Shown: one piece after another, positions 1 through 64,000 of the stretch
Layout of the letters: every line of letters starts with the position of its first letter
How positions within the stretch are numbered: position 1 is the first letter of the stretch
NCBI GenBank assembly: GCA_039698055.1
Contig: JBDKTL010000043.1
Location: 31,606-95,605 of the forward strand
DNA from: Methanoregula sp.
GTDB lineage: Archaea > Halobacteriota > Methanomicrobia > Methanomicrobiales > Methanospirillaceae
DNA length: 64,000 nt
Direction: 5' to 3'
Program-made: the position numbers and the translations under genes
The notes under the pieces: generated by a model
Database searches by the model: none
The model's input: only the letters and a program-made list of their open reading frames with translations
Told to the model about the DNA's origin: nothing

Positions 1-654
1 GCCATCCCTGCAACGGTACCGGTTCACAAGATTCAGCACCGGACGATTTTTAGTCAGTTCCTCCATCGCAGCCGTCGTGCTTAGGAGATCGTCCGGATGA
101 ACAAACTCAAGAGCGGATTTCCCGATAAGTTCCTGGAGCGGGTACCCTAAAAGCCGCTCCCATTCGGGGTTCAGCTGGACGAACAACCCTGCTGTCGTCA
201 TGATAGCGTAGAAATCCAGGGAGACGACAAAAAACATTTTCATCTCCTCTCTCTGCTCGCGCAGCGCCTGTTCTGTCGTTCGTTTTTCAACAGCCGTCCG
301 TATTTTTAAGGAAAGCTCGGCAAACTGCGCTTTGGGATCTCCGCCTTTCTGGAGGTAGAAGTCAGCACCATTCTCAAATGCTTCAATGGCAATTTCTTCG
401 CGCCCTTTCCCGGTAAAGATGATGAACGGGATGAGCTTGTCGGTCGACCGGACGAGTTTTAAAAATTCAATGCCATTTATCCCCGGCATCTGGTAATCGG
501 AGACAATTGCCTGGATTTGAGTGGATTTCATCCGGTCGAGTGCGTCAGATGCGGAGAGTGCCGTCGTCACCGAGAATTCCCCGGTCATCTCCAGGAACTG
601 TTTGCCGACATCGAGAAGTGAGGATTCATCGTCAACATAGAGAACAGGAATCAT
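1..654 (-). CDS. Response regulator receiver + PAS domain signalling protein (runs off the left window edge)
   Basis: Manual translation from ATG at 654: MIPVLYVDDE...IVSDYQMPGINGIEFL...FTGKGREE...GADFYLQKGGDP (REC), then a PAS-like segment (LNPEWERLLGYPLQELIGKSALEFVHPDD). Not in the ORF track because it is truncated. Confidence 0.9.
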   Translation of the reverse strand, partial: MIPVLYVDDESSLLDVGKQFLEMTGEFSVTTALSASDALDRMKSTQIQAIVSDYQMPGINGIEFLKLVRSTDKLIPFIIFTGKGREEIAIEAFENGADFYLQKGGDPKAQFAELSLKIRTAVEKRTTEQALREQREEMKMFFVVSLDFYAIMTTAGLFVQLNPEWERLLGYPLQELIGKSALEFVHPDDLLSTTAAMEELTKNRPVLNLVNRYRCRDG

Positions 655-668
655 CAGGTATCTCCGTT

Positions 669-2615
669 TTAGGGTATCACGGGTGAAACAAACCGGTATG
701 CCCCTTTGGGCACCATGATCTCAAACCGTGCGCCCTTTCCGGGCTCACCGTTCTCGGCGATGGTCATGCCGGAAAGGGTAAGGAATTCCCGGACAAAGAA
801 CAACCCGAATTTGCCCCCGCCGCCCACGACCCGGTCAAAAATGTGGGGTTTTTGTTCAGAGGGAATACCGACCCCGTCATCCTCGCAGATCAATACCATT
901 CCATCCGATGTTTCCTGGCACGAGAATGAGATGCGGGTAATTTTTTTGCCATGGTATATGGCATTGTGAATGAGGTTGTAAAACACCCGGTTGATGAGCG
1001 GATCGGAATAAATCTCAAGCCCGCGAAGATCGCTGTCCAGGACCACCGCATCCTTCTGGCTCATGAGCGCCAACTGTGCCCGGATTGTTTGTTGAAGCGG
1101 AACCCATTGGGACTGGTCAATTCCCATCTGCTGGTAATCCTTGGTATTTTTGATCAGGTTATGAATCGCTCCAAGAACCGCTTCCTCTTTTTTGATAAGG
1201 GCAAGCCGGTCCTGTTTGGTTACCGCGTCTTTTAAGAACCCGGCATATGCCCGGAGTCCGGTAACCTTGTTCTGGATATCCTGGTACGTCACATCGGTCA
1301 TAAGGGCAAGTTTCCGGTTCGCGAGATGGATTTTCTCCTCTGCCCGTTTGCGGTCGGTGATATCCCGGACAATGGCCCACATACCTTCAGCCTGGCCGGT
1401 AGTATCCCGGATCAGGGAAGTCCGCACCTCCACCGGAACAATGGTCCCGTCCTTTTTCCGGTATTCCTTCTCGTACACATCTGAATACCCGCGCGGCAGG
1501 GTTTGGGTTTCAATGACAAAATTTTCAAACGCCTGCCATTTTTCCGGGGTCAGGTCAAGGTACGTCAGCGCGGCCAGTTCCGTATCGGAATATCCCAGCA
1601 TCTCCTTAAACGAATGATTGCATTCCTGGATCCTGCCCGCCATATTGACCCGGACAAAAGCATCCATCATACTCTCGTACAGTTTCCGGTACCGGGTCCC
1701 GGACTGGCGAAGTTTTTTCTCAGCCTGTTTGCGTCCGGTGATATCCCGGAAGTACCACACCCTCCCGTAATATTTTCCAGATTCCCCCAGCATCGGGGCC
1801 GAAAACCGCTCCAGCACCCGCCCGTCTTTAGCGAAGATCTCCTCAAAACTCTTCTCGTCTTTATGATCGTAGAGGTGCCTGACCCGGAGAAGGAACGCAT
1901 CGGGATCGACGAGTTGTTCCCCGACGTGCTGCAGCAGGGGTTCATCAATATGGGATACAAGCAGGGTATCGGGAACACCCCACATCTCAATAAATTTCTG
2001 GTTATAACTGAGGATATTCCCGTTTTCATCCACGATGAGAATCCCATCAAGGGCGGTTTCCTGTTGCGTTGACAGGATGACATTTTTAAACCGCATCTCT
2101 TCTTCCACCCGCTTTCGTTCAGAGATTTCTCCCTCAAGTTCCCTCATTTTCTTTTCCAGTTTGTGGAACAATACTGCATTGTACAGCCGAAGTTCCTCCA
2201 TCTCTTCACCTTGAGATTTTACCGGGGAGCCGGGTGTTGTGTGTCGTGCTTTTTCCAGAACTTCGCGCACCGCCTGCACGAGGACTTCAGGCTTTTGTGG
2301 TTTAACCATGAACCGCTCTGCGCCAAGGCTGAGGGCAAACTGCTCATCCTTTGGGTCAGTATACGTCGCGGTATAGAATATGAAGGGAATCGTAGTGAGC
2401 CGCTCCTCTGCTTTCCACTTCCGGCAGAGCTCAAAACCGTCCATGACCGGCATAAGGATGTCGGCAATAATAAGGTCGGGTGGATTTTTCAATGCGGCAT
2501 CCAGAGCTTCGGCACCATTCCGGGCTAATATTACTTCAAACTGGTGCCCTTTCAGGATCGACTCCAGCAGGTACAGGTTCTGCGGGTTGTCGTCGGCGAT
2601 AAGAATTCTCGTCAT
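669..2615 (-). CDS. REC-PAS-PAS-histidine kinase-like protein (H-box His replaced by Gln)
   Basis: ILIADD..DILMPVMDG receiver, two PAS/PAC domains, HATPase boxes (NLIHNAI, EDDGVGIP, GARFEI). Start moved to MTRILIADD (ATG 2615, ATGA overlap with upstream stop). Confidence 0.9.
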   Translation of the reverse strand: MTRILIADDNPQNLYLLESILKGHQFEVILARNGAEALDAALKNPPDLIIADILMPVMDGFELCRKWKAEERLTTIPFIFYTATYTDPKDEQFALSLGAERFMVKPQKPEVLVQAVREVLEKARHTTPGSPVKSQGEEMEELRLYNAVLFHKLEKKMRELEGEISERKRVEEEMRFKNVILSTQQETALDGILIVDENGNILSYNQKFIEMWGVPDTLLVSHIDEPLLQHVGEQLVDPDAFLLRVRHLYDHKDEKSFEEIFAKDGRVLERFSAPMLGESGKYYGRVWYFRDITGRKQAEKKLRQSGTRYRKLYESMMDAFVRVNMAGRIQECNHSFKEMLGYSDTELAALTYLDLTPEKWQAFENFVIETQTLPRGYSDVYEKEYRKKDGTIVPVEVRTSLIRDTTGQAEGMWAIVRDITDRKRAEEKIHLANRKLALMTDVTYQDIQNKVTGLRAYAGFLKDAVTKQDRLALIKKEEAVLGAIHNLIKNTKDYQQMGIDQSQWVPLQQTIRAQLALMSQKDAVVLDSDLRGLEIYSDPLINRVFYNLIHNAIYHGKKITRISFSCQETSDGMVLICEDDGVGIPSEQKPHIFDRVVGGGGKFGLFFVREFLTLSGMTIAENGEPGKGARFEIMVPKGAYRFVSPVIP

Positions 2616-3004
2616 CCACTTCCATCCCCTGTTGTTTCGGGCGACAGGTAGTGCTCGATCTGCCCGGTAAATGTTTTCGGGTTGATGGGTTTTTCGATAT
2701 AACCGGTGCATCCTGCCGCAAGCGCTTTCTCGCGATCGCCTGCCATCGCGTAGGAGGTCAGGGCGACTATGGGAGTTGCAGCCAGTTCAGGGCGCGTACG
2801 AATTTCGCGGGCTGTCGCGTACCCGTCCATGACCGGAAGCTGGATATCGAGCAGGATAATACGGGGGAGGGTTGCAGCGGCAAGATCGATGCCTTCCTGT
2901 CCGTCCCGGGCCCTGATGACCTCGTAGCCTTTCGCACCAAGTATGAAGCTGACCAGGTAGAAGTTCTGGTCATTGTCTTCGATATACAGAATTTTTGTGT
3001 TCAT
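2612..3004 (-). CDS. Single-domain response regulator (DivK/CheY-like)
   Basis: [31 protein letters not shown] receiver motifs; 4-bp overlaps with both neighbours. Confidence 0.92.
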
Positions 3005-4914
3005 GGTATGCTCCCTTCAGCAGGCAGGATGACACTAAACGTGCTTCCTTTGCCCGGTTCACTTTCTACTCCTATAGTACCACCCATCAGACCCACGAGC
3101 TTGCGGGAGATGGAGAGCCCGAGCCCGGTACCGTCATGCTGCCGGGTCAACCCGTCATCTACCTGCCTGAATGGTCTGAACAGCTTATCCAGATCCATCT
3201 TGTTAATCCCGATACCCGTATCAATTACCCGAATCACTACCTTCTCCCCTTGCTGCAAGCACTCGATCCTGACGCGTCCCTTATCGGTAAACTTGATCGC
3301 GTTGCTCATAAGGTTAAGAACGATCTGTTCGACGCGCCGGGAATCGCCCCGGATCATTCCCACACCGGGGGCAATCTCCAGTTCAAGCGGGAGGTGTTTT
3401 TTATCGGCCAGCGGCTTCATGATCCGGACAACTTTTTCAAGCACGGACTCAACGTTTACCGGTTCATTTGCGATCTTGAGCTGCCCGGCCTCGATCTTCG
3501 AGAGGTCCAGCACATCGTTGATCAGGGAAAGCAGGTGTTCCGAGCTTTCGGACACCATGCCCAGTTGTTTTTTCTGTTCATCATTTAAGGGGCCTGCCAG
3601 TTCCTGGAGAAGAATGCCCGAGAACCCGATAATGGAGTTGAGCGGGGTGCGCAATTCGTGCGACATGGTGGCCAGGAATGCCGACTTGAGCTGGTCGGCA
3701 GACTCGGCAGCTTCTTTTGCCGTGGCCAGTTCCCGGGTGCGGTGGGCAACAATCTCTTCGAGATGGTCGCGATAGGCTTCAAGCTCGGCAAGCGCATTAT
3801 TCCGCTCCTGTTTTTCGGTCTGTATCTTTTCAACCATCGCCTTGAACGAAGAGGCAAGGCTCCCGATCTCACCTGCTCCCCCGGTACTGATCTCCTGGTC
3901 GAGGTTGCCGGTCTCTGCAATCTTCCTGCTAACTTCCGTCAGGCGGGAAAGCGGCCGGATCACGGTGCGATTGAGGACGATAAGGGTAAAGCCACTGAGC
4001 AGGACAAGGGCGAGCAGAACAAACAGCAGGATCCGCTGGATGGATTCGTTGAATCGCTGTTCGATGGTACTGAAGGGAACAAACGTGCCAATCTTCCAGC
4101 CAAGTTCCGGGGAGGTGTAATACATCAGGTACGTCCCGTTAAGAACCAGCACGCCTTCCTTTGTTGCAAGAAACACGGGGGTCCGGTCACCAAGGATATC
4201 GCTGATGTTGCCAAAGAGGCGGGAGGAATCGCCGGTCGCAAGGATCGTGCCCTTCTGGTCTGTGAGGATCATCTCCCCGCCGTTGATGCTCCCGACCGTG
4301 GAGATGTAACTGGTCAGATTGACAAGGGTGATATCGGCGCCCACGACCCCAATCATTGTCCCGTTCTGGTCAAGAAGGGGGGTGACGATCCCGATGTTCA
4401 CATCCGGTGTCGTGACCGCCCGGTACGGGTCTGTCACGGTCACCTGCCCCGGGTGTTCTTTTGCGAGGATGTACCATGGGCGCTCACGGGGATCGTATGC
4501 CGTAGGCAGCCGGGGATACGATCGGACAAATGCCCCGTTTTCCCGGCCCATGTACACCGAACTGACGTATGGGTGCGAGGTCTGGTAATCCCGGAGGATA
4601 TTGATAATCGCCTGTTCCTTATCGCCAACAGAAGGGTTGAAATTCCCTCCAGAGGCATTCAGGAAATTCGTAAAACTGGCATCGTCCCTTGTCTGGATAT
4701 TATCGTTAAGCGACAGGGCAAGGACATCGTATTTTGCTTCCCCGATAAAATTGGAGAGGGCAAAATCGATGTGCCTGAGCTGGTTGATGGAATCCCTAGA
4801 GATGGTATCAAGGTTTTGCTGCTGGAGGGTTGTCGGGAGCACACCCCCGATAAGGACCAGTACCAGTACGGCAATGAGCAGGTAGATCAGCAGGACCCTT
4901 GACTGGAGTTTCAT
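3001..4914 (-). CDS. Membrane sensor histidine kinase (Cache-HAMP-HisKA-HATPase)
   Basis: Two TM helices around a Cache domain (YDPRERPWY), HAMP, intact H-box [11 protein letters not shown] box [11 protein letters not shown] boxes DTGIGI and GTGLGL. Confidence 0.93.
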
Positions 4915-5353
4915 CAGTATGCGGTCATTGGTATTGAATGAATTTAATAATATGCGTATTTTTTAAATGGGGTTCAATATTCGGTTGGAATGGCATTGGT
5001 TATCCCGGAGAACGGGAAGATACATGCCCGTAAAGCCCGGGCCAAATACTATACAAACGAAGGGAAGGATACGAGGGCTATCATAAGGCACGGTGCCATT
5101 ATGCCCGCACCGCTGAATTGCGGGCGATGGAAACCAGAAAACGGGTGAATCATCGGAAAATATCGTGAGAAATCCTGGATATCGGGACCCGGTGGAGAAA
5201 CTGGCACAAAAAAAGAGGTTTGTCGACCACGTCTATCCTAGTGGCTGTATTGCTGCTGACATGGATTGTTGATCTTTGATAAATGCCGTCAGGTTTTGTG
5301 GAAATGGTTACAGGAATGAGGTGTAAGCCATGAACGGGGAGGGAGGTCATCCC

Positions 5354-8300
5354 TTATTTCCCATCGGTAAAACGGTACGCTCCTTTGGGCAGCGTGATCT
5401 CAAACCGGGCGCCTTTGCCCGGCTCACCATTTTCGGTGATGGCCATGCCGGAAAGGGTAAGGAATTCCCGGGCAAAGAACAACCCGAATTTGCCCCCGCC
5501 GCCCACGACCCGGTCAAAAATGTGGGGTTTTTGTTCAGCGGGAATACCGATCCCGTCATCCTCGCAGACCACAACCAGTCCCTCAGGGGTTTCCTGCCAG
5601 CCAAAGGAGACCCGGGTAATTTTTTTTCCATGGTGCAGGGCATTATGGATAAGGTTGTAAAACACCCGCTCGATGAGCGGATCGGCGTAGATCTCAAGCC
5701 CGTTCACGTCATTATGCACAACCACATTATCCTTCTGGCTCATGAGCGACCACTGGACCCGGATGATCTGTTCAAGCAGCATCCAGCGGGATTGATCAAT
5801 TCCCATCTGCTGGTAATCCTTGGTATTTTTTATCAGGCGCTGGATCGTGGCCAGTACCTTGTCCTCTTTAGTGATGAGGGAAAGCCGGTCCTGTTCATTT
5901 GCCGCTTCATTCATGAGCCCGGCATAGGCCCGGAGTCCGGTGACCTTATTCTGGATATCCTGGTACGTGATATCGGTCATAAGGGCAAGTTTCCGGTTCG
6001 TGAGCCGGGTCCTTTCTTCATCCTTTTTACGTTCGGTAATATCTTCGGAAATTCCCAGTAAATATTTTGGTTTCCCCTCTTCATCCACGAGGGGAATTTT
6101 CTTGGTATGGAGGATTCTTTCCCCTAAGGAACGGGTATATACTTTATCCTCGGGAATATCCACCAGTTGATTCCTGATAAGGACCTCCCGGTCCTTTTCG
6201 GTAAAAGACTCAGCCTCGGTTTTCGGGAAGAAGTCATAGTCATTTTTCCCCACCATATCTTCCCGTGAATAGCCGAGAAGATTTTCACCCGCTGTATTCA
6301 GCCGCACATAGCGAAGGTCCGCTGCATCCTTTACGAAGATCATGTCAGGGATGTGTTCGACAATATTGTCGAGGAACTGTTCGCTCTGCCGGAGTGCGGA
6401 TTCTGCCCGTTTGGCAGCAGTCACATCCCGGATCGTATGGACAAAGCCGGTGAGTTGTTCCTGTTCGCCAAAAATGGGATCGACCGTTACATCGAACCAT
6501 TTGTCACCGGTATTGAATACCATCTCTTCCCGGTGGTGGGACTGTTTCAGCCGCATAATCGGGCAATCGGGTATGGCTGTCGTTGTTCCATGGACGATCT
6601 CCCAGCATTGCCTGCCGATGAGTTCATCTTCAGATCTCAGGTTGAAAAGATCCAGCATTGCCTGGTTACACTGGACAATCTTCTGGTCGGCACCAAGCAG
6701 GCAGATAGCATCGTTTGTTGCTCCAAAGGTCGTCTTCCACTGAATGAGCGCATCCCTCAATGCCACTTCCACGGCTTTGCGTTCGGTGATATCCTGGATG
6801 ACACCGATAATCTTTACTACGGCACCGGAATCATCGTCAATGACCCGCCCGGTCCCGTAGATTGTGCGGATTGTTCCATCCGGGCGGATGAGCCGGTACT
6901 CTTCCGGCGGGTAATAGTGAGCGGTTATTGCCCCGGCGAGGACCTGGTCATGCAGATCCAGGTCATCGGGATGGATTCGCTCCCGGATTTTTTCCAGTTT
7001 AAGATCGAACTGCCCGGGTTCATAGCCAAAGATCCGGTAGGTCTCATCCGACCAGGTAATGACATTCCCGACAAGGTCGTACTGCCAGCTCCCGACATGA
7101 GCAATTGACTGTGCCTGGGACAGATCTTCATTCATTTCCCTGATGAGAAGTTCTTCCTGTTTCCGTTGGGTGATGTCAAGAGTAACACCCCGCATGCGAA
7201 CCGCTTTGCCGGATTCGTCATAATCGCCCCGCCCGATCGCGGATATCCAACGAACCGTTTTATCAGGCCAGACAGCGCGGTATTCGGTATTATAATCGGT
7301 CTGTTCCTCCAGTGCCTGACGAACGGCACAATCGGTCTGTTCCCGGTCGCCGGGATGCAGCGCGGACAGGAAAATTTCATACGTTATGGGCTCGCCCGGG
7401 GGCAGGCCGAACATGGTTTTACCTTCACCAGACATTGTCAGCTCTCCCGATTCCAGGTCCCAGTCCCATGTTCCCAGCCGGCTCGCGATGATGGCAAGCC
7501 GGAGTTGTGCCTCGCTCTTTTTGAGGGCAGTCTCAACGGTTCGTCTTTTTTGGTTGGCACTGTCGATGGCAGTACCAACAGTCGCGGATGCTCTCCCGAC
7601 AACGTAGGTCGTGATGATAGTGATTGTCACGAGAAATAGCGCCATAGTTAACGCTGTATTCAATTTATAAACCGGGAACAACGTCACCGTCAGGAAATTT
7701 TCAACGAAGATGAGGATGATTACGAGGGGCACAAACGTCCGCAGGAGATGGGATTTTGTCGAATTTCCCATAAACCAGGCAAGAGGGAAAGATTTTGGAC
7801 CGGCCGTGGAAATCAGTCCCGCACCGAGGAGGAGCAATGCAATCGTGGATGCCGGGGCAATGGGAAGAATCGGGGTTCCATACAGGAAGGGGATGCCATA
7901 GATATAGCTCAGCAGGAAGGTAATACTGATGAGAAAAACAAACAGGCCAAGGATGCCGGCTGCATTTTTCATGCGCTGTACCTGGTCCCGTGACCCGGTA
8001 ACGTACACAAGGAAAAACATCGCAAACGATGTGGGGATAATAAGTCCCGCAGCAACCGGGGATATGGGGGTGGTGGGATTTGCAAGGATGACATTCCCGA
8101 TCTGGTACATCCATACCTCAGCCGCGAAGTGTTGTCCCAGCACTTCGAGGGGAAATTCAATGAGCGAGAAGATGGCAATGACAGCAATCACGGCGAGGAT
8201 GCATGACCGTAGTACGCCACGGAACGGTTTTTTCGCGTGGAATGCAAGGATCAGGCCAAAGAGGATCCATATTATTGCAGCGGAAAATGCAATGGTCTTA

Positions 8301-8482
8301 TACCCCGGATACAAAAAAGCATACACCGGAAGGTTTACGTGTATGCTGGCAAGTTCCAGGATGCTGATAAGCACCGCACCGATCCCAAAGATCGCCGCCA
8401 GTTGCTGACAGGCAGGATCGCTGATCACGGTCCCGCCGTTTTCCGGCATATCGTGAGCACGCATTTCAGGCATGACGGTCAT
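5354..8482 (-). CDS. Multi-TM, multi-PAS histidine kinase-like protein (H-box His replaced by Gln)
   Basis: N-terminal hydrophobic helices, four PAS/PAC repeats, C-terminal kinase module paralogous to 669..2615. Exact start uncertain. Confidence 0.88.
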   Translation of the reverse strand: MTVMPEMRAHDMPENGGTVISDPACQQLAAIFGIGAVLISILELASIHVNLPVYAFLYPGYKTIAFSAAIIWILFGLILAFHAKKPFRGVLRSCILAVIAVIAIFSLIEFPLEVLGQHFAAEVWMYQIGNVILANPTTPISPVAAGLIIPTSFAMFFLVYVTGSRDQVQRMKNAAGILGLFVFLISITFLLSYIYGIPFLYGTPILPIAPASTIALLLLGAGLISTAGPKSFPLAWFMGNSTKSHLLRTFVPLVIILIFVENFLTVTLFPVYKLNTALTMALFLVTITIITTYVVGRASATVGTAIDSANQKRRTVETALKKSEAQLRLAIIASRLGTWDWDLESGELTMSGEGKTMFGLPPGEPITYEIFLSALHPGDREQTDCAVRQALEEQTDYNTEYRAVWPDKTVRWISAIGRGDYDESGKAVRMRGVTLDITQRKQEELLIREMNEDLSQAQSIAHVGSWQYDLVGNVITWSDETYRIFGYEPGQFDLKLEKIRERIHPDDLDLHDQVLAGAITAHYYPPEEYRLIRPDGTIRTIYGTGRVIDDDSGAVVKIIGVIQDITERKAVEVALRDALIQWKTTFGATNDAICLLGADQKIVQCNQAMLDLFNLRSEDELIGRQCWEIVHGTTTAIPDCPIMRLKQSHHREEMVFNTGDKWFDVTVDPIFGEQEQLTGFVHTIRDVTAAKRAESALRQSEQFLDNIVEHIPDMIFVKDAADLRYVRLNTAGENLLGYSREDMVGKNDYDFFPKTEAESFTEKDREVLIRNQLVDIPEDKVYTRSLGERILHTKKIPLVDEEGKPKYLLGISEDITERKKDEERTRLTNRKLALMTDITYQDIQNKVTGLRAYAGLMNEAANEQDRLSLITKEDKVLATIQRLIKNTKDYQQMGIDQSRWMLLEQIIRVQWSLMSQKDNVVVHNDVNGLEIYADPLIERVFYNLIHNALHHGKKITRVSFGWQETPEGLVVVCEDDGIGIPAEQKPHIFDRVVGGGGKFGLFFAREFLTLSGMAITENGEPGKGARFEITLPKGAYRFTDGK

Positions 8483-9009
8483 CCTCCGTGACGTTAATTT
8501 TTATTGGTTTTCCTGAACCGCTGGTTTCTCTCCCAAAGATAATCGCCGGCGCCGAAAAGCCGGAAAAAATATCCGGCATCACCTGGGTTTTAGGGCAGCT
8601 GCGGGTGATCGAAGCGGACAGTGCGGGAATCGCTTCACATTTGTTTTTCGGCTGAGGGAACATTGTGCCGACACCAGGGAGTTCCTGTCCGGCGTCGGGT
8701 AGGGATATCGTATCGATCAACTTCACGGAATTCGTGGTATTCCAACGACAAATTTACTTCAGGTTACTTATAGGTTTCTCCCGGCTGTTCCGGGGCATGA
8801 AGATAGCAATCGATGTACTGGTACCGGTGATAAAAAATGCCGTCGCGTCTTTATCCGGGGATGACGGGGACTTTTCCGGCAGAGGTTATGCGTTACTTTT
8901 TCCATATGAGGCAGAGAAAAGGTATGCGCGAACCCGCACGTACAGGGTAAACGGGGCAGAATAAGGTTTAAAACGGGGATATGCCTGTTTTGCGGGGCGA
9001 TAAAAAAAA

Positions 9010-10287
9010 TCACCCGACCGGGTTTTCTACCCGGCCCATGAAAAGAATAGTTCCCTGTTCGTTGTCCCTGATGAGGAAGATGAAGGGGTGATCTGCCAAA
9101 AATACCGGGATGGGATCTTCTGAGGAGGGAGCACCTTTCCCCAGCATCACAACAGCGGTCGCTGCGGAAGCCTCGGTGCCTTCTTCATCCACATCCACGT
9201 ACGCCTGGTGAATAATTTTTTCGATATAGAGATATTGCGTTCCATCCATACCGGAGAAATCCGCATCACCGCCAAATGCGGTACGCATCCCCAGCTCCTC
9301 AAATGTCGGGCGCAGCGAGTATTTTGTTTCAAGGGTAAACTTCGGCAGGTAAACATTCACGCGCCGGGACACAGAGGAGTTTTGTAATGCCGAAAGATTG
9401 TGGGGTTCAAGATACGTCTCTGCCGCTGCAAGGTCATCGTTTGTGGGGAGCAGGATAAGCATGGACAGCCCGGACCCGTTTTCCTGTTCGTAAGGTATGC
9501 TGAGAAGCTGGACATTCCCGGTCTGGGCGTACGGGTATATGGCATCCGCATAGGTTCTCTCCATCATAATGACCGGAACGCTTTTCCCGGAAGAGAGCCG
9601 GAAATCTGCTTCCCGGGTTTTATTCTTATCAAACTGCCGGGCCCACGTACCCTTGAAGTAAACAGCATTTGTTATTACCAGCCGGGTCAACGGGGTAATT
9701 GACCCTGCGGGCAGCAAATCCTGAATGGTATCGTGGGTTTTTTCTCCCACCCACTGGTTGATGGTGGTCCGCGAAGCATCCGGTTCATTGATGAAATCAA
9801 GGTTCGTTGTGTTAGCGGAATAATAGGTCCGGGCTGTACTGATATATCCGGGAAGAAACGGGTACGACTTTTCTGCAAAGAGTGCGTTTGCCGTAAGCAG
9901 GGTAAAGTTGGCATTTTCACGGTTTGTGTCCGCATTGAGCGTAAAGTATCCCTGCCTGAGAAGGGAGGTATTCCCCGGGAAGTGGAAAACGGACCGGATT
10001 TCATCTGCGGTACTCCCCCGGGCACCCTCGTACGCTACCGCAAGTGCTGACGATAGGGAGAACGGCGACAGGAAGATATTGGCTCCCGCATACGCCTTAT
10101 CATGCGCCATCTGTGAATACAGGTCGTATGCGAACCGGTTGTTTGCTTCAACGACGCCGGTTCCGCTGTCAGAAGAGGGACTGTCAGCAGGTAGTTGTGC
10201 CGGTATCGTCCCGGTACATCCTGCAAGAACCACGCCGATAACGACCAGTGCCGCAAGGGCACCTATGGCAATTGTTTTTGCTGCCAT
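9010..10287 (-). CDS. Serpin (serine protease inhibitor), predicted lipoprotein
   Basis: NIFLSPFSLSSAL, NAVYFKGTW, hinge EEGTEASAATAV, FLADHPFIFLI..ILFMGRVENP; signal peptide ending LAGC. Start set at MAAKTIAIG. Confidence 0.93.
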   Translation of the reverse strand: MAAKTIAIGALAALVVIGVVLAGCTGTIPAQLPADSPSSDSGTGVVEANNRFAYDLYSQMAHDKAYAGANIFLSPFSLSSALAVAYEGARGSTADEIRSVFHFPGNTSLLRQGYFTLNADTNRENANFTLLTANALFAEKSYPFLPGYISTARTYYSANTTNLDFINEPDASRTTINQWVGEKTHDTIQDLLPAGSITPLTRLVITNAVYFKGTWARQFDKNKTREADFRLSSGKSVPVIMMERTYADAIYPYAQTGNVQLLSIPYEQENGSGLSMLILLPTNDDLAAAETYLEPHNLSALQNSSVSRRVNVYLPKFTLETKYSLRPTFEELGMRTAFGGDADFSGMDGTQYLYIEKIIHQAYVDVDEEGTEASAATAVVMLGKGAPSSEDPIPVFLADHPFIFLIRDNEQGTILFMGRVENPVG

Positions 10288-10695
10288 GGCTGAACCTTTG
10301 CCCGCAGGCAGGTTAAATCTGGCGTTAGGTGCGGTTTTTTTCACAGTTATTGCGCGATGATCGGGTTCACGCGTTTTTCATGGAATATATTTTTTTAACC
10401 AGGCATTATCCTCACCACCCTGATAATCAGGACATTTCCCGATCATTAACAAGATTAAATGGTCTATTTCGCTTAATCCGGGAAAAACCATCTTACCTCA
10501 TGGGGAAGCTCTCCCCCTGTATACCGTGAACGATGGCGGAGAACGAAAACGAAAGGGGGAATAACCTGTTTGAATGCACACAAAGACTCAAAAGGGAAAT
10601 CGGGTGCGGGCTCGCTATCGCAAGTCTTCCTTGCCGCGATGGGTGCTATGCTTATGGTTTCAGGATTATAAAAAAAGAAAAAAGTAGGAGTGCAT

Positions 10696-10908
10696 ATGTC
10701 CAGAAAGACTGCCGCGACAGCCCCGTTTACCTGCCCCAAATGCGACCATACTGAGGAAAAATTCCAGAATACCTGTCCTGCATGCGGGCGTCCCTACGTC
10801 CGCGATTACATCGATACCCAGATGCATCCCCGGGATCCTAACCCCCGGGAATTATTATTGGATCGCTCGTGTGCAACGTTTATTATCGCGAGGGAGTGGG
10901 TGCAATGA
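10696..10908 (+). CDS. Small zinc-ribbon protein
   Basis: CPKC...CPAC; AGGAG RBS just upstream; stop overlaps next start (ATGA). Confidence 0.55.
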   Translation: MSRKTAATAPFTCPKCDHTEEKFQNTCPACGRPYVRDYIDTQMHPRDPNPRELLLDRSCATFIIAREWVQ

Positions 10909-11936
10909 ACCAGTATCGTTTTCCCGGGTGGTTCATCATCCCGGGATGTTTCCTGATATTTTTGGCGCTCACCGGATCCGTCCATGCTACACCTTCGGTT
11001 GACCTTACCCTCACACCTTCGCATATTCCGCCGTTCTCAACGAACCAGCCTCCCGTCTATGCCTTTGGAGAACCCGTTGTCGTGAAGGTCAGTCTTACCA
11101 ATCAGGGATCTGATCCTATCACCGTTATGGGCTCTCCTCCCAGGATGGGAATCAATCACCGGAACCAGACCGATTTCCTGATCTTCCAGCGATCCACCGG
11201 TACTGCTGCAATCGGGCCGGGACGCACCCTTGTATTCGATTTTACCTGGGACCAGAAAGATGCACAGGGATTGCAGGTTGATTCCGGGCTCTATACCGTA
11301 GGAGTATATTATTTACTTTCGAAAAATACTGCCGGGGACTGGGACATCTCCCACGCGGACCCGTATACCCGGACCGTCGATATTATTGTCCTGCCAAAAG
11401 CCGGTGCATTGACAACAGATATTCCGGTCAACCAGTCACAGGTTATGGATAATGTATCCGTAATCCTCGAATCAATCCATGTCACCAATACTACAGGACA
11501 GGTAAATTTCACGGTTCAGGTGCCGGAAGATATCCAGTACCGGACTCATCCTGCCGGATGGAAAATGTGTTACCTGGATTTCATATCCATTGAAGCGCAG
11601 TATTCCATCGATCACGATTCCCCCCGGGAATTTTATTACCGCGGCCAGAATTGCGATCCTCCCCACACGTTCCGGTCGATGTATGAGATGGACCCGATCC
11701 CGGCAGATGCTCATGAGATGGAGATCAATCTCACCGCATCCGGTTCTCACCGGGGATCGTGGATCTTTCACGTGAACCTGACACCAACTTCACCTGTGCC
11801 GGGCAACGCTGCAGGCTCATCACGTCCAACGTCGCCATCACAACCAACACCACTCTCATCCTTTCTCGTGACCATTTCTCTATGCTGCAGTGCGGCGGGA
11901 TATGCTCTCATCAGGATGAAACGGGAGCGATCGTGA
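10905..11936 (+). CDS. Secreted/surface protein with BsuPI/FlgD-like Ig domain and C-terminal membrane anchor
   Basis: Signal peptide, WDQKDAQGLQVDSGLYTV motif, Pro/Ser/Thr linker, PLS + hydrophobic helix + basic tail. Confidence 0.7.
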   Translation: MNQYRFPGWFIIPGCFLIFLALTGSVHATPSVDLTLTPSHIPPFSTNQPPVYAFGEPVVVKVSLTNQGSDPITVMGSPPRMGINHRNQTDFLIFQRSTGTAAIGPGRTLVFDFTWDQKDAQGLQVDSGLYTVGVYYLLSKNTAGDWDISHADPYTRTVDIIVLPKAGALTTDIPVNQSQVMDNVSVILESIHVTNTTGQVNFTVQVPEDIQYRTHPAGWKMCYLDFISIEAQYSIDHDSPREFYYRGQNCDPPHTFRSMYEMDPIPADAHEMEINLTASGSHRGSWIFHVNLTPTSPVPGNAAGSSRPTSPSQPTPLSSFLVTISLCCSAAGYALIRMKRERS

Positions 11937-12757
11937 TGAACAATCCCAGGAATGAGAATAATCTTACATGGATCGTGGCTGGTATAGGCATTATTATTTT
12001 GATCATTCTCTCATACGCCACGATGGTTATGTGGGATCTGGCTCACCCTGTTCCAAAAAATCCTGATAGCGCGATCAACCTGACCCCACCCGATTTTTCT
12101 GCACGGGAGATTCAGCCGGATCAATCTCCCTGGATTCGTATCGATCCTATCGGGGATGCGTATCGTGGCGATGCGATTACAATCTCCGGTACAACCAGCG
12201 ATCCTGGGGGCAACATGATTCGGGTCGTGATTGCTGCACCGGGTACTGCCCGGCAGCGTACCTGGGCTGGAAACACGGTTGCTGCTACACCGGAACCCGG
12301 CGGTCGGAACCGGTGGTCGTTTGTCTTCGATTCGACTTCGTTTAACACGTCAGGAAACGTGGTTACGGCCTGTATCGAAAACACATCGGCGGACATGTGT
12401 GCGTCACGACAATTCAACCTTAATGAACCGTTACACCTCGCGGTTACACCCGCAGGTTGCTGGCAAAGGATAGACCCCGTCACTGATCATGGATCTGGCG
12501 AGGTGTTTACCATAAACGGGACAACCAACTGCAGACCGGGTGACAGGATCACCGTAGAAATTGTCTCTGTCTCTTCAGGGAAATCCACCCGGGACTACAG
12601 CAATGGTGATGTAGAGGTCAGGCAACTTTCCACGAGTACGTATGGCTGGTCGGTTACTATCGATTCCTCAGCATTTGGTCCGGGGCTAAAAACGGTAACT
12701 GCCTGCGGAGTTGGGATTTGCGGATTCCAGACATTCAGTATTACCGATCGCTCGTGA
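11936..12757 (+). CDS. Membrane-anchored surface protein with two IDP-x-G-x-I-x-GTT repeat domains
   Basis: N-terminal TM; repeats IDPIGDAYRGDAITISGTT and IDPVTDHGSGEVFTINGTT. Start re-set to MNNPRNE. Confidence 0.72.
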   Translation: MNNPRNENNLTWIVAGIGIIILIILSYATMVMWDLAHPVPKNPDSAINLTPPDFSAREIQPDQSPWIRIDPIGDAYRGDAITISGTTSDPGGNMIRVVIAAPGTARQRTWAGNTVAATPEPGGRNRWSFVFDSTSFNTSGNVVTACIENTSADMCASRQFNLNEPLHLAVTPAGCWQRIDPVTDHGSGEVFTINGTTNCRPGDRITVEIVSVSSGKSTRDYSNGDVEVRQLSTSTYGWSVTIDSSAFGPGLKTVTACGVGICGFQTFSITDRS

Positions 12758-12942
12758 TGATGAATCATGATCCAAGCGGATGTTGCCAAATTCCAAAAAC
12801 GTTATCAGGAGAGGAATTATGAACATCATTGGTGCAGGTGTAATCACACCGGTGGTGTTCCTGATGCCAATCGGATGCACGCGAATACTTGCCTGCGGGT
12901 CAATGGAGAAATGGGAAATGAACGAAGAGACTCGGTGAAATC

Positions 12943-13944
12943 GTGGAATATATTACGCACACAAGAAGTATCCGCCTGTTCGCGCTTGCCGTAATCATCG
13001 GAATCGCGTGTCTTGGTTCAATAACGTGGATAAAACAGGTTGTCAACCACGAGTTTTTCTGGTGCGGGATTCACGGGATATTTGTCGAGTTTGGTTTTTT
13101 TATCGCGTATGTGCTGGCAATAATCCTGGCAGGTTTCATCGCGTCGCTGATATTCCGGAAATATACCAAATCCCGTAAGGATCTTCTGGTGATAAGTGCC
13201 TGCTCGGGCTGCGTGACAGGAATCTTCTATCTCCTTGGCATGTTGTTCCTGAGCGTCGTCTATGAATACCAGCTTGGGCATTATATCGCCAGTACAACTG
13301 TTGTGGATATCATTCCCCTGACATTTATGCATTTTTTCTGGAGCGGGCCCTTTATGCTCCTGATACTTCTTGCAATCGTGGGTTTGGGAATCACAGGGTC
13401 TCTGGTTTTTTCATACTGCGATCGCACTCCGGAAGATAGCCTGGCAGGTACGAAAACCCCGGGAAAAAAACCAGTGCGCGTCAGAATTGTGATTGTTGTG
13501 TTTATCGCAGCGATCCTGATGAGTATTATCCTTCCCCTTGGCGGGGGTATCGTGGCTGTCAGATCAGGAACGATTCCGTACTCGTTCTGTGCCCCCCCAA
13601 ATCCCGTTTCCATGAAGGTAACAAGATCAGACAATTCGACGATCACCCTGCAACTCTCCCTGGATTATGGTGGCCATACAAGGGACCGCTCGATTCCCAT
13701 TATATCCCAACCGTTGCAGATCATGGTTGATGACCGGGATTTCCAAAACCAGTCCATTATCCGCCAGCAGGGACTGCCCGATACTATCAATCCACCTGAA
13801 GGGATCACACAGTACACCGACGGGTTGTCTGTGACCATCAGCGGACCGGATCTTGTCCGGAATGAATCCCTCGGACGCCATGTCTATGTCATCAGTTATT
13901 ATGATCAGGATAATCCGTGGGTTGTTGTCGATACGGAGGTGTGA
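12943..13944 (+). CDS. Hypothetical multi-pass membrane protein with C-terminal soluble domain
   Basis: 333-aa ORF with several hydrophobic helices; co-oriented with the cluster. Confidence 0.7.
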   Translation: MEYITHTRSIRLFALAVIIGIACLGSITWIKQVVNHEFFWCGIHGIFVEFGFFIAYVLAIILAGFIASLIFRKYTKSRKDLLVISACSGCVTGIFYLLGMLFLSVVYEYQLGHYIASTTVVDIIPLTFMHFFWSGPFMLLILLAIVGLGITGSLVFSYCDRTPEDSLAGTKTPGKKPVRVRIVIVVFIAAILMSIILPLGGGIVAVRSGTIPYSFCAPPNPVSMKVTRSDNSTITLQLSLDYGGHTRDRSIPIISQPLQIMVDDRDFQNQSIIRQQGLPDTINPPEGITQYTDGLSVTISGPDLVRNESLGRHVYVISYYDQDNPWVVVDTEV

Positions 13945-14037
13945 ATTTTCCTCTTTTAAGGGCGTATCTCCCGTCAGCAGTACGGGCGCACCCCGGAGTG
14001 TCACCATTATCGCAGCAACCCACCAACAGAGGAGTGA

Positions 14038-14451
14038 GTGATAATGACGAGAAAAGACGCATCCAACCTGCTTGGCATATACCTTGTGGTATTTCTCACG
14101 CTCTTGGCAGCCTCGTCCCTTTTTGTATTCACGATCAACTGGGAGGACTGGTTCTTCGGGATAAAACTTGACGGGTGGCCGGCAGGGATTTATTTGTTTT
14201 CAAAAGCAGCAGTTGCAGCACTGCTGATATTTTTCCTGGTGAAAAATGAGAGAAACCGGATCCTGTGGAGCGCCCTGTCCATATTTTTCCTTGCGTTTGT
14301 GTTCATTTTGCCGGTTTTTTCCCGCCAGCGGAACCTGAGAACCGGGCTTGGCTGGACGATATTCTGGATAGAACTTGCGCTCATGATAGTAATACCAGTA
14401 ATCCTGCTGGTCGGTTCCCTGGTGATGAACCGGATGCACCAAAAGGAGTGA
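14038..14451 (+). CDS. Hypothetical 4-TM membrane protein
   Basis: Four hydrophobic segments; GGAG RBS upstream. Confidence 0.7.
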   Translation: MIMTRKDASNLLGIYLVVFLTLLAASSLFVFTINWEDWFFGIKLDGWPAGIYLFSKAAVAALLIFFLVKNERNRILWSALSIFFLAFVFILPVFSRQRNLRTGLGWTIFWIELALMIVIPVILLVGSLVMNRMHQKE

Positions 14452-14466
14452 ACAACCCTGAAAAAA

Positions 14467-15116
14467 ATGACGCCATCAATAATTTTCCTCGCATTGCTGC
14501 TGGGAGGTATCCTGCTGGTACCACCGGCGGGTGCAGGAATACAAGAGGCAAAACGGGTTTCCCGGAAAATGACACCGAAGGGTATCTCCCGGTCGATGTC
14601 CTGTCGATTGATCCTGTAATTAAGAATGCAACACCCGATTACCAGTTTTTGATTTTGAGCCCCGAAGGAAAAGAAAATCGGCTGCACGATCTGGATGCGG
14701 CGTTTGATTTCCTCTATCCCGGCGATCCGCAGAAAGATGCCCGGAAAGCCGGGCTGAAGCAGGATATGCAGGATATATGGGATAAATACCCGGTCGTTTT
14801 TGAGACAACACCGGGAGGACCGGGGTATCCCACCTATGGGGGGTCCATCGTCACGGCAAGGTTTGCACCTGCACTTCAGAATATCCGGTTGACCGGCGAC
14901 GAAAATGAAGTTATCAGGAAAAGTTCGGCTATCATGAACGAAGCATATCTCCAAAAACAACCGCCTGGTTCCCCGTACGCCTCCACGAGCTCTCCGGATT
15001 CGCCGGGGATTTCCCCAACCCGTCAACCCGTACCGCTCAGTCCCCTGCTTGCGTGCGCCGCGTTTGGCTGTGCGGGATGTATCGGGGTAATGAGAAAAAA
15101 AATGTGGGAGAAATAA
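14467..15116 (+). pseudogene. Frameshifted secreted protein with C-terminal PLS anchor (pseudogene or sequencing indel)
   Basis: Signal peptide MTPSIIFLALLLGGILLVPPAGAG (ATG 14467) is out of frame with the body (TGFPENDTEGY...PVPLSPLL). One extra A in the AAAA run at 14550-14553 would join them. Confidence 0.65.
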
Positions 15117-15125
15117 TCGCGCCGG

Positions 15126-15854
15126 TCAGGCCCCGACAAGATTTTTAAGGAATTCCTGCCCTTCCGGCGTCGTAAACAGCAGGGGATCCCGGTTGGTGGT
15201 GACGATGCTCCTGTTCACCACCACCGTTTTTTTTGTCTTTGGGTTATAGCCTTCTTTCTCAATTTCCGTTTTGCAGACCAGCACGCCACGGCGCTGCCAT
15301 GCCGGCGTTCTTGCAAGGTTGACACCCCGCGAATGCATCATCTCGTGGAGCTCTTTTGCCGGCATGCCTTTGAGCCTGGCTGCGGCGGCAGTCGCGCTCA
15401 TCCCTTCAGAGATCAGCGCCTGCTGGCAGTAGGCGTTGATATGGTTGCGCCATGCCTCATCCTGCCGGCTGATCATGTACTCAACCGCCGATGCCGGCGT
15501 TGCCTGCACAATCCGGGCATCAAACGACAGCGGTTCGCGGATGCCCAGTGCAAGAGTCAGGGCACTTGCAGCGAACGATGCCGCCACCGAATCGATCTTC
15601 TCCACCCGCCCCGAGAACGGGAGTTGCGCCAGGTACAGGCTGATCTCATCGGAGAACGTGTACGCAAACACCGGTGAAAGCCCGCTCTCCCCCACGAGCG
15701 CCCGGCAGACAGAGACCATCGCATCGTTGAACCGGTCATCAAAGGGCTTTTCAAACGCAAGGACTTTGGTCAGCCGGTGAAATGCCCGGCCATCCAGCCG
15801 GACAAAAACCGGGGGGATCGTGGTTATATTTGAAAAAATTTCCCGGTTTTCCAT
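15126..15854 (-). CDS. thg1: tRNA(His) guanylyltransferase, Thg1-like protein (3'-5' polymerase)
   Basis: VRLDGRAFH, KPFD, YTFSDEISL, FSGRVEKIDS, FDAR, RQDEAWRNHIN, PAWQRRG. Confidence 0.93.
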   Translation of the reverse strand: MENREIFSNITTIPPVFVRLDGRAFHRLTKVLAFEKPFDDRFNDAMVSVCRALVGESGLSPVFAYTFSDEISLYLAQLPFSGRVEKIDSVAASFAASALTLALGIREPLSFDARIVQATPASAVEYMISRQDEAWRNHINAYCQQALISEGMSATAAAARLKGMPAKELHEMMHSRGVNLARTPAWQRRGVLVCKTEIEKEGYNPKTKKTVVVNRSIVTTNRDPLLFTTPEGQEFLKNLVGA

Positions 15855-15923
15855 ATCAGGATCCTTGAACGGGAGAAAAGAAAAACCGCGTGGGCTCCCG
15901 CACCACGCTTATACTGTATTGAT

Positions 15924-16193
15924 TTACTGATCTTCGAATGAGCCGCCCTGGGCAAATGCACCCGGGAGATGACGGATAAGAACGATATCGTCGATAGCGC
16001 TGATGATCCGGTAGGGGATCTTCAATCCCTTGTAGTTCTTGAGCTCGAAAAGCTGGTCGTTGACCTTGCCGACAACAACTGAATCAATCTTCTTAGCTTC
16101 TACGTCTATGACTACATCTTCGACTTCACCGATGAACATTCCCTTGTCCGTGTAAATCTGCAGCCCGAATAAATCTGTAATCTGGGTTTCCAT
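15924..16193 (-). CDS. PRC-barrel domain protein
   Basis: IYTDKGMFIGEVEDVVID...IPYRIISAIDDIVLI. Confidence 0.88.
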   Translation of the reverse strand: METQITDLFGLQIYTDKGMFIGEVEDVVIDVEAKKIDSVVVGKVNDQLFELKNYKGLKIPYRIISAIDDIVLIRHLPGAFAQGGSFEDQ

Positions 16194-16245
16194 CGTTATC
16201 AGATGAAAGTATATACCATATGGGTTAAAAAGATAACCTTACTTT

Positions 16246-17379
16246 ATGGACGGGTCATTTCGGATCGGACGGATATTTGGCATTCCCATCTTTATTCATT
16301 ATACATTCCTGCTCGTAATCCCGCTGTTCGCCTGGATTATCGGCAGCCAGATCGCGCTGACAACGGATATGCTCAAAGATCTCTTCGCGATACCGATCGA
16401 CACGAGCGGCATCACGTCGGGATACATGCCCTGGGTGCTGGGAACCGTCGTTGCATTCGGGCTTTTTTTCGGCGTGCTTGTCCACGAGCTCGCCCATTCT
16501 CTTGTCGCCCGGACAAAGGGCCTTAAGATGCAGAGCATCACGCTCCTGATGTTTGGCGGCGTCGCCCAGATGGACGAGGGCGTCCCTGACCCGAAAGTCG
16601 AACTGCCCATGGCACTCGCCGGGCCGATCATGAGCCTGATCTTCGGCGTCATCTGCTGCGGGCTTGTCTATGTTGTCCCGCAGATGACCGCCGACCCGGC
16701 AACTGCCGGCATCCTGATCTTTGTCTTTGGCTATCTTGGCGTGCTCAACATCATCCTGTTTGCCTTCAACCTGCTGCCGGCGTTCCCCATGGACGGCGGC
16801 AGGGTGCTGAGGGCGATCCTTGCAAAACGGATGCCACTGCACCGGGCAACCCGTATCGCGGCAAATGTCGGCAGGGGATTTGCGATCATTTTTGGTCTTG
16901 TCGGCCTGTTCTTCTTCTCGCCGTTCTTAATCCTGATCGCGCTCTTCATCTACATCGGTGCGAGCATGGAATCAACGGCGGTCCAGTATAATTTCCTCCT
17001 GCAGGATATCACGGTGGGGAGCATGATGAGTTCCCCGGTAATCACCGTCCCCTCAAACCTCCCGCTCGCAAAGATCGTCGAGTTAATGTATTCGAGCAAG
17101 CATCTCGGGTTCCCGGTGATCGAGCGGGATTCGCTGGTTGGCATGGTCACGCTCGTAGACGTTAACCGGACGTCACCCATAGACCGGGACGCGATGCAGG
17201 TAAAAGATATCATGAGCCGTGACCCGATCACCCTTCCCCCCACGGCGCCGCTGGTGGACGCGCTGCGGATAATGTCGGTAAGAAATATCGGCAGGATACC
17301 GGTTGTCCAGGACGACAGGATTGTCGGTATCGTGACCCGCACCGATATCCTGAAAGTGACCGAATTAAAAAAGATCTGA
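16246..17379 (+). CDS. Site-2 protease (M50) with tandem CBS domains
   Basis: HELAH zinc motif, NLLPAFPMDGGR, two C-terminal CBS domains. Confidence 0.93.
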   Translation: MDGSFRIGRIFGIPIFIHYTFLLVIPLFAWIIGSQIALTTDMLKDLFAIPIDTSGITSGYMPWVLGTVVAFGLFFGVLVHELAHSLVARTKGLKMQSITLLMFGGVAQMDEGVPDPKVELPMALAGPIMSLIFGVICCGLVYVVPQMTADPATAGILIFVFGYLGVLNIILFAFNLLPAFPMDGGRVLRAILAKRMPLHRATRIAANVGRGFAIIFGLVGLFFFSPFLILIALFIYIGASMESTAVQYNFLLQDITVGSMMSSPVITVPSNLPLAKIVELMYSSKHLGFPVIERDSLVGMVTLVDVNRTSPIDRDAMQVKDIMSRDPITLPPTAPLVDALRIMSVRNIGRIPVVQDDRIVGIVTRTDILKVTELKKI

Positions 17380-17385
17380 TCTTTT

Positions 17386-19044
17386 TTACCGGTTCATCTC
17401 ACGAAAATCCATCACCGGATCGATTGCCGATTTCCCCGCCACGTTCCGGTATGCCGCGATATCCTTAAACGGCCGTTTTGCGATCACCGCCGCCACTTTT
17501 TTCTTCCCGATGCCCGGAAGCCACCGGAGTGCGGATGCCGGGAGCGTGTTGATTGCCACCGGCACCGGCAATGCGGTGATGGATCGCATGCCCCAGTCCA
17601 CCACCACGGCGTCGATCACCGTGTGGATCGGGAGATTCAAGGGTATGCCGACAAGGATCGGGTATGAACCCGGCTGCCGGCCAAAGGAGAGTTCACCGGA
17701 GACCTCGACCCGCACATCGCAAAGCACCGTCCCCACCGGGAACACCCGCTGGAGCATCGGGAAGTCGATCTTCTGCCGGACAAATTCCTTGAACTCTTTG
17801 AACCGCCGGTCATGCTTCCCGAGCGTGTTGTTCGTGTACGCGGGGGTTCCCTCAAACGGCATCACCTGCCGGATATTCACGCGCCGGACAAGGAGCCCTG
17901 CGTCGAGCACTTTTTTGAGGAACAGCTCATTTTTCCCGTACGTGGCGTCCGTCTCGCCTGCCAGACCGCAGACAAAATTCAGGCCCGGCAGCAGTTCGGG
18001 AATCCCGTCCTTTCGTATCCCGCCCAGTTCGTTGACGATTTCAATTGCCCGGAACACCTCGTCTGCCTGCGCTTTGAGATTGTTCGCCACCACAACGGCA
18101 GGATCGGCGGTCTCCATGCCAAACGCGGCAACGTCGCCGGGCGTGTGGTGCCGTATGATCGCCGCGAGCGCTTCACGGCTTTTTTCTTCGTGGTGTGCAA
18201 TCGTTGCCGGGTTCGTGTTGTCGATGTGGAGCGTCTTTAGATCCGGCGCGGCGGATCGGATTTGGGAAAAAAGTTGTTCCAGCAAATCCGGGCGGGGTGC
18301 CGGGAACTCGCCTGCTCCGGCGCCATATGCAAGGATGTCCGGCTGCCGGCCGACCCGGAAGTGCCGGGCGCCATGACCATACAGTGCTGCAACTTCCGCA
18401 ACGATACCCCCGATACTCCGGTATTTCGGCAGGCCATAGAACGGTTCCGTGCAGAACGAGCAGCCACCGGTTGCCCCGTGCGAACAGCCCCGTGCGGTCT
18501 CCAGTTCGCACATCACGTACGGGTAATCGGGGTGCTGCGTAATGATCCCGCTGCCCCGGATACTCCACGGATCGGTGCGGGCGTAGTCGAGCACCCCCAC
18601 CGGTTCGTTCCCCGTGAGATATTCATCGAGCGCGATGGCCGGCTCTCCCACAAGGAGTGCATCAAACCCGGAGATCTCCTGCCGCCGGGCTTTTGTCCCG
18701 CCCTCATGCGCATACCCGAAACCGATGGGCCCGCCGACCAGTTTTTTTGGCCCCCGTATCATGTGGCCGGTCTGCTGGATCTCGGTGAGCGTGGCAGGAG
18801 TCCCCCCGAGATATTTGCCCGGCACCGTAACCCCCGCAATCATGACGAGCAGGTCAGCCCGGGACATCTCGTTGATCCATTTTGTATCGGTGCGGAGCTG
18901 GTCGATGGTGAGATAACGGGCGGTAAACCCGTGGGCGGCAAGCGCTCCTGCCACCGTCCGTATGTAGGGCGAAACGTAGGGCGGGACGCCGAGACACGCG
19001 GGTTCGTCCACGTACCCGTCAAGGATGAAAGCGTCAGCAGGCAT
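17386..19044 (-). CDS. Archaeal radical SAM protein with C-terminal helix-hairpin-helix
   Basis: ETARGCSHGATGGCSFC variant cluster motif; LPGIGKKK HhH motif. Confidence 0.85.
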   Translation of the reverse strand: MPADAFILDGYVDEPACLGVPPYVSPYIRTVAGALAAHGFTARYLTIDQLRTDTKWINEMSRADLLVMIAGVTVPGKYLGGTPATLTEIQQTGHMIRGPKKLVGGPIGFGYAHEGGTKARRQEISGFDALLVGEPAIALDEYLTGNEPVGVLDYARTDPWSIRGSGIITQHPDYPYVMCELETARGCSHGATGGCSFCTEPFYGLPKYRSIGGIVAEVAALYGHGARHFRVGRQPDILAYGAGAGEFPAPRPDLLEQLFSQIRSAAPDLKTLHIDNTNPATIAHHEEKSREALAAIIRHHTPGDVAAFGMETADPAVVVANNLKAQADEVFRAIEIVNELGGIRKDGIPELLPGLNFVCGLAGETDATYGKNELFLKKVLDAGLLVRRVNIRQVMPFEGTPAYTNNTLGKHDRRFKEFKEFVRQKIDFPMLQRVFPVGTVLCDVRVEVSGELSFGRQPGSYPILVGIPLNLPIHTVIDAVVVDWGMRSITALPVPVAINTLPASALRWLPGIGKKKVAAVIAKRPFKDIAAYRNVAGKSAIDPVMDFREMNR

Positions 19045-19654
19045 AGCCGATCAGCGCGAGAAGTTTTCGCGCCCAGAACAGTTTTCCCCGTTTGAGCGGG
19101 TCCACGTTTTTGTCATCGAGATCAAAGCCGGCAAACTTGACCATCCGGGCGCCCAGCGCATCGGCGGCAAAGACGGCCCGGTCACCATCCGTGAACCCGC
19201 CAAAATTGTGGACGTGCGGGAGCGGGGTGCCCTGGGTTGTCGCAACCACCGGGCCTTTGAATCTCGGGACCCAGTGCCGGAGGAGCGGCATATTGTCGCC
19301 ATGCGCATGGACGACCACGATAGTTCCTGCATCGTTCATGTCGAGAAGCTGGTCGGTGGCGCCATCCAGATCGGTAAAGACCGCGTCCGGGCGGATGCCG
19401 TTTTCCGCGAGCACATCGGCAGCCGCATCGGCAGCAAAGACCACTCCGCTGACCCGGCCCAGCTCTTTTTTCAGGCAGGGAGCGTTGCCGCAGACCGTAA
19501 CATCGCTGCCCCGGGTGAGGGATTCCAGCAAGGAAAGGTCGTCGCGGGTGACCAGCGTGGCGAGCAGCCGTGCTGCGGTTTCGTCATCTTCCCGCGAGAA
19601 CCCGAAATACTCAAGGATCTCGCGGTAGTGCGGCTCCCACCATTCAAAGTTCAT
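19034..19654 (-). CDS. mptE: 6-hydroxymethyl-7,8-dihydropterin pyrophosphokinase (MptE/DUF115 family)
   Basis: AADAA, VFTDLDG, VHAHGDN, NFGGFTDGDRA. Start re-set to MNFEWW. Confidence 0.85.
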   Translation of the reverse strand: MNFEWWEPHYREILEYFGFSREDDETAARLLATLVTRDDLSLLESLTRGSDVTVCGNAPCLKKELGRVSGVVFAADAAADVLAENGIRPDAVFTDLDGATDQLLDMNDAGTIVVVHAHGDNMPLLRHWVPRFKGPVVATTQGTPLPHVHNFGGFTDGDRAVFAADALGARMVKFAGFDLDDKNVDPLKRGKLFWARKLLALIGYAC

Positions 19655-21113
19655 TCTTCTTGTCCTCGTTTTCGAGGCCGACGAGGTTCTTGAACTTCTG
19701 GAGGATCGGCTCGATGATGATGCCAAGGAGCTCGTCCTTGTTGGTCACGTTCCCGAAATAGTGGAGCGGGAGCGTAGCTGCTGCCATGTTCGGGTGACCG
19801 CCCGCATCGCCCATGTCGCCGAATGCCTCGGCGAGTGCGTTGCCGATATGGAGCCGGATATCCCGGTTGCGGGCCGATATCACGATGGACGTGTCGGTGA
19901 TGCCATACACCAGTGCCGTGTTCACCCCTTCAAGGGTGATGAGAAGGTCAGCAGCCTGCGGGAGGGCATCGCGGTTCATGACAAAACCGACGTTCGAGAA
20001 CAGGTACCCGCTCTGGATCTTCCGGTACTGGATCGCTTTTCCCATCACGTCAAGGGTTTCCTGCGACATGGACGGCGACATGATCTTGTCGAGCAGATCG
20101 GAGTCCGTGAGCGGCAGGAGAAATCCCGCGTACGCGAGATCCTGCGGGGTGACGTTGCGCTTGAACTCTTTTGTATCTGTCCTGATACCGTAGAGGAGTG
20201 CAGTTGCCACCCGCTTGTCCACCGGGATGTCGAGCTCCTGCAGGTACTGGGTGAGGATGCTTGCCGTCGCCCCGGCACCGGGCCGGATATCCACAAAACT
20301 GCTCTGCGTGGAGAGGTGTTGTGCGTCCTTGTGGTGATCGATGATGATGTTGAACCGGGTCTGCGGCGGCACGTCGTTATTTGCGCCGGGCGCCGGGCAG
20401 TCGACAAGAGCAAGGTAGGTGCAGCTCTGGAGCGCTTCAATCGTCAGGTGCTCCATCTTGATATCGAGCAGGTTGACAAAAGTCCGGTTTTCCTGGTGGC
20501 CGATATTGCCTTCATAAAAAATCCGGGTGGTGAGGGTTTTTGCGTTGGCGTGCCGGGCGATCTCGGCAAGCGCCATCGCACTGGCAATCGCGTCCGGGTC
20601 CGGGTTCTTGTGCGTGACGATGCCAAGCGTGCCGTCCCAGCCTGCAAGGAGCGTAAAGAGCCGTTGCGAGATCCGGTTTGCGTGCTGTTTTTTTACCTGG
20701 TGGATGGCCGCCCGGGCGACCACTTCCTGTGGGTAGATAACAAAATCCGCTCCGGATAACGTGAGTTTTTCTGCACTCACCGGGTCGATGGCCCGGGCGA
20801 TAACCTGCACGAGAGGGTACCGTTTTTTTATTGTCAGGACCGCCGCAAGGTTTGCACCAGCATCACCGGTCATCACAAATGCAATCTCGAACGGGGGCAG
20901 GCCAACGAGCATATCCGGTGTTGTAATATCCCGCACGTAGGCATCGGATTTCTGGTCCCTGAGGTGCCGGACCCGGGTTTCATCTTTATCGACAACAATC
21001 ACCCGCTCGTGTTCCTTGTCGAGCTCGAGAATGATGTTGTACCCGTTCGTGCCGCAGCCAAAAATGCAGTATTTTATCGGTTCTGCTGATTCAAATACGC
21101 CGGTTTCAGGCAT
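19644..21113 (-). CDS. TrkA-N (RCK) domain fused to DHH-family phosphoesterase
   Basis: GCGTNG Rossmann-type motif; HKNPDPDA, IIDHH, GIRTDT, AGGHPNMAAA. Start approximate. Confidence 0.88.
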   Translation of the reverse strand: MPETGVFESAEPIKYCIFGCGTNGYNIILELDKEHERVIVVDKDETRVRHLRDQKSDAYVRDITTPDMLVGLPPFEIAFVMTGDAGANLAAVLTIKKRYPLVQVIARAIDPVSAEKLTLSGADFVIYPQEVVARAAIHQVKKQHANRISQRLFTLLAGWDGTLGIVTHKNPDPDAIASAMALAEIARHANAKTLTTRIFYEGNIGHQENRTFVNLLDIKMEHLTIEALQSCTYLALVDCPAPGANNDVPPQTRFNIIIDHHKDAQHLSTQSSFVDIRPGAGATASILTQYLQELDIPVDKRVATALLYGIRTDTKEFKRNVTPQDLAYAGFLLPLTDSDLLDKIMSPSMSQETLDVMGKAIQYRKIQSGYLFSNVGFVMNRDALPQAADLLITLEGVNTALVYGITDTSIVISARNRDIRLHIGNALAEAFGDMGDAGGHPNMAAATLPLHYFGNVTNKDELLGIIIEPILQKFKNLVGLENEDKKNEL

Positions 21114-21207
21114 GTTACCAAAGATGTACGGCGCTGTGCATATTAAGTGATTCTCCATGATGGTTTTTCCAAAACCTTTATTCAGCATCATCGACCACAT
21201 TAGTAGG

Positions 21208-21537
21208 CTAAGTGGGTCTGTAGCTTAGTTCGGCATAGCGGCGGACTCTTAATCCGCAGGTCAAGGGTTCAAATCCCTTCAGGCCCGTTTTCTTTTGTGA
21301 TTCTGACTCTCGCAGAGTTTTATTTGATTTTTCATTCGGTTTAAACTCATTATTTCTGATTTCGGTTATGTCAGTTTCGACATTTTTCAAATTCAACGGT
21401 TTAAACTCGTTAGATTCTGTTGATAGGAAGAAACCACCATCAACCTTGCAGATGGATACAGGCTTACCGATAAGTGCGCGATAATGACTCCAAGGGAACT
21501 GGATATAAGGAGCGAGGAATCCTTTCTTTGGATGCAA
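21208..21537 (-). pseudogene. Putative N-terminal fragment int(N) of a split tyrosine integrase, reading into the tRNA antisense
   Basis: ORF runs through the tRNA complement (...KKTGLKGFEPLTCGLRVRR), the geometry expected for SSV1-type int(N); same strand as int(C) at the far end. Confidence 0.55.
21214..21287 (+). tRNA. tRNA-Lys(CTT)
   Basis: GGGTCTG/CAGGCCC acceptor stem, anticodon arm GCGGA-CTCTTAA-TCCGC, GGTTCAAATCC T-loop; CCA not encoded. Confidence 0.95.
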
Positions 21538-21671
21538 TTTTTTAAATTGAGTTTTCGTAATTAATTCTATATTTTACAATAGATTTTAGAAAGATTATAG
21601 ATTATCATACGGTGAAAAAAATTGCTTTATGGAAGAGAGATTGATTAAAGAATAAGACGAGAATATAAATT

Positions 21672-21860
21672 ATGTCATTATACGATACAATTGTTCAAGC
21701 AGTCGGGGCATTATTTATTATCTATATTTTCGGATTTGTTGTTCTACCAGCGTTTGCGACCGCTACAGGTCAAAGCACATTACTTTTCACAATATTATTC
21801 ATTTTACTCGCTATAAGCGTCGTCATTAGCGTTATTGTAGCAATCAAAAGGAGCCTTTAA
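21672..21860 (+). CDS. Small 2-TM hypothetical protein (island)
   Basis: 62 aa, two hydrophobic helices, 1 bp before the next ORF. Confidence 0.6.
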   Translation: MSLYDTIVQAVGALFIIYIFGFVVLPAFATATGQSTLLFTILFILLAISVVISVIVAIKRSL

Positions 21861-21861
21861 C

Positions 21862-22491
21862 ATGGTATTAAAAGAATTAGATCACTATTTTGGAATATAT
21901 AGGGATCTTGTTATCGGTTTAACCTTTCTAGTAGCTCTTGCTGCAATAACAGGTTTTAAATTGGATATCCCCACTTGGTTCAATTCCTTAACACCTGAAG
22001 GTAAATTCTATTCACTTATTCTTCTCGATGCAATTTTTACGCTATTTGTAGGATATGTGATTTATTCGAAGTTGGATGAGAAAATTCAGGGGATAAGAAC
22101 TACAAATTCGGGTATAGAAATAAAACCAATTTTCCTTTCAGAAATCAGAGCATTAAAGATACAATTAGAACCGATTATTGCAGCACAAACTGATATGACC
22201 ACTTTGAGTAAAATAATCATGAAGGATTTTGGCAATGGGATGCCAAAATTTTATCCTAATAATGGAGCTTTCCATTTATACAAAGAAAAAATACCACTTC
22301 TTGATTTTGATTTACAGTCTAAACTTTTGCAGTTCTATCAAAAAATAACTCAAGCAAGTGAATGCCATCAACAGATCTTCCAAAAAGACCCTTCAAGAGC
22401 CGATTATACAAAAATTCAATGTTTTAGCAATTATTTGAAAGAAGCGAATGATCTGATACCCCATCTCCTTGAGAAACTACAGTCGTCCTGA
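21862..22491 (+). CDS. Hypothetical protein with 2 N-terminal TM helices (island)
   Basis: 209-aa ORF in AT-rich DNA; no recognisable motif. Confidence 0.7.
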   Translation: MVLKELDHYFGIYRDLVIGLTFLVALAAITGFKLDIPTWFNSLTPEGKFYSLILLDAIFTLFVGYVIYSKLDEKIQGIRTTNSGIEIKPIFLSEIRALKIQLEPIIAAQTDMTTLSKIIMKDFGNGMPKFYPNNGAFHLYKEKIPLLDFDLQSKLLQFYQKITQASECHQQIFQKDPSRADYTKIQCFSNYLKEANDLIPHLLEKLQSS

Positions 22492-22686
22492 AATATTAGA
22501 ATAATTTTGTTTTCGTCTAATCTGTGTCACGTAAGGAACACCAATCTTTTCTGCAATCTCCTTGTAGTTCATTCCATCTTTGTGAAGAAGATCAACATAC
22601 TTCCAATCGATATCTTTGAAGGGTCTACCGCAATGTTTCCCCTCATCCCTTGCTCTTTGCATTCCAACCTTTGTCCTCTCAATAAA
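22477..22686 (-). pseudogene. C-terminal remnant of a serine resolvase/invertase
   Basis: IERTKVGMQRARDEGKHCGRP + HTH (MNYKEIAEKIGV); catalytic N-terminus absent, in-frame stop immediately upstream. Confidence 0.75.
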
Positions 22687-22745
22687 TTACATGCAGCTTT
22701 TCAGTTAATACTGAAACTTGAGTTTATTATCGCTATCTCTAACCC

Positions 22746-24191
22746 TCAATTCCTATTCTTGATTAATTCGGTTGCTTGAATTACCCCTTTCTCACTTAAG
22801 ACATTAAGTAAAACATCGTGTGCTTTTCGGACACCTTTTCCTCCACCTAAGAATGCAAAGGGTGAAGTTTGTTTATCCCAATCAAAATCATCTAAAAGTC
22901 CGAGGAATTTCTTAATTGAATCCTTATCGTAGGGATCTAGATTATCGCTAATACACCAAGAGTAAACATTATTTGCAAGATAATTAAATGCGTAAATCGA
23001 GGTTGTTCGAAGCATCAAGAATTGTTTCCGTGTTTTTTCTTCGAACGTTTGAGGGAACATTTCTCTGATACAACCCCAATAATTTATTAAAAATGTCTTT
23101 TTCTGATCAAAATCCAATTCTTTAAACCGATTATTATCAAAAAGTGGTTTCAACGACGATACAAAGGAGAATAATGGCACCGGATGCCCATTACTCATTG
23201 TTCCACCGAGATTGATGAGCCCTTGAAATGGTGATGATTCTTTATTAAGTTCGTTTACAATGGGAACAATTTCTGTTCTCCATTTTTCCTTATCAATAAT
23301 CGGAATCCCAGTAATCCCTGCCTTTAGTGTTTTATATGCTAATTCATCTTTTAAGGAGGGATTGACGGGTTTTTGAGTTTTATTAATAATAAAGAAAAAT
23401 GCACCCTCTAATTCGGACTGTTTGATTTTCAGATTTTCAGGCGATTCTTTTTCCATTTTTTTAATTATTGCTTTAGAATCGACGAAAACAATTGGGATTT
23501 CAAAAGACAACAATTCCGTGTATTTTTTTATCAATTCTTCTCGATTGGGTAATGAGTGCTTCGTCTGCAGTTTTTTGATTTCTTTATAGATCTCCTCAAA
23601 TCCACCGGTTCTTTGCTGTCCGTCCAAAATTGAAATTGCCCCGGGTTTCAATGGAATTTCAAGAATTCCCCTATCATCATCAGAGGATTTGAATTTTGCA
23701 TTACCAAAACTTGCTAATATTGCTGGAATAATAGAGATAGAACAACCTTCGAGATATTTTTTTATTTCACTTGTTCTTTCACGGAATTTCTCTCGTTGAT
23801 ATCCATCCAATACCTCGTCTCTCCACTGGTCAGAGGTAGATAATAACAAAAGTTCCTTCGCCTGGACTTTACCAATATAAAGGGGCATTCCTTTTTGTTG
23901 AATTTTGATTACCTTAATCTTCAGAGTTACATCAGAGATTTTTTTCCATACTTTTTCCAAATTTTGCGATTGGATTTTGGGATAATTCCTATAGATATCA
24001 ATTATTTCGATGACACTGAGATTGTTAAAATCGCTTGTTATCTCGTTCTGTGCAATCTTCTCTAAAGTATCATTCATTTTATCAGGGAAGAATAATGCAG
24101 GATTATTCCAGCAGTTCTCACAGACATATCTTCCATCATAGGGGCCGTGTTGGGGTCCTTTAATCTCAAATCCACATGAGGAACAAATCAT
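22746..24191 (-). CDS. DGQHR/DndB-like domain protein (DGQQR variant) with N-terminal CxxC-CxxC zinc finger
   Basis: GYQR..., ILDGQQRTGG, FFIINKTQKPVNPSL motifs; CSSC...CENC at the N-terminus; ATGA overlap with the upstream radical SAM gene. Confidence 0.85.
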   Translation of the reverse strand: MICSSCGFEIKGPQHGPYDGRYVCENCWNNPALFFPDKMNDTLEKIAQNEITSDFNNLSVIEIIDIYRNYPKIQSQNLEKVWKKISDVTLKIKVIKIQQKGMPLYIGKVQAKELLLLSTSDQWRDEVLDGYQREKFRERTSEIKKYLEGCSISIIPAILASFGNAKFKSSDDDRGILEIPLKPGAISILDGQQRTGGFEEIYKEIKKLQTKHSLPNREELIKKYTELLSFEIPIVFVDSKAIIKKMEKESPENLKIKQSELEGAFFFIINKTQKPVNPSLKDELAYKTLKAGITGIPIIDKEKWRTEIVPIVNELNKESSPFQGLINLGGTMSNGHPVPLFSFVSSLKPLFDNNRFKELDFDQKKTFLINYWGCIREMFPQTFEEKTRKQFLMLRTTSIYAFNYLANNVYSWCISDNLDPYDKDSIKKFLGLLDDFDWDKQTSPFAFLGGGKGVRKAHDVLLNVLSEKGVIQATELIKNRN

Positions 24192-25270
24192 TTCGATGCA
24201 CCCTTCTTTTTTTCGGCATATAATTCAAAAGCTTCTTCGAAATCCGTAGCTCTGTTAAATTTGTTCACAAGTCCGTCATACGCCGGAAATGCACCACCAT
24301 ATCCAATGACTCTTCGTGCATGTTGAACAAGTTCGATTTTATTCATATCCCAATTTGGAGAAATAAAAGTATTTTTCTCGATTGCGTAGAGAGATTCATA
24401 CCTCATAGGATAACATACGATACCCCAGTTTAAGATTTCCCGAACGCGATTAAAAAATTCATCTGGTGTCTCTCTATAGTTGAAAAGAGTATACACAAAA
24501 ATATCCCTTTTTTTAATACCGGCATCAAGTAAACGCTCAACAGCCTTTTTTACAAATTTTTGTTGATCATGAGAATCATACGCAAGCCGTATGGTAGAAT
24601 CAAGTTTTAGAGAAGCGATCATTTTTGCAACGGGCTCTGTGATGAGTTTTGCATCAATACCCTGATTGAAGTCAACCTTTTTATCGAAATCGATGAGTTC
24701 CTTAAAAATATCCATACGGTATTTGTTTGCAAGAAAATTGTTGTCAAAAAAAATAATTTTTGTATGTCTACCCAGAACAAATGGGTTGATGCTCTTTTTC
24801 AGTGAATTCATTTTTCCTTCTAAACGAGGAACAGCACAAAAATCACATTTATTGCAGCAACCTCTTGACGAGAAAATAATACTTCCATCCCAATCTGGGA
24901 CTAAATCATAATCCGGGAAAATATTCTCGGCTTTTGAACAGAGACCTTGGTATATTCGATCGGCACCGGATAGTCTTGCATGATCAGGAAGGAGGGATGC
25001 ATAGATGCCCCCAAGCCAAATTTCCGCTTTTGGAAATTCTTTTTTGTAAAATGAAACTGCCTCCCAAACTGGCTTCCACGCCCATGAGAATAGACTGGTG
25101 ACGTATATTTTATTAGGATTCGTTTTCGGAATTCTTTGATCCTTTTTTTCGAAATCAATTAATTCCGTTGTATCACCTTTTGTTTTATGGTATGCAGAAA
25201 GTTTTAAGAGACCAATTGGCGGGAATTTGGAATAATATGCGGGTTCGACGAGAAGTATGTGATTGGTCAT
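24188..25270 (-). CDS. Radical SAM protein with B12-binding-like N-terminal domain
   Basis: ILLVEP..FPPIGLLKLSAYHK, IWLGGIYASL, SRGCCNKCDFC (CxxxCxxC), FFDNNFLA, DFNQGIDA. Confidence 0.9.
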   Translation of the reverse strand: MTNHILLVEPAYYSKFPPIGLLKLSAYHKTKGDTTELIDFEKKDQRIPKTNPNKIYVTSLFSWAWKPVWEAVSFYKKEFPKAEIWLGGIYASLLPDHARLSGADRIYQGLCSKAENIFPDYDLVPDWDGSIIFSSRGCCNKCDFCAVPRLEGKMNSLKKSINPFVLGRHTKIIFFDNNFLANKYRMDIFKELIDFDKKVDFNQGIDAKLITEPVAKMIASLKLDSTIRLAYDSHDQQKFVKKAVERLLDAGIKKRDIFVYTLFNYRETPDEFFNRVREILNWGIVCYPMRYESLYAIEKNTFISPNWDMNKIELVQHARRVIGYGGAFPAYDGLVNKFNRATDFEEAFELYAEKKKGASK

Positions 25271-25331
25271 CAAGGATAGGTTAGTGATCTACATTATTTA
25301 AGATCTTTTATTTTGAAGATCCCAAAAGCGA

Positions 25332-27695
25332 CTATGAAGAGGGTGTTGGAGGAGATGCCAATCTTGGTTTTAACACATCATAGATCATGGTGACATACTC
25401 CAAATCTTGAGCTGTAACACCCTTTGGTTTTATCGAATGAGCAACCTGTTTGCGGATGTTATTGAGTTTGGTGAACCAAGATAATTTTTTCGATTTGCTA
25501 TCATTAGGTTTTGAATTAATTGAAAACGTTTCACCAAATAGACTCCACTCGGAATCGATTATTTCCTTCAAATCAATTAAATCAATGAACTTTTCGTAAT
25601 CGTTCAATTCTCCTTCTTCATCAGCCCGTTTCATGGCTTTTGCCCTAATTGGGGATGAAACTTTAAACCACCATTGAGAACGTTCATTTCCATAATTTGC
25701 TTTTAAGGTACTGAAAACATAATCGTGAACCATAGGTTCAATTTTATCCAGAACGATTTCCCTAGTTGCTTGATTAATCGATGGATCCTTCTTCTTCAAC
25801 CACTCTTTTAAAATTTCAGGCTCAAATTCCGGGTATTGCTCATGAATCTTCGAGAGTAATACTAAAGTACTATCTTTCACCCCTACTTCACCAGTGCCAC
25901 GTCGCAATTCTGAACGAACTTGGGGGGGGATATCAGCTAAAAATTTAATGACAGGTGTGACGTATTTCTCGGTATGCTCAAGAAGAACAGGAGTTTTTAA
26001 CTTTCTTGGGTCAACCTGGTCTTTAATAGAAATATGGTCGAAAATAAATTTCAGTGTTTTCAATGTTGATAATATGCCCAGATTTGTACAGATGAACCCG
26101 CCATCACCGCTTCCAATATCCCATTGAGTTTTTACTTTATCGTTTTTCAGAAATAACGAATAATAACCGCTAATTACTTCGACCCCTCTTATCAACGTTG
26201 AATCCAGATCATTATGGTATAAAGGCCCATGCGTGATGTCATGAGTTTTCTTATTCAAGACTTCACCGAATAGACGATCTTTTTTCATTTCTGTGACTAG
26301 TCCGGTCAATGTTAAATTCCGGTTTTTGGTTTTATTTCCTCCAACTTTTATGACCTTGTCTCTCAAGGGAGAGTTTTTGTCTTTATCTAGTTGTTTTACT
26401 AAATTTGCAAGTAAAGCGTCCAAACGAAGATTTGGATCATCTGAATTCCAATTTAATTCAGAGTGAAGGTCTAATAATTGGTTTTTTGGTACTTTTACTT
26501 GTTCTCCATTAATGTCAATAAATAACTGAGCTTGTGTTGCTGAATCTAAATTTTCAAAAGCTATAACAGGAATCGTTGCCGTCTTCGCCTCTTCCAAATT
26601 TGCGAAGGCAAATAAACGGTGTTGACCATCAATAACTTGTGCACATTGATATATATTCGGTAAATACAACTTCCCAAGAACTGCATTTTGTCCAGCCATA
26701 TCGGCGGCTTTATCGAATCTTAGCGGACTGTCAGTTCGAATATTTAGAACAATATTTGTTGGAAAAATTCCCTTCTTGTCCCGAATGTATTCTGCGATTT
26801 TATTCAATCGCTTCTTTTTGGCCATTCTTTGATATGAATCGAGAGATTCAATATTTCTTTTACCTCTGTGAGCGATATATGCTAATTTAAGCAATTTGTC
26901 AGGTTCGATTACAAAAGAGTAGAATTCTTTTTCGCCCATTGTTCCTTTCATAGCCGGGATTGAATCGATTAAATTTGGGATCTCTCGTTTTTCTAGGAAA
27001 TCGGATAAAAATTGGTATTTTGCGGCGTGACCAAAATGTTTCGAAAACTCATTGTAATAATCTAAAAGCGGATCATCAATGATGAAAATATTTGCCAGAT
27101 CGGCCCGTTGCCTATCATTATCATTTATATCGATATTTTTCGTTGCAAGAATCCATACAAATTTAAATTTTTGAGGTTCCCCCTTATCATTATAATATTG
27201 ATTAATTGAGAGATCAATATCTCTTCGAATTGCTTCTATTTCAGTAATATCTGTGTTTAACGATTTTTTTGTATGTTGTTCTTCTGCAGATTTACATTCT
27301 ACAATACAGATACATTGATCTTCCCTTGCGAAAACATCGATTTGTTTTGTGATGTTGGATTCAAATCTAGGGATAACAAAATTTTTTGATTCTTTATTCA
27401 TTTCAAAAAAGCCCATGCGGTAAAAAATACACCACACTTCATCCTCAAAACCAGAACCAATATCCTTCAGTTTCCTTAATTTAATATGTGTTTTACTTCG
27501 GCTACGGACTTTTTCCCACTTATCATTCAAGAATGATGAAATATCTTGTTTAACTACATTTTTTGACACATATTTTTGATTTCTTTTACTATATGCCCGA
27601 TCAAGATCCTCTCCTGACACAAGACCTTGGAACGGCGACAACGACGTTTTTGTTTCAGCACCATTCTTTTTTGAAGGAGTGGAATTTCTGACCAT
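25332..27695 (-). CDS. Multidomain protein: PD-(D/E)xK nuclease-like + DGQHR + C-terminal HEPN-like domain
   Basis: QIDVFA..IVECKS (D..ExK), SYQR, FPTNIV, VIDGQHRLFAF, LFIDINGEQVKV, and NNIRKQVAH (Rx4H) near the C-terminus. Confidence 0.85.
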   Translation of the reverse strand: MVRNSTPSKKNGAETKTSLSPFQGLVSGEDLDRAYSKRNQKYVSKNVVKQDISSFLNDKWEKVRSRSKTHIKLRKLKDIGSGFEDEVWCIFYRMGFFEMNKESKNFVIPRFESNITKQIDVFAREDQCICIVECKSAEEQHTKKSLNTDITEIEAIRRDIDLSINQYYNDKGEPQKFKFVWILATKNIDINDNDRQRADLANIFIIDDPLLDYYNEFSKHFGHAAKYQFLSDFLEKREIPNLIDSIPAMKGTMGEKEFYSFVIEPDKLLKLAYIAHRGKRNIESLDSYQRMAKKKRLNKIAEYIRDKKGIFPTNIVLNIRTDSPLRFDKAADMAGQNAVLGKLYLPNIYQCAQVIDGQHRLFAFANLEEAKTATIPVIAFENLDSATQAQLFIDINGEQVKVPKNQLLDLHSELNWNSDDPNLRLDALLANLVKQLDKDKNSPLRDKVIKVGGNKTKNRNLTLTGLVTEMKKDRLFGEVLNKKTHDITHGPLYHNDLDSTLIRGVEVISGYYSLFLKNDKVKTQWDIGSGDGGFICTNLGILSTLKTLKFIFDHISIKDQVDPRKLKTPVLLEHTEKYVTPVIKFLADIPPQVRSELRRGTGEVGVKDSTLVLLSKIHEQYPEFEPEILKEWLKKKDPSINQATREIVLDKIEPMVHDYVFSTLKANYGNERSQWWFKVSSPIRAKAMKRADEEGELNDYEKFIDLIDLKEIIDSEWSLFGETFSINSKPNDSKSKKLSWFTKLNNIRKQVAHSIKPKGVTAQDLEYVTMIYDVLKPRLASPPTPSS

Positions 27696-27745
27696 GCAAA
27701 CAACTTAACTTCACCGAATGCTGAAATTAACCTTTCTATTACCTT

Positions 27746-28260
27746 TCAAGATTTCGAATTAAAATATTGAATTCTTACCGATCCCCAATGCTCCATGAAC
27801 CTCTTATAAACGTTCTCCAGCAGAAATTGTTTATAAGATGTCCAATTAATCGAATTGACACCATGAGACATTATAAAGTTCTTATTAGCGTCGTTGAATC
27901 CGATCTCATCTGACTTCTGCTCGAAGAATTTACGGAGATCCTTTAATTGGAGATTGCCCATTGTCTATGAGAGTGGAACTGAATTTCGTGATAACCATTG
28001 TTTCAAGCCCTCATAACTAAACAAACCCTCATCAGATGATCTTCCTTCAATAGCATCAATGAGGTGTGGAATAATTAACTGATGAAGTGGAGCGTAGTGT
28101 TCTAATCGAATTTTATCTTGCCTTGCTTGAACAGTTAAGACAGGAGGAGATCGGTTCAGCGCATCACGGAACTGTCCAACGGTAATCCTGCATGCTGTTA
28201 TTACTCTCTGACCTGAATATGCAAGAAATAGGATAGCGCAGCAATAGTTTTGTTTTTTTG
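27746..28260 (-). pseudogene. C-terminal fragment int(C) of a tyrosine integrase with an internal TAG
   Basis: AYSGQR (Arg I), QDK (Lys), KDLRKF (HxxR-like), MSHG, TSY (Tyr). In-frame TAG at 27965-27967 splits it; 5' part truncated. Confidence 0.85.
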
Positions 28261-28277
28261 GTCCATCCCAATTTTTT

Positions 28278-29069
28278 TTACCAGAACTCGAACGCACCCA
28301 TACCAAGGTTGCCCCAGTACCAGCTCTGGTGGATAATTTTTCCCTTTGCATCCGGCCCGGCTGCGCCAAGCGCCGTAAAGAGCGGCATGAAATGGTCGGG
28401 ATAATACTGGGCGTGGATGGCCGATGGTGCGAGCTCACGGTAGCTGATCAGGCTCTTTTTGTCACCATACGTCACTGCCCGGTTCAGCCACTCGTTGAAC
28501 GCGATCGCCCAGATCTCAGTCCGTAGTCCTTCACCCAGTGCAACCGTCGGATCGCCAAGCGGGTGAACCGCCCCGCCGCTGCCGATGACGAGCACGCCTT
28601 CCTTCCGGAGGGGAGCGATTGCTTCGCCGAGTGCGAGGTGAAGAGCCGGGTCAAGATGATCCTGGATCGATAACTGGACTACCGGAACCGTAGCATCCGG
28701 GAACATCAGCATTGACGGGACCCATGCCCCATGGTCGAGCCCCCGCCCGGTATCCCTGTCGCAGGGAAGTCCTGCTGCTTCAACAAGGCCGGCAACCCGT
28801 CGGGCAAGATCCGGGGAGCCCGGCGCCGGGTAGGTAATCCGGTAGAGTTCATCGGGAAATCCGTAGAAATCGTGAATGGTCGGGGGACGGGCAATCGTGT
28901 TCACCGAAGGACGGGTTGTGTTCCAATGCGCCGATACGCAGAGCACGGCACTAATATCCGTAAAATGTTTTCCAAGCCCAGCAAGAAACCTGCGGGCCGG
29001 CACTCCCTGTTCCAGCGCGAGGGTTGGTGCACCGTGTGACACAAAAAGAGTGGGAAGGGAATCCGGCAT
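28278..29069 (-). CDS. LigB-family (DODA/YgiD-like) extradiol dioxygenase
   Basis: FVSHGAP, SAHW, IHDFYGFP, RGLDHGAWVP, PVVQLS, GSGGAVH, DHFMPL. Confidence 0.9.
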   Translation of the reverse strand: MPDSLPTLFVSHGAPTLALEQGVPARRFLAGLGKHFTDISAVLCVSAHWNTTRPSVNTIARPPTIHDFYGFPDELYRITYPAPGSPDLARRVAGLVEAAGLPCDRDTGRGLDHGAWVPSMLMFPDATVPVVQLSIQDHLDPALHLALGEAIAPLRKEGVLVIGSGGAVHPLGDPTVALGEGLRTEIWAIAFNEWLNRAVTYGDKKSLISYRELAPSAIHAQYYPDHFMPLFTALGAAGPDAKGKIIHQSWYWGNLGMGAFEFW

Positions 29070-29289
29070 GATGGATGATACTGTGTTCTGAAAAGCAAAA
29101 AAGAAGTGGATGTCTCGTTACTCCTCTCTTAAAAAGCCGTCGATTGAACCAGGGAGTTCCCCCACCGTCCGGCATACAGCCCTAAAAGATGCCGGGAATA
29201 ATCCGGACCTGCACCACTTCACTGCACCACAGTCCCCCTCAAAACAGGATCTAGCCTGGACAAACTACAAACCCACAGGCACCCCCCCA

Positions 29290-29600
29290 CCCCCCGCCAA
29301 AATTTTTCCGGCCCAACTCTGATCGCCCCGTAAATATTTCTGTCGCGACTCGGATCGCGTTGAAAAAAAATCCGGCGCGTACCCGATCGGGCCGGAAAAA
29401 TCGTGGTCGACCCCTTCCCGGCAACACCATTTCCGTCGAAATCAACTTTCGGGAAGGGGGTCCGATCGCGCCGGAATTATTTTTGCCTCACCTCAGATCG
29501 GGCCAAAAATATTTTTGGCTCGTACCGGATCGGGCCGGAAAAAAATCTGGCACGATCGCGATCGGCCCGTGCATTTTTTTATCCTCATGACCCGATCAGC
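29290..29600. repeat. Degenerate 32-bp-period GATCG/A-tract repeat array with central inverted repeat
   Basis: GATCG at 29321, 29353, 29385 and at 29464, 29496, 29528, 29560; GACCCCTTCCCG (29409-29420) pairs with CGGGAAGGGGGTC (29450-29462). Confidence 0.8.
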
Positions 29601-30248
29601 TGACCATCTCAATCCGGGCTGTTTGCGAGGACGGAATAGATCTGAATCCGGGTTATGATTCTGCACCACGTTTTATAGGATGTGTATTCAATTGGTGCGC
29701 TTCCTCTTGGAAAATCAAAAATCTGGTGCTGCTTTGGCCAGCCCAAATCCCTACGCGATCATTCCCTGCGACTGATAAATCTAAAGACGGGACCCCGTCC
29801 GTCCACATAGGTGAGGGTTGACTGGTGTCTCCCAACTCACGCACAGGGTAATCGTAAAATCCACAATGGTGTCCGAAGTGGGGGTTCCGGGATCTTTGCC
29901 CCAAAACAGGCCTTCTTTTCATTTTCACCCACTATAGCCCGGTTTTGAAAAGATCCGCCGTCCAAAGCCCGCTATTAACGCACATTTTAGAGTTCATTTT
30001 ATACCGAATTTTGGCAAACAGGGCGATTATATCGGGGTTTCCGAAAACCGTGTGTTGGAATTCGCCATTTTTCGCAAATAATTCGGGAAAATGATCATCT
30101 TTCAATGTCTGGGCACGTGGAGTCTCCGACGGAGAAGTGATCCTGGCAGAGAGCAGGTCTTCAATGCCCGTCAGCCAAGGTTTCGTCATTTTTGTTCACG
30201 ATCCGCAAACATTTTGTTCATGTAACGTGAACCTATTGTTCAGGATCC

Positions 30249-30806
30249 ATGAACGAACGACCGCATGATTTCTCCGCGCTCTTCAGGACGGAGGAACGCA
30301 TAACCCTCCTCCGTGCTGCTCTCACCATGCCAAAATGTACGGTGCGGCAGATAGCATCAAAGACCGGGTTGTCAAAAGGACTTGTCTCCCCGTACCTCGC
30401 CCTGCTCGAACGCGAAGGGCTGCTTGAGAAGGACGAACGAATATACAAACTGAAGTTTTCCCCGCTGGCTGTAGCCGTGAAACGTCTCCTGAATATCGAT
30501 CTCGTCACTGCCGTTTTCAAAAAACCGGCATGGGCGTCCGGCATCGGAATGTACGGGAGCTGGGCTGGTGGGACGAACACAGAGGAGAGCGATATCGATC
30601 TCTGGGTGTATTGTGAAAACCTGCCGCCGGGAATTCTGGTCGCAGAGCTTGAGCGGGAGATATCGCGTGCACTTTCTGCGGAAGTCCATGTTCTTATCCT
30701 CACTGAAGAGAAGATTACCAGGTTGAAAGGATCTGATGAACCGTTTTACCGGTCGTTTGTGAAACAATCGATCACGTTCGAAGGTGATTTCCCTGACACG
30801 GCTTGA
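30249..30806 (+). CDS. HTH + minimal nucleotidyltransferase (MNT) antitoxin
   Basis: N-terminal wHTH (VRQIASKTGLSKGLVS); GSWAGGTNTEESDIDL = GS-x10-DxD. Confidence 0.88.
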   Translation: MNERPHDFSALFRTEERITLLRAALTMPKCTVRQIASKTGLSKGLVSPYLALLEREGLLEKDERIYKLKFSPLAVAVKRLLNIDLVTAVFKKPAWASGIGMYGSWAGGTNTEESDIDLWVYCENLPPGILVAELEREISRALSAEVHVLILTEEKITRLKGSDEPFYRSFVKQSITFEGDFPDTA

Positions 30807-31227
30807 TGAGTGTTACGAACGCGGGCTTCTGCGAAAGGTTCCGGGATCAAACGATAAAGCGATGCAGTCACTTGCACAAGCGCGGGAGTGGGTGACCGAG
30901 GCCGGATATGATTGCGATGCAGGATCGCTCCGGTCTGCACTCATGGCGGCATACAGGGGATATTTTCATGCAGCCCGTGCTGTTTTAATTCGCGACGGGG
31001 TAAGGGAAAAAAGTCATTATTGCATCGGCGTATATATCGAATCATATCGCGAAAAGGGATTGCTGGAAGACGAATGGGTCTTACAATTCGATCATATGCG
31101 GGGACTGCGACAGGATGATCAGTACAGCCTGGACGCTCGCCCGACGGTTGAAGAAGTCCGACAGGCTTTGGGGGATGCCGGAAACTTCATCGAACGGATG
31201 GAGCGTCTGGTGAAGACTCCGCGATAA
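30784..31227 (+). CDS. HEPN domain protein (toxin partner)
   Basis: AYRGYFHAARA, EKSH, RQDDQY (Rx4Y); overlaps the MNT gene. Confidence 0.85.
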   Translation: MISLTRLDECYERGLLRKVPGSNDKAMQSLAQAREWVTEAGYDCDAGSLRSALMAAYRGYFHAARAVLIRDGVREKSHYCIGVYIESYREKGLLEDEWVLQFDHMRGLRQDDQYSLDARPTVEEVRQALGDAGNFIERMERLVKTPR

Positions 31228-31409
31228 TTTTTTTGCAACCTCAAACCGCCCCGACCAGCCCAAAGTTTCCACGCGATCATGCCCTGCGACTGATACATCT
31301 GAAGACGGGAACCCGTCCGATCACACCGTCAGAGGTTGGCTGATGCCCCTGATCGGCACAGAATATATTATTGCGGACAGGAAAGGATTACATGGAACAG
31401 TGAGATAGT

Positions 31410-31982
31410 ATGGAATTCAAAGGAAGCATAACCGAGAAAAATCTTCTCGCTGCATTTGCCGGCGAGTCGCAGGCACGGAACCGGTATACCTTTTTTGCAA
31501 GCGCGGCAAAAAAAGAAGGCTACGAACAGATAGCAGCACTCTTTTTACAGACGGCTGAAGAGGAAAAAGAGCATGGAAAACTCTTTTTCAAACAGCTCAA
31601 AGGCGGCGAAGCCACGATCACCGCATCCTACCCTGCCGGTATGATCGGGACAACAAAGGAGAACCTTGCCGCTGCCGCAGCTGGCGAGAAACTGGAATGG
31701 GGCACGCTCTACCCGGGCTTTGCCGCGACCGCGAAAAAGGAGGGATTCAGGGAGATCGCGAAGCTCTTTGAATTGGTTGCAACGGTCGAAGCCCACCATG
31801 AAGCCCGGTACAGAAAACTCCATGCTAACATGGTGAAGGGAACGGTCTTCAAATCCGGGACGTCCGCGAAATGGTACTGCCGGAACTGCGGCTATGTCCA
31901 TGAGGGGAAAACCGCACCGGCCACATGCCCGGTCTGCGATCACCCGCTGGCATATTTCGAGATCGCGCCAGAGAATTACTGA
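31410..31982 (+). CDS. rbr: Rubrerythrin
   Basis: [20 protein letters not shown] diiron motifs; C-terminal CRNC...CPVC rubredoxin site. Confidence 0.95.
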
Positions 31983-31995
31983 TATTTTTTTTTTA

Positions 31996-33337
31996 GGGGC
32001 TGTACCAGATTAGAGTTTTATATCCCCCCACCGCCTCAACGTTCCCGGGTTGTTGCATGGGTGTTCCGTAATTAAACATGAACTCACACTTCGACGAGCC
32101 ACCGGGTGTAGCTCATCCGCCCCGGCCGTTAACAATCCGCTAAAATATCCCAGATGCCTCACATCACCGCGCCATCAGCGCGAACACACCCCATCCAAGG
32201 TATTCACGCGTGTACGCGGCGTAGCGTTTTGGTTCCAACGTCAGGCTGGCCCTGACTTCTTTCGCGAAGTCGTCACCGGGATTCGCTTCGAGCCACCGGC
32301 GCATGGTGAGCCACTTGGCCGCTTCGTACCTGTCCCAGCCACCATGGTCAGCCAGAACCATTTCCACAACATCGTAGTTGAGGTCGCAAAAAGATGCAAG
32401 AAGTTCCGGGAGCATGAGAAAGTCGGAGACAGAACTGGCACCGCATCCCCTGGCAACGTCTTCGGTCGGTGGTAACTGCCGCCAGTAGGGCTCGCCGATG
32501 AGGATGATTCCTCCGGAGCAAAGACTCTTCGCCAGAAGCCCGATGGTGCCGGCGACTCCCCCACCGATCCACGTGGCACCGAGACAGGCTGCCACACCGA
32601 CCTTTTCTTCGGTGACGTAGCCGGCAGCGTCGCCGTGAATGAACTCGACCCGATCGGCGACTCCGAGTTCTTCAGCCCGGAGTTTCGCCTGCCCGGTGAA
32701 CAACTGGCTCATGTCGATGCCGACACCGGTGATCCCGTAATCGCGTGCCCAGGTGCACAGCATCTCGCCCGAACCGCTGCCAAGGTCGAGCACGCGAGTC
32801 CCCGGTTCCAGGCGCAACGCTGCGCCGAGAGTGGCGAGATTTTCTGGTGTGAACGGGTTATGGATGCGGTGACAACTTTCGGTAATATTGAAGATACGTG
32901 GGATGTCCAATGCACAACCTCCTTTTACTAAGTTGTGAAATAACCGGAATAAACCCTTTGTGACTGTAGCAGATTAGGGTTTTAAATATCACACCACAGC
33001 CTAAAACGTTCCCGAGTTGTTGCTTTGGTGTTCCATAAACCTGAACTCACACTCTTTTTAAAAAAACAGTGGGGAAGAATCCGTGTGGATTCCATTATAT
33101 TTCCTCAAGCACTTTTGGACCGCGTAAACAACCGGTATACCATGAGCGCAAAGATTCCCTGGGACAAGTCGAGGATGGATTGGAAACCGGTGAACATGAC
33201 CGTCACGTTCAATAGCGACGGGAAGTTCACCGCCCGCACAAAATATTCAAGCAGCTAAGTTGAGAATTTTTCTTTAATTTACCATTGTTTAGCTTCATTT
33301 TCATAGATTGGCACAATGGCTAATCTAAAACAGCCCC
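31996..33337 (-). mobile_element. IS1595-family (IS1016-like) non-autonomous relic enclosing a passenger methyltransferase
   Basis: Inverted ends GGGGCTGTACCAGATTAG (31996-32013) and CTAATCTAAAACAGCCCC (33320-33337); a second copy of the 31996 end at ~32961-33055; decayed transposase fragments on the minus strand (MKLNNGKLKK, LRKYNGI, ECEFRF, GTPKQQL). Confidence 0.75.
32164..32910 (-). CDS. Class I SAM-dependent methyltransferase, YjhP-like (bacterial type)
   Basis: MDIPRIFNITES..RIHNPFTPE, VLDLGSGSG motif I, ILIGEPYW, REYLGWGVFALM. Confidence 0.88.
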   Translation of the reverse strand: MDIPRIFNITESCHRIHNPFTPENLATLGAALRLEPGTRVLDLGSGSGEMLCTWARDYGITGVGIDMSQLFTGQAKLRAEELGVADRVEFIHGDAAGYVTEEKVGVAACLGATWIGGGVAGTIGLLAKSLCSGGIILIGEPYWRQLPPTEDVARGCGASSVSDFLMLPELLASFCDLNYDVVEMVLADHGGWDRYEAAKWLTMRRWLEANPGDDFAKEVRASLTLEPKRYAAYTREYLGWGVFALMAR

Positions 33338-33385
33338 TAAAAAAATGATGAAGACCGGATCTTTTCATTACGGGAATCCGTAACG

Positions 33386-34054
33386 TCACTGGATCCAGCC
33401 CAGCCGGACCCAGCGTTCGTACTCTTCGGTGCGGAAGTCCCGGTTCCCGATCACGATATCCTTGAAAAATTCCCGGTTGCCGGCAATCTCTTCTTCCTGT
33501 TCTGGAGCGGAAAAGCCGGTCATGACCGCCCCGGCAAGTTTCTTCCCGAGCGCCCGTGCGGAACCCTCAGCAGCATCAACCGCTGCCGGGTTCCCGCCCG
33601 TTGCAACACCGAGCCCACCCACCGCGATCACGCCAAGATAATTCAGGACATGGTTCTGGTACGCCACAATCTCATCCCCACCGGACGTATGCGTGGTCGC
33701 AACCGAGCAGCCGAACTTCCCGGCAAGCATCTGGTAATGGATCGCGTCTGCGAGCCGGTCAAAGAACACTTTCATCTGGCCGGTGATGTTGTCGATGTAG
33801 ACCGGTGAACCAAAAACGATCGCGTCTGCTTCCTGCATCCGGGCAACAAGTTCCGGGACATCGTCATCAAACACGCAGATCCCGGAAAACGAACATCCTT
33901 CGCACGCGGTACAGGGGGTGACCCGGTAATCGGCAAGGTCGATCATTTCTGTCTCTGCACCGGCATCTGCGGCTCCTTCGAGCACGAGCCCGGCCAGTTT
34001 GCGCGTGGTGCTCTGGAGGGTCCGGGGGCTCCCGTGGATGGCGATAATTTTCAT
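33386..34054 (-). CDS. Iron-sulfur flavoprotein / flavodoxin family
   Basis: GSPR, CTACEGCSFSGIC, GSPVY, MKVFFDR. Confidence 0.9.
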   Translation of the reverse strand: MKIIAIHGSPRTLQSTTRKLAGLVLEGAADAGAETEMIDLADYRVTPCTACEGCSFSGICVFDDDVPELVARMQEADAIVFGSPVYIDNITGQMKVFFDRLADAIHYQMLAGKFGCSVATTHTSGGDEIVAYQNHVLNYLGVIAVGGLGVATGGNPAAVDAAEGSARALGKKLAGAVMTGFSAPEQEEEIAGNREFFKDIVIGNRDFRTEEYERWVRLGWIQ

Positions 34055-34323
34055 ATTTTTGCTCCTGTAATGAGAAGTTTAGGTCGCGGGGGTTATTATG
34101 GTGCGGGGAAGTACGGTCAGGAATGCCACGACCCGGGGGAATGGAAAGGCAGTCGTGAGCCCGTATACCGATTGTCGTCACTACACTAATCACATGGGCC
34201 CCACAATGCAAGCGGGACACGTGCCACAGGAGTGCCTGAACAGAATACGAAAACCAGCGAACGCCTTTTTTCCCGCAGGAATTCCCGGTAGTTTAAAAAA
34301 AGAATTATTATTCCATGAAAAAA

Positions 34324-35178
34324 TCAGGTTTCCAGCGGGGACTCATCCATCCCAAGGAACGTGAGCGCGTTCTCCCCGTACTCTACGGGTGCATAGTGAG
34401 ACCCGACATGCGGGAGTCCTTTAAACCGAACAAGCCACGAGCCATTGATCTGACCTGCCATCCGGACTGAAACCGGATCGGGCGTCAGGACATCTGCGGT
34501 ACCCACAACGAGCATGACATCCTTATGGATACCGGAAAGACCGTCCCACGATCCGTTCCACGCGAGATTTGCCTGTGCCTCTTCGCGGGTGCCCCTTGGT
34601 TGGGCAGGGTCGCCGGCAACCGATTCAATGGCATCGAGCAGGTTTGTTGTCTCAGGAAGCCGGATGCTGTACGTATTGGAATCCAGGACCAGCTTTCGTA
34701 CACGTTCAGGATGGTCGATGACCAGCTGCTGGGAGATTGAGGAGCCCATGGAAACCCCGTACACGTTCATGCTGTCATAGCCAAGAACGGTCATCAGTCC
34801 GGCCGCATCGTCAGCATATCGGGGAATTGTCGGTGTCGCATTATCGTCACTGCTGTATCCCATTCCCCGGTTATCATAGATGTAGACATGGTATTTCGAG
34901 GCAAGGATACCAATGAAGGTCTGGTTCCAGTCATTCATCGTCGCGCCAAATCCCGGTACCATCAGGAGCGGTTCACCGGACCCGAACTCACGGTATCCCA
35001 GAGAAAACCCGTTGACCTGTGCATACTGGACGGGGGTTGTGTTGAACGAAACGGTCGGGTATTGTCCGGCTGCCGTACCTGCAGACGGGCTGGTACCTGA
35101 GGTACCCGTGCACCCTGCTGCAGCGATGAGACAGATGGTAATGGCGATAATCAGGGTTAATTGCGGTGTGGTTTTCAT
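34324..35178 (-). CDS. Alpha/beta hydrolase, predicted lipoprotein
   Basis: AAGC lipobox-like motif, DNRGMGYS, GVSMG nucleophile elbow, GTADVLTP, C-terminal His. Confidence 0.88.
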   Translation of the reverse strand: MKTTPQLTLIIAITICLIAAAGCTGTSGTSPSAGTAAGQYPTVSFNTTPVQYAQVNGFSLGYREFGSGEPLLMVPGFGATMNDWNQTFIGILASKYHVYIYDNRGMGYSSDDNATPTIPRYADDAAGLMTVLGYDSMNVYGVSMGSSISQQLVIDHPERVRKLVLDSNTYSIRLPETTNLLDAIESVAGDPAQPRGTREEAQANLAWNGSWDGLSGIHKDVMLVVGTADVLTPDPVSVRMAGQINGSWLVRFKGLPHVGSHYAPVEYGENALTFLGMDESPLET

Positions 35179-35322
35179 GGCTCATCCTCTTAATTTTGGT
35201 GGATTAGGTGATTGGATGAGACCCGGGATTTCGGGTCCGCAACCCTCATCATATTGTACCAATCCTCATACAATATTACCGTGCAACAAAAATAAATCCG
35301 GGGGCTTAACCTCTCCCACCGT

Positions 35323-36783
35323 TTAATCGTGAAGAACCATGGATCGGACCTGATCGGCTGCATTCGCAGAGGTAAGGACGAGAAGACTGTCTCCGGTCTC
35401 AAGTACGGTGCCTCCGCAGGGAACAAACTGGTCGTTTCCTTTCGCGATGAGAATGATCAGCGTTCCTGCGGGCAACCCGAGATCGACAACCCGCTTTCCG
35501 GTCACCGGGGAATCCGGAGGTACCACAAGTTCAACCAGTTCACTTTTAGTATTCTCCGGCGATTCAAATTCCATACTAAACCGGGAGCGGCCCGGGAGTG
35601 GGGCTGCCACGCCAAGAATACGGGCAACAAAGGGAATTGAAGTACCGTGAAGCAGTGCGGACATAATCACGATAAAAAAGACAAGGTTGAAGATCATATG
35701 GGCCTGCGGCACGCCGGCAAGGAGCGGGAAGGTTGCAAGAACAATGGGAGCTGCACCCCGCAGTCCCACCCATGACACCATGACCTTCTCGTTGCGTTCC
35801 ATTTTCCAGGGAAGAAGTGACAGGTACACGGCAATTGGCCGGGCAATAAAGATCAGGATAAGGGAGAGGATCATGCCCGGTACGAGCACCGGCAGGAGCT
35901 GTGACGGGAAGACAAGGAGCCCGAGGGTAAGGAACAGGACAATCTGCATCAGCCAGGCAATCCCCTCGTGAAACCGTTTCAGGCTCCGGTTATGGATAAA
36001 CGTGCTGTTCCCGAGAACCAGCCCGGAAATATATGCCGCGAGAAATCCATTCCCTCCCGCGAGAACGGTAACGCCATAGATAAGCAACACCATAACAAGC
36101 GTCAGGACCGGGTAGAGCCCTTCGTGCTCCAGTTTAAGAGCGTTAATCAGGTAGACGGTAAGTTTTCCAAAGCCGTACCCGAGAAGACCGCCGATTGCCA
36201 TCTGTTGTACAAAAAGCGGTACGAGCATGAATATCGAAAAACCGGGGTTGAGGAGCAGCGCGATCGCCCCGATCGTTAGAAACACCGCCATGGGATCGTT
36301 GCTGGCAGATTCAAATTCAATAAGTGAGGTCAGGTTGCCTTTCAGGCCTGCCCGTCGTGAACGCAGGGTGGAAAATACAGCAGCCGCATCCGTTGACGAG
36401 ACAACTGCACCTAAGAGAAATCCTTCAAGGGGAGAAAAGCCGAGGAAGATGACCGCGGAAATGCTGATGCAGATCGCAGTCAGGAGTACTCCCACGGTGG
36501 AAAGGCTGATGCCTTTGGCAAAGATTGGCCGGACCTGTGACCACCGGGTGCCCAGTCCCCCTGAAAAAAGGATAAAGGAAAGTGCAACGACACCGATGGA
36601 CTGGGCGATCAGGGGATCGTCAAAATAGATCCCGCCGGGACCTTCAGAGCCGGCAAGCATGCCAACCAGGATGAATATCAGGAGCGCAGGAACCCCAAGC
36701 CGTCCTGAAAATTTATTGGCAATGATGCTTACCAGGACAAGCACCGCAGCGGCAACGAGAATATATTCAATTGCAGGTATCAT
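35323..36783 (-). CDS. K+/H+ antiporter NhaP2/CvrA-type with TrkA-C domain
   Basis: SSTDAAAVF, FESASNDPMA, WVGLRGAAPIVLA; C-terminal RCK-C. Confidence 0.92.
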   Translation of the reverse strand: MIPAIEYILVAAAVLVLVSIIANKFSGRLGVPALLIFILVGMLAGSEGPGGIYFDDPLIAQSIGVVALSFILFSGGLGTRWSQVRPIFAKGISLSTVGVLLTAICISISAVIFLGFSPLEGFLLGAVVSSTDAAAVFSTLRSRRAGLKGNLTSLIEFESASNDPMAVFLTIGAIALLLNPGFSIFMLVPLFVQQMAIGGLLGYGFGKLTVYLINALKLEHEGLYPVLTLVMVLLIYGVTVLAGGNGFLAAYISGLVLGNSTFIHNRSLKRFHEGIAWLMQIVLFLTLGLLVFPSQLLPVLVPGMILSLILIFIARPIAVYLSLLPWKMERNEKVMVSWVGLRGAAPIVLATFPLLAGVPQAHMIFNLVFFIVIMSALLHGTSIPFVARILGVAAPLPGRSRFSMEFESPENTKSELVELVVPPDSPVTGKRVVDLGLPAGTLIILIAKGNDQFVPCGGTVLETGDSLLVLTSANAADQVRSMVLHD

Positions 36784-37065
36784 CGGATTTTATCTCCCGG
36801 TGATGAAGGGGGGGCAGGGTTCAGGGACATGCGAAAGATGGCATAGCGGGTTCTCATCAAAGACAAAAGAACATACGGGTTTATGATGGATATCCAGATA
36901 AATATTAGTTTTTCCTGTTCGGGAGCGATCGCATGCGGTGCATGACGGGCAACGAACCAGACCGGTTTCCAATTCTTTTTTTTAGAGGAACCCCTCCATG
37001 AAAAAAGTGATACTGGCAACATAGTTCAGGATTATGAGCATTCCGGGGATTTTCCCCCTGTCGGT

Positions 37066-38181
37066 CTAGCAGAAATCCTCAGTAATATACACCTTGTCGT
37101 CCGTGGAGATGGCAACACCGATGCCTTCCCGGTCGTAGGTTGATGTCAGGATATTTTTCCGGTGGCCGGGGCTGTTCATCCAGCCATCAACGGTTGACTG
37201 CGCGATCTCATCGGGGCTTGTCCAGGCATACGTGAGCACGCCGTTGGTGCTGGTGACTGAATCATAGAGATTGTTCTGGAAGATATTTTCTGCGATACCG
37301 TACGTGTAATACGAACCATAATCTTTGCGGCACGTATACCCTGCGGCATTGCCCCGGTCCGTCGGCGTCTGTCCGTTCAGGTTCTCGTGGGAGAAATAGT
37401 TGTTCCCCGCCATGTCGGCACTGTGGCTGCGTGCGAGACTGGCAAGTGCGGAATCCGTGTTCAGTGCAGTAAGCCCTTGTGCGGTTCGTTCTTCATTGAT
37501 CAGATCGTGGACCCGCGATGCCAGCCCGGTCGTTGAAACCGTGTACGGATTTCCCGGAGCAGGACCGGGCGGCAGGGTAAAGGGAGGGGTTGGAGTTTTT
37601 GTGGCTGACATGATTTTTGCAGGCGCTGGTGTCGGCACATGTGTCGGGGCAGGTGCCGGCAGGGTTGTGGGTACCGGCGTTGCCACCGGTGCCATAAGGA
37701 TTGCTGGTTGTCCGGTTCCCAAGCCGGAACTGTTGCCGGCAGACGATTCCGGTAGCGCCGGTTCCAGAACGAGATCGTTTGCAGGTGCAGGGATCGTGCT
37801 GACCGTTTCCGGGGTACCGCTGGATTTTACCGGTGTTTTCTCAGCGCCGGGAAAATAGCCGGTCAGGCCCAGGTACAGCAGGAGAAGGATGATGATCACA
37901 ATAATTGCAATCGCGATCTTCAGGTAGGGGATACCGGCACCCCACGGCTTTTTGGGTTTTCTACCGGTGCGTTCCGGTGCATAGCCGCCCATGGTGGGAA
38001 CCGCTCCCCCGCCATGGCCGTACCGGATGCCGACGCCCGGCACCGGTTTCTTTTTCCAGATTTCAATGCCGGCACAATTATGGTTGGGCGGCAGCCGGTG
38101 CTCGTCGCAGAAGTTGCCGCCGCAGTACTGGCAGTGGAACGGCATGGTGGTGGGTTTGCCGCAAAAGTCACAGATTGGCAT
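37066..38181 (-). CDS. AN1-type zinc finger + TM + Pro/Thr linker + CAP (SCP) domain protein
   Basis: CDFC..PFHCQYCGGNFCDEHRLPPNHNC; INEER..HSADMA..FSH..AENI..WMNSPGHRKNIL. Confidence 0.88.
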   Translation of the reverse strand: MPICDFCGKPTTMPFHCQYCGGNFCDEHRLPPNHNCAGIEIWKKKPVPGVGIRYGHGGGAVPTMGGYAPERTGRKPKKPWGAGIPYLKIAIAIIVIIILLLLYLGLTGYFPGAEKTPVKSSGTPETVSTIPAPANDLVLEPALPESSAGNSSGLGTGQPAILMAPVATPVPTTLPAPAPTHVPTPAPAKIMSATKTPTPPFTLPPGPAPGNPYTVSTTGLASRVHDLINEERTAQGLTALNTDSALASLARSHSADMAGNNYFSHENLNGQTPTDRGNAAGYTCRKDYGSYYTYGIAENIFQNNLYDSVTSTNGVLTYAWTSPDEIAQSTVDGWMNSPGHRKNILTSTYDREGIGVAISTDDKVYITEDFC

Positions 38182-38510
38182 TTCTCTATTTCACTCTTTT
38201 TTTCCCTACGTTTAAGAGCTGCGGCAGGGACCGGGAGGCTGGTCAAAAATCATGGCCGGATTGGCATTGAATAATACACAGTTGAAAAGTAACCGGTTGG
38301 CGGTGGAATATGTACATGATGACAACCGGGAGATGCCCCGCAGGTGTTCCAGAACCCTGATGTAAGATTTGCCCGGCGGCGGGTCCGGAGATCATCGTTT
38401 TTTTCTGATCGGGGGCGTGAAGATTACATGCGCAACACCGTATCGTTCTGTCGGCCATCCCGCTCCCCCGACCACAAACCTCTTATGATCAGGGTCTCCA
38501 GTATTTTTTT

Positions 38511-38909
38511 ATGAACCGCACGAGGAACAGAAAATTTTTTCCTGTGAGTATTTTTGTTGTTGTTTTAGTTACGGCACTGGCGTCGTGCATCCCCGTGAGC
38601 GCGGCATCTCCTGCCAACAACGACCAGATCCCGGGTCTGACCGAAGCCCCGGTCCATAACGTCACCAATGCGTCCTTTACAAATACAACGATACTCTCCC
38701 AATACCCCGTAACCCCGGCACCGGTCAAAATCGGGGTCGAATATGAAGAGACAATCCCCGGGGTAAAAGGAGAGATGGGTGTCAGCCCAAGGACGATTGG
38801 ATTTTCCCTTTCTCCCGTAGCGCTCATTGTCGTGCTGGCCGCAGTGGTTGTCGTGGTGGCGGGCATCAGCTGGTTCGTGTGGCAGAAGCGTACCAAAAAA
38901 GACAAATAA
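38511..38909 (+). CDS. Small exported membrane-anchored hypothetical protein
   Basis: Signal peptide, NxS/T sequons, C-terminal TM + basic tail. Confidence 0.65.
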   Translation: MNRTRNRKFFPVSIFVVVLVTALASCIPVSAASPANNDQIPGLTEAPVHNVTNASFTNTTILSQYPVTPAPVKIGVEYEETIPGVKGEMGVSPRTIGFSLSPVALIVVLAAVVVVVAGISWFVWQKRTKKDK

Positions 38910-38959
38910 CCAATAATCATCCCCGACATTTTGAATCAGGATAACGGAATGCAGGTCCC

Positions 38960-41560
38960 ATGATACATTTCACCCGACCCTCGAACAAGACCATTGGCAT
39001 CGCAATTCTCATCACTGTATTTGCTCTTTTCGCCCTCTGGCTCCGCCTGCTTCCCATGGCAGCAATGGGAAACACGGATATCATCAGCCGTGTTGCGATG
39101 GACGACCCGTTCTACAACCTGCGGCAGGTGGAACAGATCCTCGCAAACTTCCCCAACTACGCCTGGTTCGATCCCATGACCAACTACCCAACCGGGACGG
39201 TCCCGTACTGGGGTCCCCTCTTTCCATCCATTATTGCCGTCTGCTGCCTCATTACCGGCGCAGTTTCCCGCCCGGAGATTGTCGCCACTGCACTGCTCGT
39301 CCCGCCCTTCATCGCGGCAGCTACTGTTGCGGTCATGTACTTTGTCGGAAAGACGTACGGCGACTGGAAGACCGGGCTCCTCGCGGCGGGATTTGCCGCA
39401 GTTGTCACCGGGCAGTTCTTTTCTGTCTCCGGGTACGGGTACATCGATCACCATATCGCCGAGGTTCTCTTTTCGACTATCTTCTGTCTTGCGTACAGCG
39501 GTGCGATAATCGCTGGTAAAGATCTCGCGATCGATTTGAAAAATTTCAGCAGTTATCGCCTCCTCCTCGCCTTCTCATTCCTTGCCGGCATCGCCTACCT
39601 GCTCGGCCTGTTCGTGATGCCGACCATGATCCTCTTCGCCCTCATCGCAGGTGTTTTTACTCTTGTCCAGTCGTTTATCGATGTTTACCGTAACCGGCCG
39701 GGCGAGTATCTCCTGATCATCAACACCGGCGTCTTTGTCACCGCCATCGTTGGCCTCCTCTTGTTCGGCCTGAAGAACCCGGGGCTCGATCTCTCTGCTT
39801 ATACCATCGGCCACATCATCGCATACCTCGGGCTCATCGGCGGGACTGCGGTACTGTACATTCTTGCACGGTATTGCCGGGGCAGGGGCAAGCTCTTCTA
39901 TCCCGGCTCCGTTATCGGGATCGCACTCTTCTTTGCCATTATTCTCTGGGTTGCAAGCCCGGAGCTGTACAACCTGCTCATCAACAGCCTGTTTGCCTTC
40001 TTCGGCCAGCAGCCGGTGACCGACACCGTTATCGAGGCACGCGGCTGGTCCCCCGACCGTGCATGGATGGCATTCAACTACGGGCTCATCCTCTTTGTCG
40101 GCGGTGCGCTCGTCATGCTGTACAACAACCTAAGGGACGAGCACCCCCACGAAGTCTTTGCGCTGGTCTGGTCGCTTGTCATGTTTATCGCGACATGGCA
40201 ACATGTCCGGTACGAATACTACCTTGCAATCAACATCGCACTGCTCTCTGCGGTCTGCACGGTTTTCGTCGTTGAAAAGGCGTGGCCGGAACTCAGTGCG
40301 CGACTCTCCGGGATCGCGCAGCCTGCGGCCGGGTCATCGCCCGGTGAAGCCGTCCCGGGCGGATCATCCAGAAAAAAGCAGAAGAAAACCATAAAAAAGG
40401 CCCCGGCATACAAAGCCGGGCATTATTTCCTGATCATTCTCTTCATCATCGTAGCCGGCTGCGCGGTTCTCTTCGTATACACTTCAGCTTCAACGAGCTA
40501 TGTGTCTGCATCGGGCAGAGGTGTGAATGTGTACCCGGACTGGCAGGAGTCGCTTGGATGGCTGGGAAACAACACCCCCGATACCGGGGTCGGTTATCTC
40601 ACGATCTACGATAAGAATACCTTTGTCTACCCCCCGCAGTCCTACGGGGTCATGTCGTGGTGGGACTACGGTCACATGATAACCTTCATCTCCCACCGGA
40701 TCCCGAATGCAAACCCGTTCCAGCAGGGAGTTGCCGGCCAAAACGGATCGGCTGCGTATTTCGTTGCAACCTCAGAAGAGACCGCGAACACAATCCTTGA
40801 CAATGACGGGACGCGGTACGTAATTACCGATATTCTCATGGATGATGTGCTGACAGGAAAATTCCCCGCAATGGCGACGTGGTTCAACAGCACTGCGGGT
40901 ATCGCCCCGTTCCAGCAGGTCTTCCTTGTCCCCAATACAGACAACCGCTCCCGGCTTGACCCGGCGGTACTCATCCGGCAGGACTACTACCTCACCACGG
41001 TATCCCGGCTCCACAACTTTGACGGTTCGTTGACCAATGCAACAACGGCACTCTATGTTGAATACGCAGATACAAATGTCACGCAGGCATCGCGGCCGGT
41101 GATCACCCGGGCAGAACAGATGTCCGCTGCCGATGCCGTCCGGCTCGCCCGGGACTATAACCTCAAGGCTCCGGCAGGATACCATGCGCTTGCGACAAGC
41201 CAGTCTCTGGTTTTACCGGTCGATACTGTCCCGGCGCTCCAGCATTACCGCCTTGTCCATGAATCCCCCACGAAGGTCTACGGGGACACTGTGGCCGATC
41301 TGAAATTCGTGAAAGTGTTCGAGTACGTCAAAGGGGCCCGTATCCATGGCACCGGCATCATTGAGCTGCCGGTGGTGACAAATACCGGCCGGAACTTCAC
41401 GTATCGCCAGGAAAGCGTCAACGGTGAATTTATTGTTCCCTACGCTACAACCGGCAATTCAAATGGCGTGACGGCCACCGGGAAATACCGGATTGCAGGC
41501 ACAGATCTGACATTCGATGTGCCGGAACAAGCGGTCGTCCAGGGTCGGGAAGTCAGCTGA
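38960..41560 (+). CDS. aglB: Oligosaccharyltransferase AglB (STT3 family)
   Basis: DDPFYNLR, DHHIAE, TVIEA, SWWDYGH, NANPFQQG. Confidence 0.95.
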   Translation: MIHFTRPSNKTIGIAILITVFALFALWLRLLPMAAMGNTDIISRVAMDDPFYNLRQVEQILANFPNYAWFDPMTNYPTGTVPYWGPLFPSIIAVCCLITGAVSRPEIVATALLVPPFIAAATVAVMYFVGKTYGDWKTGLLAAGFAAVVTGQFFSVSGYGYIDHHIAEVLFSTIFCLAYSGAIIAGKDLAIDLKNFSSYRLLLAFSFLAGIAYLLGLFVMPTMILFALIAGVFTLVQSFIDVYRNRPGEYLLIINTGVFVTAIVGLLLFGLKNPGLDLSAYTIGHIIAYLGLIGGTAVLYILARYCRGRGKLFYPGSVIGIALFFAIILWVASPELYNLLINSLFAFFGQQPVTDTVIEARGWSPDRAWMAFNYGLILFVGGALVMLYNNLRDEHPHEVFALVWSLVMFIATWQHVRYEYYLAINIALLSAVCTVFVVEKAWPELSARLSGIAQPAAGSSPGEAVPGGSSRKKQKKTIKKAPAYKAGHYFLIILFIIVAGCAVLFVYTSASTSYVSASGRGVNVYPDWQESLGWLGNNTPDTGVGYLTIYDKNTFVYPPQSYGVMSWWDYGHMITFISHRIPNANPFQQGVAGQNGSAAYFVATSEETANTILDNDGTRYVITDILMDDVLTGKFPAMATWFNSTAGIAPFQQVFLVPNTDNRSRLDPAVLIRQDYYLTTVSRLHNFDGSLTNATTALYVEYADTNVTQASRPVITRAEQMSAADAVRLARDYNLKAPAGYHALATSQSLVLPVDTVPALQHYRLVHESPTKVYGDTVADLKFVKVFEYVKGARIHGTGIIELPVVTNTGRNFTYRQESVNGEFIVPYATTGNSNGVTATGKYRIAGTDLTFDVPEQAVVQGREVS

Positions 41561-41645
41561 CCAGACAGGTGCGGATGATCGGTATTAAGCAACAACCGGA
41601 TTTGCCGCTACCAGTTCCTGATTTTTAAAAATGGAGAGACCGGTA

Positions 41646-42245
41646 TCAGAACACGATCTCCTCTTTGGGGAACCGGATCTTCGGTCCCGGTTTATCGGCC
41701 GCGTACCCGACCGGGCAGAGCATCACCGGCACGAGATGTGACGGGATCTTCAGGATCCGGGAGTACTCCTTTGGGTCAAACCCTCCCATCGGGCAGGAAT
41801 CAAAGCCCAGCGCCTTTGCGCCGTTGAGCGCGTTTCCGAGCGCGAGATACGTCTGTGCCTGGGACCATGCAGCCAGCTGTTCCGGTGTCATCATGCCAAC
41901 AAATTCTTGTGCCATGCCGATCACAAACGTGACAATTTCCCCCGGAATCCCGTTCTTTTTCATCAGCGCTTCCAGCCGGAGGATCAGATCGTCATAATCA
42001 GTGTCGGCACAGAATACCAGCAGGTGAGAACAGGTCGTGACCTGCGTCTGGTCACGGGACGCCGGGCTGAGCTGGTCCTTTAGGTTCTGGTCCGTGATCA
42101 CCTTGATCTTCCATGGCTGGAGGTTGAGGGCCGAAGGCGCATACCGGACGAGGTCGATAAGCTGGTTGATCCTGTTTTCGGGAATTGCCCTCCCGTCAAA
42201 CTTTTTTGTTGCATATCGCTGCATCACACAATCTGAAAATTCCAT
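41646..42245 (-). CDS. Nitroreductase family protein
   Basis: RYATKKFD, APSALNLQPW, GFDSCPMGGFD. Confidence 0.92.
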   Translation of the reverse strand: MEFSDCVMQRYATKKFDGRAIPENRINQLIDLVRYAPSALNLQPWKIKVITDQNLKDQLSPASRDQTQVTTCSHLLVFCADTDYDDLILRLEALMKKNGIPGEIVTFVIGMAQEFVGMMTPEQLAAWSQAQTYLALGNALNGAKALGFDSCPMGGFDPKEYSRILKIPSHLVPVMLCPVGYAADKPGPKIRFPKEEIVF

Positions 42246-42378
42246 TAGTGCACCACCATGGTATCAACGGGTAATCTGGCGGGTCGGATATTTATAGGTT
42301 GATCCTGTTTTTTTCTGCCATCCAAAAAACAGCGGCATGCAATTGCCTTATGCCCGTTGGCGTCGGAATAGTACTGGC

Positions 42379-42762
42379 ATGGGATCGTTTCTGCGGGGCG
42401 ATGTCGTGATTGCCCCGGTGCCGTTTGAAGAGCGGGGCGGTGCCAAGACCCGCCCGGCAGTGGTCGTTGCAACCAGTGCCGATGACCGGGTGTACGTCTG
42501 CCCGGTGAGCAGCAAGCCATCGTTTGACGGGGCCTCTCTCCCCATATCCCTCGATGACTTTGCGGTTGGCGGCCTCGATCTCTTTGGCGAAAGTTTTGTT
42601 CTCACATCAAAAGTCCACGTGCTCCGGAGCGGGGATGTGCTCGGCAAGCGGGGGCGGCTGACAGAAGAGACGATTGCCTCCATCAGGGAACTCGTTCCAC
42701 GGATTGGCGATCCTGAAGATAAACGCCGGGACAGGAACCACCGGCCAGCATCCCGGAGATGA
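42379..42762 (+). CDS. PemK/MazF-like protein
   Basis: RGDVVIAPVPF..KTRPAVVV..VCPVSSK..GRL. Start re-set to ATG 42379. Confidence 0.75.
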   Translation: MGSFLRGDVVIAPVPFEERGGAKTRPAVVVATSADDRVYVCPVSSKPSFDGASLPISLDDFAVGGLDLFGESFVLTSKVHVLRSGDVLGKRGRLTEETIASIRELVPRIGDPEDKRRDRNHRPASRR

Positions 42763-42880
42763 CCGGTGCCGGTAATGCGACCGGTCGCTGCGGGCAGCCG
42801 GTATGCACACGGGCGATGACGACAGTTCACTTTTTTCATGGATATATCGTATGCCATCAGTGGGGTTATGCCGCAGAGTA

Positions 42881-43369
42881 TCAGATCGCTTTTTCCATCC
42901 AGACCACATCAAACGGTTCGCCGAACTTGGCTCCGGCCTCGTGGAGCCTGCCTGCTTCGGTAAACCCGTGGCGCAGGTGAAATTTGAGGCTCGGCTCGTT
43001 TTTTGACGCAAGATTGGCAACGAGCAGGTTGATTCCCAGATCCTGTGCATCGTTAGTCAGCGCATCAAGGAGTTTAGCTCCAAGGCCCCTCCGCGTGTAT
43101 TCGGGGGCGATGAAGTAGGTGAGCATGCCGGTCTTTGAAAATGCGGGAAACGGCATGAACGGTTTTAACAGGCCAAACCCGACAACCCCCTCTTTTCCCA
43201 CGAGCGCGTAGAACGCAAGGGTTCCCTGCCGGAGGAAATCAAAGAGCTGCGCAGGAACCGGGCTGTCGGGATATGCGGCAAAGCCGGTGGCGGCGTACTG
43301 GTTGAAGATGCAGATAATCGCCTCGCGATCGGTGTCCCGGACTTCGCGAATGATGATATCACGGGTCAT
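42881..43369 (-). CDS. GNAT N-acetyltransferase (phosphinothricin acetyltransferase-like)
   Basis: RRGLGAKLL, NEPSLKFHLRHGF, KFGEPFDVVWM. Confidence 0.88.
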   Translation of the reverse strand: MTRDIIIREVRDTDREAIICIFNQYAATGFAAYPDSPVPAQLFDFLRQGTLAFYALVGKEGVVGFGLLKPFMPFPAFSKTGMLTYFIAPEYTRRGLGAKLLDALTNDAQDLGINLLVANLASKNEPSLKFHLRHGFTEAGRLHEAGAKFGEPFDVVWMEKAI

Positions 43370-43673
43370 AGAGAGATTCCCGTACTCATGGTGGGCAGGC
43401 AACTACGATAATTCTTACCGGGAAAGATGCCTGCGGCAGGGGGATATGGTGCGTGACCCGGACTTTTTTATTTTCCGGATCGCGAGGGCTATCACTTCAA
43501 CAACCCGTCAATGAGTGCCTCGTCCGTGATCTCCCTGCCCTCGTTCCCTGTGGGCTGGCAAAAAAAGAACCGGTATCATGATTGGCGGATTAATAAAAAA
43601 AGTCTGCTCTCATCCTGCCATTGGATACCCCTGGAACAGCAGGCTTATTATTCCCCGTGGCAAGGTTGATGAG

Positions 43674-45206
43674 ATGGACATTGCACGCAGTATCGGACAG
43701 ATCGAAGAGCAGGTAGGCAGGCTCTCACCAGTCCAGAAGATCCTTCTCTCCACGGACGGCTCCGTCACCCAGCTTCTCGAAGCGGTGACCGGTAATCCCG
43801 TTGAGATCAGGACCCGGCTCCAGGAGATTGTACCGGCCGATCCCCTCATGGCCGGGCACCTTGCAATCCGGCCCGGCGAGCCGGTCAACAACCGGATCGT
43901 GGAGTTGATCGATACAAAGACCGGTGAAGTCCTTATCTATGCCCTCTCGCAGACGCCGGTCGCCCGGCTCTCACCGGAGTTTAAGGATGACCTGATGAAA
44001 GCCGATATACCTATCGGCAGGATCATCCGGCAGCACAAGATCGAGGCCCGGCGGGAGATTCTGGAAGCGCGTGTAACGCCGGCGTCCGAACAGGTGAGTG
44101 GAATCTTTTCGATTCACAAAAATGAGCCGCTGCTCAGCCGCCAGTACCAGATCATCCATGGCGGCGAACCGCTGATCTTTATCGAGGAGCAGTTCCCGTA
44201 CAACCGGTTCCCTGACGGACACCGGGTGATTGTCCGGACCCCGTCCCGTCTTCACGTGACCCTGCTTGACATGCATGGCGGGTCCGGCCGGGTGGATGGC
44301 GGGATCGGCATCGCTCTTGAAGATCCGGCAATACTTCTTGAAGTAGAGCACAGCCCCGCGCTCGAGATCCACGGTACTAACGACCGGGCAGCCGGGTTCA
44401 TCCGGCAGGTGGCTGAAAGTGTCCTCTCCCGGCTCGGGATGGGCGGCAGCGTCAGCATCACCGTGCGGGACCAGTTTCCTGCCCATACCGGTCTCGGAAG
44501 CGGATCGCAGATCGCGCTTGCAACCGCACGGGCGATCACCGAACTCTATGGAAAACCCTTGCCGGCCACCACGCTTGCCCGGATGACCGGTCGCGGCGGA
44601 ACATCCGGCATCGGCACTGCTGCATTCGATCACGGGGGGTTCATCATTGACGGAGGCCACACGTTTGGATCGGGCCAGGACAAAACAGATTTCCGCCCAT
44701 CCTCTGCTTCACGCGGTATCCGGCCTCCCGCGGTCACGGTCCGGCACGAGTTCCCCCCGGAATGGGGCATCCTGCTTGTAGTCCCCGATCTTCCCACCGG
44801 GGCAAACGGGAGCGCAGAGCTCGACATCTTCAGGCAGTTCTGCCCGGTCCCGCTTTCAGAGGTGCAGGAACTCTGCCACGAAGTCCTCATGCGGATGCTG
44901 CCCGGTATCGCTGAACAGGACCTCGATCTCTTTGGCTCATCGATCAATGCCGTGCAGGGCCTTGGGTTTAAAAAAGTCGAGATCGGGCTCCAGCCACAGG
45001 AAATCCCCGGGCTCCTCGACGTGCTCCGGCAGGCGGGTGCCGCAGGGGCCGGCATGAGTTCGTTTGGTCCTACCCTTTACGCAGTTTCCGATACCGGCAT
45101 GCCCGCTCTTGAACGGGCAGCACAGTCGTTCATGAACGAGACCTGCGGAGGAACGACCCTTATTACCTCGGCCCGCAACACAGGTGCGTCGGTCAGGGTC
45201 GTCTAA
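43674..45206 (+). CDS. Chorismate-lyase-like (DUF98) domain fused to beta-RFAP synthase
   Basis: N-terminal LLSTDGSVTQLLE/ADIPIGRII; C-terminal PSRLH..GRVDGGIG, HTGLGSGSQ, RGGTSGIG, GMSSFGP (GHMP-fold RFAP synthase). Confidence 0.88.
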   Translation: MDIARSIGQIEEQVGRLSPVQKILLSTDGSVTQLLEAVTGNPVEIRTRLQEIVPADPLMAGHLAIRPGEPVNNRIVELIDTKTGEVLIYALSQTPVARLSPEFKDDLMKADIPIGRIIRQHKIEARREILEARVTPASEQVSGIFSIHKNEPLLSRQYQIIHGGEPLIFIEEQFPYNRFPDGHRVIVRTPSRLHVTLLDMHGGSGRVDGGIGIALEDPAILLEVEHSPALEIHGTNDRAAGFIRQVAESVLSRLGMGGSVSITVRDQFPAHTGLGSGSQIALATARAITELYGKPLPATTLARMTGRGGTSGIGTAAFDHGGFIIDGGHTFGSGQDKTDFRPSSASRGIRPPAVTVRHEFPPEWGILLVVPDLPTGANGSAELDIFRQFCPVPLSEVQELCHEVLMRMLPGIAEQDLDLFGSSINAVQGLGFKKVEIGLQPQEIPGLLDVLRQAGAAGAGMSSFGPTLYAVSDTGMPALERAAQSFMNETCGGTTLITSARNTGASVRVV

Positions 45207-45215
45207 AAAAGGGAT

Positions 45216-46106
45216 TTATTTCCCGATCGCAAGAAGCATCTCTTCAAGCGACGGGTACCGGGACTCGATCCGCTCCACCCGGCCGCCCGCTTCCGTGATC
45301 GCCGTCGAACACTCGTTGAGCTCGCTGATGTCCTGCACTTCACAGACCCAGAACCCCTCTTCCTGACGGTAGGGTTTGGCATGGCCAAGCAGCGTGCCCG
45401 GGTCATCGATGGAGAAAAATATCGTATAGGTGATCGACCCGAACTGGTCGCGGAGCTCGTGCATAGTTCCGAATGCGGCCATCTTCCCGCGCCGGAGGAT
45501 CATCACCTTGTCGCAGATCGCCTCCACCTGGTAGAGGTTGTGTGCCGAAAGCACGATCGTCTTGCCCTCTTTTTTAAGCGTGCGAAGATAGTCGGAGATG
45601 AACCGGGAGGTCATCGGGTCAAGCCCGCTTGTCGGTTCATCATACACCAGAAACGACGGGTCGTGGATGAGCGAACGGGCGATCGCCACCTTGCGCTTCA
45701 TCCCTTTTGAGAACTCCCCGATTTTTTTGCCATCCGGTTCAAGCGTCAGCGCCGCAAAGAGCTGGCGGGACCGCACCGCGATCTCCTGCGGGGAAAGCCC
45801 ATAGATCTCGCCAAAGAATGCAAGGTAGTTCTCTGCGGTCATCGTCTCGTAGAGCCGGGATTCTTCAGGAAGATAACCAAGCATTTCCTTGAGCGCGATC
45901 GGGTTTTTCACGACATCGATATCATTGATGCAGAGTTCGCCTTTTGTCGGCGCCACAAGGCCGGTCACGATCTTCAGCAGCGTTGTCTTGCCGGCGCCGT
46001 TGTGCCCGATAATGCCGAAGATCTCACCGTCATCAAATGAGAAGCTGACGTCATCGAGCGCCAGAAAGCCTTCGTATTGTTTTGTCAGGTTCTTTGCCGT
46101 GATCAT
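45216..46106 (-). CDS. ABC transporter ATP-binding protein
   Basis: GHNGAGKTT Walker A, FSKGMKRK signature, YDEPTSGLD Walker B. Confidence 0.95.
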   Translation of the reverse strand: MITAKNLTKQYEGFLALDDVSFSFDDGEIFGIIGHNGAGKTTLLKIVTGLVAPTKGELCINDIDVVKNPIALKEMLGYLPEESRLYETMTAENYLAFFGEIYGLSPQEIAVRSRQLFAALTLEPDGKKIGEFSKGMKRKVAIARSLIHDPSFLVYDEPTSGLDPMTSRFISDYLRTLKKEGKTIVLSAHNLYQVEAICDKVMILRRGKMAAFGTMHELRDQFGSITYTIFFSIDDPGTLLGHAKPYRQEEGFWVCEVQDISELNECSTAITEAGGRVERIESRYPSLEEMLLAIGK

Positions 46107-46372
46107 AGAGTCTGCCTGAATCGATCAGACTTGTGCTGTATGAAAGATAATAGTTGGGATAAAGCCAACCTGGTGCCTGAACCGCCGTCAGGATCGCTGT
46201 CGCACAAAAAGAGAATTTCGTGCGCGAGAGCGGGTATGAACGCCCGCCAGTATCACCCATACGTTTTCTCGGCCCTGAAGAAATGCTATTTTTCGAAATG
46301 AAAATAAACAGTTCTACAGATGTGAAATTTAATCGATGGATTTAGAATATGATATAATAATATAATATTACG

Positions 46373-47389
46373 ATGCGAGTATTGGGACGTTTGTTCCTTG
46401 CCATCCTCTTTGTGGCGATAATAATGGTTCCGTTCGTGAGTGCTGACGCGACTGTAACTCACAACACAACTCCGTTCATTACAATTGATCCTATTGGGAA
46501 CCACGCCATTGGCGAAGTTTTCGTTATTAAAGGCACGACGAATCTGCCCCCGGTGATTGATTCTCTTCTTATCTTGATTGATCCAACAACTTTTAATCCG
46601 AGCGGATTTAGTTCCAGTTTCCAGGCAACAGTTCCCATCCAGCGGGGAGAAAAAGACATGAATTTCTGGTCGTGTACTGTCCCGACAACAACAAGATGGG
46701 TGAATTTCCAACCACGTGGAAGGGGTCCCAATCAGGATCCACGTCCAGATAATTATAGGGTAACAGTCGAATCATCGACGGACACCAATATAAGCCAGTT
46801 CCAGTTATTCGATATTTTACCGGCAGGATCGAATACCAATTCAACAATTTCACCAGCTCCAACCCTGTTTATCAAAATTGATCCTATCGGGAACCATACG
46901 GTCGGGAACGTGTTCTTCATTAACGGGACAACAAGTTTGCCAGATTCAAATGACTCTCTCACCCTTTTCATCGGATGGGCCGATTTTAACTCTGCAGGAG
47001 TGGGAGTACCTTTTTACAGGTCAAATATATCTATAAGGGCCGGCGAGAATGGGGTCAATGCCTGGTCTGCTGAAATCATACCCTCCCGATGGGAAATGAT
47101 CAATGAATCATCTTCAGAATCATCCAATCCAACACCCACGTTCGAAAAGGCAAGACCCGGCAAATATGTTGTCTATGTTGGTTCTTTAGTATCTCAGGAT
47201 CCTGCACCAGCATTTTTTTATGTTAATCAGGAAAGCAAAATTACTCCAGGTCAGACATTCGGTGCAACCGCAACGTTTTCCTCCACACCCTCTCCTGCTC
47301 CCACTCAATCTTCCCCTCTTTCCACGCTGTTGCCAATCGTTGTTTTTGTAAGTATGCTGGTCTTGAAATTTATTCTAAAAGAAAAGTGA
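46373..47389 (+). CDS. Secreted surface protein with two IDPIGNH..GTT repeats and C-terminal PLS anchor
   Basis: Signal peptide, IDPIGNHAIGEVFVIKGTT / IDPIGNHTVGNVFFINGTT, TQSSPLS + TM + basic tail. Confidence 0.78.
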   Translation: MRVLGRLFLAILFVAIIMVPFVSADATVTHNTTPFITIDPIGNHAIGEVFVIKGTTNLPPVIDSLLILIDPTTFNPSGFSSSFQATVPIQRGEKDMNFWSCTVPTTTRWVNFQPRGRGPNQDPRPDNYRVTVESSTDTNISQFQLFDILPAGSNTNSTISPAPTLFIKIDPIGNHTVGNVFFINGTTSLPDSNDSLTLFIGWADFNSAGVGVPFYRSNISIRAGENGVNAWSAEIIPSRWEMINESSSESSNPTPTFEKARPGKYVVYVGSLVSQDPAPAFFYVNQESKITPGQTFGATATFSSTPSPAPTQSSPLSTLLPIVVFVSMLVLKFILKEK

Positions 47390-47588
47390 TTGCGAGCTGT
47401 TTACAATTGTAATCGGAGATTTTCTACAGAGAGCAGATTTCTCGTTATTTTTTATGCACATTTGTCAGAAGGGTGAAGTATTTTATCCGGTGCCGATATT
47501 ATTCTGTACCAGTACTTCTCATCCTACCGATAGCCGGAGGGGCGGACGCACGGGGGTTTAATAGCAGTACAAAATCTGGTGTCCATAT

Positions 47589-49394
47589 TTGAGTGCCCTT
47601 GCTGATATCTCCACCATCGCGCGATGGGAAATAAAAAAGTCGTTCTCGATGATGTCACGGGACGTCCTGCCGATCGCCATTATTCTTTTTGTCCTGCTGG
47701 TTGCTGTCACCGGGTTTGCCGCACAGAGCGGAATGCACCTGCAGGACGGCATCTACGAGATCGGCGTCGATGACCCGGGTCTCGCCCAGCTGTTCGCATC
47801 CGATGCCCGGTTCACCGTATACGAAACCGATGCCCCCACCCTTGTCATGAACAGGGACACGTTTGACCTGATCGTCATCCACGGGCAGGTCTACGGCATC
47901 ACCTCCGAGAAAGGGAAGGCAGCGATAAAAACTCTGGAGAGGGACTACAGCAAATACGTCAACAGCGTCTATAACCGGGAGGACGATCTCTTCGCCGCAT
48001 ACCCGCTCTGGATCGATGTGCAGGGGGTAAAAAGCGAACTGGACTTCCTGGCCACCCAGAGCGGGGAGTACGTGAAGGCAGCACCAAAGAATGTTGTTCC
48101 GGTTCCTGAAGGCGAGATAAAATCGATCCCCACGCCTTCTCCTACGCTTGAATTTTCCCAGGACCAGTTGCGGCAGGAACTGGTGAAAACATCCTCCAAA
48201 AACACCCAGATCTCCCGGTACACCGATGTCCTCTCATCGGGCAGTTCCATGGGAAATTTCAAGACGCCGTCCCAGCTCTCTCCCCCGCTGCCCTTTGATT
48301 CAATCATCCTTGTCTTTGTCTTCATCTTCCCGCTCTACTTCACCTCGCAGTTTTTCATGATGAGCATCATGAACGAGCGCATCGAAAGAAAAGGCGAGGC
48401 ACTTCTCTCCATGCCGGTAAAAACCTCGTCGATCATCATCGGCAAGATGCTCCCGTACTTTATCGGCATGGTCGCAATATGCGCCGCGCTCACCGTGTAC
48501 ATCAAGGCTTCCCCGCTCATCATCCTCCCCCTCATCCCGATCATCTTCTTCTTTCTGGCCAATGCCCTGCTCATCGGGATGCTCTCCCGCAGTTTCAAGG
48601 AACTCTCGTTTGTCTCCATCTTCTTCTCAACGGTCGCGACCTCGTACCTCTTCTTCCCCAGCATCTTTGCAAACGTCCACATTATCAGCCTTATCTCCCC
48701 GCTCACGCTCATCGTCCTCACCCTGCAGGGAACGGCATGGACCCTCACGGATTTTCTCTACTCAACCTCGCTTTTCTGGCTGACGGGCGCCGTGCTCTTC
48801 TATATCGGGGCAAAGAACTTCAAGGAAGAGCGGCTCTTTTCGGAAAAAGGGTTCCTGCACCGGATCCGTGAGTTCCTCGCAGAAGTCCTCTCGCGCCGGC
48901 ACGCGAACATCTCCCTTTTCCTGCTTGCCGGGTTCTCGATACCGTTTGTCTTCATGGTGCAGATGATGTGCCTCGTGCTCTTCTTCAACCTGCCCATGCC
49001 GTACTCGCTGGTATTCCTGATTGTATTTGCCGCATTCATCGAGGAAATCGTAAAAGCGATCGGGATCTATACGTTCTTTGCCGGCGACCATGACTTCCTG
49101 ACATGGAGAAATCTTGTCCTTGGCTGCGCTGCCACGGCAATCGGCTTTCTTGTGGGGGAAAAACTCCTGCTCTTCATCACCCTTGCCCAGATCACCGAAT
49201 CGGTATTCGGGAGCGTCCTCTTCCTCTCGCTGGGTGCGCTCTGGATGCCGCTCCTCCTGCATTTTGCCGGTGTGTTCATTGTTGCCTGCTGCCTGAAATT
49301 CTGGGGGAAAAAGGGGCTTGTGCCGGGCCTGGCTCTCGCCACCATCATCCACTGCCTGTATAACTTCACGATAATTCTGGGGTGGCTTGGATGA
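47589..49394 (+). CDS. ABC-2 type permease with C-terminal PrsW-like intramembrane protease domain
   Basis: ARWEIKK, MNERIERKGEALL..GKMLPY; EEIVK, GFLVGE, LLH, HCLYN. Confidence 0.8.
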   Translation: MSALADISTIARWEIKKSFSMMSRDVLPIAIILFVLLVAVTGFAAQSGMHLQDGIYEIGVDDPGLAQLFASDARFTVYETDAPTLVMNRDTFDLIVIHGQVYGITSEKGKAAIKTLERDYSKYVNSVYNREDDLFAAYPLWIDVQGVKSELDFLATQSGEYVKAAPKNVVPVPEGEIKSIPTPSPTLEFSQDQLRQELVKTSSKNTQISRYTDVLSSGSSMGNFKTPSQLSPPLPFDSIILVFVFIFPLYFTSQFFMMSIMNERIERKGEALLSMPVKTSSIIIGKMLPYFIGMVAICAALTVYIKASPLIILPLIPIIFFFLANALLIGMLSRSFKELSFVSIFFSTVATSYLFFPSIFANVHIISLISPLTLIVLTLQGTAWTLTDFLYSTSLFWLTGAVLFYIGAKNFKEERLFSEKGFLHRIREFLAEVLSRRHANISLFLLAGFSIPFVFMVQMMCLVLFFNLPMPYSLVFLIVFAAFIEEIVKAIGIYTFFAGDHDFLTWRNLVLGCAATAIGFLVGEKLLLFITLAQITESVFGSVLFLSLGALWMPLLLHFAGVFIVACCLKFWGKKGLVPGLALATIIHCLYNFTIILGWLG

Positions 49395-50467
49395 AACCCC
49401 GGCATCTCTCCATTATCGCCAAAAAAGAGTTCCGGGGGCTCTTTAACGAACGGACGATCCTGCTTGCCGTCGTGCTCCAGCTTTTTGTGGCGTTGTTCTC
49501 ATCGTTTTTAATGGTCGGGCTCACCTCGATGTACGACCCGTCATCGCTCTCGCAGTACTCCCATTACCGGTACAGCGTCGCGTACGTGGGTAACGATTCG
49601 GCAGTCCTTGACTATCTCGAAAAAAGCCCGGACTTCACCGTCTACAAAATGGAACTTTCTCCCGCAGTAGCAGCACTCAAAGAGCGCAAACTGGCGGCGG
49701 TGATCTATGTGCCCGACACGAGCCCGGATGCACAGGAACCGGTAAAGATCACGCTCTATTCGCTCTCAAACGATATCCAGAGCGCCATTGTCGATGTCAA
49801 GGCAAAAGAGATCTTTTTGTCCTATGAAAAAGACCTGCGGGAGATCCGTGCCTATCGCCTCAACGAGCTGCCGGTGCCGGTCAGCATCCCCAAAACCCGT
49901 GGCGGGGACTTCTACGAGTTTGTGTACGGGCTGCTGATCCCTCTCCTCGTCTTTATGCCGGCGATCATCGCATCCGCGCTCGTGATTGATCTCATCACCG
50001 AGGAATACCAGCACGAAACACTGGAGACGCTGGTCTCAACACCGGTGACTTTTGCCGAGATGGTCTGGGGCAAAGTGCTCGCCTGCGAACTGCTTGTCCC
50101 GGTACAGGCAGGCGCATGGCTGATCCTGCTGATGGCAAACGGCATCGCCATACAAAATCCCGTACTGATTTTAATCCATGTCTGCATCTCGTCCCTGATC
50201 CTGATCCTGCTCGGCGCTCTTGTTGCCCTGCACTACCGTGAGCGCACTGCTGCGCAGTTCATCTTCTCAACCGCACTTGTCGTCGTCATCCTGTTCGCGC
50301 TTGCCCTGCCGGCAAACCCGCTCAATATCCTGACCCAGCTCGCGGTCGGGACTGCGGGCACGACCCAGTGGATGGTCCTTGGGGTAACCGTCATTGCCGT
50401 CATCATCCTTTCGTATGTTACTTTCCGGTTTGCGGAGCGGGTGGGGCGGGAACATCATACCTCGTAA
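49391..50467 (+). CDS. ABC-2 type permease
   Basis: IAKKEFR, ITEEYQHETLETLVSTP..GKV. Confidence 0.85.
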   Translation: MKPRHLSIIAKKEFRGLFNERTILLAVVLQLFVALFSSFLMVGLTSMYDPSSLSQYSHYRYSVAYVGNDSAVLDYLEKSPDFTVYKMELSPAVAALKERKLAAVIYVPDTSPDAQEPVKITLYSLSNDIQSAIVDVKAKEIFLSYEKDLREIRAYRLNELPVPVSIPKTRGGDFYEFVYGLLIPLLVFMPAIIASALVIDLITEEYQHETLETLVSTPVTFAEMVWGKVLACELLVPVQAGAWLILLMANGIAIQNPVLILIHVCISSLILILLGALVALHYRERTAAQFIFSTALVVVILFALALPANPLNILTQLAVGTAGTTQWMVLGVTVIAVIILSYVTFRFAERVGREHHTS

Positions 50468-50605
50468 CTGCGGGTCGTAATCGAAAATGCCGGTAGTCCA
50501 TGCGGGAGCTGGTGAGGGAAAAGGGATGAAAAAAAGGGTACCATACGGCAGCCCGTGCTTTTTTAGTCACCGCATGCAGGGCTTGTGTTCGCTTGCAAAA
50601 AAGGG

Positions 50606-51085
50606 TTAGTACCGGTATGACATGATCGATTCGTCGATCACCTTGTATTCCTTGCCGCTCGAAGTCACGTACACCTCGCTCCGGTCGCTTCCCCGCGATC
50701 CCACAATAATTATTTCATCGCCGCGCCGGGGTTTCTGTCCGGCATCCATGACCCGGTTGATGACGGTGCCGTCAGAGAGGGTGACGACCATGCGGATTGA
50801 CTGGACATAACCTTCTCCCATACCCCCGTTGTAGAGCAGGTGGATCGTTCCGTCCGTCCGGTCTTTTGTCAGCTGGAGATCCACGAACTGCTCCGGGGGG
50901 AGGGTAACCACCAGGTCAAGTGTCGTTATTGGTGTTGGCGGGCTGGTGACCGCAGCAGTAGTTGCCGTCTGGGGACCCGTGGTTTCAACCGGTGTGATCG
51001 CTACCTCCGAGGGGCTGGTACACCCGGCAAAAAGCGCACAGCAGATAAGCGCGGAAAAAGCAAGGAGAATATATGGGCATTTCAT
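50606..51085 (-). CDS. Hypothetical lipoprotein
   Basis: LFAGC lipobox-like motif, Thr-rich linker. Confidence 0.75.
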   Translation of the reverse strand: MKCPYILLAFSALICCALFAGCTSPSEVAITPVETTGPQTATTAAVTSPPTPITTLDLVVTLPPEQFVDLQLTKDRTDGTIHLLYNGGMGEGYVQSIRMVVTLSDGTVINRVMDAGQKPRRGDEIIIVGSRGSDRSEVYVTSSGKEYKVIDESIMSYRY

Positions 51086-51276
51086 AAAGGAATGCTTTCA
51101 TTTGTGTATATTTCTTATTTGTGCTCCGGGCGGACGCGTACGGTAAAGAAGAATTTTTCCGGAATATTTCTTCTCTTATACCCATTCCGGGCCGTTCCCG
51201 TCATCAAAATTGGCGATAAGAACAGTTAAATTAAAAAGGACACCCGGATTAACTCTACATATCAGGAGTACAAGGA

Positions 51277-51891
51277 ATGTTCTGTCCAAAGTGTGGAAAA
51301 GAAACTGATGCCTCCGGACAATTCTGCCAGTGGTGCGGAGCAACGATCGAGCCGGCTCCGGCAAAATCGGTTGCAATTGCCGCCCCGGAAGAAGTGGAAG
51401 GGCCGGAACTGGGCATCTACGCCGGGCTGGGCCGGCGGTTTATCGCTTTTATTATCGATATCATTCTCATTCTCATTATCGGAGCCGTCGTTATATCGTT
51501 TTTTAACCTCATCAACGGGATCAAATACCTCTATTACCTTACGGTCAGCCATGCATCGATCCATTCACTCACGGAAGCGGGAACAGTGGACGCGGCAGTC
51601 GGCCCGATCGTTGCATCCGTTGGTATGTTGATCATCATCATCCCCTGGATCTATTATGCAGGGTTTGAATCCTCACGCAGCCAGGCGACCCCCGGCAAGG
51701 TGCTGATGAAAATTGAGGTGACTGATCTCGACGGGACCCGGCCTACCTTTGCCCGGGCGACGCTCCGGCACTTTGCGAAATTCATCTCGGCGCTGATCAT
51801 CTTCATCGGATTCCTGATGATCGGGCTCACCAAAAAGAAACAGGGGCTTCACGACAAGATCGCCGGCTGCCTTGTTCTCCTCCAGGAATAA
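51277..51891 (+). CDS. Zinc-ribbon + RDD family membrane protein
   Basis: FCPKCG..FCQWCG; YAGLGRRFIAFIID, QATPGK, QGLHDKIAG. Confidence 0.92.
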   Translation: MFCPKCGKETDASGQFCQWCGATIEPAPAKSVAIAAPEEVEGPELGIYAGLGRRFIAFIIDIILILIIGAVVISFFNLINGIKYLYYLTVSHASIHSLTEAGTVDAAVGPIVASVGMLIIIIPWIYYAGFESSRSQATPGKVLMKIEVTDLDGTRPTFARATLRHFAKFISALIIFIGFLMIGLTKKKQGLHDKIAGCLVLLQE

Positions 51892-52005
51892 CTTTCTTTC
51901 TTTTAATTTGGTTTATTGTTGTGCGATGCTTATCAGATGCCGGTGGCATTGCGGAGTTATGAATTTTTTACCGCCAGATAATACCGGCGGGACAACCGGC
52001 TCTCT

Positions 52006-52260
52006 TCAATGGTACCTGAATTTCATCCACACTAAAAACAGGATAAGGATGAACGTGATGAGGTTTGCCGCGATAATCGGGAGCGATCCGATCCATATCC
52101 CGTATACCGTCCAGAGCAGGACGCCGATTGCAAAGAGCAGGAGCATCGCAAGTGAGAGGTCTTTTGTCTCTTTGAGTTTCCAGCTCCTGAGCACCTGCGG
52201 GACAAACGAGAGCGTGGTGAGCGCCCCCGCAATGCATCCAACAAGAACAATGGTATCCAT
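52006..52260 (-). CDS. SemiSWEET (PQ-loop) transporter
   Basis: TTLSFVPQV, TKDLSL, LWTVYG, PIIAAN; three TM helices. Confidence 0.9.
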   Translation of the reverse strand: MDTIVLVGCIAGALTTLSFVPQVLRSWKLKETKDLSLAMLLLFAIGVLLWTVYGIWIGSLPIIAANLITFILILFLVWMKFRYH

Positions 52261-52613
52261 GAAGTATCTCCAAAACTATGTGTTTCCCCTCGATTTATAC
52301 CGGTGGGCGGTTGCGGGAGTATCCTTGTGAATGTGTGTACGGAACGGTGCCCCGCCCCGTTGTCCGGACCAGTACCGGTTCATTTCCTGTACAGGTACAG
52401 CAGTGTCCATAAATTCTCCGGAATAACCATCAGCAACAGAACAGGTAATAAGAATCGGTCGCGGAGCGCGAAAGTGGGTGATCTGTGAGTGTGTGTTTAG
52501 GAAATACTGAATTCTTTTAAACCCTCTAAAATAAATCTGCCGGCCGGTTTCCTGCGCTTCCCGACAACCTGTTTTTTGGGGGGTGAAGAAACCGGAGAAC
52601 CAGACAACAGATC

Positions 52614-53420
52614 CTATTTCCGTGCAGTGGCCTTGAAGAAGGTGTAGCAGAAGACACCATCCGGATCAGCCGTCCGGTAGAGTGCGGCAATCCCCCGCTC
52701 CCATGCATCCCGGCTCATCAGACCCTGCTGTTGCACTTCTTCGGCAACACCCTCGACCATCGCGGTGAAGGTCAGTTTGGTAAATCCCTCGACCAGTTGC
52801 GGACGGGATGCATCAACATAGACCATTCGCGGCGAGACGCTGACACCTGAATATCCTGCACCGGCCACCAGCGGGTAGAGCTGCCTCCCAATCAGGGCAT
52901 TGCCGCCCATCTTCTGCTGGATTTCAACCAGGCACTCAATCGCCCGGTGTGCGTCTGCACTCATTGGGTAAAAAAAGGTAGACCCGTGATCCCCTTCGAT
53001 GACAGTGAGCGTCCCGCCATCGTCAAGAAGCGGACGGAGCTGCTCCAATGCCCGCTGCGGTTCTACGAGATGCTCCAGCACAAAGCAGACAAAGATATGA
53101 TCGAAGCTGGCCGGTTCAAACGGAAGATGAAAAATATCCCCCTGCCGGAATGTGACGTTGGTGATGTTCTCCCTGTGGATATTTTCCTGTGCCCTTTTAA
53201 GGGAGTCCTCGGAAATATCGACTGAGGTAATCTGTGCGGCCGGGCTGTTTTTTGCCAGGATCACGGTCTGGGCCCCAATCCCGCAACCAGCCTCAAGCAC
53301 CCGGGAGCCGGCCGGGTAATGCGTATCATGATGGAGAAGGTCCGTAAGCGTCTGGGCCTGATCCGCGAGCCGCTCCGACTCGCGTGCTGAATATCCATGA
53401 ACATACTTGTGGTGTACCAT
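52614..53420 (-). CDS. Class I SAM-dependent methyltransferase
   Basis: YVHGYS..ERLADQA, VLEAGCGIG, FDHIFVCFVLEHL. Start re-set to MVHHKY. Confidence 0.88.
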   Translation of the reverse strand: MVHHKYVHGYSARESERLADQAQTLTDLLHHDTHYPAGSRVLEAGCGIGAQTVILAKNSPAAQITSVDISEDSLKRAQENIHRENITNVTFRQGDIFHLPFEPASFDHIFVCFVLEHLVEPQRALEQLRPLLDDGGTLTVIEGDHGSTFFYPMSADAHRAIECLVEIQQKMGGNALIGRQLYPLVAGAGYSGVSVSPRMVYVDASRPQLVEGFTKLTFTAMVEGVAEEVQQQGLMSRDAWERGIAALYRTADPDGVFCYTFFKATARK

Positions 53421-53631
53421 ACGCATCCTCACGAGTACCGGTGTATCCGGCGGGGGTTCATCGCGTTTTGTATAATTTTGTCGGTTGTTGTACAAAAATG
53501 TACTGTAGAGGCAAATAGTTCCGGCTACGGGTATGGTGGTACCTGTTCTGCCTGATTCCTTCAACGGAGATCAAGAAAATTCCTGGGAACAACCCCTTAA
53601 AAAAACAAAAACGAGCGATCAATGAAAACAA

Positions 53632-53705
53632 GGCCAGGGCCGAGATTTGAACCCGGGTCGAGGGATCCACAGTCCCTTAGGATAACCAGACTACCCTACC
53701 CTGGC
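53632..53705 (-). tRNA. tRNA-His(GTG), G-1 not genome-encoded
   Basis: Reverse complement GCCAGGG...AGGGA-CTGTGGA-TCCCT...GGTTCAAATC...CCCTGGC-C; base at -1 is T, discriminator is C. Confidence 0.95.
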
Positions 53706-53991
53706 AGATGTCCCTTTTAACTTGGCAGTGTACTCTGATTAATTTATCTCCTTTGCCCTCCCGGTTGTTCGTGCGCTTTGGGTGCAGGAACCGCACATGG
53801 GCAAAAAAACAGCACAGGTTTTTACCGGCTGATGGAGTGATTATTAATAACACCGGGCATCCATAACATAACAGGTGGCTCTGAAAGACTTTTCATAGGT
53901 ATAACGTGGAACGTTACGTCACGTTCTACCGGGGATGAGAGGGCTATTGTTCATCCCGTATCAGAGCAAGCGACATCAGGAGGTGGGAGCT

Positions 53992-55770
53992 ATGGCGCAA
54001 AACCCGAAGATCAGGACGCCGATTGTCTGTGTAATGGGCCATGTTGATCACGGGAAAACGTCCCTGCTTGACCGCATCAGGGGCTCATCGGTGGTCGCAT
54101 CGGAAGCAGGTGCAATCACCCAGCATATCGGTGCCACGGTCGTTCCCATCGAGGCGATCCGGGCCCTGAGCGGATCCATGGAGAAGATCCCAATCAACAT
54201 CCCGGGCCTTCTCTTCATCGATACACCGGGACACCATGCCTTCACGACCCTGCGTGCCCGGGGCGGTGCGCTCGCAGACATGGCAATCCTCGTCGTCGAT
54301 ATCAACCAGGGATTCCAGCCCCAGACCATTGAGGCGCTCCAGATCCTGCGCAACTGCAAGACGCCGTTTGTCATTGCCGCCACTAAAATCGACCGGGTCC
54401 ATGGGTGGCGGAAAAACGAGAATGCACCGTTCCTGTCGACATTCAATACACAGAACGAGCGGGTAAAAACCGATATCGAGACCAAGACGTACGAGATTGT
54501 CGGAAAACTGTCCGATCTCGGGTTCTCAGCCGACCGGTTTGACCGGGTATCGGATTTCCAGCGGAACCTCGCCATCGTCCCCCTGAGCGCCCATACCGGG
54601 GAAGGCATTGCCGACCTGCTCATGATCATGATAGGTCTTGCCCAGCGGTACATGGGAAGCGAACTCGCGCTTTCGGTAGAAGGCCCGGGCGCCGGTACCG
54701 TGCTCGAAGTCAAGGAAGAGCGGGGACTGGGCCCGACCCTTGATGTGATTCTCTACGATGGGACACTCTCGGTCGGTGACGAGATTGCCCTTGCCACGCA
54801 GGACGAGGTTATTGTCACCAAGGTACGCTCGCTCTTAAAACCCCACCCGATGAAGGAGATCCTCGTGGAGGAAAAGTTCGAGCGGGCAAAATCTGTCGTC
54901 GCGGCAGCCGGTATCAAAGTTTCGGCTCCAGGCCTCGAACGGGTAATCGCCGGTTCGCCGCTTTTTGTTATCAGAGGCAACCTGCCGGAGATTGAAGAGC
55001 GCATCAAAAAGGAGATGAGCGAGATCCACGTCACCCTCTCCGATGAGGGGATCGTAATCAAGGCGGATACGATCGGTGCGCTCGAAGCGCTCTGCAAGGA
55101 GCTGGAGAGCAAACAGATAGGTGTGATGCGTGCAGAAGTCGGGCCGGTGAGCCGCCATGACCTCATCGACACCGAGACGATAAAAAATCCCCTGTGCCGG
55201 GTGCTTCTCTCGTTCAACACGCCAACCCTTCCTGACGCCGCAGAGATGATCAAGGACCCGCTCTATACACAGGTCAAGGTCTTTGACGGTAAAGTGATCT
55301 ACCAGTTGATCGACCAGTACATTGCATGGAAGGACGAGCAGAAACGGATCGCCGACCGCCAGCAGTTCGAGCATGTGATGATGCCGGCAAAGATCCGGCT
55401 CCTGCCGGACTGCGTGTTCCGGCAGAGCAACCCGGCAGTGGTCGGGGTAAGGGTCCTGAGCGGAAAACTCCGGAGCGATGTGGACCTGATCAAAACCGAC
55501 GGCAAAAAGGTCGGCCACCTGAAATCCATGCAGCTGCGGCAGGAAACGATTCGGGAAGCGGATGCCGGTCTTGAAGTGGCAATATCCATTGAAGGCGCCA
55601 CGGTCGGGCGGCAGGTAAACGTCGGGGATGATCTCTTTGTGGATGTCCCCGAGCGGCATGTGAAAGTGCTTGAGCGGGAGATGATGAAGAACCTGAACGT
55701 GAGTACGCAGGAAGTGCTGCTGGAGTTCACCTCGCTCAAGCGCAAAACCGAACCGTTCTGGGGCAAATAA
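53992..55770 (+). CDS. infB: Translation initiation factor aIF5B (IF-2)
   Basis: RTPIVCVMGHVDHGKTSLLD, EAGAITQHIGA, DTPGH, TKID. Confidence 0.97.
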   Translation: MAQNPKIRTPIVCVMGHVDHGKTSLLDRIRGSSVVASEAGAITQHIGATVVPIEAIRALSGSMEKIPINIPGLLFIDTPGHHAFTTLRARGGALADMAILVVDINQGFQPQTIEALQILRNCKTPFVIAATKIDRVHGWRKNENAPFLSTFNTQNERVKTDIETKTYEIVGKLSDLGFSADRFDRVSDFQRNLAIVPLSAHTGEGIADLLMIMIGLAQRYMGSELALSVEGPGAGTVLEVKEERGLGPTLDVILYDGTLSVGDEIALATQDEVIVTKVRSLLKPHPMKEILVEEKFERAKSVVAAAGIKVSAPGLERVIAGSPLFVIRGNLPEIEERIKKEMSEIHVTLSDEGIVIKADTIGALEALCKELESKQIGVMRAEVGPVSRHDLIDTETIKNPLCRVLLSFNTPTLPDAAEMIKDPLYTQVKVFDGKVIYQLIDQYIAWKDEQKRIADRQQFEHVMMPAKIRLLPDCVFRQSNPAVVGVRVLSGKLRSDVDLIKTDGKKVGHLKSMQLRQETIREADAGLEVAISIEGATVGRQVNVGDDLFVDVPERHVKVLEREMMKNLNVSTQEVLLEFTSLKRKTEPFWGK

Positions 55771-55926
55771 TATTCATGCTTCCGGGCCACGCGAGGATTT
55801 AATAGCGTACCAGTATAATTAAATGGGTACTTCACATGTATGGGCGTAGAGCGCCGTCAGCTGGAGAGTAATAAAGAAACCCGGGAACTACGGGGTTTTT
55901 AAAAAAACCGATAAGGAGCAGTAAGA

Positions 55927-56364
55927 ATGGTTGAGTTAAAGGTTGTCGTATCAGACCCAAAGACCGGTCGCGCATATAATGTTGCTGCCGGCACTGGCGC
56001 CGCTGGGGCGATTGTTGGCAAACGTATCGGAGATGAAGTGGACGCAGGATCGCTGGGTCTTGCCGGCTATAAGATTTTGATCACCGGCGGTTCAGACCTG
56101 ACGGGCACTCCCGCACGCAGGAGCCTGCCCGGTGCCGGGCGCAGGAAACTGCTCCTTGCCGAGGGTGTCGGGTTCCACCCGGTGATGGAAGGCGAACGCA
56201 AGCGCAAGATGATCCGCGCAAACGAAGTCACTTCAGATTTTGTCCAGGTCAACGCCCGGGTGACAGGATATGGGGATAAGCCCCTCGATGAAATCTTCCC
56301 AAAAGCTGAGCCCGGTACAGAAAAGCCCGCTGAGAAGGGGAAGAGAGACAAGACGCGCAAATAA
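55927..56364 (+). CDS. rps6e: 30S ribosomal protein S6e
   Basis: KVVVSDPKTG, ITGGSD..G, GERKRKMIR. Confidence 0.95.
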   Translation: MVELKVVVSDPKTGRAYNVAAGTGAAGAIVGKRIGDEVDAGSLGLAGYKILITGGSDLTGTPARRSLPGAGRRKLLLAEGVGFHPVMEGERKRKMIRANEVTSDFVQVNARVTGYGDKPLDEIFPKAEPGTEKPAEKGKRDKTRK

Positions 56365-56483
56365 TTTAAAAAAAAAATACTTTTTTAAAAACGGGGAGCC
56401 GCCCGGTTTTTCACTGGCACGCGATGGGTTTACTGTCAGCAGGAAAAAAAAAGAGACGCGACAGGTCATGGTCGCGGTACAGG

Positions 56484-57017
56484 TTATACTGCTGCCGAGA
56501 TGTCAACAGTCCCGTACGCTGACATGGTGCTGCCGGATTTCAGCAGGTTGCCGTTCTTGTAGATCTCGACAGTGAGCGCGTGCTTTGTCGTTCCATCCTC
56601 TTTTCTGAAACTGGCAGTAACGGTGCCGGCCGCTGTGTCAAGCGAGTAGACCTGTGTTCCTGAATTTTTTACGGTCTGTACCTGCCCGCCGGACCCGTAT
56701 GAACCGGAAAATGACCCGACATAATCCACTTTCACGATCACACCTTCACCCGGCACCGTTACCGGCGTGGTCTCCCTTACGATAACCGGCACCGTGGAGG
56801 TTCCAGATGGCGTACTGGTTGCGGACACATGAGGTGTGGAGGTGGAGGTGCCCACTACCCCGGTCTGGACAGGAGATGCATCATGGGCATTTTCTCCGAC
56901 AGGTATTCCACCGCCGGATGAATAGACTACGGCAATGATAACGACAGCGGCAATACCGGCTACCGTGGCAACCATAAGCCACGGGATGTCTTTTGATTTG
57001 TGCCTGCTCCCTCGCAT
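56484..57017 (-). CDS. Hypothetical membrane-anchored protein
   Basis: Single TM, Thr/Ser-rich linker, beta-rich C-terminal domain; start approximate. Confidence 0.7.
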   Translation of the reverse strand: MRGSRHKSKDIPWLMVATVAGIAAVVIIAVVYSSGGGIPVGENAHDASPVQTGVVGTSTSTPHVSATSTPSGTSTVPVIVRETTPVTVPGEGVIVKVDYVGSFSGSYGSGGQVQTVKNSGTQVYSLDTAAGTVTASFRKEDGTTKHALTVEIYKNGNLLKSGSTMSAYGTVDISAAV

Positions 57018-57308
57018 AGGTACTATATTCGCGTCCTTGGATATGAAAATCGTTCTGCCGGTTTCAGTTTTTATCAGGTAAATTATCAAACCTGTTTTTG
57101 CCGGATGGATTCCATCATGCAGGAGCGATCAGAAAAAAAATCCAGCCATATACTCCCCTTTCAGACAGGGTGTCCGAAAAAACCGGGTACAACCCCGATA
57201 CCAGGCAGGAGCCATGCTCAAACCATATGACCTTCAGTGTGTTCCTCTCATCCATCGTGAGACCGGGAGGCACACTGGGGAGACCGGTTGATATTTTAAA
57301 GCAATACG

Positions 57309-57782
57309 TTACAGTGATTGGCCGTTTTTTATGAGCTTTGCGGTGAGGGAATCAAGCTGATCCTCAAAGGGAACCGCATATTTTTTTGCGAGGATGACCA
57401 GCGCTGCCGGGGGGAGGAGGTTGCCATTGAACTGATCCTTGATGATATGGTTCATTTCCGCTACCACATCGGTTTCCTGCATGCCGCGAGCCGCACTTAT
57501 CCGGGCGATCAATTCCTGCGCAGGATCGTGTTTCTCAAAGATTGACGATGCGGGTTTGAACCCGATCGGAATGGTAACCGTGGCCGGATCAAAGACTGCC
57601 GAATAAATGCCGTTTTCCTGTCGGATGAGCCCTTCTTCTTCAGCCCGCCTGAGCAGGAGGTTCGCCTGATCTGTACTCATCCATTTGCGGTCGAGCGCAT
57701 AGTAGTACACGAGCTCGTTTTTCCGCATTCCCGTTTTCCGGGTATGTTTGAACGGTGCAGCGACCGTGGTTTTTAAGGTCAC
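57309..57782 (-). CDS. DUF2240 family protein
   Basis: TVAAPFK..LDRKWMSTDQA..IPIGFKP, typical of this archaeal family. Confidence 0.8.
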   Translation of the reverse strand: MTLKTTVAAPFKHTRKTGMRKNELVYYYALDRKWMSTDQANLLLRRAEEEGLIRQENGIYSAVFDPATVTIPIGFKPASSIFEKHDPAQELIARISAARGMQETDVVAEMNHIIKDQFNGNLLPPAALVILAKKYAVPFEDQLDSLTAKLIKNGQSL

Positions 57783-58201
57783 TTTCCGGTCCCAAGCAGG
57801 ATATTTTTCATATCGAGCGCATCCAGTCCTTCGGCACGCCCTTCCTTTGCGATATCGATATCGGTTGTCGCAACCCGGTCAGAAAGCCGTATGTAAAAGA
57901 TATCGTTTGCGATCGGAACTTTTCCCCCGCCCCGCAGTGCCAGCGCAAGCACGGACACCCTGAGATCTGCTGCTTCGGTGATGACCCCGGGCCGGATGAT
58001 ATCGGGGGTGATATCCCCAAACGTCGCACGGTCAATGGCTACCTCTACCCGGGTTTTTATCCTGACAAGTTCCTTGCCCGTGGTCTTTGTAGATTCCTGG
58101 TTATCGAGCTCGGCAAGATATTTCAGCGTTTCCAGAAAGGGCATCCCCATGGTAAACGAGAGATCCACCCGCTGGGGGAACCGATAATAGATCCTTCGCA
58201 T
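57779..58201 (-). CDS. Hypothetical protein
   Basis: 4-bp overlap with the DUF2240 gene; start uncertain. Confidence 0.6.
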   Translation of the reverse strand: MRRIYYRFPQRVDLSFTMGMPFLETLKYLAELDNQESTKTTGKELVRIKTRVEVAIDRATFGDITPDIIRPGVITEAADLRVSVLALALRGGGKVPIANDIFYIRLSDRVATTDIDIAKEGRAEGLDALDMKNILLGTGK

Positions 58202-58421
58202 AGCTACAGTATGTGGAGGTTGAAAAGAAAAAAGATTGCTAAACCGGTAGCGGGGATATACCGGAAATCATGCGTAAAAGATGTGGTATGTTTCCCACAT
58301 CAGAAAAATTTGGGGATGCCCATGATTTGGGAGCGTATTCTTTTTGTTCAAGATCCCGTATATCGTGTCCCGCGACACAAAAATACGCTGAATGCAGAAA
58401 TAAGCGATTTTAAAAAAAAGT

Positions 58422-58799
58422 TTATTCGAGTAACACCGCGTTGATGACGCCATCCTGGCCCGGGCGGCTCATGATGCGGGCACGGCCGATCTCGGTCCGG
58501 ATGATTGCGCCCTTGGTGAGGAGGTTTCGCCGGACATAGTTCGGGTTCGCCCCATTTTCCTCGACCGTCTCAATTTTTACCTTTTTAGTTTCCCCATTTG
58601 CAAGGTTGGTCACGTTTGCAAGGGCTGCACGCATGGACCGGACTTTGGTGTTCCCGCCGACGGTGCGGACAATCTTCTTGCGGTCGATGCCGATATGGGT
58701 GTCTGCGGGTGCAAGCCCGATCTCTGCTCTCCGCTTTCCCTGGGCTGGCCTGCGCCTGCCGCCGGTTACCTTTCGTACTGATTCTCCCTGCCAGAGCAT
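58422..58799 (-). CDS. rps8e: 30S ribosomal protein S8e
   Basis: WQGESVRKVTGGR, NPNYVRRNLLTKGAII, SRPGQDGVINAVL. Confidence 0.97.
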   Translation of the reverse strand: MLWQGESVRKVTGGRRRPAQGKRRAEIGLAPADTHIGIDRKKIVRTVGGNTKVRSMRAALANVTNLANGETKKVKIETVEENGANPNYVRRNLLTKGAIIRTEIGRARIMSRPGQDGVINAVLLE

Positions 58800-59021
58800 G
58801 GTGTCACTAACTCCATATGATATATTCCGGGAATCCTTCCCAGAGATGGTGCTCTATATATTCCTTTCAGAATTATTTATACTATTTCCTCAAGAATGTT
58901 GGTTTTACCCTCTCTTTTTTTTTGGTTCGCGAGAAGCATAAAACGCCCGGAAGGTACAACCTCGCGCCCATGTGCAACCCTGTTGTCCTCCGCTCCCATG
59001 ACCCAATTAAAAAAAATTCTT

Positions 59022-59669
59022 TTAAGACAGGATTTCATCGAGAAGCGGTCCTACCCCTTCCCCGGTCTTCATGTTGGTCTTAAAGACCGGCATCGTCGGG
59101 TTATAGCGGTGGATATCCGATTCCATCCGATCGATGTTGGCCCCGACAAGCGGCGCGAGGTCCACCTTGTTGATCACGGCAATGGTGCAGTCGCGGAACA
59201 TCATGGGATGTTTGTTCACGACATCATCGCCTTCGGTCGAACTCACCACAACGATACGCTTTTCGGCGCCAAGCCTGAAATCAGTGGGGCAGACCATGTT
59301 TCCCACATTCTCGATAAAGAGCACATCGATTTTTTCCAGCGGGAGATGTTCGATCGCATGCTCCACGAGATGGGCATCGAGGTGGCATTCCTTGCCGGTA
59401 TTTGCATTGTATGCAGGAATCCCAAGTGAGATAATCCGTTTGAAATCGTCATCGCCATACACATCGCCGGCAATTGCACCCGCATGAATCCCTCTTTTTT
59501 CCAGGAGCGGAACAATTCGTTCGATCAGCGCCGTTTTTCCCGATCCAATCGCACCGAGAAGGTCAAACGCCCGGATGCCGTGGCCCTTTAGATGGCGGGC
59601 GTTATCGTCAGCAATCGTGTTGTTGGCGTCGTAGACATCCTTCTCAATCCTGACGTCGATATGATGCAT
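59022..59669 (-). CDS. hypB: Hydrogenase nickel incorporation GTPase HypB
   Basis: GAIGSGKT, ECHLDAH, ENVGNMVCP, TEGDD, NKVD. Start re-set to MHHIDV. Confidence 0.95.
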   Translation of the reverse strand: MHHIDVRIEKDVYDANNTIADDNARHLKGHGIRAFDLLGAIGSGKTALIERIVPLLEKRGIHAGAIAGDVYGDDDFKRIISLGIPAYNANTGKECHLDAHLVEHAIEHLPLEKIDVLFIENVGNMVCPTDFRLGAEKRIVVVSSTEGDDVVNKHPMMFRDCTIAVINKVDLAPLVGANIDRMESDIHRYNPTMPVFKTNMKTGEGVGPLLDEILS

Positions 59670-59723
59670 GCAGTACCGTGGGAGCGGACACTGTTTATAC
59701 CTTGACCCCCAAATTCTGATGCA

Positions 59724-59999
59724 ATGGTAGAAGGCGAATGCATCCTGTATCCCTGCTACTTCAATGCGTCCCTCACCCGCGCTGAAGGGCGGAGGGTTTC
59801 GCGGGCGCTGGGAGCAAAAGGACCGGTACTTGGCGATATCGAGCGGGCGCTGAGCCGTTCGAACATCGCGTTCCGGGTTGAGGAACATCATCACCCGGCA
59901 CACTGGATGCGGCATGAAGGCCGGGTTATTGTCGAGTGGAGCGACAAAAAGGAACTGCTGATAAAAAAAGTTGCCCAGAAACTGGTGGTGAAGCGATGA
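59724..59999 (+). CDS. srp19: Signal recognition particle protein SRP19
   Basis: ILYPCYFNASLTRAEGRRV..HPAHW..GRVIV. Confidence 0.92.
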   Translation: MVEGECILYPCYFNASLTRAEGRRVSRALGAKGPVLGDIERALSRSNIAFRVEEHHHPAHWMRHEGRVIVEWSDKKELLIKKVAQKLVVKR

Positions 60000-60649
60000 A
60001 CGGCATGTACGATCTGCACACGCACACGATCCTGTCCGATGGCGAGATGCTCCCCATCGAGCTTATTCGCCGCATGGCGGTGATGGGATATTCAACGGTC
60101 GCGATTACCGATCACGTGGACACCTCCAATACCACGTCCGTAGTGGAAACCCTTCTTCAGGTGCGGGAATCCGCACGCATATACGGCGTGACCCTGCTGT
60201 GCGGTGTGGAGATCACCCATGTCCCACCGGCACAGATCGCCGGTCTTGCAAAAACGGCAAAGGACGCGGGAGCAGACATCGTTGTTGTCCATGGTGAGAC
60301 AACGGTCGAACCGGTTGCGGAAGGAACCAACCACGAAGCCTGTACCTGTAAATATGTGGATGTGCTTGCCCACCCGGGGCTTCTCACGATTGATGACGCC
60401 CGGCTCGCGGCAAAAAACAATATCGCCCTTGAACTCACCTCGCGGGGAGGGCACAACCGGACGAACGGGCATGTTGCCCACATCGCCAGGGAAGCATCGT
60501 GCCAGCTGGTGGTAGATTCGGATGCTCATGCCCCGCACGATCTGCTCGATAAGCGCGCGAAATTTGTGATAGCAATAGGAGCCGGGTTGACAGAAAGTGA
60601 AGCGAACGCCGTAATATCTTTAAATATCGACCGGTTTCTCACTTCCTAA
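59996..60649 (+). CDS. PHP-domain phosphatase (histidinol-phosphatase-like)
   Basis: DLHTHT..SDG, ITDH, GVEITH, VHGET, LAHPG, DSDAH. Confidence 0.9.
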   Translation: MNGMYDLHTHTILSDGEMLPIELIRRMAVMGYSTVAITDHVDTSNTTSVVETLLQVRESARIYGVTLLCGVEITHVPPAQIAGLAKTAKDAGADIVVVHGETTVEPVAEGTNHEACTCKYVDVLAHPGLLTIDDARLAAKNNIALELTSRGGHNRTNGHVAHIAREASCQLVVDSDAHAPHDLLDKRAKFVIAIGAGLTESEANAVISLNIDRFLTS

Positions 60650-60748
60650 TTTTCTATATATACTTTCACGCAATGCTTAAATACCACTCTGTCACACATA
60701 TATAGATTACTAAATTTATTTAGTACCATTATAGTCATGGGTTGTTGT

Positions 60749-60973
60749 ATGAAGGTTGTTGGTCGAGCGATGAGCACCTATGGCAGTCGGATGCTCATTA
60801 TCCAGTGTGATGCAGCCCAGCTCCCGGGATTATACAGCGAAGTTACTGACCGTCATATGAAGCCGGTTGGAAAGATCACGGACCTGTTCGGGAACGTCAA
60901 GTCGCCGTATGCTCTTGTGCTCTGCAAAGGTCCGTGCACGGTCTTACCCAGCGAGAAACTCTTCGCAAGATAG
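60749..60973 (+). CDS. gar1: H/ACA RNP protein Gar1
   Basis: VGKITDLFGNVKSPY; located directly upstream of tfb, a common archaeal arrangement. Confidence 0.85.
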   Translation: MKVVGRAMSTYGSRMLIIQCDAAQLPGLYSEVTDRHMKPVGKITDLFGNVKSPYALVLCKGPCTVLPSEKLFAR

Positions 60974-61042
60974 AGCACAAAAATCCCCTGATTTGGGAAC
61001 AGGAGAAAACAATTAAAAAATTTATTAATCTGGTGAATGTGG

Positions 61043-62047
61043 ATGCAGGAAGTTGAAAGATTAAAAGTCCTCCAGAATGAGAGGGAAGCGCTCAAGTCAC
61101 GTACAAAAGTTAAAGAGGTCGAGAAGAAAGCCGAGAACCACACGGAAACCGTCTGTCCGGAATGTGGGGGAAGGCAGCTCGTCCATGATTATGAGCGTGC
61201 AGAGCTGGTCTGCCAGAGCTGCGGTCTTGTTATTGATGACGATTTCATCGACCGGGGTCCGGAGTGGCGTGCATTTGATCACGACCAGCGGATGAAGCGG
61301 TCCCGTGTCGGTGCCCCGATGACCTTTACGATCCACGACAAGGGTCTGTCCACGATGATTGACTGGCGCAACCGGGACTCCTATGGCAGGGCAATTTCTT
61401 CAAAGAACCGGGCCCAGCTCTATCGTCTCCGCAAGTGGCAGCGGCGTATCCGCGTGAGCAACGCAACAGAACGCAACCTTGCGTTTGCCCTGTCCGAACT
61501 TGACCGGATGGCATCGGCTCTTGGTCTCCCGCGAAACGTCCGTGAGACCGCCGCTGTTGTCTACCGTGACGCTGTCGACAAGAACCTGATCCGGGGAAGG
61601 AGCATCGAAGGTGTCGCCGCCGCCGCACTCTATGCCGCATGCAGGCAGTGCAGCGTGCCCCGGACCCTTGATGAGATTGCAGAAGTGTCCCGTGTTTCAC
61701 GAAAAGAGATTGGCAGGACCTACAGGTTTATCTCCCGTGAACTGGGCCTGAAACTGCTCCCGACATCCCCTATCGATTACGTACCGCGCTTCTGCTCCGG
61801 GCTTACGCTCAAAGGCGAAGTGCAGAGCCGTGCCGTTGAGATCCTGCGACAGGCCGGGGAACGTGAGTTAACCAGCGGCAGGGGCCCGACCGGTGTCGCA
61901 GCAGCCGCGATTTATATCTCCTCTATTCTTGGTGGCGAGCGCCGCACCCAAAGAGAAGTGGCAGAGGTTGCAGGAGTCACCGAAGTCACTATCAGGAACA
62001 GGTATAAGGAACTGGCAGAGAAGCTCGACATCGAGATTATTCTCTAA
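61043..62047 (+). CDS. tfb: Transcription initiation factor IIB (TFB)
   Basis: CPECG..CQSCG zinc ribbon, GPEWRAF, two cyclin repeats, [13 protein letters not shown]. Confidence 0.97.
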
Positions 62048-62118
62048 CTTTTTTTTAAATCTTCAGGGACACCAAGAACTATATCCCTGCGGCTCAAAAT
62101 GTACTGAACGCACCAAGC

Positions 62119-62190
62119 GGGCTCGTAGATCAGGGGTAGATCGTTACGTTCGCAACGTAAAGGCCGCGGGTTCAATTCCCGCCGGGTCCA
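62119..62190 (+). tRNA. tRNA-Ala(CGC)
   Basis: GGGCTCG/CGGGTCC acceptor stem with G3:U70, anticodon arm TTACG-TTCGCAA-CGTAA, GGTTCAATTCC. Confidence 0.95.
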
Positions 62191-62313
62191 TCTCGTTTTT
62201 TCTTTTTTTTCACGCCGTATCTGGATCAGGGGGTGATTTTGTACATGATCATTACAGGACCGGGCACACCGGCATCGGTACTCGGATTTGGCGGAATTGA
62301 TAAGAAGAGGGAT

Positions 62314-62496
62314 TTATTTTTTATGCATTTCCTGCACATCGCTCTCAAGCGTATCTTTCAGGCGCTGGATCGCTTCGTCAAGGTTGTCGGTGGTCGTCAC
62401 CATGAACTGGTTATCGCTTTTCACATCATGATAGGTGACGACATAATCGATCTGCCCGTCCTTTCCTTTTTTGGGTTCGATGATGAGTTTTGCCAT
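62314..62496 (-). CDS. Small hypothetical protein
   Basis: 60-aa ORF with protein-like composition, followed by a T-rich terminator-like run. Confidence 0.65.
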   Translation of the reverse strand: MAKLIIEPKKGKDGQIDYVVTYHDVKSDNQFMVTTTDNLDEAIQRLKDTLESDVQEMHKK

Positions 62497-62643
62497 AGGA
62501 GTCCACTCACGTTGTAGGGTACTAAAGGATGGGCGTTCATCCCTTTTGCAGATTTTGGTTGGGGGAAAATGTGCGGGTTATAAAAACGCCCGCAGGCACA
62601 GAAGTTAAAATCTGTTGGAATATCCTATACTTACTGAATGTGA

Positions 62644-63825
62644 ATGGAGAAAACGATGGTCACGGGAAAACAATTTATTACCGGTCTTTTATTTATGGTA
62701 TGTATCGCGCTTGCATGTGCGCTGCCTGTAGCGGCAATCAACGTGGCAGTGTATGGTGACACGGCCGGGTTCGATGCCAGTCTTCACCCGGATACATTTA
62801 CCCTGGTATACTCTCTTCCCGGGACTGCGGGATCCGATCTCGATGCCCGTGTGGCACAGTATACGAATGCATCGACCGATGTCATTTTTATCGGGGGAGA
62901 TGGCGCATTCAGCAGTGGTACCGCATCACAGATTGAAGAGGCGGTATCGTCCGGCAAGATCCTCGTTGTAACAGAGCAAAATTTCCAGAATTTTGCCACC
63001 AGCATTCCCCTGCAGGCGACGGGTACTGTACCGGAGAGTCTGTACCTGAAAGTGGAAAGCCCCAATTCAACTATATCGCAGGATATCTTCGCCGGCTTGG
63101 ATTCACGCTTCCCGAACATGACCCCGGTCAGCAGTCGCGAGAGGTATGCCTCAAAGCCAGCCTCGGTAACGCTTCTCAGGTATGACAACGACGATCCAGC
63201 TCTCATCTATACAAAATACGGGAATGGGTTTATCGTTGCGTGGACACCGTCATCGACCGGTGAGTATCTTACCGGTACCGAGGCCGACACAATCAACGAA
63301 CGCCTGATCACTCACCTGCTGGCATTGAGAACTGCAGCATCGCCGGCCCAGACGACAGTTTCCGCCACGTTTGTCCCGGTAAATGTCACCACAACGACCG
63401 TCGCGATCCCGTCGTCGCCGGTACAACATGCATCCGGATCAGCATCCGTTTATTCCTCGCCGCTTGGCGCTACGGTTTTTATCGACGGGGAGTACAGGGG
63501 AATCACGCCCCTGAACCTGACTGCCATGGCACCTGGTTCCCATGCCATGAAAATGGCCCTGGACGGGTATTATGACTACGACAGTACAATCTACATAATT
63601 TCCGGCGGGACCATCACCGCGTTTGGCACACTTCCGCCACGGGAAGCTACAGCAGTCATCCTCACCGTTGCGCCGACATCGGCAGTCACTGCGGTTGCAA
63701 CCCAGGCTTCAATCTTTGAAAATCCATCAGTTATTGCAGCGGTACTGGGGATTATGACAGCAATTATCGGGGCAGTTGCCACCATTTACACCATCCACCA
63801 TAAGAACAAAGGAGGAGGTAATTAG
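62644..63825 (+). CDS. PEGA-domain surface protein
   Basis: Signal peptide; SSPLGATVFIDGEYRGITPL..PGSH..LDGYYDY (PEGA); C-terminal TM. Confidence 0.85.
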   Translation: MEKTMVTGKQFITGLLFMVCIALACALPVAAINVAVYGDTAGFDASLHPDTFTLVYSLPGTAGSDLDARVAQYTNASTDVIFIGGDGAFSSGTASQIEEAVSSGKILVVTEQNFQNFATSIPLQATGTVPESLYLKVESPNSTISQDIFAGLDSRFPNMTPVSSRERYASKPASVTLLRYDNDDPALIYTKYGNGFIVAWTPSSTGEYLTGTEADTINERLITHLLALRTAASPAQTTVSATFVPVNVTTTTVAIPSSPVQHASGSASVYSSPLGATVFIDGEYRGITPLNLTAMAPGSHAMKMALDGYYDYDSTIYIISGGTITAFGTLPPREATAVILTVAPTSAVTAVATQASIFENPSVIAAVLGIMTAIIGAVATIYTIHHKNKGGGN

Positions 63826-64000
63826 GATCCCGTAGCCGGATCGTCTATCATTTTTTTATCGGAGACGGAACAGAACTGTGGAATCCCGAATTAATTTTAC
63901 ACATATAACCATTTCTTCGCATAATCCAAAATCCTCTCCGGAGGCAATTTGTACCAGAAGACGTTACACGGTTCATCCCAGTTGAGACTCATGTGAGGCT

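Follow-up and report, generated by a model that had tools for sequence, protein, structure and literature searches.

Organisation of the three-gene cassette and its island

The window analysed here, a stretch of 64,000 nucleotides from Methanoregula sp., carries three co-oriented genes on the reverse strand between positions 22746 and 27695 (Table 1). As the initial annotation had stated, the three genes are intact: the ORF calls agree and the frames of genes 1, 2 and 3 are all open. The ORF of gene 2 spans 24188-25273 with a likely start at the ATG at 25270, and the overlap reported between genes 2 and 3 was seen as four shared nucleotides at 24188-24191 (ATGA on the reverse strand). The DGQHR and RKQVAH motifs of gene 1 were recovered from the translation at the positions first given for them, and the conservation of the claimed motifs in the relatives of gene 1 and of the radical SAM enzyme exceeds chance.

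The cassette lies on an island that had been described as AT-rich and tRNA-associated, in agreement with the composition profile (GC 0.34-0.38 at 21-28 kb versus 0.51-0.62 in the flanks). The island begins at a tRNA-Lys(ctt) gene, past which the GC content falls from 0.58 to 0.38 and near which a minor-variant DNA contig diverges at position 21302; an att-like direct repeat was sought for the island and none was found. The earlier view that the mobility genes are all broken held in part. A 61-residue ORF aligned with positions 147-204 of the 254-position phrog_125 profile (DNA invertase, C-terminal part; E 3.9e-5), but a supposed integrase remnant at 27965-28438 gave no match in Pfam, PHROGs or plasmid tblastn. 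The remaining island ORFs (62, 209 and 71 aa) had no Pfam or PHROGs match, and no dnd, dpd or methylase genes were found on the island, as first reported for dndCDE, dpdA and methylases. The radical SAM gene is patchily distributed (4 of 41 related genomes), gene 1 was detected in 7 out of 401 genomes from its phylum, and the island looks foreign to its methanogen host.

Table 1 Features of the cassette and its island (positions in the window).
Feature	Position	Strand	Size or residues	Remarks
AT-rich island	21289-28000		~7 kb	GC 0.34-0.38; right edge approximate
tRNA-Lys(ctt)	21213-21288	+		ARAGORN; left edge of island
Remnant resembling a serine recombinase/invertase	22477-22662	-	61 aa	C-terminal, HTH-like; phrog_125 match
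Gene 3	22746-24191	-	481 aa	Zinc ribbon + DGQHR domain; predicted DNA-engaging adaptor of radical SAM enzyme
Gene 2	24188-25270	-	360 aa	Radical SAM enzyme, N-terminal B12-binding-like Rossmann domain
Gene 1	25332-27695	-	787 aa	Nuclease-DGQHR-HEPN fusion; predicted restriction/abortive effector
HEPN-like domain of gene 1, Swt1-type	25338-25787	-	637-786	Rx4H RKQVAH, residues 748-753 (25437-25454)
DGQHR domain of gene 1 (ParB/Srx-like)	26280-26960	-	246-472	Motif residues 356-360 (26616-26630)
PD-(D/E)xK nuclease domain of gene 1	26991-27641	-	19-235	E84/D85, D120, E133-x-K135

Domain architecture of the gene 1 protein

The PD-(D/E)xK fold proposed for gene 1 from its IDVFA..VECK motif (D120, E133 and K135) was borne out by the AF2 model (pLDDT 84.3), whose nuclease domain aligned with AF1548 (1y88) with a Z of 12.1 and an rmsd of 2.1 over 116 aligned residues (VIA-align). 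The nuclease domains of Can2, Card1 and Cdn1 followed with Z 8.9-9.8, and NucS/EndoMS and FokI with Z 7.3-8.3. The second domain matched TIGR03187 DGQHR at 171.4 bits for a cut-off of 58.85 bits (residues 248-472, E 3.3e-50), and ParB N-domain structures matched residues 251-401 (Z 7.0-7.8). For the HEPN domain claimed at the C-terminus the evidence was mixed. R748 of the motif is conserved, 14 of 43 family members matched HEPN_Swt1 PF18731 at E <= 0.01 (best 3.5e-7), and PADLOC PDC-M34B matched the same region (E 6.2e-6), but the match of gene 1 itself to PF18731 (E 6.6e-4, 20.4 bits) lies below the Pfam cut-off of 27.5 and the structural scores (Csm6 HEPN, Z 6.3; Roquin ROQ, Z 6.8) are weak for a helical domain.

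Neither D120 nor DGQHR varies among the 43 relatives over which conservation was computed, and E133, K135 and R748 are each at least 90% conserved; the family, of about 770 residues, keeps the architecture of nuclease, DGQHR domain, helical linker and HEPN. This type of fusion is already noted in print, as the text available of PMC3632139 and PMC3710099 mentions DGQHR/DUF262 fused with PD-(D/E)xK and HEPN as well as ParB-HEPN fusions in methylase operons.

Gene 2 resembles class B radical SAM enzymes

The three cysteines of the gene 2 CxxxCxxC motif (C138, C142 and C145; 24836-24859) are invariant across 65 radical SAM relatives. The AF2 model (pLDDT 94.9) gave TsrM, MiaB, AprD4, MgmA, CysS, TokK and OxsB as best Foldseek matches (E 1e-10 to 2e-6), in agreement with the initial assignment as a radical SAM enzyme with a B12-binding-like N-terminus, and phrog_9298 was matched over the full length (E 1e-64); both Pfam matches (B12-binding, 19.7 bits; Radical_SAM, 14.9 bits) were below cut-off. 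TsrM, AprD4, CysS, TokK and OxsB act on small molecules, MiaB on tRNA, and MgmA is a protein glutamine C-methylase of methanogens. These nearest solved folds are only 11-16% identical to gene 2. Gene 2 has the two-domain layout of the class B enzymes TsrM, MgmA, CysS and TokK and of MiaB/RimO, in which a radical SAM barrel is combined with a Rossmann-like N-domain (Foldseek E 1e-10 to 5e-7; query TM 0.54-0.68), whereas at 360 residues it is much shorter and lacks both the C-terminal domain and the conserved N-domain cysteines. This likeness of fold suggests that gene 2 may be cobalamin-dependent. A literature search returned no report of a class B radical SAM or MiaB/RimO member acting on DNA in a defence system.

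Gene 3 and its pairing with gene 2

The CxxC..CxxC finger ascribed to gene 3 corresponds to a zinc ribbon formed by C3, C6, C24 and C27 (24111-24185). TIGR03187 matched residues 94-408 at 104.4 bits, again above its cut-off, and this domain carries the motifs GYQR (130-133) and DGQQR (190-194; 23610-23624). The DGQQR motif, noted at first as a variant, is no special feature: in the alignment of 35 gene-3 relatives, whether this position of the DGQHR motif holds H or Q differs by clade inside one family.

A DGQHR protein beside a putative DNA-modifying enzyme recalls Dpd (DpdA with the DGQHR ATPase DpdB) and Dnd with DndB; the DpdB ATPase supports DpdA. Genes 1 and 3 indeed both had DpdB as their top match in PADLOC (1.1e-22 and 3.3e-15), DndB was matched at 6e-9, and the NCBIfam DpdB and DndB models were matched weakly. 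That both proteins are DndB or DpdB proper, in a reduced Dnd (phosphorothioate) or Dpd (7-deazaguanine) system, nevertheless appears barely credible, with scores far under the equivalog cut-offs (DpdB 75.8 versus 300, DndB 30.9 versus 328, TIGR04172 101.7 versus 450) and with no dndACDE, dpdA (TGT-like) or dpdC on an island whose other ORFs have no family match. The modifying enzyme would here be the radical SAM protein.

In the 80 best-scoring loci of a genome scan for the radical SAM family, which is no census and in which kinship inflates counts, the gene immediately downstream of the radical SAM gene is a gene-3 homologue in 15 loci, and this adjacency is kept from 88% down to 34% identity. 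Complex prediction for genes 2 and 3 gave a median ipSAE of 0.69 (runs 0.00, 0.69 and 0.71) against 0.00 for the best of three controls, with a partner pLDDT of at least 71 and a between-run agreement of at least 0% of contacts; in calibration, the mark was reached by 116 of 157 solved complexes and by 2 of 215 mismatched pairs. The predicted interface on gene 3 covers residues 2-36 and 62-85, with the N-terminus near the cluster loop of gene 2 (residues 143-149). The prediction supports the view that gene 3 docks to gene 2 by way of its zinc ribbon, one of the three runs having scored 0.00.

Recurrence of the trio, to which the initial annotation had attached weight, was seen in loci L001, L002 and L044, the last frameshift-broken, and in L175 with a different gene order. 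Defence islands crowd unrelated systems together and the radical SAM family is seen in many contexts, so that the genes might be neighbours that do not cooperate, or the radical SAM enzyme might serve repair or housekeeping. We regard this as very improbable given the four-nucleotide overlap, the adjacency conserved in 15 loci, the retention of the trio in two gene orders, a complex prediction that beats its controls and the patchy distribution in 4 of 41 relatives.

Relatives of gene 1 pair with a DNA methylase or with a radical SAM enzyme

The partners of gene 1 were scanned in metagenomic loci holding the best 80 of 564 confirmed matches, a best-scoring sample whose counts are inflated by kinship. 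A D12 (Dam-class, N6-adenine) DNA methylase was present in 44 of these 80 loci, within 150 bp in 42, and a member of the radical SAM family in 17; none of the 80 had both. One locus had a second DGQHR gene alone and 18 had neither partner; in 10 of these 18 the flank on one side is shorter than 900 bp. PF02086 was matched by each of the 16 methylase candidates tested (1e-37 to 1e-55). Mapped on a tree built from 73 gene-1 proteins, the partner label changes at least 8 times on well-supported branches, and the protein of the window sits in a six-row clade (support 96) together with two proteins linked to the radical SAM gene and three linked to a methylase that are 50-51% identical to it. Across the 80 loci, gene-1 relatives thus pair with a Dam-type methylase or with the radical SAM family in a mutually exclusive manner.

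The methylase-linked pairs, predicted to be Type II-like restriction-modification systems, share the effector family with the window (at most 51% identity over the full length), and their partner gene is tightly coupled and often overlapping. The window differs by the absence of the methylase, in place of which stand the radical SAM enzyme and the second DGQHR protein.

This replacement bears on what gene 2 may modify. Its closest folds (E 1e-10 to 4e-10) include MiaB, which acts on tRNA, and MgmA, which acts on protein; the HEPN motif of gene 1 is conserved, and the predicted complex sets the gene 3 N-terminus near the cluster loop. The enzyme might then act on RNA or protein and not on DNA, either letting tRNA or rRNA escape the HEPN RNase or modifying the gene 1 or gene 3 protein after translation so that the effector stays silent. 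We judge this distinctly unlikely: the partner replaced is a DNA adenine methylase, the DGQHR, ParB-like, DrmABC and PbeAC partners of these families are DNA-directed machines, and the N-domain has no conserved cysteine that could serve a second cluster of the MiaB type.

Partners of the radical SAM family in other genomes and in phages

Within the 80 best-scoring genome loci, the radical SAM gene accompanies a ParB/Srx-type protein in 36, which is either a DGQHR protein or a member of a ParB-N-like family that carries NPR and EGNxR motifs and has a match to Noc/ParB (1.3e-4). A ParB/Srx-type or GHKL ATPase partner stands beside it in 52 loci and no recurrent partner in 24. A D12 methylase was near in 2 of the 80, and in 2 loci the gene adjoins a Type IIG enzyme that includes a methylase domain of its own.

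Known defence genes are among the neighbours. L003 and L005 encode DrmA (1.2e-23 to PDB 7s9v_A), DrmB and DrmC, then an 1116-residue protein of unknown function, then homologues of the radical SAM enzyme and gene 3; no match to PF00145, PF02384, PF01555 or PF02086 was found within 129 kb of the DrmABC-radical SAM locus in its genome. PbeC adjoins the radical SAM and gene-3 pair in 7 loci, 5 of which also have PbeA (PbeA 3.9e-225, PbeC 5.1e-136), and distant radical SAM relatives lie beside PbeC in 5 further loci, 4 of them with PbeA. The pair is therefore attached to DISARM or Pbe (CxC-ABC) genes in other genomes, whereas the window has none of these genes and gene 1 as its effector. Gene-2 relatives (phrog_9298) are encoded on at least 513 viral contigs; of 76 viral loci, 15, 5 and 4 (raw counts, uncorrected for a background rate) have neighbours from clusters in which the members tested were DNA methylases or ParB-methylase-like proteins.

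These contexts also bear on a signalling role. The radical SAM enzyme might make or alter a nucleotide-derived small molecule, a chain terminator or a signal, which genes 1 and 3 would bind through their DGQHR/ParB-like NTP-binding domains, switching on the nuclease and HEPN arms for abortive infection with no DNA marking. Viperins make chain terminators. Gene 1 resembles the signal-activated Can2, Card1 and Cdn1 (Z 8.9-9.8) and the Csm6 HEPN (Z 6.3), distant radical SAM relatives adjoin a GHKL ATPase and a cyclase-like protein (PF00211 2.1e-5; PycC 1.8e-5) in 6 loci, and ParB/Srx and DGQHR/DGQQR domains are described as predicted or known NTP binders in the text available of PMC4619093. This explanation, which the initial annotation had offered as a signal-making variant, is less well supported and in our view unlikely, as it leaves unexplained both the exchange of methylase and radical SAM partners (0 of 80 with both, at least 8 switches) and the placement behind a methylase-less DrmABC, no CARF or SAVED-type sensor was matched, and phage copies of the enzyme sit among DNA methylases.

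Proposed mechanism and comparison with known systems

On balance, and with considerable reserve, we read the cassette as a restriction-modification system, possibly with an abortive component, in which self DNA is marked by the radical SAM enzyme with its DGQHR partner, and gene 1 acts as the effector. The initial annotation had proposed such an unnamed system; it gains support from the 80 gene-1 loci without joint occurrence and from the radical SAM and DGQHR pair standing where DISARM-like clusters would be expected to have a methylase. The DGQHR/ParB-like NTP-binding module of gene 1 would engage DNA, and unmarked DNA would be cut by the PD-(D/E)xK domain, the HEPN domain being a putative second, RNA-directed arm. 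Genes 2 and 3 would form the self-marking module: the N-terminal zinc ribbon of gene 3 may dock the radical SAM enzyme and bring it to DNA, in the fashion of DpdB with DpdA, and the enzyme would mark host DNA covalently and so shield it against gene 1. Because of the class-B-like fold of gene 2, the mark is perhaps a C-methylation. Such a cassette would presumably protect against viruses. If this is correct, a radical SAM enzyme replaces the usual DNA methylase and installs a previously unknown kind of DNA mark.

The literature search and PADLOC gave no paper or model describing the trio, and no PADLOC model matched gene 2, which agrees with the earlier remark that the combination is not a named system. 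Ophion (radical SAM, PHP and PRTase) and the prokaryotic viperins are likewise anti-phage systems with a radical SAM enzyme, but they have different partners, and the available text of the preprint describes no DGQHR pairing (bioRxiv 10.1101/2025.09.30.679545). PD-lambda-5, an experimentally validated E. coli prophage system presented in the text available of PMC9519451 as a compacted RM+Abi system, shares the two-part logic of an effector and a DNA methylase. It has no radical SAM enzyme, and none of the three window proteins matches its models. Of the PADLOC models for this system, PD-Lambda-5_B matches the D12 methylases that neighbour gene-1 relatives (5e-16 to 6e-18). Weak PD-Lambda-5_A matches (1e-4 to 7e-6) fall on the N-terminus of the ParB-like proteins that partner bacterial radical SAM genes.

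Organization of the gene trio

The three genes lie on an AT-rich island beside a tRNA-Lys gene and encode a nuclease-DGQHR-HEPN-like protein (gene 1), a radical SAM enzyme with a B12-binding-like N-terminal domain (gene 2) and a zinc ribbon-DGQHR protein (gene 3). All three share the same orientation, genes 2 and 3 overlap by 4 bases, and gene 2 was taken to start with the ATG at 25270, a single codon downstream of the TTG that the ORF lister had chosen. Every motif named in the initial annotation was found where it had been placed. The mobility genes had been described as all broken; this is partly borne out, by a short invertase-like piece. The supposed integrase remnant at 27965-28438 matched nothing in Pfam, PHROGs or by plasmid tblastn. 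At the far edge of the island, no direct repeat of the end of the tRNA gene was detected. Neither dndACDE nor dpdA/dpdC were found on the island, and the nuclease gene has no SAM-dependent DNA methyltransferase next to it, unlike classical Type II restriction-modification; the other island ORFs, including those of 62, 209 and 71 aa, had no match in Pfam or PHROGs.

Features of the island, of the gene 1 protein and of viral neighborhoods
Feature	Location	Strand	Description
AT-rich island	about 21.3-28.0 kb		GC 0.34-0.38, against 0.51-0.62 in both flanks
tRNA-Lys(ctt)	21213-21288		island begins directly after it
Gene 1	25332-27695	-	787 aa, open frame
Gene 2	24188-25270	-	360 aa, open frame
Gene 3	22746-24191	-	481 aa, open frame
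Invertase-like piece	on the island		61 aa, resembles the end of a DNA invertase
Small island ORFs	21672-22491; 27746-27961	+; -	62 aa (hydrophobic), 209 aa, 71 aa
PD-(D/E)xK nuclease fold	gene 1 residues 19-235		AF1548, Z 12.1, rmsd 2.1, 116 aligned
ParB N-domain fold	gene 1 residues 251-401		Z 7.0-7.8
Helical domain	gene 1 residues 637-786		weak likeness to Csm6 HEPN (Z 6.3) and Roquin (Z 6.8), a range common among helical domains
DUF5131 examples	L082:4846-5619; L097:5247-5936; L108:6698-7717		viral loci, upstream of phage radical SAM genes

In a DNA run of the possible source sample, minor-variant contigs diverge from the window at 21302 and 28231, and in one contig, at a depth of 7 versus 314, position 23401 is connected to 28214 by 3 additional nucleotides. 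These contigs suggest strain heterogeneity, or a deletion variant devoid of most of the trio. A second GC dip (0.45-0.48 versus about 0.55 around it) occurs at 46001-48000.

Gene 1 relatives are paired with a methylase or with a radical SAM gene

A DNA methyltransferase beside the nuclease, the arrangement of Type II restriction-modification from which the trio departs, is present in 44 of the 80 metagenome loci of gene 1 relatives (the best of 564 confirmed hits). It is a D12-class N6-adenine DNA methylase, located within 150 bp of the gene 1 relative in 42 loci and often overlapping it; PF02086 was matched by all 16 candidates sent to Pfam. A radical SAM gene was found in 17 of the 80 loci, and no locus contained both partners. 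Neither was present in 18 loci, in 10 of which the flanking sequence on one side falls short of 900 bp, and a second DGQHR gene was the sole partner in one. In a genome of the same phylum, a D12 methylase gene also overlaps a gene 1 homolog, 39% identical.

A FastTree phylogeny of 73 gene 1 proteins, built from non-duplicate rows of at least 650 aa, showed that the two partner types are interleaved, with at least 8 label changes forced by well-supported branches. Gene 1 of the window falls in a supported 6-row clade including three methylase-linked proteins (50-51% identical). This repeated and mutually exclusive replacement is our strongest argument that the radical SAM enzyme would do the job of the methylase, namely mark self DNA, and it supports the restriction-modification-like character first proposed for the trio. 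A point against this reading is that the samples, taken as the top 80 of each scan, include kin.

The gene 1 protein has three modules

The gene 1 protein scored 171.4 bits with the DGQHR model TIGR03187 (cut-off 58.85), and its DGQHR motif is invariant in 43 relatives. Its AlphaFold model (pLDDT 84.3) exhibits three recognisable parts, whose domain assignments rest on VIA structure comparison; the full model gave no Foldseek match at E ≤ 0.001, and no nuclease family of Pfam was matched. The PD-(D/E)xK nuclease initially suspected is borne out by the fold and by the conservation of its residues among the 43 relatives, D120 being invariant and E133 and K135 at least 90% conserved. This domain resembles also the nuclease domains of Can2, Card1 and Cdn1 (Z about 9-9.8).

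At the C-terminus, R748-x4-H753 forms an Rx4H motif fitting the HEPN Rx4-6H motif, R748 being at least 90% conserved. The protein itself scored 20.4 bits with Pfam HEPN_Swt1 (PF18731), under the cut-off of 27.5, and 14 of the 43 relatives matched this family at E ≤ 0.01 (best 3.5e-7). The HEPN assignment is strengthened by these matches together with the conserved Rx4H. Since the catalytic residues and motifs are conserved in the 43 relatives, all three modules look active, as judged from sequence. The putative effector family comprises 1326 clusters.

Gene 2 encodes a radical SAM enzyme

Gene 2 belongs to the radical SAM superfamily, as had been recognised from its CxxxCxxC motif. The three cysteines (C138, C142 and C145) do not vary in alignments of 17 and of 65 relatives, the protein matched phrog_9298, a PHROGs family named 'radical SAM domain protein', over its full length (1e-64), and its AF2 model (pLDDT 94.9) retrieved 29 PDB chains with Foldseek at E ≤ 0.001, those listed being all radical SAM enzymes. 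The Pfam scores were below the cut-offs, with 14.9 bits for PF04055 (29.5) and 19.7 bits for the B12-binding family PF02310 (32.1). The nearest solved folds are the cobalamin-type TsrM, MgmA, CysS, TokK and OxsB, and also MiaB and AprD4, so that gene 2 may use cobalamin. These enzymes act on small molecules, tRNA or protein and share 11-16% identity with gene 2, which weighs against DNA as its substrate.

A MiaB/RimO-type enzyme was considered and rejected because residues 1-130 have no cysteine in invariant or at least 90% conserved columns. Viperin, which may still be related, is absent among the listed Foldseek matches. Compared with PDB sequences, the profile of the family alignment reached MiaB at E 0.6 and, spuriously, multiple repeats of designer pentatricopeptide repeat proteins; the latter matches were summed over profile positions 325-353 (the conserved C-terminal GYGGAFPxYxGLVxKF... 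stretch), with no single stretch passing.

Gene 3 is predicted to contact gene 2 through its zinc ribbon

The gene 3 protein, in which the DGQHR domain comes after a zinc ribbon, scored 104.4 bits with TIGR03187 (cut-off 58.85). The DGQQR motif ascribed to it is present, though as a mere clade variant of the DGQHR family: the H/Q position varies by clade, and Bathyarchaeial relatives have DGQHR. Complex prediction of genes 2 and 3 gave a median of 0.69 (runs of 0.00, 0.69 and 0.71) compared to 0.00 for the best of three controls, with a partner pLDDT of at least 71 and a between-run agreement of at least 0% of contacts; in the calibration, the mark was reached by 116 of 157 solved complexes and by 2 of 215 mismatched pairs. 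The predicted complex thus passes its controls, and the single run at 0.00 counts against it and against the model built on it. On gene 3, the predicted contact involves the zinc ribbon together with the conserved WNNPxLFFP stretch. The long radical SAM forms (528-560 aa) found beside gene 1 relatives carry a helical C-terminal extension devoid of zinc ribbon and therefore provide no fusion evidence for the contact.

In a Thermoplasmata MAG, the radical SAM gene is immediately followed by a 134-aa ORF (L020:9104-9508, + strand) that matched the zinc-ribbon N-terminus of gene 3 alone (tblastn 1.5e-8, HMM 1.6e-7) and may encode a stand-alone adaptor.

Genomic neighborhoods of the radical SAM family

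At E ≤ 0.001 the radical SAM family has at least 1662 protein clusters, with identities of 52% or more for the best 120; in species genomes it occupies at least 481 loci, of which the best 80 were examined. A gene 3 homolog (34-88% identity) directly follows the radical SAM gene in 15 of these 80 loci and a gene 1 homolog precedes it in 5. Recurrence of the trio, suggested at the outset as a check, was found in three genome loci (L001, L002 and L044) and in a metagenome contig (L175), where the radical SAM gene comes first, then gene 3 and then gene 1. The distribution is patchy: among 41 related genomes, 4 have the radical SAM gene, and a survey of 401 genomes of the phylum found gene 1 in 7. 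In L044 (MAG contig CAWBOH010000006.1), where the trio is 64-88% identical, the radical SAM gene is intact, and several frameshifts interrupt genes 1 and 3, owing either to decay or to indel errors of long reads.

Near the radical SAM gene we found DGQHR proteins (20/80 loci), GHKL ATPases (21/80), PbeA-like PLD-helicases (13/80), PbeC (12/80) and a bacterial family of about 340 aa with NPR and EGNxR motifs (18/80). The ParB nature of this last family rests on its motifs and its matches to Noc/ParB structures in the PDB; it did not match the gene 1 alignment in profile-profile comparison (probability 0.2). A ParB/Srx-type partner occurs in 36 of the 80 loci, and 24 have no DGQHR, NPR/EGNxR, GHKL, PbeA or PbeC partner.

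The radical SAM and gene 3 pair lies beside PbeC in 7 loci, with PbeA too in 5, and a more distant radical SAM gene lies beside PbeC in 5 further loci, with PbeA too in 4. DISARM normally includes a methylase. In two genome loci (L003 and L005) the order is DrmA, DrmB, DrmC, a 1116-aa protein, then the radical SAM and gene 3 pair; none of PF00145, PF02384, PF01555 and PF02086 was matched in the first genome up to 129 kb away from the radical SAM gene, or in the second on the contig of that gene, and the 1116-aa protein of L003 had no match in Pfam, PADLOC or PDB. The DISARM-like and Pbe contexts agree with a DNA-marking role of the radical SAM enzyme, while the few loci in which it adjoins a methylase or a Type IIG enzyme speak against this role.

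Six bacterial radical SAM genes (L014, L018, L020, L021, L033 and L080) lie in a recurrent cluster with two ParB-N-like proteins (about 340 aa), a protein of about 146 aa and a ZorD/DpdE-like SNF2 helicase, a candidate for a further undescribed system built around this radical SAM family. In five other loci (L046, L048, L051, L052 and L067), a distant radical SAM gene (about 33-36% identity) accompanies a GHKL ATPase of 634-706 aa and a nucleotide-cyclase-like protein (PF00211 2.1e-5; PycC 1.8e-5); L047 has the cyclase-like gene without the GHKL ATPase.

Comparison with known systems and proposed mechanism

The trio was compared with named systems, as initially recommended, and PADLOC-DB v2 returned no system match: gene 2 matched no model, and genes 1 and 3 gave partial matches alone (DpdB, DndB, PDC-M34B and DzbA). 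DndB proper (TIGR03233) was rejected at 30.9 bits against a cut-off of 328, as was DpdB proper (NF041060) at 75.8 and 51.4 bits against 300. We found neither the radical SAM substitution nor the gene combination described in the papers retrieved; subscription-only papers and supplements from the Aravind group could hold them. Two comparative papers (PMC3632139, PMC3710099) mention fusions of the nuclease-DGQHR-HEPN type, as well as ParB-HEPN proteins encoded in methylase operons, and an 'RM+Abi' logic is proposed in PMC3710099 for HEPN fusions and in PMC9519451 for PD-lambda-5; the mechanism below would fit this logic.

We read the trio as a restriction-modification-like system, probably a defence system, with an unprecedented modification module. 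Gene 3 would bind the radical SAM enzyme via its zinc ribbon, as predicted, and engage DNA with its ParB-like DGQHR domain, by analogy with DpdB and DpdA; DpdB helps DpdA. The radical SAM enzyme would then mark the DNA. Gene 1 would scan DNA with its own DGQHR module and cut unmarked DNA with its PD-(D/E)xK domain, the HEPN domain acting as a second, RNA-cutting arm. Domain content, conserved motifs, gene linkage and the exchange of partners are observed; DNA as the substrate, the mark, the use of cobalamin and defence are inferred. Transcription evidence is weak, a further point against this reading: in two metatranscriptome runs from the study of the likely source sample, 10-14% of sampled words were present, and the contigs on genes 3 and 1 are short (168-284 nt), of depth 2-6 and without differences, DNA carry-over being possible; the uncovered parts of the trio carry no meaning.

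More broadly, we propose tentatively, and with a little less than even confidence, that phrog_9298-type radical SAM enzymes are DNA modifiers making a novel radical-derived mark (e.g. a C-methylated base), that they supply the 'M' in restriction-modification-like systems of archaea and bacteria alike, with gene 1-type, DISARM-like, Pbe-like, ParB-like and GHKL-based effectors, and that hundreds of phages carry them as anti-restriction self-marking enzymes. If true, restriction-modification-type immunity would gain its first radical SAM 'methylase-equivalent', from a large and well-conserved family; anaerobes and their viruses would have a new epigenetic DNA mark, and the putative nuclease-DGQHR-HEPN effector family would acquire a function. 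Such a mark could affect the base-calling of metagenomic long reads from these organisms.

Viral relatives of the radical SAM enzyme

Viral relatives (about 30% identity, about 300 aa) were found on at least 513 viral contigs, and also in 14 named phage records, Bacteroides and Clostridium phages among them. Of 76 viral loci, 15, 5 and 4 have neighbor clusters with DNA methylases or ParB-methylase-like proteins as the members tested. Since these raw counts are not set against a background rate, they are no more than suggestive of an anti-restriction, DNA-marking role in phages. New DNA modification chemistry, widely used by phages too, seems to us conceivable, if somewhat short of probable. 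In 11 of the 76 loci, DUF5131 (phrog_2045) recurs upstream of the radical SAM gene, at a distance of about 1.4 kb.

In the temperate Thermotogae virus Marinitoga camini virus 1 (L251, KP836355.1, 37383-41209), a 44%-identical radical SAM gene adjoins HerA and NurA-like genes, and the same arrangement occurs in a Bathyarchaeia contig (L008).
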